Shown here: in pieces, positions 1-64,000 of the stretch
Position numbering within the stretch: the first letter of the stretch is position 1
Layout: every line of letters starts with the position of its first letter
Origin: Auanema rhodensis
Lineage: Eukaryota > Animalia > Nematoda
Reading direction: 5' to 3'
Length of the DNA stretch: 64,000 nt
Assembly (NCBI GenBank): GCA_964057225.1
Contig: OZ059895.1
Location: 7,316,001 to 7,380,000, forward strand
Notes under the pieces: model-generated
The model's database searches: none
What the model was told of the DNA's origin: nothing
Seen by the model: the letters and a program-made list of their open reading frames with translations, nothing else
Made by a program: the position numbers and the translations under genes

Positions 1-36
1 GCACAGGATATACATAACTTTCTGTTTTTTCTCCAT
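1..36 (-). CDS. Probable first coding exon of a minus-strand gene running off the left edge (MEKKQKVMYILC...), possibly a tandem MFS paralogue
   Basis: On the minus strand a TTTCAG acceptor (50-45) is followed 8 nt later by ATG at 36, open to the window edge. The basic-then-hydrophobic start ending in ILC resembles the start of the neighbouring MFS gene (MNKRERL...LLLIC). Confidence 0.45.
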   Translation of the reverse strand, partial: MEKKQKVMYILC

Positions 37-798
37 ACCCTTGTCTGAAAGTTTAATAGGACATATTTGAGAAATACAGTAAAAACATGCGGAGAAATAA
101 TAATATTAACAAATCAGTGGTTGAAAAAACTAAGAAATATAGTATTATAAGAAATTTATATAGTAGAGTAATGCAAATTATTATAAAAGTTAGGTATAAA
201 TCAATTTGTGGAATGAATAAACATAGTGAGAAAAGACGAGCATAGTCAAGAGATGGCGTGTAGCAAAGAGTCCGCCTTCCTTGCCCTGTCGGCCTATTTT
301 CACTTTCTCATCCAGCCCCTTCTTGCATCCGTTGACCAGATACAGGTTTCGTCGCGCCTTTTTCATCGGACCAATGCCTCTTTTTACAGTTTCAACATAT
401 CTGCGTTTATCTATTTTCAGTTGTATTTCAAATACCACCTTCTTCAACAGATTGAAGGTACGCTATCCGCTTGAAGATATGCGAGGTGGTGACGATGTTA
501 AAGGGGCCTATAGCTGGACGAACATCTTCCCAATCATACACGAGGAAGCTTATTGATGATCTTCTTTTTTGTCTGTATCTCTAAGAGTGTTCATTATATC
601 GCTAGTGATAATGGCCTTGTTGTTCGCTTAGTCGTCTGTAATTCGAATCCAATTCGTCATTTTGAGGCGTTGAAACAGTAGTATGACGTTGTCGGGTGGA
701 CAATGTCCAGATCGGTGTTCATGCAATCAGTACTTTTTACCAAAATCAAATTAATAATTGTAAATTGTTTTTATTTAGAACGTTAACAACAACTAATT

Positions 799-2944
799 TT
801 AATCAAGTTTTCCACTGATAGGCAAGCTGGCAGCATGAGCCTTCATGAAAACGCAGTATTTTTTCAAAATGGGAACAGCTGCTAGAGATACGGCCGCACT
901 AACGTAACATAGAATTGATGTCTCATCTCTCTCCACGTAGTATCTGAAAAGCGATAGGATTAGTGGATAAGGAGAGACGTTATTGGTTGATTGGGTTTCA
1001 TTCGGTCTGGTTCTCTTGTCTTTCATCTTGTTTCTTGCTTTTGCATCACTTACCCAGTAAGAAGAGGTACCATAGTCATAGCCAACATATGCGACATCCG
1101 AATGAGAGCTGACACTTTTCCGGCATCGTTCTTTCCAACAGTGCTTATGATTTGAGAAGACAGTTCTCCTATACAAACAGATACACCAATCACCTAAAAA
1201 CGTTCAATGTTGTTGTTAATTGATGTTGTATGTCAGTGTTCTCTTTGGTACAAGAAAGATGTATTGGTCAACTGTACGTACTTGAATCGGCATTCCAATG
1301 AAAAGACCTACGTGTGAGGTCATTGTAGATAAGTATAAGTACGAAGATGCAAGAAGTATAAAGGAGCCCATTAGAACATGCTGTGGACCAACACGAGCCT
1401 GTATGAACGGTACCATCCATGCATTTCCGATAAAAGATGCTCCACCAAGTATCAAAAACTATAAAAGCATAGACTTGAAATATATTGTTAAAGATAATCT
1501 AGCTATTCTCTAGTTTCTAATGTTGTCTAATTCTCTTGTAGCTTCAATAGAATTTCTAATATGATCAGCTATATGTTTGTATTTGAACGAGATAGCTAGC
1601 ACGTTTGCTAACATCACCAATACTATAGTCTTTTTCCAGTTCTCAGCTTAACGCTATTAGTTGGGAAGGAACCGATTGATGTAGATAAGAAAGAACTATT
1701 TCGACTCTTCGAGATGAACAAAATGACAGTAAGAAATACCAGTTTGGTAAGCTGTTGGGGATCGCTGGCTACCGTGGCTGAAAGCGATATCCTAACTACT
1801 TGATCATAAGCACTGTATGGTCCGATAACCATCTAGAAATAGAATTTTCATAGTTAACTATGTAATCGATATATGTATATAATATTTATATTTTATATAT
1901 ATAATTATAAATTTGAGTATTTTCTAATTGTTTTTATGCTATATGAAACGAAGATATATTATTAGCTAACCATTAAAAGGATTAAACACCATTTAGTTTT
2001 TGGATTACGAACTAGCTGCAGATATGGTTCCATCTCAGGTATTCGGAACGGCTTTTCTGAAGAAAAAAAATAAGATTTTCACAATTCAATCATTCAAAGA
2101 TGATACGAACGTGATCTGTTGTCAGGAAGATACATGTATGATAGCGTGATGTTGCCGATGAAATTTATAATTCCACATAGGATTTGAGATGATTCAATTG
2201 AAGATGAGAAATAGTATAAGACCTATTTATAATAAATACAAAAATATATTAATTATGATTATATGCTATACTTGAAGAGCAAAATATGGTCCTAAAGCAA
2301 TTCCAATGCTCATAGGTATGGTTAAGCGATTCAAAAATCTTACTCGCTTTTTGTCATCACCATCTTCACCTTCTAAATGAACAACACACGAATATATAAC
2401 CTATAAATAATAATTTTTCATATTTTATTTGAAATATTTCAATTATACCATTGGTACATGACTGAATGCTAATAGAAGTTGCAATGCTACATACAGCCAA
2501 AAGTTTCTGATTTGGCAGATTAAAATCTGAAATCGAATTATCAAAAAGATATGTACGCTATCCAACTCAAAGAAAAAAAATTTGTTTTTTTTTTTTGCAA
2601 CGAAAGTTGATATCGCTTTCATCTGACCTGGTAAATTGCGGTGACAGTTGTACAAAATAAAGCAGTTCGACGTAAACCTTCCTTTTCAATCTGATGTTTT
2701 TATATTTTAAAATTATATTTTATATGTTTTATTAGCTTACCAGATGAGCAACTATAAATGTTCCTAGTAATATACAAAATGATGAGAAAGCATTAACACA
2801 CAAAAGACTAAAAACTGTTGGTCTTGGAGTTAGAATCCATTGACTAAATGGCAGTAGAACTTTCGTCCATTCTTCACTTGTGTGCCAAAATCCACAGATA
2901 AGTAGTAGACTGCTTTCAAGCCGAAGACGCTCACGCTTGTTCAT
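799..2944 (-). CDS. Major facilitator superfamily transporter (SLC22A18/SLC46-like), multi-exon
   Basis: Spliced exons with GT/AG boundaries give successive hydrophobic helices: MNKRERLRLESSLLLICGFWHTSEEWTKVLLPFSQW..., MVIGPYSAYDQVVR..., LGGASFIGNAWMVPFIQARVGPQHVLMGSFILLA..., VIGVSVCIGELSSQIISTVGKNDAGKVSALIRMSHMLAMTMVPLLTG, and last exon ...SLPISGKLD* (stop at 799). Confidence 0.85.
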
Positions 2945-3068
2945 GGCTTGAAATAAAAACTATATGAAACATACAAAAGTCGAAAATGAATCAAAAATTG
3001 AATTAGATATATATATATAAAGAGAGAAAGAACGATACTGTGTTTAAAAGAATGAGGAGAAAGAGGGA

Positions 3069-3070
<2 letters not shown>

Positions 3071-3103
<33 letters not shown>
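3071..3103. repeat. (GA)n microsatellite upstream of the MFS gene
   Basis: Direct dinucleotide run. Confidence 0.95.
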
Positions 3104-3111
<8 letters not shown>

Positions 3112-6100
3112 AGAGTGAGGGAGATAGAAAGAGAAAGAGAGGAACAGCTTGTGAGGACCATGAAATTTATAGGACAATGCACCATTATATTCCATGTCTG
3201 TCTATGTTTGCTTGTCTCCCACGTGTATCAAATACATTTTCTGTGATTTCATTGAGCTTATAAAGCTTAGGAGAAGCATCTACGAACATATAGAGTACAA
3301 ATGTTGGAAGAGTTCAAATACAAGCAAAACTGTTGGATTGATTCATGCTATAAGAGGAAGAATAGGTTTTTCAATCTGAACTTTCAGCTCTAGTCCTCAT
3401 ATAAAGTATCTAACAGGTTTTATTGACATATAATTCTCATAATTGAATGTTACTCTACTATATTATATATGAAAATGGTATTGAACAATCTAGTTCCATT
3501 ATACGCTTTTCCATGTTCAACACAGGTTCATAACCTTCAACTTACCTCAAGATGAACCCTTTAGATGCATCTTCATTTAATTTTCTAATGATCCATTAAA
3601 AGTTTTAAAAGTTGTTTTATTTTGTAAATTAAAAATAAAATTAGAAGCATTTCTGGTTTTTTATGAGCTACTCGTCTCAATGTTAAGACAGCAGCTATTG
3701 CTTTTTCATGTTCCATCATTTTTGTAATTTATTCTATCATTAAAATAAAAATCTTGTTTTGTTTTAAATCAATAACCAGATTGAGTTGTTACTTTATATT
3801 TTTTCTTGAAATCACATGTTATCGGAAATGACATAAATATGTCATTTTCAATTTTCACGTATAATTAGAACGATCAAATTTATAAATTAATTTGGAAATG
3901 TTAATCCAAATTCTTTTTACCAAGATTACTAATAAATTTTCCTTTCAATTCAAATTCATGCATTCATACCATCATCATTTCTTAGATGTTTGTGTCTGAG
4001 AGCGGTTGCATGTTTCATATTTAGACGAGAAAGATGAGCATCTGAGAAAAGAGAAGATAGAAAATTTCTTCTTTTTATAATAAAATAAATTGAAAATAAT
4101 TATATAAATCATTCAAATGAATATAATAACTATATTTTATATAATCTTAATAATCATAAATAACCATTGATTCATTATTAATGTAATTACATTATAATGA
4201 GTATATCAATCTAAATATACATAATATTATGTAAATTACATCATAATCACAGATATTGATAGATATAAGTTAGATTTGTTGGATTAAAATTAAAAGATAA
4301 TAAGAGAATTAAGTATTTTTACTATATTTGCTTTTTATAGTTTCAATAGTATTAAATGTTATCAACTTTCGTTTAGAATTATCTGTATATCAAAGCATTT
4401 CATGATATCATGGATTACACTTTATATTTTTGAAATTTTGAAGTGGAAATAAGCTGTATTTGTTTATTTTTCTGTTAAAATCCGGTTCATCTAATGCTGA
4501 AACGTTATGAATTATTCTGTTTATTTGTTTGTTATATGTATTTGTCCAAGGCTGCACAGTGAGTGTTAAATTCTTGTGATTTCTCTTTTGAATACTTAAA
4601 GTAATGAACATTTTAAATGTATTTTTCTACATTTACATATATAGATACATTTATAATTATATTTTATATATTATATAATTTTAGATGAATTCACTAGTGC
4701 CACTTCAACATAGATATTAGCACAATGGCATATCGTTTGTACAATAAAATGTAAAAGGTTTGTATAGTTTAAATTATTTTTGTTTTGAGTTATGTTTATG
4801 ATATATTATATTCCTATATGTTATTTTTTAAATTTTTTTTATAAAAATAAACGTCTAACTGAATTCATGATCATGTACATTGCTCACAGACACACACACA
4901 CACACATACACATACATACACACGCACATAGCATTCTTCCTGAGGGGACCGGCTTGTCCCTCCTCTCATTCTGCATACTAGCTCTGTGGGGTTCTCTCTG
5001 TCCCTAACATGCTATTTCCATGTTGCCTTCGACGCTGGCACGTCTGGCTCTTTCCACAATCAGCTGACATTTCGTATGCCAACTTCTGCTACTGCTTAAG
5101 CTTGGCAGGGGAGACCCCCCCCCCTCCGTCCGATCACGTTGCTGCAGCTGTAACGCTTGCAATAGCCCTATACTGAGATGAACCCATCAAAATGAAAAAA
5201 TTCAGATTATAAAGTCAGAAAACTCGACTTTTTCTTGAGAAATCCTCCAACTTATTCATTAAATTATAATTTTATATATTTTTCATCTTCTCGTAAATAT
5301 ATATATATATTTTTTTTTTACAATGTGTTGTTAGTTTCCTTCATACTTTACTACTGCTTACTACTGCTGCTACTGCTATTTCTTCTTTAACTCTCTACTG
5401 CTGCTGTTAGACCATGCTGTTTTTGTTTCTCTGCTGCTGCTCTAGCTTTAAAGCTGGAAACAAATCAATTTTGAGCTCAGTTTCAACCATCCTTAGTTTA
5501 GACTGTTGTTTTCATATTGATGTTATGTAAGTCATATACTTCCCTATTTGAATATTTGAATTTGAACGTTATGATTGCAAAGGCGAAGTTTGTTGATTCA
5601 ATCTTCAGTTCATGAGTACACCAAAAATCAAACAGAATTTGAAGATTATTTTATTGAAAATGTTTATCAAATTGATAAAATCATAAACAATAAATACTTA
5701 ATATCATTACTTAATGTATATTATTCCTTTTGATCGTATGCTTAATGATGGCCATAACATGGCTTTTACTCTTCTTCTTCTTCTTCTTCTTCCTCTTTTG
5801 CTTCTTCTTCTTCTTTCGCTTCTTCTTCATTTATTCTGTTTCTTTCTAATCCTCTCTTATACTCATTGATCTAATATATATGAGGTCAGTTTGATCGTGC
5901 AACCTCCGGCTGTCATTAGATCTCACTGTTGCCATTATATATTCTGTGTATAACCAAATGGTTAGCATCATGTATTTCTTCTAATAAAATGTAAACATTC
6001 TCATCAAATGAGATTATTTTCTCTTTTTAACGCTTTATGATTTCTTTTTCATCATACAAAACCCTAAAATTTCATAACATGTTGATGTAAAAGCCTTTCA

Positions 6101-7758
6101 ATTTATATTTATTACTCTGTCAACTTTACCTACATCGTTTTCACTTCCATACCTTATTGTTATATCAATTCTTATAGATTTAGGTTCTATTTCAATTTTC
6201 ATAGCTCATATATACACCATAGATGATTTTTTTTATTTATACTATGTTGATCGAGACTTTTAGATGATAGACTGGAAGAGCTGTTCTTCCACTTTCATCT
6301 CTTTCACCATCTTCCTTTCTCTCTGCCCTATCTATCTCTTCCTCTAGCTTTCTCTCTCACCAGCATCAGCTGATAAACGTAAAACTCAAGTCTTAATTCC
6401 CGATCTCTTTTTTTCTTTTAAGCTATCTTGTTGATTTTTCTGTTCTCGTCCGTTTTTTCCATGAAACCTGGAGAGAAAAGAAAAGCTGTAGAAATTCAGG
6501 CTATGCTGTATAGCATAACTGAGTGCGAGCGAAGATGACATAAAAACGTTGAAAACGATTGAGAGCGAAAGAGATTGACGGAAGCAAACAAATGGCAAAA
6601 AGAAGAAAACGAAGAAAGCAAAGTCCTCTATAGACAGAGAGGCTTGAGATTCAATGCAGCATGATTTAAACCAAAGTTATAGCTGTAGTTGACTTGTACT
6701 CCTAATTTACCAGTCAACAATCATCGATTATACCTATGTATTGCATCATTCAGTAGTTTTGGATGCGTATTACATGCATTGTCTTTAACAATTACCTTCA
6801 TTAGATTATGATTGCATCAATACGAAGTCACGTGCCTGCATCGATGTTGGCCGAAGCGTCATTTCCATATAGAATATTGTGGGGAATGGTTGTATTTCAT
6901 TGTAATTTTTATTTTTCTTTCTCAATATTCATGTTATTATGTTCCGGGGTATTGTTGATGTTTTCTTACTTCCCTATCATAAGAAATGTTTCATTGTTCC
7001 TCTTCTTATCTCGAATCAAGCCTATTCCAGATATTTGTCAATAATCTTCAAATCTTATAGATAAGCATGAAATAAAAGAAAAAAAAACAATTTGAATAAC
7101 AAATTGGGTTTGATGTCTTTTAAATGTTTTTTGTTGTTTTGTTCTTAATTTTCATACTAAACATGCTTAAGAAGTGAAGGTTGGAGGTAATATTTTTACT
7201 TCTTAAAACGAAAGCAAGCGCTCCACTTGACAAACAACAGTTTTATATGATGATCCTTCAAATGTAACCTATTCTGAATGAATTGGTGAATAAGATGTGT
7301 TTATCTGGTTTGCATCATCCATACCAGTTTGATATGTTTCGTTTATTTTCCATGGCATCAGGTGATGCACATCAGTTTTTGGTTCCGTATTTCAATTTCA
7401 TTTTCAATGAGATTCAATTGAAAATGAAGATTGAAACTTTATATACTTGATATGATGTTTGATTAGATTTGGCAAAAGTCTTAACTGTCGTTGTTCTTGT
7501 TTCAGTTTTTCATTTATGAAATTCTTGCGGGTAATGCGTGTAAATCTGCTGGAGACTAGTATGTCACATGCTCTCGTGCAATTATTCCTGAATTTGTGTG
7601 TGTGTCACAACTACACAATTTAAATTGTAAGAGAGAAAAAGAGAGAAAAAAGAATGTATATATGGCAGATATGGCAAGGTCTGACTATTTGGCGGAACTG
7701 TAATGATTGCAGGAAGTATGGTCTTATGAAGGATAGTGACATAAGAGAAAGAAAAAAA

Positions 7759-7797
<39 letters not shown>

Positions 7798-8679
7798 GCA
7801 AAGTGACGAAGAGAGTTGGTAGACTGTATACAAGCTAGTTTTTCTATAAATGTATATATGTATGAAGTTCTTAACCATATATAGACAGTTTTTTCCTCCA
7901 AGTGATAATGAACTAGTAATCTGTTTTGATCGGTAAAAATGTCCGAAGACTGCTTCAATTCCTGTTGGCAGATAGAAATTAATCATTTGAGAAATATATT
8001 CAAATATAATATTGTAAATCTATGTTTTATATATTTTTTTTCTCTCGAAACCCTTTCACTCAATTTTTGCCCGAAATATCGGCATGTGTACCTCTATTTC
8101 ATTGTGAATGTTTTTAGTTTTAATCAGAATATAGTGTGACATCATGATTGAAATTCAAAATGGTATGAATTCACATTTGTGTTTGTGCAGTTTCTCGGAC
8201 AAAAAAATGAGAAAGAGAAAAGAGGAGAGAGAAAGAGAGAAGGTGAAGAAGAGGAAGAGGAAAAGAAATCTAAATGATTCTTAGTTCATAACAATGCCAA
8301 GAAAGACTGTTCTTTCTCTTTTTTTTCAACAACTACTTCTCTTCTTTTCCTCCTTCACAATCTTTTCATATCTGTTGTTCTTTCTCACCATGTGGCATTC
8401 TAAAACTGAACTTTTCATTTCACTTTGTTTAGAGATTATTATCGTAATATCATACTCTGAAATGAAAACTTTATAATTTAAATTCTTATTAGTTTTTCTT
8501 TCTTTATTAATCTTTAACATGAAGTAATCTCAAATTATTTTAGAAGTTAAATGTTATAACTCGAATTAAAAAAAAAAAGAACAAAAAAAACCTTTCATCA
8601 CTTCATTGGATGTCAAGGCAAATTAATTGGTATTGTTCTTTCTATATGCTCAGAAATATAGAGAGAGAGAGAGAGGGTG

Positions 8680-8696
8680 TGACGTCTTCTTATAAA
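8680..8696 (+). promoter_or_regulatory. Candidate core promoter: CRE-like TGACGTC followed by TATAAA
   Basis: gtgTGACGTCttctTATAAAg, followed by a pyrimidine tract and AG at 8752-8753, then a structured GC-rich island. Confidence 0.35.
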
Positions 8697-8815
8697 GATG
8701 GCGGGAAATTGATGTTAATTCGTCATATGATTTCCTTTTTTTCTTTTTAACAGCTGATGGTCTATAGAAGAAATCGAAAGTGCTTTAGCTTTGAACCTGA
8801 TTCTCGTAAACTTCA

Positions 8816-8967
8816 ATTGTCCTTGTCGAGGTCAACGGCTGATGCCTGAGGGGGCAGATTTCAGTCTGAAGACTCCGTCAAGCATACCGCGCATGGCAGT
8901 TGAACATCGTGCGGCTGTCATCTTCTGGTGCGCTTTGTGAAGTGCCAGTCGTTTGACGATATACAAT
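8816..8967 (+). ncRNA. Candidate structured RNA element (multibranch), family unknown
   Basis: Pairings found by hand: 8837-8842/8861-8866, 8876-8883/8951-8958, 8893-8899/8915-8921, 8925-8931/8942-8948, 8816-8820/8963-8967. Several G-U pairs favour the plus strand. Confidence 0.4.
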
Positions 8968-10538
8968 AATCTTTTTCTTCAATCTGATGCTTTCTTTTGA
9001 ATGTATGATTGTTCTTCTAGAAAACGATATCTGGAGCTTCTCTATCATGTTGAATATACGGCGACCATATGGCTAACATCATCTGCTGTGTTCTGTGGAT
9101 TTTTCATCTAATTAAAGTCTCGGTTGACCTCTATTATCGATACATGTTTGATCACATGTACACAAAGCGTCTATCTTGAGCAGTCCTTCTCTCAATAGCT
9201 GCATCTTTACTATCTTTCTCAAATCATTTCTCTTATTTTTGCATTTTAATTTCATTGTGTTATTCTGCCAAATTACCGTTAAGTTGAAGTCAGTCATTGA
9301 TGACTATTGTGATGTGCTTGTATTGAATTCTGTGACACAAACACACATATTTTCTCTCTCATCTTCAGAAGATGCTATTGAAAAGAGGTTCGTCATCTTC
9401 TTCAATAATGAGTGGAACTATATTAGGTCTTGCCTCCAGCTGATTGTCGTCTTGTCTTCTGCTATAATACATTGCTTCTGTCACCGATTGACTTTCCATG
9501 TTTTTGTAATTGCTTTGATTCTCCTCCCAACAACCAAACCCCCCCCCCCCTTCAGCACCATTAACCATTTTAGTTTAGTTGATCAATTGATAACAATGGC
9601 AGCTTGTTTTTTTGCGTTTTATACAACAAATATGATCAGATTGATAATGTATAGATAGTAAATAGTTTAAGAGATATGTTAAGAGTTGCTAACAGTTTCA
9701 AACCTGCTCTGTAATGTCTGGAAGAGAAAGAAGAAATAGAGACATTTACGATCTATGAAAGATGGCTCTTCATTATCAATTCTTTGTCTTCTATACTTTC
9801 ATCATCAGTGTCATCCTCCTATATATACTGTCAATCATTTCAATCTTCATAACGAAATTCAATCGTATAGACTAGTGAAAGAATGAAGAGCTTTGTTGAA
9901 ACATGCAACCGTTAAGATGAAATGGATGGTCTCACTCATCTTCACTGACCTGTTTGAATTTGAAGGTGCAAATTCTGAGTAAATACTATAGTATTATTCA
10001 ATTAATACACTTTACTATTTTATTTTAATATAAGATTAATCATATAAGATTATCAATAAACTCATTTGACTTATTCAATGAATTGAATCGGCATTTCCTT
10101 TGCCATTATGTCATTTGTGATTTGCCTTAACAGCAATCCTCTCATTCTATCTCTTTCTTTAATCTATTTAACTACAACAACAACTAATATGATGACTACT
10201 ACTCCTTCTCTCTTAGATTTTTCTTCTTTATATTATTATTCAAGCAACAACATATTATAATAGCAGTAGATTGATGCCAGTTATTGGTCATCACATCTCG
10301 CTCGATTATCTCTCTTCTCTTCTCGCACCAGCTTCAGATTCTTATAACAAAGAAAAGTCATATGAGCTGCTGCGGGGGTGTTAGTAAGAGATTTGCTGAT
10401 CAGGCTCCAGGTTACAACCTTTTTCACAATCTCTCTCGCGGTATGTAATCTCTTCTTATCCCTCGCTAACTTTTCCTTTCTTCCGTTCCTTTTTCTACCT
10501 ATGCTTTCGTCATCACTTCACCCTCTCTTTGTGCGAGC

Positions 10539-10564
10539 TATAAAGTATTTCTTCATTCTCCCTT

Positions 10565-10606
<42 letters not shown>

Positions 10607-10647
10607 GCTCTCTCTCTCTCTCTCCCTCTATCTATTTTGGTGTAAGT
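10539..10647 (+). promoter_or_regulatory. Candidate TATA box, CT-rich non-coding first exon and splice donor for the gene at 12025
   Basis: TATAAA at 10539-10544, a CT tract, then consensus donor GTAAGT at 10642-10647; the acceptor TTTTCAG ends at 12022. Confidence 0.4.
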
Positions 10648-11638
10648 GACCTCGCTGCACCTCACTCTCATCAATTTATCCTGTTTTTTTTCTTTCTTTT
10701 CTTTGATTTCTGTTAATTCAAAATTTTGAACTGTAACACGTGATTCTATGCTGAGGATATCTGCAACAAACATACGCCTCCTAAAGCCCGTCTGTTGAGT
10801 TTGTAACATGAACGGACCTCTTTCTCCATATATCGCTTTTCGTCTGCCATTCTGCTCTCACTCTTTCAAGCCATATTTTCTCTTTTTCTTTCGTTCTCTT
10901 CGTTATATTTGGTATATGCATATACATAGATCCAACATTTTTCTTATATTCTTTTCTCTCTTCTGTTATATGAATTTGAGTATCGATCAGGAGCATGTTT
11001 ACTTTTCTTCTGACATAGCTTCTCTAAATATTATCGTCGTCGTTGACTTCATCATAATCGTTGTCATATGCCATATAGCTTGTTCATTTATTTGTTTCAT
11101 ACAATGTAGTTGTTCTCTTTGTAAGATCTCTACATAATTAATCATATGAAAAGTATCTTCAAAGGGAAGGGGTGGACGAGCTGTTGCCTGTTTTCAGCTT
11201 GTTTTGGACTTCTTTTTTTTGTGGAAACGGGCAATCATGCTAGCACGTGGTCGTCTGAATCGAAGCAAGGTCGATGCTGTCTCATAGCTTTTAATCTGCT
11301 TAAAATTAGTGTATTATTTAATCTATCCTATTCTTATGCTTTACGTTTCATGTTCTCTCTCTCTCTTTATCTTTCTCACTTCTTTTTTTTTTGAATTTCC
11401 TTATATTTCCGTCTGAATGTGTGATATCATTCACAAAACAGTTTGATCTATCCCCGTTGTTCTTTTAAAGACATGTCATCCGATGTATGTTGCTAACATA
11501 CCTCCTAGCACGTGAACTATTGTACAAAGACTGGATTCGGCTGTCTTTCAGCTATTATTTCCAAGGACGAGAAGCATAAGAGAAGCATCAAAATGAAAGT
11601 AGTTGAATCAGATACGAGAAAAGTTGGGCAGAGAAGTA

Positions 11639-11642
<4 letters not shown>

Positions 11643-11692
<50 letters not shown>
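11643..11692. repeat. (CT)n microsatellite
   Basis: Direct dinucleotide run. Confidence 0.95.
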
Positions 11693-11700
<8 letters not shown>

Positions 11701-12024
11701 TTCTCCCTGTAAAATACTTAGCACTTGGATACATTTCAGTATCTTTGTAGTTGACGTCTTCTCTCTTCCTATATCTCTTTCTCTCCAAACAGAGAATATC
11801 AGCTGTTGATATTTGCAAAATTCACAGCACAACTATCATTTAAGCATAAAGAATATGCTTTTTACCCTTTGTTTGTTTCTCATATTTTAAACTTTGAAAT
11901 GTGTTAAACAGCAGCATGTAAGATGATCCTACATGCTATTCTTCTTTCAATTTACAATATTTATCTCAATATTTTCATTGTTGTTTTCATTTATTTTATG
12001 ATCTTATTTTCCTATTTTTCAGGA

Positions 12025-15000
12025 ATGGAGAGGGAGCGCAGCCTCTCAGCCTCATCATCGGACTCATGGTCCGTTATAGATCATAGAGTGAGTTTCTTTC
12101 TTTTTTCAAATAAATATTTCAAAGCTCTATAGTTTCAAAAACAGAAAAAAAATATTCTGTGATACAATAGAAGTAACAAAGAATTTACTTTTACAAATAA
12201 CCATTTTTTCTTTCTTTCTTTTTTTTCCGTTAAACCATATGCACAAACATTTCTTCAGTTTTTTTTTATTTTTTGACATTTTTCGGAGAAAAAAAAGATA
12301 TTTTGATGGTCAATTGATTATATAATATTTATTTAATATTATAAATAGTATATATATATATATATAGAAAATATTGATTTGTTATTTTCAATCAAACTGA
12401 GCAATGATTTGCAATATACAACTTCTGCTTTCTGTTCGTTGTTCGAGTTGTTTTGAGCAAAATGCAGTTAAATGTTTTTTTTCAAATTAGTTCTGACACA
12501 AATATTTTGGAATTATATATTTATACTAACTATTTCAGAGAACATCATCATGTGATGATTCAGATGATGGAGAACAGAGTATAAACTTGAGTATGGATGG
12601 TGATCATGCTGTTATTGTTGATGAAGCATTCGTACCTTCTTATGATGAAGATGACGACGATGTAATAGACGAATCGGATATGGATATAGATTCTGATATT
12701 GAAGTTGCTCATGAAGAGAGTGATGACGATGACGAAAATGATGAACTTGAGGAACTTGATGAAACTCAAGATGAAGATAGTGATGATGATTCTGAAACCG
12801 ATCAAGATGAAGATGATAATGACGAGGAAGAGGAACTAGAAAAAAACAAAAAGAGAGAAGTAGAAGAGGATGATGAAGAAGAAGAAAAAGAAGAAGAAGA
12901 AGAAGAAGAAATTGAAGTCCAATCCGAGGAATGTTATTCCACAGATGAAGATGAAACTGAATCCGTTTGGGTAAACCGTGAAGATATCAGAGATAGTGGA
13001 GGACTTTACTTTGAATGTCCTGAACATATTAAATCTTCCTTTGATGAAATAGGTTTGTTTATACAACTTTATTTTCTTTACTATATGTATAATTAGATCG
13101 TAAAGAAGGATGGAAATTGATTGCACGTGCAATTCTATTCTATTTGGGAATGGTTGGTGCTTCTCTGGTGCTTCAAGCTGGCTGGCAAATGTATAAGAAG
13201 GAGATGCCTGAACCAGTAAGTAACTTTAATAGATCTTCTATTTAGTTTTATAACATATTTCTTCAAATAAAATAAATTATTTATAGGATTATCCTGTGTT
13301 AGTTGTCGATATCTATGGTCTGCAGTACCATGGAATCGGCGTTGACGTTCAAGATATGTCGTTCAGTGTATGTTTTATTGTTTTTTTTTCTTCTAGTAAT
13401 TGTTATTTAAATTTTCTATTTCTTTTTTTTTCAGAGATCCTCATCAGCTGTCTGTCCAACAAGAGAGTATATTAGTAATGTAAAATTAAATTTTAACATT
13501 TTTTTTGAAAAAAATATAAAATACTTCAGACTTCTCGTTGTCAGCAAAGAAGACACTCATGGAGATCTGCTCTGCTAGCCATGCGTGCAAATAGAAAATC
13601 TGGAAAAGAATGGGCTTCTGAGGTACATTAACAGCTTTTATTTTATTAAAATTATATAATATTATATGAATATTATTATACATATATATATATATACTTA
13701 TAATATTGAGTGATATATAGCCATTGGCTAATATTTTCTTCTGAGACATATGCCTTTATTCACATAAATGTCATTGATTTACCGATGGCTGCTTACAGAT
13801 TCCTTCTGGCTTCTCATCTCACATTACCTTCTCTAGTGATATGTATTTACGACGAAATAATTCCCGTTTTGAGGTAAGAACTTCATATTATTCATCAGAA
13901 GTTTGAAATATATCTTCTTCTTCAGGTATTATCAAGACTTGTACAAAGCCGTCCTAATAGTTCTTCTCACATCTCAACATTCACCAGAATCACACGATCA
14001 ACATTGACTGTTGGCACAAATTCTTCCAGTTTCTGTCCAAGATGGTCAACTCCTGCATTGACTCGTCCAATGTTAAGACGTGCACCATCTATTCAATCAA
14101 TGCCACAAGTTGCTGCTGCTCGTCGCCAAGCTAAACTAGTTGAGCATGTCTGTGTATGTAATTTTCAATCTAATCAAACTTTCTGACCTTTCAATCAAAA
14201 ATTTCTAATCTGAACCTCATGTGATATTGATATTCAGTTCTTTGTCACATCATCAACATCTCTTACTCATTCTCTCATACACAATCTTTGTTTCTCTGTT
14301 TCGTTCTTTACTCTCTGTATCCCTGACGTTCAAAAATTTCTTAAGCTCCTCCCACTGAGCCTTATCTGGATAACCTGGTGTTCATTTAGTATAGTATGTC
14401 TCGCAACTAGTAGCGTCGTTTATGAGCTGACCTACTTTGTTTAAGCTTTTAACGCCATTTACAGTTAATGTTCTCATTTATTAATTCATCTTAATCCTTT
14501 TTAAAATTTAAAATTGAACTTTAATATTGATTACGTATAGTTTATTTTCTTATTTTCATTATTTTAGGTTAGACCGAAATCCAATAAGGCCGTACGGGCT
14601 TTTGCCCAAGTACGGGGCCCTACTCGTCCACCAACGAGCTTCGCTCAACGGGTTTGTCTAAATATTTTCTTAAAATCTTAATGAATATGTTATTTTTAGA
14701 TGAAGTCTTTACCGAAAACAAGGGTCACATCTAAATGTCTAAGAGCACCTGTACAAATTCCAAAGAAATGCTCAAAGAAGCCACCGATGTTATTCCAAAC
14801 AACGCGTCGTATTCGATTAGCAAAACCTAATATTTTGATTGCTCCCCCACGCAATAGAATAACTATGCCAAAGAATAACATCTCAACTATCAGTTCGCCA
14901 AGCTGTGCCATCAAGAAGTCTAAAAGATTATCATCATGGACTTCAAGACATAATAATGTAAGTATTATTATTATATTAAAACTATATACATATATATCTT

Positions 15001-16026
15001 AACTATATGTCTTTATAGCCGGTTCCTAAACCCTCGGTAACTCGACCATTACTCCCAAGAACCTATAAGGCACCAAAACCAAAAACTTACGCTGTTGGAC
15101 CTGTTCATCAGAGAAGTCTAGCTCCATGTGTTCCTAAGGTAAATTATTTCATATTATTAATCTTAATTATATATATTTATTCTAGAAATCTGTTATTCCA
15201 TCATTCAAAAAACCAAAAGTTCTATACCATGAACAAGCATATATATCATCATTTGAGGTAAAGCATTAGATACAAATTGATTACATTTTATTGAAAATAT
15301 CTCATCAATCTATTAATATATTATATTGTTGATTATATGAATATAGTTACTATAGTAACTATAAATTAATATTTTAATCGAATGATACAAAATTGGAAAC
15401 AATGATGATTTATCCGATTAAGGATTAAAGAATATTATACATATATGTTTATATAAATATATAATTAATTCTAATTATTGTAGAAATCAAATAATGTTTT
15501 ATATGGAACTAATACTAATAAGACCAAACATTATGGACAATGTGGTAACAGATTCTGGAAAAAGAGAAAGAATCAAATGAATCAGAGACATAGAGAAAGC
15601 CGAAAAGAAATTGATCATAAGCTACCTGTTCCATGTGCAGCTAAATACAGTATGTTTTATATATATTATATATTATATATTATATATATATTAAAGATTA
15701 TTATATAAAATTTTGATTCTAGAACTTGAATCATCACTCGTTGCTCGTAAGCGATACAATGTAGCTGAAATCCGTTTACAATCAAATTACAAGTATCAAG
15801 GAAAAACGTATAATTCTTCTATTATTAGGTAAGTTATAAATAAATAAATAATATTAAATTATTTTATATAATTTTCAGAAAAGGATATAAGAAGATGAAG
15901 AAGGATATTATCCCATCTAAAAAGATTGTACAACCAAAATGTCATTTTGATTCTCGCCCACGTAAACATCATGAGTGGAAATTAAAACAAATGGCAAAAT
16001 ATCATTCTCATACATCTATCTTCTAA
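12025..16026 (+). CDS. Single-pass type II membrane protein: acidic N-terminus with LIR/FIR-like motifs, one TM helix, long basic C-terminus (CCPG1/PBXIP1-like architecture)
   Basis: About 15 in-frame exons with canonical splice sites. MERERSLSASSSDSWSVIDHR, then a D/E-rich exon containing DSDIEV, TM ...WKLIARAILFYLGMVGASLVLQAGWQMYKK, R/K/P/S-rich exons, ending ...HSHTSIF* at 16024-16026. Confidence 0.8.
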
Positions 16027-17090
16027 GTAAATTCAGAATATTTATATATCATTATATTATTATAATGATATCATAATTATTCTTTTAATACTTTTTTTTT
16101 AATTCAATCAATATAATTTCTTCCATCTATGAGCGTATAATGCGTTTGCCTCTTCTCCTTCATCATCTCCTTGTGTCCTTTATCGAAATTTCTTTCATTA
16201 TCCAATTATTATTCAGTTTTACCGTATTATACGGAACAAACGTGACCATATTTGGTTACAAAGGAAGCATTGATTCGATGTTTTATGTGTACAGAAACTT
16301 ATAATATTCTCATTTTTTCGGAAACAACAAAAGTCTCCTGAAACAGAAATTCCAAAAAAAATGTTCCAAAAAATATTATTTTTCGTTCATCCACATGTAA
16401 ACCTAGCTAACAATAACTATAGTTGTGGTTTCTGATACCGATCCCAGTAAGTATTCAGATTCCAATATGGAAATTTCAAGAACTTTTCTTGAATTGTTTC
16501 CTCTCTCCTTTCCCTATCCATTCAACTTTTTCTTACCCTTTCTTTACTTACAAAGGTGTAACTGCTCTGAACGCACTCTAAAATGTTTTCTGTATAACAG
16601 AGCCTCCTTCACTCAGATGATTTCGTTTTTGTAAAACAAAAAATTTTTTTCTTTCATTTATATACTGTACAAATCTATTTTTTCTTCTTCATACGAGTGA
16701 AGGAGGAAACATACAATAGAAGGTACTCTGCTGTGTCCAGTAGGCAGTTTATCAATTTCTTCAAAGCCAATCATCATTATCAAGCTTTTCACGCATGGAT
16801 TTCAAAAAAGTTCAACTTACAAACACAATGTTTCAAGGAGATCCTTCCGTTCGTCATTAGTAGTGTCAACGGTCGTGTAAGCTTAACATCTTTCGAAATT
16901 ATTCTTCAATAGTAGTTATTCTATATAATTTCGAAAGAAATGATGATTGTGTCTTCAATATTTCTTTATATTCATTATTTGGAAGAAAAGAAAAAAGAAA
17001 ATTCAAAACCATTCACTTACCAGAATATTCTGGTATTATTAAAGTTCTTATTAACAAAGAAAAAGAAGAAGAAGAAGAACAAAGATGTTT

Positions 17091-17177
17091 ATTTAATGTC
17101 TTTTACTAGCTATATAGTATAATATTAGTTATATAAACTATTATATATAACTATATATATAGTAAAAGATATTAAAT
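17091..17177. repeat. Short AT-rich inverted repeat (18-bp arms, one mismatch)
   Basis: ATTTAATGTCTTTTACTA (17091-17108) versus TAGTAAAAGATATTAAAT (17160-17177). Confidence 0.6.
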
Positions 17178-18013
17178 ATTTAATTAATTATGTATAAAAT
17201 GTTTTTTTGTTCGTTTCTTAATTCAACTTCTTTGATCTATAATACATAACTATATGTATATTTGATAATTTCTTTTTTTTTATGAACAATTTGTATATAA
17301 TCATGTATATATTGATGTATGATTAGTGTATATATATACTGTATATGTATAGTTAAATTCCTTGATACCTCAGTTGCTTTCGTTTATCTTCAATTCACAT
17401 AAAGCTTACTTGATTTTCTTATTATGTAAAGTCTCACAATCTTGCTCTACAATTAAATCTTTCTCTTATATTTTATGTTTCTCTCTATCTCTCTCTCTCT
17501 CTTACTCTTTCTCTCTCTCTCTCCGTTGGTTATTTGGAGCCCGGTAGTAGATTTTATCTGTAGAATACGTCTAGTGGTCAATAAATTGTTAGATCAAACA
17601 AAAAATATATTATGCTAACTATATGTATATATTATAAAATTAATAATTGAAATATTTCATTATGGATAATAGGTATTAACTATTAGTAGGAATACATATC
17701 TTGGACTAAAAATATATTAAGAGATATCTCATTTTCTATTGGAAATGTCATCAGTTTATATATATATATAGAAGAATTAGTTAATACATAGTTAAGTAAG
17801 AAATAATAATTTATATACAGTGTGAGCAGACTCAAGAATGTGATGAATAAGAGCATCACGTGAATCCCGTTCAAATGGTTGGTAGTAAATGAAAGTTATT
17901 TAAAAAAAAAAGAAATTACAAATATAACAAGTAGATTCTGAAATAGCTTCAGGTTACAAATCCTTCATCATATAGATTGAAGAGAGATCTCTTCGTCATC
18001 TTCCTTCTCTTCT

Positions 18014-18637
18014 CTAGACGAATGCTTCTTTCTCAGTTTTCGTTTTCTTATTATGACCAAATAAGACGAAGAAATAAAACCAAAGAATAACTGAACATAG
18101 TCCAGTTAGTGCCACTGCCACAATCAGAAAAAGCAAAAAGCTGAAAAAAGAAAATTTGAATTCTCAAATGTTTTCTATATAATTCAATCATCTCGCTCAA
18201 CACAAGCGATCGATGTACTTTATGATCACAGTGATCGAAGAAGAAATAGGGTGAGAGAAGTCGACTACATCTAACATCGTATACGTAGCGTTCGTGGTGT
18301 AATGGTCAGCATGGATGCCTTCCAAGCATTCGACGGGGGTTCGATTCCCCCCGAACGCAGTACATTTTTTCTTTTTCAATTTTTTTATAAATTACATTAA
18401 AGTAAACTTTGTTACTTTTTACAGACAAAAGAAAGCAATAAACTTCGTTTAAACAATAAAGTTCAATAATTTCACAAATTTAAACTGTTTCATAGCAGTG
18501 CAAAGGTACTTTTACTACAAGTACGTTCCGAAAATTCTCTATTTCTTTCATTGAATTTAAAATTTTACAAACCTCATTACAAATTCTTGAGAAGGACTCA
18601 GTGTAGCTGATAGAGCTTCAACTTCGACAGCTTCCAT
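18014..18637 (-). CDS. Two-exon 63-aa single-pass membrane microprotein: MEAVEVEALSATLSPSQEFVMSFLLFLIVAVALTGLCSVILWFYFFVLFGHNKKTKTEKEAFV
   Basis: TTTTAG acceptor 9 nt before AATCATG. Exon 1 is 18637-18573 with a GTTTGT donor; exon 2 is 18140-18014 after TTTTTTCAG. Phases match. Long hydrophobic stretch followed by a basic tail. Confidence 0.75.
18288..18359 (+). tRNA. tRNA-Gly (anticodon TCC)
   Basis: 72-nt cloverleaf GCGTTCG...CGAACGCA, A box TGGTGTAATGG, anticodon TCC at 18321-18323, B box GGTTCGATTCC, T-run Pol III terminator just downstream. Confidence 0.98.
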
Positions 18638-19206
18638 GATTTTAGACTAAAACATAACTTTGAACGATCAAACACAAATATTAAAAAGTCGATAAAATAT
18701 AATCGGACTAAAAGGAAATGAATGAAAAAAACTAAAAATAGATGTCAAATAGCAAATAAAATGTAAATTTTTAAAAATTTATACAGTATTATCGGATAAC
18801 ATTGAAATAGATTATAATGATATGACTAATGGCATGAAAACTAATTGAAATATGGAAAAAGGGATTGGAGGAAGAAGGAACAGGACCAGATGAGGATGGA
18901 GCAGGAAACAAGAGAAAAGATGCAATTGAAGTGTCACTTGGTTCTTACACATCATAAACTTAGCAGTGCATATGCTATTCAATAAATTCTTATTATAATA
19001 TCTTCAGTTTTTAAAATAATTTAAGAAAAAAAAATTGTCATCGAATCAAATAATGGATGGAAAAGTATGATGAAGCTTGAGTACACTCAGTTTAATTCAC
19101 GTAAAACATTGTCGAAAAGAGCGAGCGGAACAAAATTTATGAAAAACGAGGAAAATATTTTAGTTGAAAAAGGGAAAAAGAAACAAAAAAAAGTTTCATC
19201 ATTTGG

Positions 19207-19237
<31 letters not shown>

Positions 19238-21648
19238 AGATGATGTTAGAGGTGATGACGTTGAGCACGATAGATTTTCGATGATGTTGACCAGAACAAA
19301 CGAAAATAGAGATGAGAGATATGGAACGAAGAAAAAGAGTTTAAAATTGACTGAATTAATATAGAAAATTGGAAAAGAAAGAAAATAATTATTTCAAAAA
19401 TAAAAAAAAATAATTATAAAATTAAATTTAAATGGAAAATTTACAAAGTTTCTATGAAAGCAAAATAAACGAAAATACATACATATGTAGCCTCAGGCTC
19501 TAGGATATGAACAAGATTTTCTTTATTCAAAACTTACACACAAAACCATGCAACAAGCTTTCGTCGTTGTCGTTTGGTTTCAAATATTCATCGACACTTA
19601 GTAGCACGTGGACGACAATCCAATGAGAGAAAATGAGAAAAAGCTGAGGATTTGAATAACAAGAGAGATGCTGAGAAAGAAACTAATAGAGAGAGAAAGA
19701 GAGAAAGAGAGAGAGAAAATGAAAAGGAGAAGTTTAAGAAACTATAATGTTCATCCGTGACAACTTACAAATTGAACTAAATTAAATAATATTACATAAC
19801 TATATCAATATAATTAAATTCACAAATCAAGTATCATAATGTAGAGGTAATAGTAGAAACAGGTTTAAATTGTTGTTTTCAATACAAAAAAACATCAATT
19901 TATTTAAAATAAATATAAATTCGTCAAGAAGTGATTTTTGATTCAATTCAAAAGATCAAATAAACTTCTTAAAGTACAACTATTACTTGTATGTATATAA
20001 GATGAGAAAGAATGAGAATGTTCAAGATATAGAGAGATGAGAAAGAACAGAGAGAGAGAGAGAGAGAGAAGAAGAAGAAAGAGAGGGAGAGGATGGAATT
20101 CACAATTCGGCAATTAGCTATTTTATGAACTTATCGATTTTTTTAAACAAAAATGGACAATATTATTAATCAATATATACGATATATAGTAAAAAGAAAC
20201 AAGTTTTAACCATTTTTTTCTTCAAATTTTAATTTTAAAAAAACTATTTAAAAGCTTTAATTTTGATTATATGTGGAAGGAAATAACACTGTATGTACAG
20301 TTACGAACGAAAAAAAAAGTAAAAGAAGTCTCACTCACGTTAGATTGAACGGTCAATATGTCTTTGTTGGAAATGAGACTTGGGAAGAAATGAATGACGC
20401 GGTCAAATTATAAAAAAAAAAGAAAAAAAAGAGAAAAATAGAATTGAATAAAGTATATATTATATGAATTAAACTATTAAAGAAATACAATTAGAAATCA
20501 AAAAAAAGAATGATTTAACATGAAAAATAAAGAAAAAAACGATTTATTTCATTTTTACTTAGAACAGAAATGACGATAAGGAAGAACGGAGTACGAAGGA
20601 ATGAGGGGAAGGAAAGAAGATCTGTCAGTATGTACTCGTTATAGTACTAATGTAGGTGTATGCAAATGGAAAAAGTAAGAAATATAAGGAAAAACTAATC
20701 TGTATTTACGTTTACAAGGACATTTTGTATGAGATTACAATGTAAAATCCAATATGAAATAGAAAGTTAAGTCATTCAAACGTGTAAATCTGATATATTA
20801 AAGTTTCCTGTCTGTCTCTCTCTCTCTTTTACTCTTTCTTGCTTTCTCTTACTCTCTTCTCTCTTCTCTTCTCATTTACTATAAATAAATAAATAAATAT
20901 ATATATATATATATATATTAATACGTAATACAAGTTATATATAAATATATAATATAATACTATTTTCAAAGATTTTCTGGAATGTACCGATGTTTAGTGA
21001 CGAAACTGGTATCCACCACATCAGCTGTAGCAAGACGAAAGTTTGAATGCTCCTAAGCCGAATGCTAGATAGAATCAGATATTCAAATTGCCGATTAACG
21101 ACGACGTCGACGACGATGCAAATCTTATTTCCGATGTTAAAGTCGTAGTCAGAAGATCTTCACACAAAAGTATTTGAATGAGAAAAATTTGGTGAATATG
21201 AAGACGTGAGTTGATGATGGTCATGAGTAGGCAGGCCGGCTACATACATACGTCAATTGAATGTAAAGTCGGAAGGTGCAGAAGAAAGGAAATGCTGCTA
21301 CATCGGGAACAGAATTTAAAATTCGTTTTGAATACATGCAACATGATAAATTCAAAAAAGGTCCTGGCAACTGACTTTTGGACATTTCTGACCAACAACG
21401 TCTCCGAAGAAGATGTTCCAAAGATGAACAAAGATGCTAAAGATGTGAAAAATAAAATTTCTTTTCAAGAATACCAGAGAATGAGATTTTATTTTTATTA
21501 TCATATATGTATTTCTTTGAAAATATTGAATATTTGATAGAATGAAAACAAGGAAAATAGCAGAAATAAAGTTTTTTTATTGATATTGATTGGATAGTCA
21601 AACAAACAAATAGAGATGTATGCTATATTACATATAGTATTAAGATAA

Positions 21649-21687
<39 letters not shown>

Positions 21688-24196
21688 AAAAGAAGGAAGG
21701 AAGATGATATAAGGTATGTGTGTTCTGATATTATGTATTGAAAAAGAAATATTTCTGACGAATACTAAAGATAAATATTTATAAATTTATCTATCTATGT
21801 ATATTTTACGAAGCTTATATTAAGAATAGTATAGTTTATAGATTGAATGTCAATTTGTGATGTGATTCTATAGATTACATGATCATTTCATGATGAGACA
21901 TTACATATAATTTAACATATTTGATGTGAAAATCATGAAATGTTAAATATTTTTGTATTTGTAAATCAATCATAATAATAGTTTTGTATTTTGCTTGAAT
22001 AAAGATTTTTTTTTGTTCTTTTACTATATGATATAGTTAATTAGAAATATTTTTTTATAATAAAATACAAATAATATTTATAATTAATCTCACACATTGA
22101 TATAAGTTTCTCATTCAACTTAAATGGTATATACATGGGAATGACCGATAGTATTTGGCACGTGCCATGAACACATATTCCACGTTCTCAACTTGAGTGG
22201 AACATTAAGGCTGAGAGAATTTCGACTTCTCATAGATGATGTTGTTCACATCGATTATATCACATGGTTAAGAAAAAATTAGTCAAACTGAACATATACC
22301 TAACTTCAGTTTGCAGATGTTGCTTCTACTCATGATGATGATGATGATGGTGATGATAGTATCATTGTTAATTATTCATTATATAGTTAATTCAATGTTT
22401 TCTTTAACCATATTTATTTCAATTTTTGTAAAAAATATATTTTTTGACAAAAAAATTGAACGAATTGACTCTTTCTATTGAAGTCAATCTCACTTACTGC
22501 CTCAAATATTTCGTTTCCGTTTTCATTACACCTATTTCTAAATCTATATAAAAATACATAAAAGTTATGATATAAATTAATATAAAATAAAATAAATTTT
22601 TATCTAAATTTATTTTTTTAAAAATAATTTTATTATTATATTTATATTATCTTTGACTCATTTTTTTTTCATTTTCACCACATTAATCACTATGAAATTT
22701 TCAAAATTGTTTCTTCTTATCTTCTGTATGTGCCGGTCCTATCTGTTTTTTTTTACGAGAAAAAAAAAGGGTTCATCTTCTATCAGCTTCAATTGACTTC
22801 TTTCACCTTTGTACATTGTTTCATTTCTATTTATTATTATTATTATATTATATTATTTAAATTTATAAAGTATAGTATAATCAAAGTATAAGAAAGTATA
22901 TTTTACTTTATAATTTCAACATCATCATCATCATCATCATCTATTTATTTTATTTTCTTAATTTTATATTTTAATTCCTTTTTTAATAGTTAAATATATT
23001 ATATATTTAACTTATATCATATACATACATATACATAAGATGTTGAACAATGAGGAACACTGTTCCTTAAATCATTTTCAGTGTTTCAAAATCTTATGTA
23101 TGTAGAAAAGAGGGAGGAGTATATGACTACTGATAAAGAATCTCTCTCTCTCTCTCTTTTTCTCTTCCGTTCTTTTACTTTTTCTGAATACTTTTTTATT
23201 CTCATAGATTTATCGTTATATGTATATATGATATACTAGTTTTCTTATTCTTTTTCTATATTTCATATGTTCATTATTCACTTTTTCTATTCGACCCCTC
23301 ATACTTTTTCTCTCTAATACTCTCTTGTACGTTAATGTTACGAACAGAAGCATTTCACGGCATTTCCTTTCATATCTATCTGATAATTATACAAGAAGGC
23401 ATGAATTAATGACCAAAATTTACAATCACTATCAATAACTGATTGAAATGACATGATAGACATTCCAAATAAGCTTTTTAGATGTTCTCTAATCCTCTTT
23501 GATTAAACTTTTTCATATTTTGTACCACAAATATGGAGTTGTATGGAGATGTTAGCTACTGAATCTGTCTTCTCTACTACTATTCATTATCTCATTTTCA
23601 TCTTTTCACACTCTCGTCTCTATATTTCTGGTTTACTTACGCATTAACCGACAAAGCTTCTGCCGACAATGCATCTGATTGTCTGACAGAGCCTGAACTC
23701 TGTCAGGTGTGCTTGTTTGTTCATCGAAAACAGTTTCTACTTGCAATAGGCTTGAAGTTTGCTTTTAGGTCTTCCGGCACAACTGTTTCCGGCTATGTAC
23801 CAGCCTGAACATGTGCCAGTGCTTTAGCATTGATCATGAACACAAAAATGGAAACAAAGCGTATCGTCGGCTTTTTTTGCATGTTTGATGTTCGGTTAAG
23901 ACATTGAGACGTAAACTGAAAAGTCGGCACACGTGCCCCTCACACTCTTTCATGTTTTGCCGACCATTCTTTGCTTCTCTACTCACTCTACAGTTTCTAC
24001 AATCATTTTGTACTTCTTTTCAGTATGTGACTCAAGCTGGATAGCTCATATCCAATTTGATTCATTCAGATGTTCTCTTCGAGAGAGTAGGGCAACTACA
24101 AATTACATCTGATTACCCTTCTTTCCGTTTTCAATTCGTTTTCTTCTTCGATGTTTTCTATCTAAAAAATATCCGAATTAAGTTGCTTTTTTCAGA

Positions 24197-25164
24197 ATGA
24201 TCTCCGATACTGAATTGATCAATCATCATCAAATGACTGCACAACTTCTGAATACTACACCCCCTCTCAAAGAAACGTAAGAGAAGCTACATGTACTTGT
24301 TATCAATACAATCTTTGCAGCTTTTGTGATGCTCTCCTTTTACCTGGAAAATCTTATGATATTCCATCACCTAGTCTTGATGGTAGCTTTTCATTCATGC
24401 AGCCACAATCTGCTTGGACATCTCTAAACTCAACTCCCACACCATCAGCATCCACAATCTGTTATCCACCAGTGGTAAGCTAAATCGCTCTAATATCCCT
24501 TAACTATAATAATTTATTTAAGCAAGTTATGTATGGAATGATGCCTTATTGGATGATGTCTCCAACACTTACAACACCATCTAATCTTCTAACACCAACA
24601 GCTTCCACGAATAGCACGACGTCATCAGTTTCTGCTTCTCCAGCAATTGTATCAAGGCCTCACACAGAACCATTATATGAATGGATGAGAAATCACGAAA
24701 AGGATCCATATCCAACAAGACGTGAGAAGGAATTTCTCGGTCGCATCTGTGGCATGACATCTCGACAGGTTTGTTTTGAAAACTTTTTTTTACATGAAAA
24801 AAAAACAAATTTCTAGAACATTTGTCTAACGAAAACATCTTTTTTAGATTGAGCATTGGTTTGCTAACGCTCGCCGACGAATGAAAAAGATGAATAACTC
24901 GAAAAGACTTCGTTCATCACTTGGATCAACAGAGTACGGTCCAGAAAAAGATGGTTCGTTATTACTTTATATATTATTATATTATAAATTATAAAATTTA
25001 TAGATGATTCTACTTCTCTTCTCACGTCATCATTTTCATCATCATCCTCTTCGGAAGGCGATGTCATAGTGCGATCCTCATCATCTATTACGGAAAAACT
25101 GAATAGTGAGCCGGAAATCAAAAAATCTAAAGGCATCTGGTCGATAATTAGCACATTACAGTAA
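24197..25164 (+). CDS. Divergent TALE-class homeobox protein (Iroquois/Mohawk type), 5 exons
   Basis: Spliced homeodomain ...HTEPLYEWMRNHEKDPYPTRREKEFLGRICGMTSRQ|IEHWFANARRRMKK has the PYP TALE loop and WFANARRR (Ala50). C-terminal KKSKGIWSII resembles the IRO box. Confidence 0.9.
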
Positions 25165-25420
25165 TCAGCTATACTGATATATGCTTTTACTCATAGATCA
25201 TAAATCTCATTTTCGTTATAAGACCAATTTTTAAACGTTTCATTTAATTAAGTGTGCTGCTGTGATGATCTCATTATTCTAATTGTCTCATTCTATTGTA
25301 TATATTTATTAATTTTATAATATTGCATGTGTAAGAAAGAACAAATGTTTAAGCTATTAATATTATTTAAAAAATAAATTTCTAATAACTATATTGTTTA
25401 TTCTTTTTAATTTAATTTCT

Positions 25421-27066
25421 TTATAAATTATCAAATTGTTTTTGAACGGGTTTTAATTCTGTATCTTCATCAACATCACTAGCTATAACTGTTTCCAAGC
25501 TTTTATTCTGAAACAAACAGTAAATATCTTATAAGAGAATGAAATATTTATTTCATATATATATATATATATAATAAAAATAAATAAACAATACCGAGAT
25601 AACTATATGTTGCTCTTGCTCTCCACCAATGTGACTGTTACCGGATCTTTTTTCTACTCGTTCAACTAGTATACTATGTGGTTTTATTTTTTTGTAAATA
25701 CGTCGATGAATAATAGCTGCTTTCTAAATTATAACATTATAATTACCTAAAACATTGTTAGTTTGTTTTCTTTTATAAACAAAATAATAAAAAAATTATT
25801 ATTTGAAGAAGAAAAAAAATTGAATTGTGCACCTACACGACCAATCAATATTGCATCTTCACTCATAGGTACATCATATTCAAAAGGCAACTGAAACGAA
25901 ACTTTTTTCTACTCTTAATTATATTCAATATTTATTTTAAAAAAATAAAACTATAATATATAATATACCAATAGATTGAAAAGAATATTGTAAACTTGCA
26001 GAGTTTCAGGCGCTACAGCTCTCTCTACAACAACTGAAAATTTTCGATGTCTGTAAAAAATTATATATTATAGTTAAAAAGAGAAAACCAATAATTCAAA
26101 TATAGAATAAAGAAAACACCTAAAATATAAATCATTAATGCGTTCTTCAACATCTTCTTGTGCATGTGTTATAGCACGTCCATTAAAATCGAGGATACAG
26201 TCCCCGGGGCAAAAATACTTGGATGCAATTGTATTATCATCAATCGAAAATAAAATAAAAATAATATTATTTACTATAATTATTAATTAGATATAGCATA
26301 TATATATATAATTAAATTTAAACAAACTCGTATAACATGAGCTTTGTTTTTCACTTGTTTAAGACTGATTCCTAATGGCTCTGGTGGTAATTGAGAAGAC
26401 TAAAATATATAAATATTATATTTAACATAATTATATTATAAGATTATGTATATTATGTTTATGTATATTTCTTACATTAACACATTCAACAATAAAATAT
26501 GAAAATCCATTCATTCGTTGAGCAGCTATCTTATTTAAACGTTCCATCGTTATTGGTATAGCATAAGGACGACGCAGAACTTGAAATGAATTCTAAAATA
26601 AATTAGTTAACTATATCTATATAGTTAAAAGAAAATATTATTCTTATAACTCTAATAAGAGTTCTTACCTCACCAACTTTTAAACTTTTTAAAAAATTTT
26701 TTTGATTAACAACATTATTATTAATTTTAATTATGCGATCACCTATAATATATTGAAAACTATAATATATTATTTGTTAAATTCTAACCAATAATAAGAT
26801 TTTTACTAGATATTGATTCTATATCAACAAATAGAATATACATATCTTGATTTATATAAAATTTTGCATCACTCTATATATTTAACTATATGTATATAAT
26901 ATAAACATATTCTTACATTACATTTGAATGTTACTTTTACATCTTGTAACACATATTGTATATCTGGTTGCAGTTTTATAAAATCTTTTGAATTTCTAAG
27001 TTAAAATATAATTTTTTATGAATAAAAAAACTTTTTAAATTAAAATATATACCTTATTGTTGCCAT
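25421..27066 (-). CDS. Two-PDZ-domain protein of nematode type, about 11 short exons
   Basis: Spliced: ...NLIIGDRIIKINNN... (PDZ1), ...RMNGFSYFIVEC...PLGISLKQVKNKAHVIRIDDNTIASKYFCPGDCILDFNG...FSVVVER (PDZ2), ...DVPMSEDAILIGR...IASDVDEDTELKPVQKQFDNL*. One acceptor is non-canonical (see findings). Confidence 0.8.
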
Positions 27067-28550
27067 TTAAATCCAAAAAAAATTGATAAAATTATTTTTA
27101 ACGTCAAAATTTACGTGTAATGTTTCACGTAAAAATCAATAATTTATTCAATTTTTTTTTGAAATTTTTTCTTATTTATTCAGATGTATACTTGAACAAA
27201 CTGAATTTGTTTTCTGATGATGATGTATCATCAAGTTGACGTCTTCTGGTTCTTTTCAATCGAAAGAACATTTTGGCTAGTTATGAATTTTTCGAATCTT
27301 ATGATCTGAATGATCAAGAATCTTTTCATTTTGGATTATAAGCAGACAAATTTGCCAATTTTTTTTGAAGACCGGTATCTGACCCATAGCTCATACAGAA
27401 AATCTGGTTGAATGAAGTACTTGAATTGTATTGTAAGTGTCGAAAAGTAGAGAATAGCTGGCTGGATAGATGGAAATGATGAACAAGGCTATGAGGTGAA
27501 GTCAACTGGAGCCAGTCTGTAAATGGAGCATCCTGCTCTCTATTCGGCTGGCTCTCTTGATATTTTCAAGTGTACAGTAAGTATAGCCATCTTTCTATCT
27601 CTGTCACACAGACTCTCCTACCCTCTCTCTCATTCCTTATTTCTCACAATCTCTCTTTCTCTCTCTCTCTATCTCTCTCTAAACTACTTTCTCAATCGCT
27701 TCATTTTCATTCCCTCTTATTCGTTCTTTCCTTATTTTCATTTTTCTTTGTCCAAATAAAAACAAACTATCTCAATATGTATGTATGAAAGATGAATACC
27801 AGAGGTAGTGTGAAAGGCGGAGTCCAAACTCCCAATGTCACTGACGGACCAATGACACCATCTTCATTTCGAGCATCATCTGAATCGAGAAAAACACATA
27901 TCTTCACGTCGTCAGCTTCTGCTTGTACACGTCCTTCATTTCACAAATTTGTTTTCATTTCCATGTATCATCTCCTATGATACATATTTCTATGAATCGT
28001 ATTAATATCCTCATCTGACCTTGATATAGGCATATGTTAAGCAAAATGCGAAGTTTTTTCCCAACAAATACTTGATGATGATGATGAAGTAGGAGGATTT
28101 GTCATCTCTCATCAAAATGTATTTCTTAGCTTTCTCATCAGAAAAATTCTTTACAATTTTTACCTTTTCTATCATTCATATAATCATTTCAATACACGAT
28201 TCATGTTTGTATATTGGCATTTATGTCTTTTTTTTTTGAGATTTTTCAATAGAAAAATTCTCCTTTTCAATCACCTTCATCATCCACAATCTTCGAACTT
28301 TTTCTATCTTCAATCTCTTTTACATGCTCTCTCTTTGGCTCTTAACATATGACTATCACATTCTTTATTTTTCATGAGTTTTGTCATGACATTATGATGA
28401 AATTTTTGTGAAAAAAGCAGCATTCTCTATAGCTTTGTAGTTCATTCATGTTTAAGAAATTTTTGTTATTTAGTAATCTATCTATATACTTTATAATATT
28501 ATATAACATACATAGATGTATATTACTTTTTCTTTTTTAGATTTTTACGA

Positions 28551-29544
28551 ATGCGTCCAATTATTGGTGTAGCTCTGTTGACTGTTTTGGCTTACAGCCA
28601 ACAATTATCTTCTGATAACTCAGACAGTCTACTATCACTCGATTCTGATTCTAATATTAGATCCAAAAGAAGTTATTATGGTGGTTATGATTCATATGGA
28701 TAGTAGGTTTTATATTTATTTTTCTCCATACTTCATTGTATTGTAAATCAATTTTTGGATAACTGCTTCATGTCTTGTTGCTATATAACATCGTCATATC
28801 TTATAGTTTACAAGTAATAAAAGCTTAATCTTATAAAATTAATTTATTTAATAACATAATTTATGATTTTAGTGATGGCGATTTCTGGTATGCTGGAAGA
28901 ATATTTGGAATAATCATCGGATCATTGTTGTTCTTGGTTTGTTGCTGTGCTCCATGTATCTGTCTTCTTGGTATATGGTATGTTATATTATTTATATATA
29001 AATATTATATGTAAATATAATATTTTAAGGTTTTTGGGATGGTTTGGTTTTCGAAAAAGTCGTCAAACACGAGATAATAAAGGTACGATCTTAGATATTC
29101 TATATAAAACTTTTATAATTAAGAGTAATTTGAAGAAAATATTAATGTTTCGTATTCGTAATGAATCATTTTATTATATTATACTTCAGTTTAGCCTCAG
29201 TCATGCAACATCCCCAACCACAAGCTGTACCAGTAGTAGCTTCTGTTCCTCCTGAAATGCCGGCTGTATCGACTATCTATACCTCACCTCCTCGTACTCG
29301 ACACGTTGTCGTTGATACGGTTCCTCCACCTCGTCATTCAGATGTATGAAATAATCTTAAAATCATCAAATTATTATATTTTTTAAAATTATATGTATAA
29401 TTATAATTTTGTTTACAAAAAATTAATTAATTTCAGCTGCGTCCTGGTGATCAAATCATCTATCAGGCTGAAGATCGGTACTATTCGTCATCTGCTCCAA
29501 ATTCTAATACACGACCAGATGCATATCGTAATAGTAACTTCTAA
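28551..29544 (+). CDS. Small type I membrane protein: signal peptide, RSKR furin site, Tyr/Gly-rich stub, Cys-rich TM region, Pro-rich tail; 5 exons
   Basis: MRPIIGVALLTVLAYSQ...NIRSKRSYYGGYDSYGY|DGDFWYAGRIFGIIIGSLLFLVCCCAPCICLLGIW|FLGWFGFRKSR...|...VPPPRHSD|LRPGDQIIY...YRNSNF*. TTTTAG acceptor 10 nt before the ATG. Confidence 0.85.
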
Positions 29545-30479
29545 ATTTTATATTTTAGATTAAAACTATATGTGTGTGTAAATATAAAATCATATAGATT
29601 ATATCAAATATCATATACATATGTAGTTTTATTTTTTGATCTTCATTCCTCATAAATTCCAGTTCACAGTCAGATTTTATGCTTTCAATATGTTTTTTTT
29701 TTCAATTTAATATATATTTTTTCAAAAAAAAATCTGTGATATTTAGACTTTTCAGTTTTTTTTTCATATGATAACTTATCTATCTATGTATAATTCATAT
29801 GAAAATATATACTATATATTACTATAATATTATATGCAAATATTGTGCAAAAATACGTATGATATATACTGTGTCGAATAAATTTAAATAAAATATTTTA
29901 TTTTATATAATAAAAAAATATTTAAAAAAAAAAACATATTAAGTTACTCGTTCGTTCAAAGATCAAAAAAAAATAAAAGAAAAACGTTAATGAATTCTAT
30001 TGAAAATGAAGAAAAAAGATGAGACAGTTGAACAAGTGGCAGAAGTCTAGAGATTAAGAGGAAGCTTGAAATGGAGAAATGGAATCAAACTCTTATTCTA
30101 TTTTAACACTGTGAATCAATTTTCAAGTTTTACGATGAAATGAGCATTGTTGAAAAAAAATTTATTTATACTCTTGAAAATTTTATTCTTTATTCTAATA
30201 ATTTTCACAAATAAGTCTTTATTTAAAAAACAATGAAGCTTATTGAAGTATTGAACAATTTCTTGGGACATTGAACACATATAAACCTCATTTAACTGGG
30301 TTAATTAAAAATTAATTTTTGATATAGAAGCTTAAATAATACATATTTTCTATTAATTACACCAAGCTTAAACAATAATTTTTAAATTAAAGAATCAAAT
30401 CAGCTGATATCCTTGTACGCTCTTTTTCTTATTTTCATTCAAGCCATCTTTGTACAAGTCTCTAAGCAATTGACTGAAA

Positions 30480-30745
30480 CAGCCATTGGCAGCAACTCTT
30501 ATGCCGAATGGGTAGATCTGTGCCCTTCCGTTCGATGACGTCACGCACCCGCACCGCGTATGATCGCGTCGCGGCTTGGATTGGCTCGGCCCTGCTGCTG
30601 TGTGTGTTGGTGCGTCTGCGATGCCGTTGATGCTTTTCATTTTATTCCTTGATATTTATTTTTAATTGATTTATTTTGTTTATTTTTTTATTGATTTTAA
30701 GTGTATGTAAAGTTGGTGATAAGCTGTTGATAATAACTGATAAGG
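30480..30745 (+). promoter_or_regulatory. GC-rich promoter island upstream of gpb-2 with a perfect CRE, an inverted CCAAT and a GATA cluster
   Basis: TGACGTCA at 30536-30543, ATTGG at 30580-30584, three TGATAA at about 30716-30743; CpG-rich within an AT-rich background. Confidence 0.55.
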
Positions 30746-31130
30746 TGGTTGTTTTATCGGCAAAGTGCAGTTTACGATTATTTGCTATAGGTTTTTTTTA
30801 CAGCTCTTTCTCATTTTTCTTTAAATCTGGAATTTTTTAAATTTATTACTAATATTTATTATAAAATTTATTATGATTTTTTTTGTAAATGCCAAAAAAA
30901 TTTATTTTTTATTTTAAATATCAAAATATAATCGAATTAAGTTTCAATAGTCAGCTAGCTGAACAAAAATAATTATATTCCAATTTTGATTGCTGTGAGA
31001 AGATGTGCCACAATAAAATATTATTTATTTTTTGTATTAATTGCTTTTATGCGGATTTCTTATATTTTTCCTTGTTATGATTGAACATAATTTCCAGATT
31101 ATGTCAATCAGTTCATAGTTGCCTGAGCGA

Positions 31131-33272
31131 ATGCCAGATATTGAATCGGACGACAAACCGTCGACGTCCAAAGAAACTGGGTCGACGTCTGCTTCAGCTT
31201 CTACTTCCGTACCTTCCGCACCCGCATCCTCCAGCAAAATGCCGGAGAATGCTGCACCAAGTAGTCAGGACCCTGCTTCTAGGTTGGTTATCACGTGATG
31301 GACATTTTTTCTTACATTTCGTTTGCTACTCTTTTAAAAATAATTTTGTTCTGAACTTCAGAAAATTATCTCGGTAGGTTTGTAATGTAACTTTATTGGG
31401 TGTAAGTACATCTAGGAATGTGTATTGTTCTCTTTGACTAAATATGCGAGTGATGAATTGCGGCTGGTTTTGGCCGGCTTGCTGCACACTAATTTGACCG
31501 CGTTCAAATGCTTGGTCTGGGTCTAAATGTTGATTATGCTTGGGGCTATGCAGGAACTTGTGTGATTGTGCCTTAGATGAATTATTTTTGCTAAGTATCT
31601 GGTTATGAGAGAAACGTTGTGGGAAATATGTCAAGTTTCGTGAATAGTCGTTGTCTACCTACTAATTTCAGAGGTGATCAAATTGAACTTCTTGCCAAAG
31701 AAGCTGAAGAGCTTCGCAAAAAATTAGATGCAGAACGCCAAAAGCTTAATGATATTCCAAGTACGTAGCTAATTTAGTTTTTTTTTTCAATTTTATTTTA
31801 ATTGGTTAATCAATAATCCCATGTTTTAGTTCAACAAGCGGCTGAGCGCTTGCCCGAGCTTCAAAATATGGGAATTAAGCAGAGACGGATTTTGAAGGGC
31901 CATGTCGGAAAGGTCCTTTGTATGGATTGGTCATTGGATAGACGTCACATTGTTTCATCTTCCCAGGTTAGACTTTTTTGTCCATATTTCTAGTATTATG
32001 TAAATGATCGATAGTTCATTATTTTTTTATTAAATTCAAAGTTTTTTTAGGACGGAAAAGTCATAGTATGGGATGGATTCACAACTAATAAAGAACATGC
32101 TTTGACTATGCCAACTACTTGGGTGATGGCCTGTGCTTATTCTCCCACAAGCACAATGATCGCTTGCGGGTAAGACGAACATATTATATAGTATTCTTAT
32201 GTGAGAAATATTTTCAGAGGTTTGGATAATAAATGTAGTGTGGTTCCTTTGTCTTTTGATGATGATATTCTTCAAAAGAAAAGAAGTGTTGCCACCCACA
32301 CTTCTTACATGAGTTGCTGTATGTTTTTGCGATCTGATAACCTTCTTCTTACCGGTAGTGGAGATTCAACTTGTGCTATATGGGATGTAGAAAGTGGCCA
32401 GGTATAAATAATTGAATTTTGATGAAAATTTCTTATGTTATATCTTCAGATGATTCAAAATTTCCATGGTCACACGGGTGACGTTTTTGCCATTGATGTT
32501 CCTAAGTGTGACACAGGTAATACATTCATATCGGCTGGTGCTGATAAGCATTCTCTTGTTTGGGATATAAGGTAAATAACGTTTATTATGTTTTAACATT
32601 GGTAATTATTTTATTGTAGAACTGGACAATGTGTACAGTCCTTTGAAGGTCACGAAGCTGATATTAACACCGTTCGTTTTCATCCCAATGGTGATGCTTT
32701 TGCTACGGGATCAGATGATGCTTCGGTACGAAATTAGGCTAAAACTGCAATCTATTTTCTTTGTTTTTAGTGTCGTCTGTTCGATCTTCGCGCTGACAGA
32801 CAAGTATGTGTTTATGAGAAAGAATCTATCCTATTCCCTGTCAACGGAGTAGATTTCAGTTTGAGCGGTAGATCAATATACTCTTTACGACTTGAAGTAT
32901 AAATATGTTGTTTAGGTCGAATTCTTTTCGCTGGATATGGTGACTATAGAGTAGGTGTCTGGGATACTTTGAAATGTGTCCGTAATGCTGTGCTTTACGG
33001 ACACGAAAATCGTATCAGTTGTCTTCGTACTTCACCTGATGGAACTGCTGTATGTAGTGCCAGTTGGGATGCCACGATTCGAGTAAGTTATAAACTTTTT
33101 CAGAACGTTTAGAACTGTTGCATTCCTCTTAATTATCTATTCTATTTCAAAGCATTCCTAAACCTAAATTTACACTATTTGTAAATTATAAGAAAATGCC
33201 TAAATTTCATAATCCAAAATATTATATATTCAGATATCTATTTAAAAAAAACTTTTTTAGATCTGGGCCTGA
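31131..33272 (+). CDS. gpb-2: G protein beta-5 subunit (WD40); conserved start probably 31239 (MPEN), upstream in-frame ATG at 31131
   Basis: Spliced translation closely matches C. elegans GPB-2 as I recall it: [97 protein letters not shown]. Confidence 0.97.
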
Positions 33273-33951
33273 GCGTTCTATAACGAGCGGCTGTTGCGCT
33301 TTTTTGCAACTATCACTTCTTTTACCCTTTTTGTCGTACCTGTTGAAAGGATGCTCTTTTTTTCCCTCAACCTTTTGCAAATTGCATAGCTTATATATAC
33401 ATACATACATATAATATATATTTAAAATAATACTTGTCCTCCTCCTTATCTAGTCATAATTATATTCATGTTTATAACTTTAAATGATCGGTTGAAACAT
33501 AATGTGGATGCTGCACACGCTTTGTATAATATGTTATCTGCCATATTGAAACCTACTTTGGGAGCTTTTCTTATACAGTATCCTCAGTTTTCCGCCCTTT
33601 CAATTCAGTACCTGCTTCTCTTTGTATAATTGATTCTCTTAATATTTAGGTAGACTGTTGACTACTAACAAAGGTTACGCTATTTATTAACATTAATAAA
33701 TAGATTAAGGTGCTGAAGACGTGTACGTCCCTTTTCAAAAAATCATGAAAAACCAAAGAAATGACACAAAATATACAAATATAAATATGACGAACATTGA
33801 TTATTTCATACTGTATTGCATTAAAATAATTTAATATAATAATTTAGCTATATCAAAGAGACCATAATTAGAAGTTATCTTTGAGGCAATGGATTAAGTT
33901 TGTGCAATGTTTAGAGATTTTTATGTAAAATCCATAATGAGGGATACGACT

Positions 33952-36900
33952 TTAGTCGAGTATGCAACCAGCAGTCAACTGCTTCAATTCCTGATGCAAA
34001 TCTCCAATATTGGCATCAGTATACACACGTGATGGATTGCCAGTTATCTTTACTAACTCCTTACGTGAAATTGGATACTGAAATAGAAATGTTTTAGAAT
34101 AATGTTCCATGAATTCATATTTGGTTATAAAATTTGAAAACGTACATGATGGTTAATAGCAACAGCATATGTATTTGGAACAAGATTACGTAACAGGCGT
34201 GATTCTTCATCAATTGACTTGTGTCCAAAACCATCAGTAAACATAATAACAACAGGCTTTGCAATTCCCGGTCTGGCTCCCTTTTCCACCGTATACTCCG
34301 AAATAGCCTTGAAATGAAATAAAATTGATTAGCTAACAGCTAAACACTTAGTCATTACAGTAATTTACAGAAAAATCTCGAACTCTACAACTTTGATTTT
34401 TGAACTAAAGAAAGGCTTACCCGAAGAATTGCAGCATGAATTGCTGTAGTTCCTGATGTAAATGGAACTGTTTGTAATTTACGAAGTATACGAGATCGAT
34501 CCTGTGGATCGTTCAATGACCAAATGGTTTTTACTTTATGTGAAGCAGCAAATTTGATTAATGAAAACTGAAATAACTCAATTCTAACTATATCATTATA
34601 GTTTAGTTGCGCATACTCTTGCATTTTCTGGACCGACTCGGAAAAGATCCATAATTCCTGTAGCTAATTCTTTTTCTCGTTTGAATGTTTCTTCTACACT
34701 TCCGGAAGCATCGAGAACCATTATAACATCAAACAGACAACCAGGTCGGAATGTTGTAGTGGCTTCAATCTCATTTTCTTTGGCTATTGGACGAGAATGG
34801 AAGAAAGCAGCAAATGATGGTAAAGTTGTAACCGTATTTTCTCTGAAAAATATTTTTTTTAAATTAGAAGATATGAATGAAAGTAAAATTTTCTTTTAAT
34901 TTCAATAAATCAGTGTGACATATCACGAAACAACCATTCTTTTTGTCTACATGAACGAAACTTACGTGGCTGCTGTAATGGGCAGCGTTGTTGGAACCTG
35001 GGTTACGGTAGCTGGTAGACTTGATAACCTGAAGCAAACCTATGAAATGAAATATGATTGTTAAAGCTTACAGAGCAGGTGTTAAATTCATTTTCTTTGC
35101 TTTTTTCGTGTATCTAAATCATATATTTCATAATAATCTAAACATTTTTTTAAAAATTACCTTAAAAGAATAATTTTTTTTGGTTTTACAGTTGTTAATT
35201 CCGAAGATGAATCAGTTATTATTTTACCATCTCGTTCAGCTAATTCATCCTAACAAATTTTTCGAAATTAATGATTTATATCAAATATCTGTTGCTACTT
35301 TCTTATCTTGCAGTCTAGATTTGAGATCAATTGGTTCACCGGTCAAATCAATGCCAGCTTCTTCAGCTTCAGCTTGATGACGTCCAACTCTCAATGGTCC
35401 TTTAATTGAAATAATAAAATCATTTTATATATATAAGTGTATAGTTAATACCAATAGTACTGTAAATACCATCTGTATGACCTAGATGAGTATTAGCATC
35501 TCGGAGGAGTTTGAAAGCAAACGCTCGTCGTTCAAGTAATTCCTATAAGAATAACCGTTAAATTTAATGTTTGAATTATTGTTTCATACCGTATGACAAG
35601 CAGGAAGTAATTTCTTTGCTTTAGCAGCCATAATTTTAATTTTTTCGACGAATAATGCATTTCGATCATAGTTGAATACGTGATCATGATTTGAAGTGAA
35701 TTGGGATAATGCCTCTACATCTGTATGTGTTGATGAGTCAACAGCCAAAGTTGCAAAGTTACTTCTCTGTAAACAAAGCTTCATATAGTTTTCAGACAAT
35801 GACAAATATATTAAGCATATATAGATAATGTTGTTTACTAATAACAACAAATAGCAACAAGAATAGTTACCGATTGTAATTGGCTAATAATCTTTTCTTT
35901 CAGATTTGGTTTATCCACACTATTACCATCCCCAACAATGACAATAGCACTATGACGATCTGGTCTATAAATTTATGAAATTCGAATCAAATCTTTGATA
36001 GATATAGATATATCTTTCTATATATATATATCTATATATATAGATTTATTGTTTTGTTTTTTCAATCGAAAAAATAAATTTTTGTAAACAAAAATATTTA
36101 CTTTGACTGTATATCAAGCATTTCAAGCCCGATTTCGACAGCTTCAGCATATGATACAGTTCCAGTAGTAGCTTGAATAGCTTCAATCTAGAAATAATAA
36201 TAGTTAAAGCTTATTTTGATTATATCTCATTAGATATATCATATAAATCGTTTAAGGACTATTACTGTAATATTACGGTAATGATGTCATAGACATACAT
36301 TTGTGAAAATACGATCACGCTTTGAAATAGTTGTAAAAGGTAAAATGATCTTTGGTTGTCCTCCAAGTGATAGAACTGATACACGTACATGTGTCTCATT
36401 AACCAGAGAGCCTACAATATGATTAATTATATGATATAGTTATATAGTATGAAAAAAATCAAAAACGAAAGATATATTATAGAAACCTAGAACATCAAGC
36501 AAGAGGTAGCGATTAGAATTAACTGTTGGATCTTTCATATTATTCGATTTGTCAGTGTTATCGAACAGGAATAACAGATCAAGTGTAGGATTGACCGAGC
36601 AACCGTTCTGGTCATCAAGATGATGACGTGATCGGCTAAATTGACTTTCATCTTCATCACAATTCTTGTCGACCTTCAGAAGCTGTACAACATCAGATAA
36701 AAATCTGTAAAATAAGGAAAAGTTGTACGACTTAAACTATTTCAAACAATTTTTAAAGAGAATGAACTTTGGAATATCTATATATTCACTATATATTCGT
36801 ATAATTTTTAATTATAATCTTCAAAAACATATGTTATTATTCATAAACTATAGTATACATTATTTGTTTTTTTTTTAAAAATGTATTTTCTTATCAAATA

Positions 36901-37856
36901 ATAATTTTGTTTTTCTACTTAATACTTTTTAATCTGCCATATAAGTTATAAGCTTTCTATATTAATATATTGATTATTTGTTTATTTTGTTATAATTTAT
37001 ATTTAATTTTTCTCAAAATAATTCTTTTTAAGTTGGAATTCTTTGAAATTGCCATATTCACACTCGCACTCTCAATCTTTAGGGTAATGAGTTTCTAGGA
37101 AAAACAAAGGAAAAATTTAATTTTATTTTTCAAACCGGTATAAACGAAACAAGAATTATAACAGAATACTATTTAGTTATTTCATCTTAACATTTGTAAA
37201 TTCATGTTGAAACATACATAACGTCATTTCAAATTAAATTCTTCTTCATTAACATTATCTAGAGCTTAATTCATATTAAATTATAAATATTACATATATC
37301 CTTAACTATATATATATAGCTAAGAATATATGTAATATTTTAGCTTAGTTGTGATACGGTACTTTCTTCATTGAGCAATGTGCATTAATTCCAATGAGTC
37401 TAGTATATTTAAGAGGCTGGTAGTTCAAATGAAAATGTTAGCCTGAGGCAAATAGCTAGAAAAGCTTGATGCATCATGACAAGTGAGCAAATTTTAGTTT
37501 TCTTGACTATATTTATCTTTAAATTTTCCTATTTGAGCTTTGAAGTCAATAGTATTGATCATCTGACGCCATTCTCATTCAGTTATACGCAAAGGGGTAT
37601 CGACAACGACGACGACAATCTAGATGAATCGTTTTTCAATCAACGGCTCAAATATGAATGACGTTGACGTTTCTCGATGTGTGTTTGCATTTTCATCATT
37701 TTTAAAAAAATTTATAATCTCTAAAATCTATTTAATAACAATGATATTTCTTAATTGAAGTATATGTACCGTAGACTAACGGTTTCATGCATTCTATAAC
37801 TTTTTCTTCTTCTTTTTCTCTTTTACTCTCTTCATTCCTCTTTTCTCTCTCTCTCC

Positions 37857-37905
<49 letters not shown>

Positions 37906-40900
37906 GTTCCTGTTAAGTTGTTATGATAATCCCAATTTAAACTATATTTTTATTTTAAATAATTCCTCTTAATTGATGTACTTATATATATATATATATA
38001 TAATATATTTAATGTTCCCAGAGTTTAGTATATGAAATGGTAAAAAAAGAAAACAAAATATAGCAAAGTCAGAAGATGATACTTTCATATGATGAAGGAA
38101 ATGACAGACAAAGAGGGAATGATAACGATAGTTATAGAGAAAGAAAGAAACAGAGAAGAGATAGACACTGAAAAGGGGAGGAGAGAAAGAAAGAGAAGGA
38201 GAGCAATCATCTTTCAGATTTCTTCTGAATAGCGACAGGTTTTTTGCCTCCAGCGCTCTTCCTTCATCATATCTTCTCCTCTTCTTCTCCACCATCAGTT
38301 TGTTATTCTGTCATCAACGTCATCTACAGTCTACAGCATTATCTACACATTAGACGACCATAGAATGCTGTTCTTTTTACGCTCATAGATCTTTAAACAC
38401 TCATGAATTCATATTCTCTATCGTTTTTCGCTTTACGCTTTTCTTAGTACTAGTGCTTGTGTACATCCTATGTGGATCATGAAGATCACAATGACGACAA
38501 TAGCAAATAGAAGTTCACGTAAGTGAACAGGTGCCGAGTTGTATAAAGGCGAGAACAATTTAAACGATTCAATCAGATGTGCCAGGATAGTCAATTCTAT
38601 TCCAACTTCTATGTTTGAGAATTACCTCAAATATTTTATATTTCATTAACTATTACATATTATATATATAGTAATATATGTATAGTTAATGGATAAATTT
38701 ACTTTTTTAATTTTTATTATTTCATTAACTATTATAAATTATATAAATATTATTCATTATAACTATATGTATATTTTCAGATTCTTAACTCATAATGCTC
38801 AAAAACATCATTCTTCTTCTACTTACTGTTGCTGTAGCTTCATCACAATACTATTCTATCGCCAGCTCATATCCATACCTAACTGGAGCATATGCCCCAA
38901 GTCCATTAGCAGGTTAGATACATGTATATAATTTATGTTATAATTATATAATTTAATTTCTAATAATAAGAATAACATATAGTTTAAAATATATAATAAA
39001 AACAATATAGTTTGTTATCATTATAATTGGATGAAACAAGTTATCTCCATATTTTAGGTGGTGAACCAGCTACCGTACTCAATTCGATATCAGCTGATCC
39101 AGTGCCTGTGGCATCAGCTCCATCATTCTTCTACTCTCCACCATATAACCGTATTTTGGGTTAATCAGTATTATCAATTTGTATCGATATAATTACTAAT
39201 AACTATATATATATAGTTATTATTAATTAAATATAATCATTCAATCAATACTTAATACTGATGCAATCATTTTCTTTTTTTTATATTGAACATATTGAAG
39301 CTGCTGCCTTTCATGTACAGAAACTATCACAATTACCAATGAAATCATTAAGAAATCTCATTAATCTTCTCTTTCCATTTATCCTTCTCATACTATCTTT
39401 ACCTTATATACTATATGTATCATATAATAAAACTTCGTATTTTTTTCTTTCTTTTCTTGTTTTTTGAACAATGAAAATCAGAAGAAAACATACCTTTCAG
39501 TACTGCCATCACGATAGATGCGATCTTTCTTTGGTACATATTGATGTAATTCACGTAAATCAACCTGCAAATGAATAAACATACATCAAGTTGTATGAAA
39601 GGTCTCAAAACGATTTCGTTTTTTTTTCTTTTTTTTTGCCAAAAAAACTAGTCTTATTGTACTCCTAACTAGATCTCAATTGAAGTGTATACATTGCACA
39701 ACATGTATGAATTACCATTTCGCCTAGGGCAACACCAAATATTTCTGCTCCAGTATCTTGTAAACGTTTGCCAACTTCGACTACACGATCCCAATGATCT
39801 TGTGAAATGCCATCATTCATCAAAATCACAACCTATAACAATACATTGTTATATATGTTATATGCTTATTTCAAAAAAATAAAATACTTGAATTGCATCA
39901 GGACGTCGACCACGTTCAAGATCCATGATACTTAGCTCAACAGCTTGTGCCGTAAGAGTTGAACCACCATGATAATTGATATTTTCCAAAACATCTCTCA
40001 CAATCTAGATATATATAAATACTGTTAACTATATATGTATATTATATAAAACCTTCTTATCTCTGCCTAATCCCAGATTTTGACGAAGTACTGGTGTAGA
40101 GGTAAAGCTATTGATTCCAATAGCTACGTGTGTTCCTTCTGAAGATATTGGCAAACGTTCCACCAATGATAAAGCCAATTCGCGTTGATGCTCAAAAACT
40201 TCTTCACGTGAGCTAGATGCATCGAGTATGATTTGTAAATCAATTTGATGATATTTACATCTGAAAAAACATAATTATAAACATATAATTAATATAATTA
40301 TTCATACTTGAAGTTTGTTGCAGTTGCAAAATTAATTAAATTCTTATTTTCTAATTCTTGTAATGATTCCAACTTTGTCACACTTTTTGCAGCATGAAGT
40401 TTTGTTGAGCATGCTCCAATAAATTGAGTTACATCCTATAATACTTATTTTTTAGTATATAAAAAAATTATAATTATGCTAATTATGCTACGCTTACCGT
40501 AGTAAATCGATCTAACTTCTCGCCAAGATATAAATCTTCATCAATAGCTACAAGATGTCGAAGTTTGGTACTAACTCTTGCTGCATCAGCTAAGCTAATA
40601 ACTAATAGATCAGATATCTGTGTCAACTCATGTAACGGATTCTATAAATCATTTGATGTTTAGTTGAAAAATATTTTGAAATCAAAAATCACTTGAATCT
40701 CTTCATCAGAATCAGACCAATCACCACTTGATAGGAAAATAACAACTCCGCGTGATTCATTTCGACCATGAGTATGAAACTCCTAAACCATATCATATAT
40801 ATATATATATAATTTCTTTTAATTATTAATTATAATTAATATAATTACTTTATGAGCTGATGAAAGAAGTTTTGAAAGTGAAAATGGTTTAGTTGAACGT

Positions 40901-42429
40901 CCATGTTGAAGTCGTTCTAGTTCAAATAGTATATCACGCTTTGTTGATGAGGATGGTGATGAAGATAAAGCTAATTTCAAGCCATGATTTTCACCACTAA
41001 CTATTATACTGGAAGATAATCTTCTCTAAATTATTATATTATATGTATATAGTATAGTTAAATATACCAAAAATATATGTGATGGTAATGTTCGAATTAG
41101 ATCAATAGCATATTGCTTAAGACGATAGAAAGTTGCTTCTTCAACAGTATGATCAATGATGAAAATGAGATCAACTGGTTGACTACAAGATGTCGAGCCA
41201 ATTAAGCTTTCTTCGGGAATCTTAATCTTTTCAGTATTCTGAATATTTCAAATATAATTGATTATAGTACTAATACGATATACTTGATCTCCAGATGATG
41301 AAGAGCAAGTCATCAGAAGTGTTTCCATTTCATCAATAAATTGACGTCTACGAGCTTCAACATAAACATGGAACTTATCGCCAGCATATAATTCTAATTC
41401 TCTGGAGAAAAAATGAAATATAAGTTATTAACCATTCACATATAGTTAAACCTTATTTTATATTCTTCAGAAACTGTAATAGCATAGCTACCATTAACAG
41501 TAGCTTGAAGTCGAGATGCAGCCTTCAGAACATTTTCCCATATATCTTGACTATTTCCATCGGATACTAATATTGCTATTTGACTGAAAAATATATTATT
41601 TATAGTTAATATAGTAAAAATATTAAAATTACAGAGCTTTATCTCTTTTAGATGAATTAATTTCATCAATAGCTGCATTCACACCAGTTACAACAGAAGT
41701 ACTGCCACCAATATTTTTAATTTTCAATAATTCTTCAAGAACACGAGATCTTAAAAAAAATTATATCGTTAACTATATGTTATATATTAATTTACTTGGA
41801 TAAATTTTCATTTAAATGAAGAGGAGTGTATGCTTGTTTATTGAATAATACGATAGCTACACGTACACGAGATCCAACATCTTGATCAGGTAATCGTTTA
41901 ATCTTAATTATATTGATTATATGTTTATAGTTATTGGTTATTTTAACAAAAATATATAAAAATCTTACAACATCAACAGCAAATTCCAATTGTTTGTCAA
42001 ATTGAGTTTCAACACTTAATGAAACATCAATAATTAAAACTAAGTCAATATCACATTCTGAGCTTGTATCTATAAAATATTAAATAAAACTTGATTATAT
42101 TATATAATATAATATAATTATAATAAATTAATATGACCTGCTGCTTCTAATTTATTTAAATGAACAGATAGCTTGCTATCACTGGAATCCAATAATTCCA
42201 ATTCAGATTCAGCTCGAGCTGGTCGTTGAGTTTCAGAACCAACAGGCTCTTCTGTTATCGTTTCCTACATAATATATATAATTAGTATAGTTATATGGTA
42301 TATATATATATATGTTAAATATACCGTTGGGGTTGTTGAATCTTCTTCAGTTGTTTCAACCATTACTGTTGTTAATGAGGTAGGTATTGTTGTGGCTGTT
42401 GTTGTGGTTGTTGGTGTTGTTGTTAAAGG

Positions 42430-42461
<32 letters not shown>

Positions 42462-45400
42462 TTCTGATAATTTGTTGAATTTCCGTTAATTTTTCATTAA
42501 AATTTTCAGATGACGTAGCGCAATCTTGCGCTGTCATCAATTCCTTTGTTTTTGATAAGAATTGTTCCATTCTTGCTACAGAATAAACATTTGAAGGACT
42601 TCCCGTCCATGTCTAAATATTATAATTATAATTTAAATTATATGAATTATGTGATTACATCTAAATCTAATTGAGAATAATCTTCACTAGCAGTAAAAGC
42701 TAAAAGCTTGCTATTAGATACATGTTGTAAACGTCTGAAATAAATATAAATAGCATAGTTAGATGATAAAGAGTTAAGAAACTGACGTTGCCGTCTGCAC
42801 GAGCTCATTCCAATAATCCTGACTATGGCCATCAGTGAAGAGCAGAGTTACAACTCGAGCATTCGGACGACGTTGTGAGATTAATCGCTACAAATTATTA
42901 TATTATTATTATTATATCACATATTATTATATAATATTCTATATAATATATTATACCAAAAGAGTTAAATGAACACCAGCAACGGATGATGTTGTTCCTC
43001 CAACATGCTCTATATCATGTAGAACTTTTACAACTTCACCACGAGTTGTAGCTGATAATCCATATTCTATTTGAGCCGTCTAAAGATAAATATAGCATTA
43101 ATTAAAAGGATAACAATATAATATATGATAAGTTCAACTTACTCGAGCAAAGCTAGATATTCCAACTCGAATTCGACCTGACGAATATTCTTCAGGTGCA
43201 AATTGTTCAATAACTTGTATAGTTGACTGTATATAATTATAATATTATAAGTATTATAATTAATATAGTTACCTCAATTTCATGTTGGAAATCCATATTG
43301 ACACTTTGTGATGTATCAACAACTAATATCAAATCAATTTGACATAATCCCTGATGTGATGGCTATAAAATATTATTAATTATATACATATAGTAAAAAT
43401 AAATATAAATATTACTAATTGAATATCATGTAATAATGTAGTTGATATATCTTCTGTAACAATCGGTATTGTCGTTTCTTCAACACCTGAGCTTTCAGTA
43501 TCTTCAAGCATTCCTGAACCATCTTCACTCACTGTGCTTTCCTTAAACAATTAATTCCGAGAATTTAAAAGAAAATTTGATATAACTCACTGGACTCATT
43601 ACTTCAGCGTCTGTTGGGTTTTCTGTTCCTTCACCATCTGATTCTTCTTGAACAGTTGCTGTTTCAACGGAAGATGTGATAGAAGACGTTGTCGATGCTT
43701 CTTCTATGGCAGATGTAGAGGTGGATGAAGCATCTGTATGTTCAATGTCAACGGATATTGTTGTTGCTTCTGCTTCAAATACAGATTCTGTTGTTGTATT
43801 TTGCATATCGACAGTTGAGTCTATTACTGACGATGCTGTAACATCAGTTACAGCTTCTTCTGTTGCTATCTGTACAGAAAGTTCAGTTGTTGAGGTAGCT
43901 TCAGGTTCAGGAGATTCAGTTTCTGATATCATCATTGACGAAGTTGATGATACGTCTAAATCCGATTTAGTTTGCTGTATCTCTCCTTCTGTTGGAGTGA
44001 GATTTGTTGTTGTATCGAATGATTCAACAGGCAGTTCACTGACTAAAGGATCTACCGTAGTCTCCATTTCATCATCAGTTGTTTCTATAGGATTAGATGT
44101 GACTTCTTCATGAAGTATGAGCTTGATTGGTGGTGTTGACATTTCAGATTCTGAAACACCTGAGCCTTCATCAGTTTCAGTCATATCTGTAGTAGATTCA
44201 AATGATGTTGATATCATATCATTAGTAGTTGATGAATCAAAGTCGGAAGACATTTCCTTTAATAATATTAATTAATTATTATAATTTATATGATGTTAAC
44301 CTCTAAAACTTCCATTGAATTCATAATTGGAGCAGATGAATGAGATGATACTGATGGAATTTCATTATCTTTAGAAGATTGTATACAATCAGATATATAT
44401 TTAGATAAAGTTGGTATAAAGCTGTAAAGTTTTAAATTTAAAACTTTTAAATATATTTATAGTTAAAGCTACTTTTTGTATTTTGGTCCAACAAATAGAC
44501 GACTACTATGACCAACATAGATTAAAAGCTCATCTTCATTATAATCATCTGTTGCTGATACAGCAAATAGTTCCGAGCCAGTTTCCTTTAATTATATGAT
44601 ATAATATTAAAAATATAAATATATAATTAATTATAATAATTATAATATATATTATGATATAGTATACCTGTAGTTGTTGTCCTGTAGTCTGTACAACACT
44701 CCAATACTCTTGTCCATGGCCATCAGATATAAGCAAGAAAACCTATAAACAGTATAGTTAAATGAAACAATAATAAAAAGATTAAATAGAATTATAGATA
44801 AGGGAGACATACAAACCTGTCTAGCATCTGCTCGACGAGATTTATGAATTTCTTCAATAGCTAGTTGTACAGCTCCAGCAATACGTGTCTGTTGTCCAGT
44901 AAATTCAATAGCATTAACGATATCAATTATTTCTTTTCGGGATGCTCCCTTGGAAAAAGGCTTGATGACATTTGATGAAGCAGCAAATCGAACAATAGAA
45001 ACCTAAAATATTAAAATTTAAAAAAAAATTATTTTAACTATACATTATATTATATAAATTATAATATAATAGATACCTGAAGATGTTCATTAAAACTTGA
45101 TTCAGGAAATGAATTAAGTAATTCTAAAGCAATTTGACGTTGTTCTTGAAAAACACTGTAGACACTTCCACTTGTATCAATAACAATCACAAGATCAACC
45201 TGCAATGTAAATTTTGAAAAAAGAAAAAAGGAAAAAAAGAAAAATACAACCGGATATTGAATAAAATAAAATAAAATAAACTATATCAATATACATAATT
45301 ATGCTAATTTTTTTGAAAAAAAAAACAGAAAAAGGAAAGAAACATTAGCATATACATATATTTATAATTAAATTTTATTTTAATTCTTATAAAATTAATT

Positions 45401-46545
45401 TTTTTATTATAATTAATATAATTAAAAAATATTTACCTTTTCAAATCCACATTCTTGACCTTGTTCAAATATTTTTTCTTTATGTTCAGCTCGTTCAGTT
45501 CGAACACCATGAACGAAATGATGTTTAATAGATATATCACTTGATATATTATCATTTAAATTACAATATCCAAGAGCATCATCAAGTGTTAAATAAAACT
45601 TATTAATATCATTTGAATTAATTAATACACGTTCACGTTCTCCTGTATAACTTCGAAGAACATAATGATTTGAGTTTAAGCTTCCTGATATAGCAAAAAC
45701 ATTAATATTCATTATATTTAATGAATTTCTATAAAAATATATAAATTAAGAAAGAAAAAAAAAGATTTTTTTAGAAACATACGAAGCAATAACGCTTTCA
45801 GCTACTCGATCTTTATTATCACCGTCATGTACAAGTAGAATAAGTTTACGTGTTGATTTATGGTTTATCTATAATATTATTATTATAATTATTGATTATT
45901 ATTGATTATTATTGATTATTGATACCTTTTCAAATTGATCTGCAGCTTCTCTTAATGCTCGAGCTACTGAGCTTTCAGTTTGATTACGTGGTCGAACATG
46001 CTTAATAAACTGTTTAATCTGAAATATAGTTACATATAAACTATTTCAATTTGAATATATACTCGAGGAAAATCTTGGCTATGAGGTGAATCTAATGCTG
46101 ATACAACTACAGCTTCACGATTGAAAATGATTAGTGATAGATGAGTTTCGCGAATCGGATTTGCTTGCTCAATATGCCTGTAAAACATGAGTTGTTGCAT
46201 AAAAATGTGAAGGAGCTTGTAAGCATACTCAATTGCCCGTATTAAACGTTTTCGTTGTATATTGAAGATTGTTCGATTAGTTGTTGTAACATCAAGTAAA
46301 ATTACAAGATCAATTGGATCAGTTGATGATTTACAGATAACTAAAGTAAGTTTATAAATTAAGTTTGAAGTTTAAAATTTTAAAACCTTTTTCAACCTGT
46401 GAAGAATGAACAGTTGAGAATATAGATGTTATAATAATTATTAGAAAAGAAATATATCGCAGGTAGCCCTTAAATATTTTGAATAAGCTTTAAGAAAAAG
46501 ATAGAAATTACAAAGATTTACCTGCTTAATAAGCTGCCATCTCAT
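33952..46545 (-). CDS. Large secreted protein with eight von Willebrand factor A domains and Ser/Thr-rich mucin-like linkers
   Basis: Signal peptide MRWQLIKQGYLRYISFLIIIITSIFSTVHS. vWA first strands: DLVILLDVTTT, DLVIVIDTSGS, DLILVVDTSQS, DLVLIIDVSLS, DLIFIIDHTVE, DLQIILDASSS, DLLFLFDNTDK, DVIMVLDASGS. S/T/E-rich exon 43543-44253 and poly-Thr exon about 42325-42610. Stop at 33952. No TM helix seen. Confidence 0.88.
38541..38548 (+). promoter_or_regulatory. TATA box of the nested peptide gene
   Basis: GTATAAAG about 240 nt upstream of the TTTTCAG acceptor (ends 38780) that precedes the ATG. Confidence 0.5.
38795..39164 (+). CDS. 74-aa secreted Tyr/Pro/Ala/Ser-rich peptide precursor nested antisense in a vWA-gene intron
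   Basis: Exons 38795-38912 and 39058-39164: MLKNIILLLLTVAVASSQYYSIASSYPYLTGAYAPSPLAGGEPATVLNSISADPVPVASAPSFFYSPPYNRILG*. Clear signal peptide, canonical splice sites, upstream acceptor and TATA box. Confidence 0.85.
45888..45923. repeat. Intronic 10-bp tandem repeat (ATTGATTATT)n
   Basis: About three direct copies. Confidence 0.8.
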
Positions 46546-47563
46546 ATTGACGACAGTTTCTAAATTAACAAAAACATTTATAATTTTGTAAATTATATAC
46601 ATATAATTAAAGAAAAAAAAAAGATTATGTAAATGATATGAGAACAAGATATATACATACAAGACGATTTTCTAATCTGGCTGTTGCTTGTATATGAAAC
46701 ATGAGAAGACGATGTCCTTCCTCCTTTTCATTTCATGTTACTCATCCGCTTCCTTGACTTACAGATGTAAGGTGAAAAAGCAAAAAAGATTCTGTCTGAC
46801 CGTCTCATTTTCTTTACTTTCTCTCTCTTTTCTCTTACTATTTCTCTTTATAGGTATATATCTCTTTCCATATATGTATAGAGCCTTTTAAAAGAAATGA
46901 CATCCATCAAATACAAATTTTTACAATGGCTTTACATGTAATCACTCAGCTGTGAAATCTTCAGAGAACGACAAGTTTCTGGTCAAGTATAAGAGTAAAG
47001 AGAGAGAGAGAGAGAGAGAGAGAGAGTGTGTGAGAAAGAATAAAGGATATAGAGAGAGACAGAGAGAGAGAGAGAAATATATAAGACGAGAAGAAGATGA
47101 AAAGAAAAGAAAATATAAAAAAGAAAAATACATGAAAATTCTCAGGATATCCCGAATTATGATGAGGAGACGACATCTTCAGACGATGAGAGACGGAAAG
47201 GCGATAGCAACTAACTTTACAATCTATATTGCCTGAGGACAACTACGTTTGAATGAAATGAAATGAAAAGAAAGATAGATGAACATATTCTAATCGTTTG
47301 GCAAGTTGAATTGAAATTAAAAAACAATCTTTCACTTAGATTGGAATGAGGAAAAAGGCGAAATTTGGAAATGTCTTATACAGGTAGTTACGAAATCATT
47401 TAGATCAAGCTTTCAAAGATTAAAAAAAGTAAAATAAACATCAAAAAAACATTTTTTTCATCAGAACGTCTGATGTAAGTAAATTAGATTAGAAATGACA
47501 AAAAGTTCTTGTTTTTCATCTATCTGATAAGCTTAGATGGGTAGGAGATGATGATGTCTCTCT

Positions 47564-47615
<52 letters not shown>

Positions 47616-48764
47616 CATATGAGACGTCTCTGTTATGGGTATGGTGAGTGAAATGGAGGACTGTTGGCTACATGTTTGAAATGTTGTTTCAACATGATCT
47701 TTTCAGGAGAAATGTAAATTGAAAAGAAACAATTCGTCTGTAGGCATTATGTGAACACACCTCAGCTGGATATCATGATTTTATTTTTGAAATTTATGAA
47801 ACCTATGTATTCTTATATGAGATACATATAATCTTTGTTTTATATTGAACATGTTCACAGATTAATTTGATTGAACAAAGTTTCGATTAAGAAATGAAGA
47901 AGTTTTTGTAGAAATCATGAAAAGAATTCTTAAAAAATACGAAAAGAGAAAGAGAGAGAGAGAGATAGCGAGAGAAAGAAAGAGAGAAAGAGAGGGAGAG
48001 AGTGAGAAAGGTTTAAGAGTAAAGACAACACGATTACAATAAAGATGCAAGAATAAGTTGAGATTTGAAAAGAAAAATGCTGTCATGTATCAAAGTTTAG
48101 AGAATTGAACGAAGAAGGATAATGACTCCCTTCCTCCATTATATTCACAATAGAATGACCAATAAAACTGATTGATATAATGACAATCACATAGAACATC
48201 TGTCATCAGATTCAGATGCATAGGTATAATAGCTTGAAATGATGAATGAACATGCATGACACCGGATGATTGAAACTGTTTGCACAAGCTTTATAAGAAG
48301 AAACTTAACGAGCACTTCTGCACATCATCTGTTTCAACCAGTTGAATATCGTACAAATGCTATTCTGAAGATACATGAAAATAACTATGCAGAAATCATC
48401 AGAAGGGCTGAATCAGAATCATTATCGTATAACAATGAATTATCCTGATTATGACGTCGTCGTCGTCGTCGTCTACTATCAACCGATTGCAGTGACGCCT
48501 ACATCGTTGATGACAATTCCAATAATGATGAATGTGAACTAAAGGCTGGATTAAGCAGAAAAGAAAAAAATTATTTTTCTTTTTGAACATCATCATCATT
48601 ATCCTTGTGTTGTCAATTTTCTAATGATAATTGATGAAGACATCATTGAAAAGAACGGAAAAAGATCTCTCGGAAAGACAAAAAATTGTGTGAAAACTGA
48701 TTTTCTTGTATAAACATATGATTATTAATAGTTAGCTTTTCTCTTATTCTCTTTATTCGTATTT

Positions 48765-48773
<9 letters not shown>

Positions 48774-48855
<82 letters not shown>
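48774..48855. repeat. Interrupted (CT)n microsatellite
   Basis: Direct dinucleotide run. Confidence 0.95.
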
Positions 48856-48857
<2 letters not shown>

Positions 48858-49845
48858 ATAATCTTAACTATTAGATATTAGCCTCACATTCTTTGAAATA
48901 ATGAAAGAAAGAAAACGTTTTTAAAGAACATCAAGATAGTATATTCATTTTAGAGGATGTGATTGTCCAAGAACGAGTTCATGTACAGAACTGACCGCTG
49001 CTGTTGATCTTCTCTCCTCCTTCCGCTCGAATTCTTTTTTCCCAGCCCTCTCTCTTTCTTTTTCTCTCTCAATCTTTCCCTTATTCACTCTATTACATCC
49101 ATCAGATTTTGTTTGACACTCTCAAAACCCTTCTTCTTTATTCCCATCCTCTCAAAAACCCAAAAAAAAGCTGTCGAACATTCATTCACTGATGACATCT
49201 GAATTACATGTAATGACATTCTGGCTGTCAATTCAATCATCATTATCATCTTATCAATAATAAACAAAAGAATAATAAATTCCATATCTGTCAAAAGAAG
49301 TTTTTTGATTTGCATTTCCAATAAAAATTATTTATTTCCGGTCTATCGCTTATTAAAAGTTTTTTTTGTCGAAATGAACATACATACATAGAATGAGATG
49401 AAAGAAATGAAAATTCCACATCCTCACATTCCCAAACGAGATGACAGTTATGAACTGAAGACAACGAATTTGTCTAATTGACATGACTATTATTGACGGA
49501 ACATGGTTGTTGAAGAAGAAACTTGAACAAACTTTTCAATGTTCGACCATTTAAAAGGTGAATACGATGAGGTAGGTGATGTACATACATACATCTATAT
49601 ATGTATGTAAAGACATTTGACGAACATTGTTATATAAAAAGAAAAAGTTGATGAAAAGAGATGAGATATGAAGAAGAAGTGAGAGTATAGATATATATGT
49701 ATGTACATACATATTTACATATTTTTTATGAAAATTATATGAATAAATTTGTAAAATATGAGAAGTAGAAAGAGAGAGAGAAAGAGAGAGAAATAGAAAG
49801 AGAGAGACAGAGAGAGAGAGAGAGAGGGGGGGAGAAAGAGAGAGG

Positions 49846-49879
<34 letters not shown>

Positions 49880-50326
49880 GAAAGAAATTACTAATAGATA
49901 AGGAGGGTGAGAAATAAGTTAAAGCTTTTAAGCTAATAGTTAGAAAATATCATGAAATTAATTAAAAATTAGAAGATTACATCATGCTTATCTTAAACAA
50001 GATTTTCTGAAAATCCAGATAGACCAAAATTAATAGTTAAGTATAAGATCAGTAAATATAATTCTTAAAAGGATAATAGGAAAATTCTTTGATTATGGTG
50101 GCATATAGTTAAGAAAGAATTGTGGTAATGGTTAAATATAAAATAAAATAAAAAGAAACAAAACGTGTTGAAGTTGATGGAAATTTTTACGAAAAAAAGT
50201 TGTTTGATTATAATAAAAGTTTGATATATACAGTACGTCGAGGCTAATTCAGAATGTAAAGATTGATGTAATAAGGCTTTTCATGGTTATTCAATGATTA
50301 TACGAAGAAACATGAATGAAAGAACA

Positions 50327-50331
<5 letters not shown>

Positions 50332-50416
<85 letters not shown>
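50332..50416. repeat. Long perfect (AG)n microsatellite
   Basis: About 42 units. Confidence 0.97.
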
Positions 50417-50419
<3 letters not shown>

Positions 50420-51076
50420 TGAGAGAAAGAGAGAGGAAGAGGGTGATAGTTATATGTATATTCATTAAGAATATCTTTAACATTATATCAAATAGTTCAA
50501 GTATATCATCAATATGTTAAGAAGAATGATAATAGATTAGAAAGTAAAGGAACAAACTATCTATAACTGGTATATATTACACAAGAAACATATAATTATC
50601 TCATATATCAGTTGTTGAATCCGGGAAGGTTACAAGCTTCAAGCATCATATACTAGTTCTTGTGAAATCCAAACCAAAGTTTCGTCCAGTCAAGTTATGA
50701 ACTAAACTATGTCAACATGATGAATTTGCTTGTCAAAGTGAAAAGGAAAAAGTTTTTTGTATATTTTGAAAGATAAGCTAAAGCTTTAAGTATTAAAAAT
50801 ATTTTTTTATTAAACACAAATAATGCTGTAAAATAAGTTTTGTTTTATGAATTTACAAAATTAAATAATTTAACTATACAACTTTTTTTAATTTTAAGCT
50901 TCTTCTAAGCGTATGCTTACCCGTACAATCTCGATTATTTGGAGACTCGGTGAACTTCACACCAAAGTTTTTGAAAATTCATGGTGAAAATAAGTTATAG
51001 TTATTAATTCTTAACTATAATTATATATTTATTTTAAAAATAAATAAAAGAATGATAAATATTTATTACAATAAGT

Positions 51077-53804
51077 TTAAATGTCTCGGTAGTTAGCGTA
51101 GAAGTTACTGTATTTCACAGTATTGAAGACAACCAGCATATTTTGATAACTTGATTCGTATTTTATTAGATTACTCACACTAAAATATAAATATTTAATA
51201 ATAAAAATAAAAATAAAAACTTACGGTTTTCCTATAATTGGGTAATTAACTGTTGGTCCATCATAAACTACAATTTCACCATAAGATGCTGTAAGTTCAG
51301 TAAACTCAATCAACACACTAAATATAATTAATATAATTAATATAATTAATATAATTAATAAAAAATATATTAATTTATAACCGTTTATTATTATTAGCTG
51401 CTAGATGATAGGAACACGAAACATTTTTGGAAAATGAAACTGGATAGCCTGGACTTGAAATCTAAATTGATAAGTTAAGCTTTTAATTAAACACAAAGTA
51501 TGTGAAGCATTTCAACTTACACTTCCAGGAGTGTACAGCATTCCGGAATTGCAGCCGGATGATGGAGCACTAGTTGGTGGCTGATATGGTTTGAAATTCA
51601 AGAACCACTGATTATCTCCACGCATTGAAGCTCTAGCAATAATCTTCATTGATTCATCATTGGATATAATTGGATCTTGATTGGATAAAATGCTACCATC
51701 AACACTAAATAAATTAACAAATAAATTATAAAAAAATATATAAATTATACATTTTGAATGGAATCATATCTGTAATAGTGTTGTAAAACTCAATAGTATT
51801 GTTTCCTGACAGATGTTTTTCAAGAATTTGAACTTGAACTTGTTGTCCCTTAGGCACACTGATGATATATGTGCATGTTTCTCCAAAAAAGCTATTTGGA
51901 TAACGAGGAGATGAAATCTGAATGTGGCAAAATACTACTTATATGTGAACAATGTGAAACATACATTTCCATTAGTTTCATAATAGAATGGACCAGTACA
52001 GACTCGAGAAGCAGATGAGAATTTGAAAGACCAACGATTGTTTCCATATGCTGAAGACCTAGTTACAATTTTCATTGATGATCCATCAGAAAGAACAACA
52101 GAATAAACAGGAGAATTACTATCAATTCTGGAATAGGAAAGATTAAATTTTGATTTTTTGCAAATTGAACTACATTTGAAAAGGCATGTTATCTGTAATC
52201 TCGTTGTAAAACATTAAATAACTACTGTTATATTCAATATGAATGTCGTTGAATACAACCTGAACTTGTTGTCCCTCGGGCACACTGAGGATATAAGTAC
52301 ATGTTTCTCCATTATATGTATTTGGATAATAAGGAGATGAAACCTGAAGAAGGAATAGCATTACTGAACTCATACACCACATGAAACATACAGTTCCATT
52401 ATTCTCATAATAGAATGGTGATTTACAGTAATGAGTTGGAGTTGGAGTAGTTACAGGCATAGGAGTTGGAGTAGTTACAGGCATAGGAGTTGTTGTTGAA
52501 CAAGGATAATTATTCACATCTGAATTAAAAATAAATAAATATTGAAAGAATAAATATTAATAATTACTTGTTCTGCATACTGAAATAAGTGGTGTATTAC
52601 AGTAAGTATTAATCCATTTTCCTCTAGCAACAACATCATTGATTAGCGATAATCCAACACAATTACCAAGATTTGGATTTTGATATCCTAAAAAAAGAAA
52701 AATCTCAGAAGATTTTAATGAAATTTACCAAAATTTCTATAAGCAATTGGCTGATTTGTATTTGAATCATAATATTGTTTGTTATAATATGATATTCCTA
52801 ATCGTACATAATCAGAAGTATAAGAATAATTTGAAACTAATGACGTAATGTAATCATCTTCCTGAAATTTCCATGAAAGAACTTAGAATCAAGAGAATGA
52901 TGACTTACAGCCGTTGATCTTGGAGTTGCAACATGGCCACAGCTGGCTGAACATAAAGCTTCAGCATCATCATAAGTTTGTGCCATGCTTATAGCCTTAT
53001 AGCATGAATCTCCATTTTGAGAATATTCAGGTGGACATGCTGGTTTTCCTATAATATAAATTAAATTTGAATGCAAATAAATTTCTTACGTTCACCAGGA
53101 ATTTGACATACATATCCATCACTAGGAGTTCTACAGTAATCACTAAACCATTTACCAGAATAAGGTCCATATGAATACATAGCGACACATAAATAGTTAT
53201 GTGTATCACCTAAATATATTTATATATAAATTATATTATTATGTTATAAATTAAAAAATACCAGTAAGGAAATTATCATATGAACGTTCCCTAAATTGCG
53301 TTCCATCATCATAGTAGCATGATGTAAGTGATGGTCCATAACACCTAATTCCAAGCCACAAAGTTTTAACTGATGATGGTGCCATAGACAGAATTAAAGA
53401 GTTTGTCTTAAATTTTTATAATAATTCATATAATATAATATATATTTATATATATATAACTTACAAAGACATTTGTTGGCATAGCAAGATGTCCACCATA
53501 TTCAACACATGATGCATTAGCGTCTCTCTCTACCGAATTATCAATGAACAACTTGAATAAATATAAATAAACAATAATCCAAAATAATAATCAATATATT
53601 TATATAATCAATATATATATTATTATATATTATTAATCAATATATATTTATTATAAATTAGATTACCTTATAACAATTGGAATCTTGTCCATCAGTCCAT
53701 CCTGGTGGACATGCTTTTACTATAAAAATCAAAAAATCAAAAAATAAAAATAGAAATAACTTACCAATTAAGAATAAAAAAGAAAAAATGAAGAAAAACT
53801 TCAT
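51077..53804 (-). CDS. Secreted C-type lectin/CUB protein A (signal peptide, 2 CTLD, P/T linker, 3 CUB)
   Basis: MKFFFIFSFLFLI|VKACPPGWTDGQDSNCYK|LFID...CVEYGGHLA; CPPEYSQNGDSCYK...CGHVATP; CUB starts VSSPYYPNTY..CTYILSVPEGQQVQV, ISSPRYPNS, ISSPGYPVS; stop at 51077. Confidence 0.88.
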
Positions 53805-53926
53805 TTTTTCAATTTGAAAATTTGAATTCAAATGAGATATGTATATACCTTTATATAATCTTCAATTCTTAAATAAATCTTTATTTTTATGATAAAAATG
53901 AGAAGAAAAAGATTATTTCTTATCAA
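53547..53926. repeat. About 370-bp near-identical duplicate of 57352-57715 (promoter, exons 1-2 and introns of the two lectin genes)
   Basis: Direct comparison; the differences are essentially an indel in an AT-rich intron segment and a point change. Confidence 0.92.
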
Positions 53927-54005
53927 GGTGACGTGATTTATTAGATTATCGGAAGCTTTTCATTAGTTAGAGATTATTAATTAAAAATTTTCTTCTTATC
54001 TCCTT

Positions 54006-54051
<46 letters not shown>

Positions 54052-55080
54052 TTCTCTCTCTCTCTCGCAATGAATAATTTACTTTACTCTTTTCTTGATT
54101 TTCTATTTGATACTTTATCTGAATAACGGCTGACACGACAATCATTCGTTGATCACGTTGAAAATCTTCATCGAAGCTTCGATTGGTTATTCCAATCTGG
54201 CAAATTCTTTTTTAGAAAAATTAACATTTCAATCTTTGTGAAAACATCAAAAAAACTTTTATTTTGATATGAATAACAATCAATCAATGAATAGACATAT
54301 CTGAAATAGATTTCTTCATTTTTTGAAACGGAACTTCTAATTTGATCATATGAATGTGAAATCCAAAACAGTTGTTTTTATCTGATTTTCCAAATTAACA
54401 TACAGAAATATTTGATGAAAAATGAAAAAAAAATCATTATCAATTTCAGAAGTTTCATCAAGATTTCAGAAATAATCTTTTGATATAGTGTTAGGAGTAC
54501 ACTAAACATCAATTTTTCTTTTAAACGGGAGAATTTGTTTGCACGTCAACCAAGTTTTCTTCATAGATATTCAGTAAGATTCAGATGTTGAAGCTTACTT
54601 GCTTGAAGCTATGTTGCAGACAAAAACTTTGTTATTGATTGAGCTTTGTGCTTAGAATCATTTTAAAACATTTTTAATGAATTAACTTCTTTCTTAATCT
54701 CAAAATTTGTTAAATCAAAAAGGATTATTCAAAATATTCAAAAAACACTATTTTTCCTTATAAATTCAGAAAAATAATATTGAAATCAGTTTTAGTTATA
54801 TTAACATATATTCTGATTTAATATAAACTATTTAAACTTATTTTGTTGATTTAAGGAGTTTTTGTGGCCTGTAGAAGACTATTGTCTGACATTCGTTCAT
54901 GATTTCATAAAATTTTTATTTATAACTAACATATCATATTGCAAAGTTCATTTGATCACTTATGAATCTGCTATACATCTGATGGGAATGAATTGTGCAC
55001 TTTCTGGAGAGTTTGAGAATGGTAGACGACGATACATGAATTGTAAATGAAAAGATGACATACACACTCTCAAAGGTGGC

Positions 55081-55140
<60 letters not shown>

Positions 55141-55252
55141 TCTTCATTTTTCACTATGATTATGCATTAATATATATATTTATATAATTCATATAATATA
55201 ATATATAATTATACTGTTTTATTTAAATATATTCTTATTAATTATATTATTT

Positions 55253-57593
55253 TCAATTTGATTCAATAAATTTGGCAGAAAATCCGGCCGATGTTAATGT
55301 GCCAGTAGATGTGAATACTACTGTCATGTATGAGCCAGATGATTTATAGCCAATTCTTGACTCAAAAGATGTATCAATCCTATAAATAGTATAAACAGTA
55401 TAATATTTATAACTTTTTTTTTTAAAACTTACGATCCTAAAAGTGGATAATTATCTGATGGGCCATCAAAAATCATAACAGAAGCTTTTGGAGCCAAATT
55501 AATTCCATCAAAAAGGATTAACACTCTAAAATAATAATTATTATATTATATATTATATATTATATAATATATATATTATATATTAAGAAAATGAAAAAAA
55601 AATGAAAAAATTACTTACTTTTTAAATTTTTTGGCGGTAAGCCTATAATAGCAGTTTGCACCATATGAATAGTTATTTGGATAATTGGGTGATGTAATCT
55701 AAATAGATGAAAGATATGGATTTGTTGAAGTTTTAAATTGTTTTTACAATTCCTGGAGCCGTCATTATTCCGGCATTACAGCCTGATCCAAAAACGTTAG
55801 GTTTGGGCTCAAGATAGGTGATAGGTAAATATAATAAAAACCAATAGTTTTCTCCAACTAATGGAAATGACGCAACAACTTTGATAGTATGGTTTTTTGA
55901 AATATAGATATTACCCATTTGATCATCAGATGTTATTCTATAAATAATTATACATATAGTAAATAATATAATATAGATGGATATTACGTTGCAAATGGTA
56001 CAGTATCTGTTTCAGAATCATATAACTTGATTATACCATTATTTTCAAGTTGAAGTTCTGAGAAAGATAATTCAACTTTTGAATCATTTGATACATTGAT
56101 GATATAAGTACATATATCATCATTATATTGATTTGGATAATATGGAGATTCAATCTAAAATTTTAAAATTTTAAAATAAAAAATTATAATCAAACTTACA
56201 TATCCCTGATTATAATGATATGATGGTTTAGTACATACACGACCTGGTGGATGAGTTGTTGTTGTAACAATATTCTTTGAAGGATAAGCTCCAGGAGCTT
56301 TAAAAATAATTAATTATACTATATATAATATAGTTAAAAACCTGTTTGACATACAGACCATGTAGGTGGAGTACATTGAGCATTGTTCCATAGAGCATCT
56401 TGATTTGCAGATAGTTCAACACAATAACCTTCAGATGAATCAGGATAACCTAAGTAAAAATAGTGAAATTATAATAATTTATAATATATAAATTACTAAA
56501 ATGATCATAAAAGATAGTATGATTAGTATTAACATCAATATATGATGTTCCATCAAATAGAACTCCTAAACGAGCTGTACCATTATATTCATCATGCATT
56601 GAATATCGATTGATTAATGAAGCAACAAAATTATTTTCCTTAATTATATATATTATAAATTATAATAATTAAATAATATAAATACTTCTTCATTTGTTGG
56701 AACAGCAAGATTACCACCTCTAGCTATACAGTATTGTTGAGCAGTATTATAGAAATAATTTCTAGTTATTACTGAATAACATGTTCCATTTTGAGCAATT
56801 TGGAAATATCCAGGAGGACAATCTTGTATAACTATAAGAAATGAATAACTATATATATATATATATAGTATTCATATGATAATTACCTTTTGGAATCTGG
56901 CAAACATGTCCTTTAGTTTCATAATTACATGATATATAACCCCAACCACCAGCATAATATCCATTTGTATTCATATATACACATGAACTATTTTTAATTT
57001 CTAAAAAGAAATATATTATATTAATTATATTAATTATAAATATTACGTGGATAAAAGTTAATATAAGATTGATTAGTAAAACGAGTTCCATCATCGTAAT
57101 AGCAACCCTGAGTTACAGATGAATTTGATCCAAAACATCTGATTCCAACCCATAAATCATTTGATGAACCAGACATACGTAAAAGTAAAGAATTGGCCTA
57201 TAAAAATTAAATTTTGAAATATTTGAATGATTTTAGAAAAATTCTTACAAAAGCATTTTTAGGTGTTGCAAGATATCCACCTCTACTGTAACAGTTTTCA
57301 AATGCTGCTTCTCTAGTAGCGAATCTTTCATACAGCTTAAAAATTATAATAAACAACTTGAATAAATATAAATAAACAATAATCCAAAATAATAATCAAT
57401 ATATATATATAATCAATATATATATAATCAATATATTTATTATAAATTAGATTACCTTATAACAATTGGAATCTTGTCCATCAGTCCATCCTGGTGGACA
57501 TGCTTTTACTATAAAAATCAAAAAATAAAAAAATAAAAATAGAAATAACTTACCAATTAAGAATAAAAAAGAAAAAATGAAGAAAAACTTCAT
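55253..57593 (-). CDS. Secreted C-type lectin/CUB protein B (signal peptide, 2 CTLD, 2 CUB)
   Basis: Same first two exons as gene A; LYERFATREAAFENCYSRGGYLATPKNAF; CVYMNTNGYYAGGWGYISCNYETKGHVCQ; CUB starts IESPYYPNQY and ITSPNYPNNY; ends ...GFSAKFIESN* at 55253. Confidence 0.88.
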
Positions 57594-59318
57594 TTTTTCA
57601 ATTTGAAAATTTGAATTCAAATGAGATATGTATATACCTTTATATAATCTTCAATTCTTAAATAAATCTTTATTTTTATGATAAAAATGAGAAGAAAAAG
57701 ATTATTTCTTATCAATTTTGTTTGTATATTCTAGATAAATGGTTCGAACTTTTTGAAAAAATTGAATTAACTTGATTATTCATATTATTTTCTATATGAT
57801 TAGATATACATATGTATATCATAGATCATTGAAAATCTATAAATATTAATAAAAATTGTTGAAAATATTATCTCAGCTTGTCAATGACAGTTCAAACTAA
57901 ACTGCAATTAAACCACTTTTTCTATTTTATCTTTTAGTAGTTGTAAAGTAGTTAAATATATTTTTTAATAATGATGTCATTAGAGATATTCAAGAACATT
58001 AATAAGCTTTAAACCTTTTTGTTTTCAAAATTTACATGGATTTTCATTGTACCGTATCTATTTTCATTTTTAAATTTCTTCTAAAATAAATCAAAAATCA
58101 AGTAGGTTTACTTAATTCTATGAAAACTTATTGGGAACTTTGTTGTAGTTTCAATTTTTTTCTCTATTATTTCCTTAATTTTATAATATTTTATATTAAA
58201 ATATAATTATATTAATTATAAAAAATATCATAATTTCAATTGTATACCATAAATCATTGGCTATTATACTTTATTTTATATTTTAAAAAGAAAATTAATC
58301 TTATTTAGATATTTGAGATTATTTATAATAAATATTATATAATCATTAGAATCAACTATACCAATGTTTATATATAATAGTTTATTTATATTTATTTTTA
58401 TATAAATTTCATTTTCTCTTATTTCATTTCATTTCTTTTGTCGTTGTTGTTATTGTTGTTGATAATATTAATATATATATATATATATAAACATATAAGA
58501 AAGAAGTATATTATTTCATATAATTGAATACAATTTTTCTGAAAAAAAAATTACAACGAATTTTGAGAAGACGAAATTGACATACAGGTGATCAAAATAA
58601 AGAAAAAAAAACAAAACACGAAAATAATACATAGCATTGGGCATTTAAAATAAAAATTTATAATAATAATTATAATATAGTTATATATATATAATATAAT
58701 ATTTATGGTTAAAGGATACTATTTGTTTAAGAAATAATGTTAATGAAAGCTTTTCACAGGGACGCTTGAGGATAGGAAGACAAGAATAAGAGATACAAAT
58801 GAAAGAGTTATATGACGAAGAATTAAGAAATATAGATAGATAGAAGATAGACAGAAGAAATAAGATTAAAAATCATATTTTAATGGTCTGATTACGAAAA
58901 TAGTGATGCAATGAAGTTGATTAAACATTTTTATTATAAGAGATAAAGATTCTTTTCTCTTTCTTTATCTGTTTTTCTCTATCTATCTTAATCAGTTCTT
59001 TTTCTTCTTCATTGTGTTTTAAAAGGTAAGAAGTCTGTCTCAAAGATGTGCAGTAAAGACTTTCTGCACATGAAATAAACGAAAGCTGGAAGTAAGGTCC
59101 CGTCAGAAAATAAAATAAAAAGAAATTGAAGATCAATCGATGAAGCAATTAGGTATATTATATATATTATATATTTATATAATAATATAATATATATATA
59201 TATATATAATGCTGAGTAAAACCCTTTTGATAAATTAAAGGAGAGACAATGCGTAATATGAAGCCAAAAAAAAAAACAAAAAATAAACAAAAAAAAAACA
59301 AAATTAAACACAAATATT

Positions 59319-59361
59319 ATATAAATTAGAATATAATATTATATTATATTCTAATTTATAT
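59319..59361. repeat. Perfect 21-bp inverted repeat with a 1-nt spacer
   Basis: ATATAAATTAGAATATAATAT-T-ATATTATATTCTAATTTATAT. Confidence 0.9.
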
Positions 59362-61167
59362 GTAATTGATGGTAGTTTTGAAAAGGGGTTGAGTTTAATA
59401 AGTTGGCGAACTGTGATGGATGATGGAAGACAACGTATGGATCTCGATGATTGACAGACTATAAACTGTATTCAATATGAGCGAGTATGTTTCACAGAAA
59501 TCATATCTGCTACTGTAACTATCTATCTATCTAACTATATGAATTGTACACATATGTATGGATCTTTTTGTAAAAAAAAAGAAGAAAATCCAAAGAAGCA
59601 TAATTAGATGAATGGCATGTGTGTTTCAAATGCTATTTTCGACTATCACACATACATAATTTTGGAATATTTGAGAAATGAGAGTGTTTAATTGGTTTTG
59701 TATTTTTTTCAAAAAATATAATTTTTCAAAAAAAAAATAAACATATTGCCTGAGGGACAATATGAACGTAGCACCGAATAAGACCTCGTTCAAATGGAGA
59801 TTGAAAAATCAAAAGATGAGAGATACTCTATGGTATACGGGTAGTGACTATATATATATATTGTTAGTTAATTATATTGTTTCTAATATAAATATATGAT
59901 TAATCTCCCAATAACTGAATTTTGAACTAGATGGTTATGCAAACTTAATAGAACTTCTCTCCCTTTCACCTATCAGAATCTTCCCTCGCCCACCCTTCTT
60001 CCCATTTCTTGATAAACTTTGAAAATTAACTATATTCTATGAAATAAAATTTATTTTTCTTTGATTATATTTCGACTGAAAATGCGAAAAGTAATCGATT
60101 AATTATATTAATTAAGTAAATTAAATAAACGAAAATTTAAAAAGTTCAGCACCTAGTTAATGAAAAGTTGATGAACTACTTTGATTGAGATATTGGGTGG
60201 GAGGGGTGGGAGATGGATTGTACAACAGTCACTACCGTAATTAGGAAAATTTGAGAAAATTTGGTTTTAGTATAAAACATTTGAAGAAAGAAATATAAAG
60301 GGAGATGAGAGAGAAAGAGGGAGAGAAAGGGAAAGAGATTCTTGTAGGACCTCGTATAGAAACAAAGGTAAATGAAATAAATATTTGAATTATTTCATAT
60401 AGTTATGAGACGGAGGGTATATGGGGAGATGGAGTAGGTAGGGGGCCAGGGGAGAGAGAGGAACAAGTAATGATGATGTTGGAATTTGATAATGATATTT
60501 CTGAGGTGCAGACGTAAGTTGATGAGGATTACAGATGTTTCCAACTCACCAGCTTTGATAGGTGGATGGGGGAGATTGAAAGGAGGGCAGGGAGAAATGC
60601 TTTGCAGAAGTTTGAAGCTTAAACAACATTGATTGGATGGATAAAGGAAGATTGACGAGACCAATGAGGAACAAAGTTGAAAACTTGATCGACAAGAGGA
60701 AAAGCTTATTCATTGAATGTGAATGAAGGTTACGTGAATTATGGAGGCTAAGCAGTGACGTATGGATGTTTTGGGTGGGAAGCAGCAATAATGAATACGG
60801 TATGAAATGGAAAATCAAAAACAATTTCTGTTTGTAATAACCGGGATTAAACTGAGAATGCAATATGAAGCTATAGAATGCAAGAATGAAAAGATTCTGT
60901 ATTAATTTTGCTTATAAAATGTGTCTGAGTATACTGTAATAATGACTAGCTGATCACGTCATCGGGTAGTACATAGATGATTTTGTAGGGATTTTGACAA
61001 GATGAAGACGTGTGATGTATATTGAATTGAATGATGATTCTTCTGTATTTGATCTGTTTGTTGTCGTTGACGTCATCAGAATGCTGGTGTATCTTCAACA
61101 TCCGATGATTCGAATATCAGATCTTGTGAAGCAGGAACGATGTCATCAGTGCCATCGAATCATCAGC

Positions 61168-63079
61168 TCATTCAGCTGCTGTAGTTGGCTGTGGACTTGC
61201 AGCGGATGATGGAGTTGTAGCATTATTTGACGTCTCCAAGTGATCTCGAAGATGTTGTTCTAATTCAGAAGGACTTGCACAGACCTAGAAATTAAGTAAC
61301 TTATTGAGTATGTATCCATAGTTTTATTCAAACCTTTTGACATACAGAGCAAACAGTCCTCCAGAGCAGCATCATCATCTCCATGTTTGGCACACCAGCA
61401 AGTTCTATAAGTTATAATATTAAAACTATTCTATTATAATAGTCAAACACTGACCTGTTGGAAAGAGGCCAAGAGGTGGTTGAAGTCCGGCTGGCAGGGA
61501 TAAACTGGCGGCTGCTGATTTGATCGGAGATACCACAACATCAGATGGATTTGGAGTTGGCGGTGATGCATCGAAGATTCTTCGTCCTCGTCGACTTGGA
61601 CTCTGTTGCCACATATGTGTACCCATATGAACCTTCAGATTTCCTCTTGTGGTGAAGGCTCGACCACACATTTCACATTTGAACGGCTTATCACCCGTAT
61701 GCGTACGCATGTGAATCTGAAGGGCTGAGCTGGAACTGAAGTGCTTGAAGCAGACGCCACATTGATGCTTGGAGAGCACAGGCATCTGTCGTGGTGGAGG
61801 TGGCTCTGTCTCAGCCCACATCTTTTGCATTGCTTCTAAGGGATTGTCTGACGTCATTCGGGGAGAGGATGGTGCCAAAGGTGCAGATCGAGGAGTTGAA
61901 GCAGACTCATCCATCGATGAGCAATCTGTTTTGGCATCTGGAGCTGTAGATGACGATTTGACGTTTGATATGATGGCTGTAGCCGATGAGGTAGATAGTG
62001 CATCCATACTAGGTGTGGTCTTCATTTCGCCTTCAGATTCGCACCGACTAACAGATGAACCATCCGTTCTGGAATGATGATTTAAAATAATTAGTCAAAC
62101 AAGAGTTATAACATACTGGTCGTGAGAAGCTTCGCTACTAGCTGATGGTGATATTGAGGAGGTGGCATCTGTTGTGGGTTTTGGATCGGGACTTCCAACC
62201 ATGTCATCATCTTTCTTTTCATCCAAATCACTGAACAATTTGATAAATTCATTAACTTTCATAAAATAGCTAACCTGGTTGAAGCAGGGGGTGGACTTCC
62301 GGCTGTAGAAGACGATTCAGTGGCTGTAGCAGGCTTTACACGAATTTCTTCAGCACTTGCTAACTGCTTTCCCAAAAGCTGCGCAAGGTTGAATGGAGTA
62401 GTGGCTCCTACACCTGTACCCGTAGCACATTGGTCGCCGGAAAACGGTTGAGGAAAGAAAGGAAACAGCGGTAATCCACTAGGGAAACCGCCATTGGCAG
62501 TGATGTTAGAACCAGCTTGAGGTAAACCAGGAATTCGTCCTGTTAAAGCTTGACGATGTTCGGCCATATGGGCTTGTAGTTGCCCAGGAGTCATACATCT
62601 GAAACAATGAGTCAGTGTCCTATTCTATAAGATTACGTCACAAACCGTTTCTGACAGATAGGACAATGCTGTTGAGGCTGAAGTGCGGCTAAAGGTAGAT
62701 GAGCACTAAGAGGTGGCATCTGAGGAATCTGAACACCATTCAAAGGCAATGGAACACCACGGAATGAATGCTTTGCCCGATGTACTCCCATATGAGTTTT
62801 CAAGTTGCCCTTTGTGGTAAAGGCTCGTTGACAAATTTTACATTTGAATGGCCGTTCACCTAAAAATATAAATTATATGTTATAGTAAGCAACATATTGA
62901 GTAAATATGATATAACATATAGTATAAAACTAACCTGTATGTGTTCTATAATGCATTTGAAGAGCACTTTTACATGATAAAACCCGTCGACATAGAATAC
63001 ATTGATTGGGATCCGTAGTTGGCATTGCTTTATCTCCTACCAAAGCACGTATCTTTTCAGCTTCATCCGTAGTTGAAAT
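61168..63079 (-). CDS. sem-4: Spalt-family C2H2 zinc-finger transcription factor, 3' portion (5' exons beyond the right edge)
   Basis: [49 protein letters not shown]|[26 protein letters not shown] and [52 protein letters not shown] (SAL box FTTK/RGNLK); a final CSVCQK finger; stop at 61168. Confidence 0.93.
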
Positions 63080-64000
63080 CTAAAATCAAATAATAATAAA
63101 TATAATATAGTATATATAAGTATAATTATAATAATATTAATGGATAATTATTGATTATAAAATATAAATTACAATTAGATTATCTATATAAAACATACAA
63201 TTTATGTGAGATATGTAGAATAATAATTGAATAGATTATATTTTTTTTTTTTTTGTATAATAGATAGAATATTGGAAAAATTATTAATTTTCTCAACTAT
63301 ATGTATATTTCTAATTGAATATTTTGATAATATTTGAAATATAAACATATAGATTAGCAGATTATAACATTACAATCTGTTGATGATGGAGGTCGTCCAG
63401 TAACTTTTCGTTTTTTTTTGTTGGGAACGACGACAAGTACAACGAGAGCTAGTTGGCTCGCTTTAGTGATGAATCAAAAATCTTTTTTTTTTGTTGGTTC
63501 TTTTTTGAAAAAAAAAATGTTAGAGAGAAAGTGAGAAGAGAGAGGGAAAGAACTAAAGAGAGAGAGAGAGATTGAGAGCTGGCGAGTAGATAGTTTGTTG
63601 TATTCGGACGTTGAATAATCGATTATCAATAAATTATTATTATATACAAAAATTTGAGTCTAAAAACTGAAAAAAACGGAATAGATAACGATAAATAAGT
63701 AGAAAGAGAGAAAGAAAGACATAGAGTATAGAGAGAGAGAGAGAGTGAAAGAGAGAGAGAGAGAGATTGAATGATGCTACCGAATATCAAATTTCATTTT
63801 TTTATCTAATAAACTATATTTATCTTAATGCTTAGAAACAGTTGATATTCAATTCTATTAATAGTTTTTTTTCTGTTGGAAATGAATATCAACTATTTTC
63901 CATACGTGATATACAATTTGTATTTGAAATTTGAAATTAAAAGGGATCTGATGAGCGACGAGAAACAAATTTAGTCACTTTGACATAGTATTTTCAAACT

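Follow-up and report, generated by a model that had tools for sequence, protein, structure and literature searches.

We found a gene on the forward strand of the 64-kb window (the whole stretch of Auanema rhodensis DNA that was analyzed) that encodes a 723-aa protein with GT-AG junctions throughout (Table 1). The splice acceptors are of the nematode type, (t)ttcag, and an acceptor (tttcag|GA, at 12022|12023), a candidate for SL trans-splicing, directly precedes the start ATG. Four sequencing runs from one study contain 0.43 of the words of this stretch, of which exons make up 0.54; this hints at transcript contigs. No paralogue of the gene was found in the window, and tblastn of the window with the orthologue described below matched the exons of this gene only.

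Table 1. Features of the locus, with positions in the window and residues of the 723-aa protein.
Feature	Position	Strand	Description
Conserved non-coding block, 81 nt	10958..11038	.	Some 1 kb upstream of the ATG, here and in JU1783
Whole gene	12025..16026	+	15 exons, 723 codons and stop; ATG at 12025, stop at 16024-16026; frame unbroken over 2172 nt
Exons 1-5	12025-12087, 12539-13052, 13097-13215, 13287-13367, 13435-13479	+	GT-AG junctions
Exons 6-10	13530-13622, 13799-13873, 13926-14153, 14568-14651, 14700-14957	+	GT-AG junctions
Exons 11-15	15019-15138, 15186-15257, 15484-15649, 15723-15828, 15879-16026	+	GT-AG junctions
Exon 1, aa 1-21 (MERERSLSASSSDSWSVIDHR)	12025..12087	+	R3-x-R5, Ser/Asp run, LIR-type core
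R3-x-R5	12031-12039	+	In exon 1
Ser/Asp run	12049-12066	+	In exon 1
LIR-type core W15-S-V-I18	12067-12078	+	W15 codon TGG at 12067-12069, within ...SASSSDSWSVIDHR
Acidic tract, aa 26-160	12551..12955	+	Rich in D/E/S, disordered; from the charge profile
Island A45-F52 (AVIVDEAF)	12608-12631	+	Conserved hydrophobic island in the acidic tract
Island D72-S-D-I-E-V77	12689..12706	+	Second conserved hydrophobic island in the acidic tract
Juxtamembrane block, aa 162-198	12959..13113 (12959-13052 + 13097-13113, intron between)	+	Most conserved long block
FFAT-like core L177-Y-F-E-C-P-E183	13004-13024	+	In the juxtamembrane block
F189-D-E-I192	13040-13051	+	In the juxtamembrane block
Predicted TM helix, aa 199-221 (KLIARAILFYLGMVGASLVLQAG)	13114..13182	+	Single; top Kyte-Doolittle segment, best 19-residue mean 2.06
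Post-TM region, aa 222-723	13183..16023	+	Basic (net +80), rich in S, K, R, P
Conserved post-TM blocks, aa 230-246	13207-13215 + 13287-13328	+	Orthologue alignment
Conserved post-TM block, aa 323-341	13850-13873 + 13926-13958	+	Orthologue alignment
Conserved post-TM block, aa 468-492	14799-14873	+	Orthologue alignment
Conserved post-TM block, aa 627-644	15610-15648, continuing into exon 14	+	Orthologue alignment
Post-TM N-x-S/T sequons	N274, N325, N341, N362, N494, N596, N670	+	From the sequence

Across all databases searched, a single homologue was detected: a syntenic 680-aa protein of Auanema sp. JU1783, 48% identical and likewise encoded in 15 exons. The JU1783 model was annotated independently and corroborates the exon structure in A. 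rhodensis. Five exons have lengths that are identical between the two species (63, 119, 120, and 72 nt) or at most 3 nt apart. The exons of the neighboring MFS gene are mostly 73–94% identical between the two species, against 48% for this protein. The neighbor on the other side is an Iroquois-type homeobox gene. The locus is a real, fast-evolving nematode gene.

An exhaustive phmmer search with exon 2 gave the Auanema orthologue as its sole match, through the juxtamembrane block. Word-index searches with the full length, with aa 125–680, and with aa 1–45 returned the query itself and nothing else. Pfam recognized no domain in the exons or in the orthologue, and a PDB sequence search gave no match. 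The ESM Atlas yielded no relative by features or by structure (every TM-score below 0.4; model pLDDT 0.37). A metagenome scan by protein found no relative either, and the back-translated SDSWSVIDHR pattern gave four chance matches on contigs of 55–63% GC. The family appears to be lineage-restricted, so far to A. rhodensis and Auanema sp. JU1783. Because there is just one orthologue, the depth of conservation is minimal.

The protein is predicted to be disordered except for one transmembrane (TM) helix. In the AlphaFold2 model of the orthologue, this helix is the only confident part (pLDDT of about 80), and pLDDT is below 50 throughout the post-TM region. On these predictions, the product is a disordered single-pass membrane protein. 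Only 7 of the 23 helix residues are identical in the orthologue, as expected of a simple anchor. The net charge is −76 over the 198 residues before the helix and +80 over the 502 after it, in agreement with the sequence-only reading, which had described an acidic region before one TM helix and a basic region after it. As a lumenal domain, 500 aa with a net charge of +80 would be unusual.

Six of the seven sequons after the helix occupy the same positions as sequons in JU1783 (P<1e-5 if placement were random), and control triplets are kept 0–1 times. None of the sequons in the N-terminal part is co-located between the species. This pattern supports a lumenal C-terminal part and a cytosolic N-terminal part, and it lends independent support to the type II topology that had been proposed earlier. 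The charges flanking the helix are neutral and carry no topology signal. In the opposite topology, the acidic N-terminal part would be lumenal, of a Ca2+-buffering type, and the basic C-terminal part would bind nucleic acid or ribosomes in the cytosol or nucleoplasm. The positive-inside rule would indeed put a +80 domain in the cytosol, and the neutral flanks do not contradict this. However, such an arrangement is at odds with the placement of the co-located sequons. It would also require translocation after synthesis of a 198-aa part that has no signal peptide, and conserved N-terminal di-arginine and LIR-type motifs would be meaningless in the lumen. We consider the opposite topology very unlikely.

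Adjoining the helix, 37 of 48 residues (aa 151–198) are identical between the species, while synonymous sites are saturated (pS 0.84); constraint here is thus at the protein level only. The block contains the FFAT-like sequence LYFE[C/S]PE in both species. We scored it by the 2012 element rules, in which the core is close to EFFDAxE, taking F or Y at position 2, an acidic residue (D/E) at 4, and a small one at 5; Y2, E4, and C5 are tolerated, and S5 works too (PMC3261905). Positions 2–7 are acceptable, and position 1 is a non-acidic Leu. The acidic tract is absent from the six residues before the core (IRDSGG and IRESGG, net charge 0); acidity sits further upstream. The candidate motif is borderline, with about two suboptimal elements, a level at which targeting is 'barely discernible' (PMC3261905). 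About 15 residues separate the motif from the membrane.

It is nevertheless conceivable that the protein is primarily a VAP-binding protein, with this motif engaging VPR-1-type proteins of the VAP/MSP-domain class, either in cis in the ER or in trans at a contact site, whether or not the LIR functions. The pairing of a LIR with an FFAT motif has reportedly been described by Zhao et al. (2020, cited in PMC12992112) in the soluble ER-phagy receptor of fission yeast. The motif lies within the most strongly protein-constrained block, and a core of this kind arises in 4.5% of shuffles, a post hoc figure. Y-F-E-C-P-E resembles the functional EFFEC-S of Rab3GAP1, and S5 works in AKAP220 (PMC3261905). 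Unlike known FFAT clients of VAP, including fission-yeast Epr1, the Auanema core lacks an acidic position 1 and an adjacent acidic tract, and the protein that carries it is itself membrane-anchored close to the motif. We regard a primarily VAP-binding role as quite improbable.

The other strongly conserved segment is the N-terminus. Of the first 28 residues, which include WSVI, 26 are identical in JU1783. The DNA of the exon 1 region is identical at 79 of 84 nt, and the identity ends exactly at the acceptor and the donor. Synonymous sites take part in this conservation: pS is 0.16 in exon 1 versus 0.68 gene-wide, with 3 differences in 18.7 sites (binomial P of about 4e-6), and the local dN/dS of 0.17 was judged no lower than the gene-wide value (about 0.26). 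Because the synonymous sites are frozen too, the conservation of WSVI is not clean evidence of a protein-level LIR, and that of the exon 1 peptide may reflect nucleotide-level constraint. Two small hairpins are predicted in exon 1, with the substitutions outside the stems of the window sequence. Their stability is not special relative to shuffles (z of −0.3 and −0.9), and RNA structure was rejected on this ground as the cause of the synonymous conservation. No Rfam family was found in 9000–15600.

The core W15-S-V-I18 stands between S-S-S-D-S and D, and the earlier reading had placed this SSSDSWSVI correctly, with its W at 12067. An LIR is expected to have a core of the form [W/F/Y]xx[L/I/V] that is exposed in a disordered cytosolic region and follows residues that are acidic or can be phosphorylated, and LGG-1 accepts W-type LIRs (PMC7615515). 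The Auanema core fits this pattern, with acidic or Thr/Ser residues upstream, and lies inside the disordered N-terminal part (pLDDT below 50 over aa 1–69 of the orthologue). At the motif level, the Ser/Asp cluster with W-S-V-I would be a canonical W-type LIR. Shuffling of the N-domain, a post hoc statistic on a biased composition, gave an acid-preceded [WFY]xx[LIV] in 41% of cases and [ST]D[ILV][DE] in 33%. A W-type core in the first 30 aa with at least three D/E/S/T before it arose in 1.6%. With this composition the motifs alone are weak, and WSVI and DSDIE stand above chance because they are kept in the orthologue.

The same exon begins with M-E-R3-E-R5 in A. rhodensis and M-E-R3-K-R5 in JU1783. 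The N-terminal retrieval rule for type II ER proteins asks for two Arg at positions 2–3, 3–4, 4–5, 2–4, or 3–5 (PMC2799409). R3-x-R5 fits this rule as a putative di-arginine ER-retrieval signal; a placement of this type occurs in 0.7% of shuffles, again a post hoc figure. The residue between the arginines is Glu in A. rhodensis, which was counted against an ER-retrieval reading.

The N-terminus may serve another purpose. It is distinctly possible that the protein is a type II glycoprotein that acts through its basic lumenal or extracellular region, for example on acidic lumenal or matrix partners, and that the N-terminus directs sorting, acts as a phospho-regulated degron, or is kept as a nucleotide-level element of the mRNA instead of binding ATG8. 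Triadin-like basic lumenal tails bind partners of this kind. The frozen synonymous sites of exon 1 mean that conservation of the peptide need not reflect selection for a LIR, and LIR-type cores come easily in this composition, as the more frequent of the two LIR shuffle values illustrates. Several conserved blocks and all conserved sequons are post-TM, and Pfam found no autophagy-related domain or homologue with the exons or the orthologue. Against this stands the context of the core: it is of the W type, has a Ser/Asp run before it and an Asp behind it, and sits at the very N-terminal end of a cytosolic domain predicted to be disordered. This is a textbook LIR setting and the rarer shuffle outcome. 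The known alternative motifs are no better a match: [DE]xxxL[LI] breaks down at the Leu, and the W-acidic type does not fit. The shuffle-like hairpins speak against a nucleotide element.

In the acidic tract, 40 of 84 aligned residues are identical and the lengths differ greatly between the species. DSDIEV lies where the sequence-only reading had located it and is DSDIEL in JU1783, so that DSDIE is kept. The FIR consensus is psi-Theta-x-x-Gamma, in which Gamma must be L/I/V (PMC7946963, PMC7615515). In CCPG1, FIR1 is S22-D-I-E25 and FIR2 consists of S104, D105, I106, and L109; Gamma is essential, and L109A disrupts binding (PMC7946963). The Auanema strings, DSDIEV-A and DSDIEL-A, have Ala at Gamma in both species and do not fit, and the proposal that DSDIEV is FIR-like fails at this position. 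Among conserved segments, only S14-W-S-V-I18, the LIR stretch itself, agrees with that consensus.

We set the layout of CCPG1, taken from published descriptions, beside that of the Auanema protein (PMC5791736, PMC7946963, PMC10092646). The LIR of CCPG1 is CGWTVI and directly precedes FIR1, which was mutated at S22–E25 (PMC7946963, PMC5791736). Its lumenal region exceeds 500 aa and has four conserved regions, and no other known receptor binds cargo through a large region in the lumen (PMC10092646). Both proteins would share a type II layout with a cytosolic N-domain that is disordered and about 200 aa long (230 in CCPG1), a LIR of the form W-x-V-I that follows Ser/Asp about 15 residues into the protein (with W at aa 15 in Auanema), an S-D-I-E string, one TM helix, and, behind it, about 500 aa dotted with short conserved islands. 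Their total lengths are similar (723 versus 757 aa). The Auanema N-domain is far more acidic, and the C-terminal part is far more basic and predicted to be wholly disordered. The cited papers were not seen to report an N-terminal R-x-R or an FFAT-like motif for CCPG1.

The sequence-only reading had called the gene a candidate CCPG1-type ER-phagy receptor, either a remote homologue of CCPG1 or a convergent receptor. The order of motifs (a W-type LIR, an acidic tract with DSDIE, a TM helix, and about 500 aa) is real and kept in the sole orthologue, and the type II layout is supported as well. The FIR and the sequence link to CCPG1 are not supported. None of phmmer, the three word-index searches (one with the N-terminus alone), Pfam, PDB, and Atlas features, all short of a direct profile–profile comparison with CCPG1, gave a detectable relationship to CCPG1 or to any other family. 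A true orthologue that diverged beyond the reach of sequence searches would account for the parallels in layout. However, the family could not be traced beyond the two Auanema nematodes, whereas CCPG1 is described as vertebrate-specific (PMC5791736, PMC10092646). SDIE lies at aa 73–76 and not at 22–25 as in CCPG1, and it has no hydrophobic residue at Gamma. Disordered regions are places where short motifs readily converge. Nothing in the evidence points to common descent with CCPG1, and we regard orthology as highly improbable. The literature found describes no nematode counterpart of CCPG1, and a 2025 review of autophagy in C. elegans is silent on CCPG1 and ER-phagy (PMC12005284).

Our best reading, which we hold tentatively, is an ER-resident, LIR-bearing receptor that is analogous and not homologous to CCPG1. 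The gene, its orthologue, the pattern of conservation, the disorder, and the co-location of sequons are what the analysis shows. From sequence features we infer how the protein lies in the membrane, that it resides in the ER, that it binds ATG8, and that it acts as a receptor; the functional part is built wholly on short motifs in a biased composition. The product would be a type II single-pass membrane glycoprotein in which a disordered region, a TM helix, and a second disordered region follow one another. The acidic N-terminal 198 aa would face the cytosol, and the basic C-terminal 500 aa with its sequons would be lumenal within the secretory pathway, most probably in the ER. The near-invariant N-terminus would join an R3-x-R5 ER-retrieval-type signal, a phosphorylatable Ser/Asp cluster, and the W-S-V-I core. 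If this LIR binds a GABARAP-like ATG8 (LGG-1 type), the protein would tether its membrane, and the cargo of its lumenal conserved blocks, to the phagophore. It would then work as an ER-phagy-type receptor like CCPG1 or yeast Atg39, and LYFE[C/S]PE next to the helix may add VAP binding.

A fuller version is unlikely. It takes the protein as an independently evolved, CCPG1-like bispecific type II ER-phagy receptor with R-x-R retention, a phospho-regulated LIR to LGG-1 that possibly doubles as a FIR for ATG-11/EPG-7, possible FFAT-like docking to VAP, and lumenal cargo held by the conserved islands of the glycosylated basic 500-aa domain.

Yeast Atg39 is a perinuclear-ER and nucleophagy receptor of single-pass type II topology. 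Its short cytosolic part is disordered and holds both a motif for Atg8, at the N-terminus, and a region that binds Atg11; its C-terminal part is lumenal. The Auanema protein would share the topology, the N-terminal Atg8-binding-type motif, and the lumenal C-terminal part. Atg39 is much smaller, shows no sequence relationship to it, and has an amphipathic-helical lumenal part in place of a basic disordered one. In nematodes, the ER-phagy factors reported so far are the long isoform of RET-1 and TMEM-131, together with a dependence on IRE-1 (PMC12992112; bioRxiv 10.1101/2024.07.26.605287). RET-1 and TMEM-131 are membrane proteins of the ER whose cytosolic regions are disordered and carry LIRs that were predicted or tested, a combination also proposed for the Auanema protein. 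They belong to conserved families (reticulon and TMEM131), whereas the Auanema protein is an orphan with another predicted topology and a large, putatively lumenal region.

The identification of nematode ER-phagy receptors is only at its beginning (PMC12992112). A working LIR receptor at this locus would mean that the combination of an N-terminal LIR, one TM helix, and a long lumenal region can arise repeatedly, and it would offer a genetically tractable nematode entry to lumenal-cargo ER-phagy. As a convergent receptor, it would be the first receptor of lumenal ER-phagy cargo in a non-vertebrate and would clearly exemplify convergence in motif architecture. If the protein is not a receptor, it is a well-defined instance of a disordered, rapidly evolving protein that mimics functional motifs. 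It also presents a puzzle in exon 1, where synonymous sites are frozen between two species in which such sites are otherwise saturated.

Upstream of the gene lies an 81-nt block with no Rfam match and no fold signal (z of +0.1 and +0.6). It is identical at 79 of 81 nt to the JU1783 locus, and its flanks are unalignable. The block may be regulatory or a 5′ non-coding exon, and it is a candidate part of this gene.

On reassembly of the gene, the motifs of the sequence-only reading fell at exactly the coordinates it had reported, and its transmembrane (TM) helix and charge features were confirmed. The introns are of the nematode type, in a window that is AT-rich (30% GC); all splice junctions are GT-AG, and most acceptors take the form (t)ttcag or (t)ttag. 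The N-terminal sequence of the protein is MERERSLSASSSDSWSVIDHR. There is a single hydrophobic segment (aa 199-221), and the net charge is -76 N-terminal to it and +80 C-terminal to it. An acceptor (tttcag/GA) directly abuts the ATG, and the mRNA would therefore be trans-spliced or carry an upstream non-coding exon. AlphaFold2 on the single orthologue sequence predicted a disordered protein (mean pLDDT 39) with the TM helix as its only ordered part. The ESM Atlas model is likewise disordered outside the helix, so the protein appears to be a TM helix flanked by two disordered regions. Any function would, on these models, be carried by short linear motifs.

Features of the gene and its surroundings (window positions unless L001, the JU1783 locus, is named)
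Feature	Position	Strand	Description
Gene under study	12025-16026	+	15 exons, 2172 nt continuous frame, 723 aa
Start ATG	12025	+	W15 codon TGG at 12067
D72-S-D-I-E-V77	12689-12706	+	proposed FIR-like motif
81-nt non-coding block	10958-11038		~1 kb upstream of ATG; 79/81 identical to L001 ~9143-9222
Extra 67-nt window intron	13368-13434		divides what is one exon in JU1783 (L001 11169-11264)
Extra JU1783 intron	L001 10830-10873		within acidic exon
MFS-type transporter gene, multi-exon	~200-2960	-	orthologous to PF07690 gene, L001 1317-3568
Synteny anchor	18017-18646		conserved, collinear with L001 14622-15159
Synteny anchor	24182-24480		conserved, collinear with L001 19070-19363

With exon 2 as query, HMMER run exhaustively over 1.84 billion representative proteins returned exactly one match, P0001, a 680-aa protein from Auanema sp. 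JU1783 annotated as an 'unnamed protein product'. Its locus is collinear with the window (MFS transporter gene upstream; the small conserved ~18.0-18.6 kb locus and ~24.2 kb homeobox region downstream), and exact spliced alignment likewise gave 15 exons, five of which match the window exon lengths or differ by at most 3 nt. Because of this collinearity and the matching exon structure, the two genes are orthologues, and the window belongs to a rhabditid related to JU1783. Their intron positions differ slightly, and a second MFS gene lies further upstream on L001. Full-length, aa 125-680 and N-terminal 45-aa queries against 5.8 billion clusters recovered the query itself only; Pfam, PDB sequences, the ESM Atlas and two scans of metagenomes yielded either nothing or chance matches. 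At the available sensitivity this is an orphan family, and the remote homology to CCPG1 proposed earlier found no sequence link in the HMMER, cluster, Pfam, PDB, Atlas or metagenome searches.

The charges flanking the TM helix carry no topology information. Seven N-x-S/T sequons follow the helix in each species, and 6/7 are co-located in the alignment (P<1e-5 for random placement), one of them straddling the same exon junction in both. The control triplets in this region (Q-x-S/T, K-x-S/T, S/T-x-N, N-x-K/R) are co-retained 0-1 times, and no sequon before the helix is co-located. This pattern gives good, if indirect, support to glycosylation of the basic C-terminal part, which would hence be lumenal or extracellular, with the acidic N-terminal part cytosolic. 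It backs the type II orientation assumed at the outset and conflicts with the opposite topology, which is very unlikely.

The two proteins are 48% identical, compared with 73-94% for most exon peptides of the neighbouring MFS gene. Synonymous sites are saturated gene-wide (proportion of synonymous differences, pS, 0.68; dN/dS roughly 0.26), and six islands are conserved (aa 1-30, 162-203, 230-246, 323-341, 468-492 and 627-644). The block just before the TM helix (37/48 residues identical, pS 0.84) shows the strongest protein-level constraint in the gene. This block is constrained at the protein level only, unlike exon 1. At the N-terminus 26/28 residues match, S-x-D-S-W-S-V-I-D-H-R-R included, and the first 28 codons (12025-12108, exon 1 plus 21 nt of exon 2) are identical at 79/84 nt. 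They hold 3 synonymous differences versus ~13 expected (binomial P ~4e-6), with pS 0.16, so that synonymous sites are almost frozen. The identity starts exactly at the acceptor and stops at the donor. Local dN/dS (0.17) is not lower than that of the gene as a whole. Shuffled sequences form hairpins just as stable as the two predicted in exon 1. Some nucleotide-level constraint probably acts here too, and for this reason conservation of the peptide cannot be credited cleanly to selection on an ATG8-binding motif (LIR). The main rival reading, in which the membrane glycoprotein has a different role and its N-terminus is kept for something other than ATG8 binding, is a serious if somewhat doubtful possibility.

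W15-S-V-I18 has the canonical LIR form, with Ser/Asp before it and Asp after it, at a disordered end predicted to be cytosolic, and it is identical in P0001. The LIR of CCPG1 is CGWTVI (PMC7946963), and nematode LGG-1 takes W-type LIRs while LGG-2 favours Phe (PMC7615515). DSDIE is also kept in P0001, where the acidic tract has a small island of hydrophobic residues. The FIP200-binding motif (FIR) consensus is [D/E/S/T][D/E/S/T]-[F/W/Y/I/L/V]-x-x-[I/L/V], and L109A in FIR2 of CCPG1 disrupts binding (PMC7946963, PMC7615515). DSDIEV, previously read as FIR-like, departs from this consensus, since the last position is Ala in both species (DSD-I-E-V-A, window; DSD-I-E-L-A, JU1783). The LIR itself (S14-W-S-V-I18) is the sole match kept in both species. 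Both proteins carry Arg3 and Arg5 (MERER, window; MERKR, JU1783), in keeping with the N-terminal di-arginine ER-retrieval rule, which holds for type II proteins (PMC2799409). The juxtamembrane block contains L-Y-F-E-C/S-P-E, in which Y2, E4, C5 and S5 are working FFAT substitutions (PMC3261905). It is a borderline FFAT motif because the acidic first residue and immediate acidic tract are absent (PMC3261905). In post hoc shuffles, the di-arginine pattern arose in 0.7% and the FFAT-like motif in 4.5%; a generic acid-preceded LIR core (41%) and an S-D-I-E-like string (33%) are common in such composition.

The best-supported reading, which we hold tentatively, is of a type II glycoprotein resident in the ER that would recruit ATG8 through its cytosolic N-terminus and so act as a receptor in the manner of CCPG1 or Atg39. 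VAP binding might assist it, and the conserved lumenal islands would be candidate sites for cargo or partners. In layout it resembles CCPG1, whose lumenal region exceeds 500 aa and contains four conserved regions (PMC10092646). The architectural analogy stands, but the results do not support placing the protein in the CCPG1 family, because homology was sought without success and one of the defining motifs fails. True remote orthology is most improbable. CCPG1 has been termed vertebrate-specific (PMC5791736, PMC10092646). Neither CCPG1 nor ER-phagy figures in a 2025 review of C. elegans autophagy genes (PMC12005284), and the nematode ER-phagy factors known to date are RET-1, TMEM-131 and IRE-1 (PMC12992112). 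The searchable literature yielded no described nematode counterpart. The earlier interpretation is partly supported, and the protein is a candidate receptor on the basis of motifs in two species.

The flanks of the conserved 81-nt block cannot be aligned between the species, and the block itself matched no Rfam family and showed no sign of a fold. It may act as an enhancer or promoter element, or be a non-coding 5' exon that uses the acceptor at 12022. (CT)n/(GA)n runs recur in the upstream intergenic DNA (~11630-11700, 7700-7800, 10560-10640), and (AT)n runs occur in several introns of the gene (e.g. ~12350-12366, 13680-13700).
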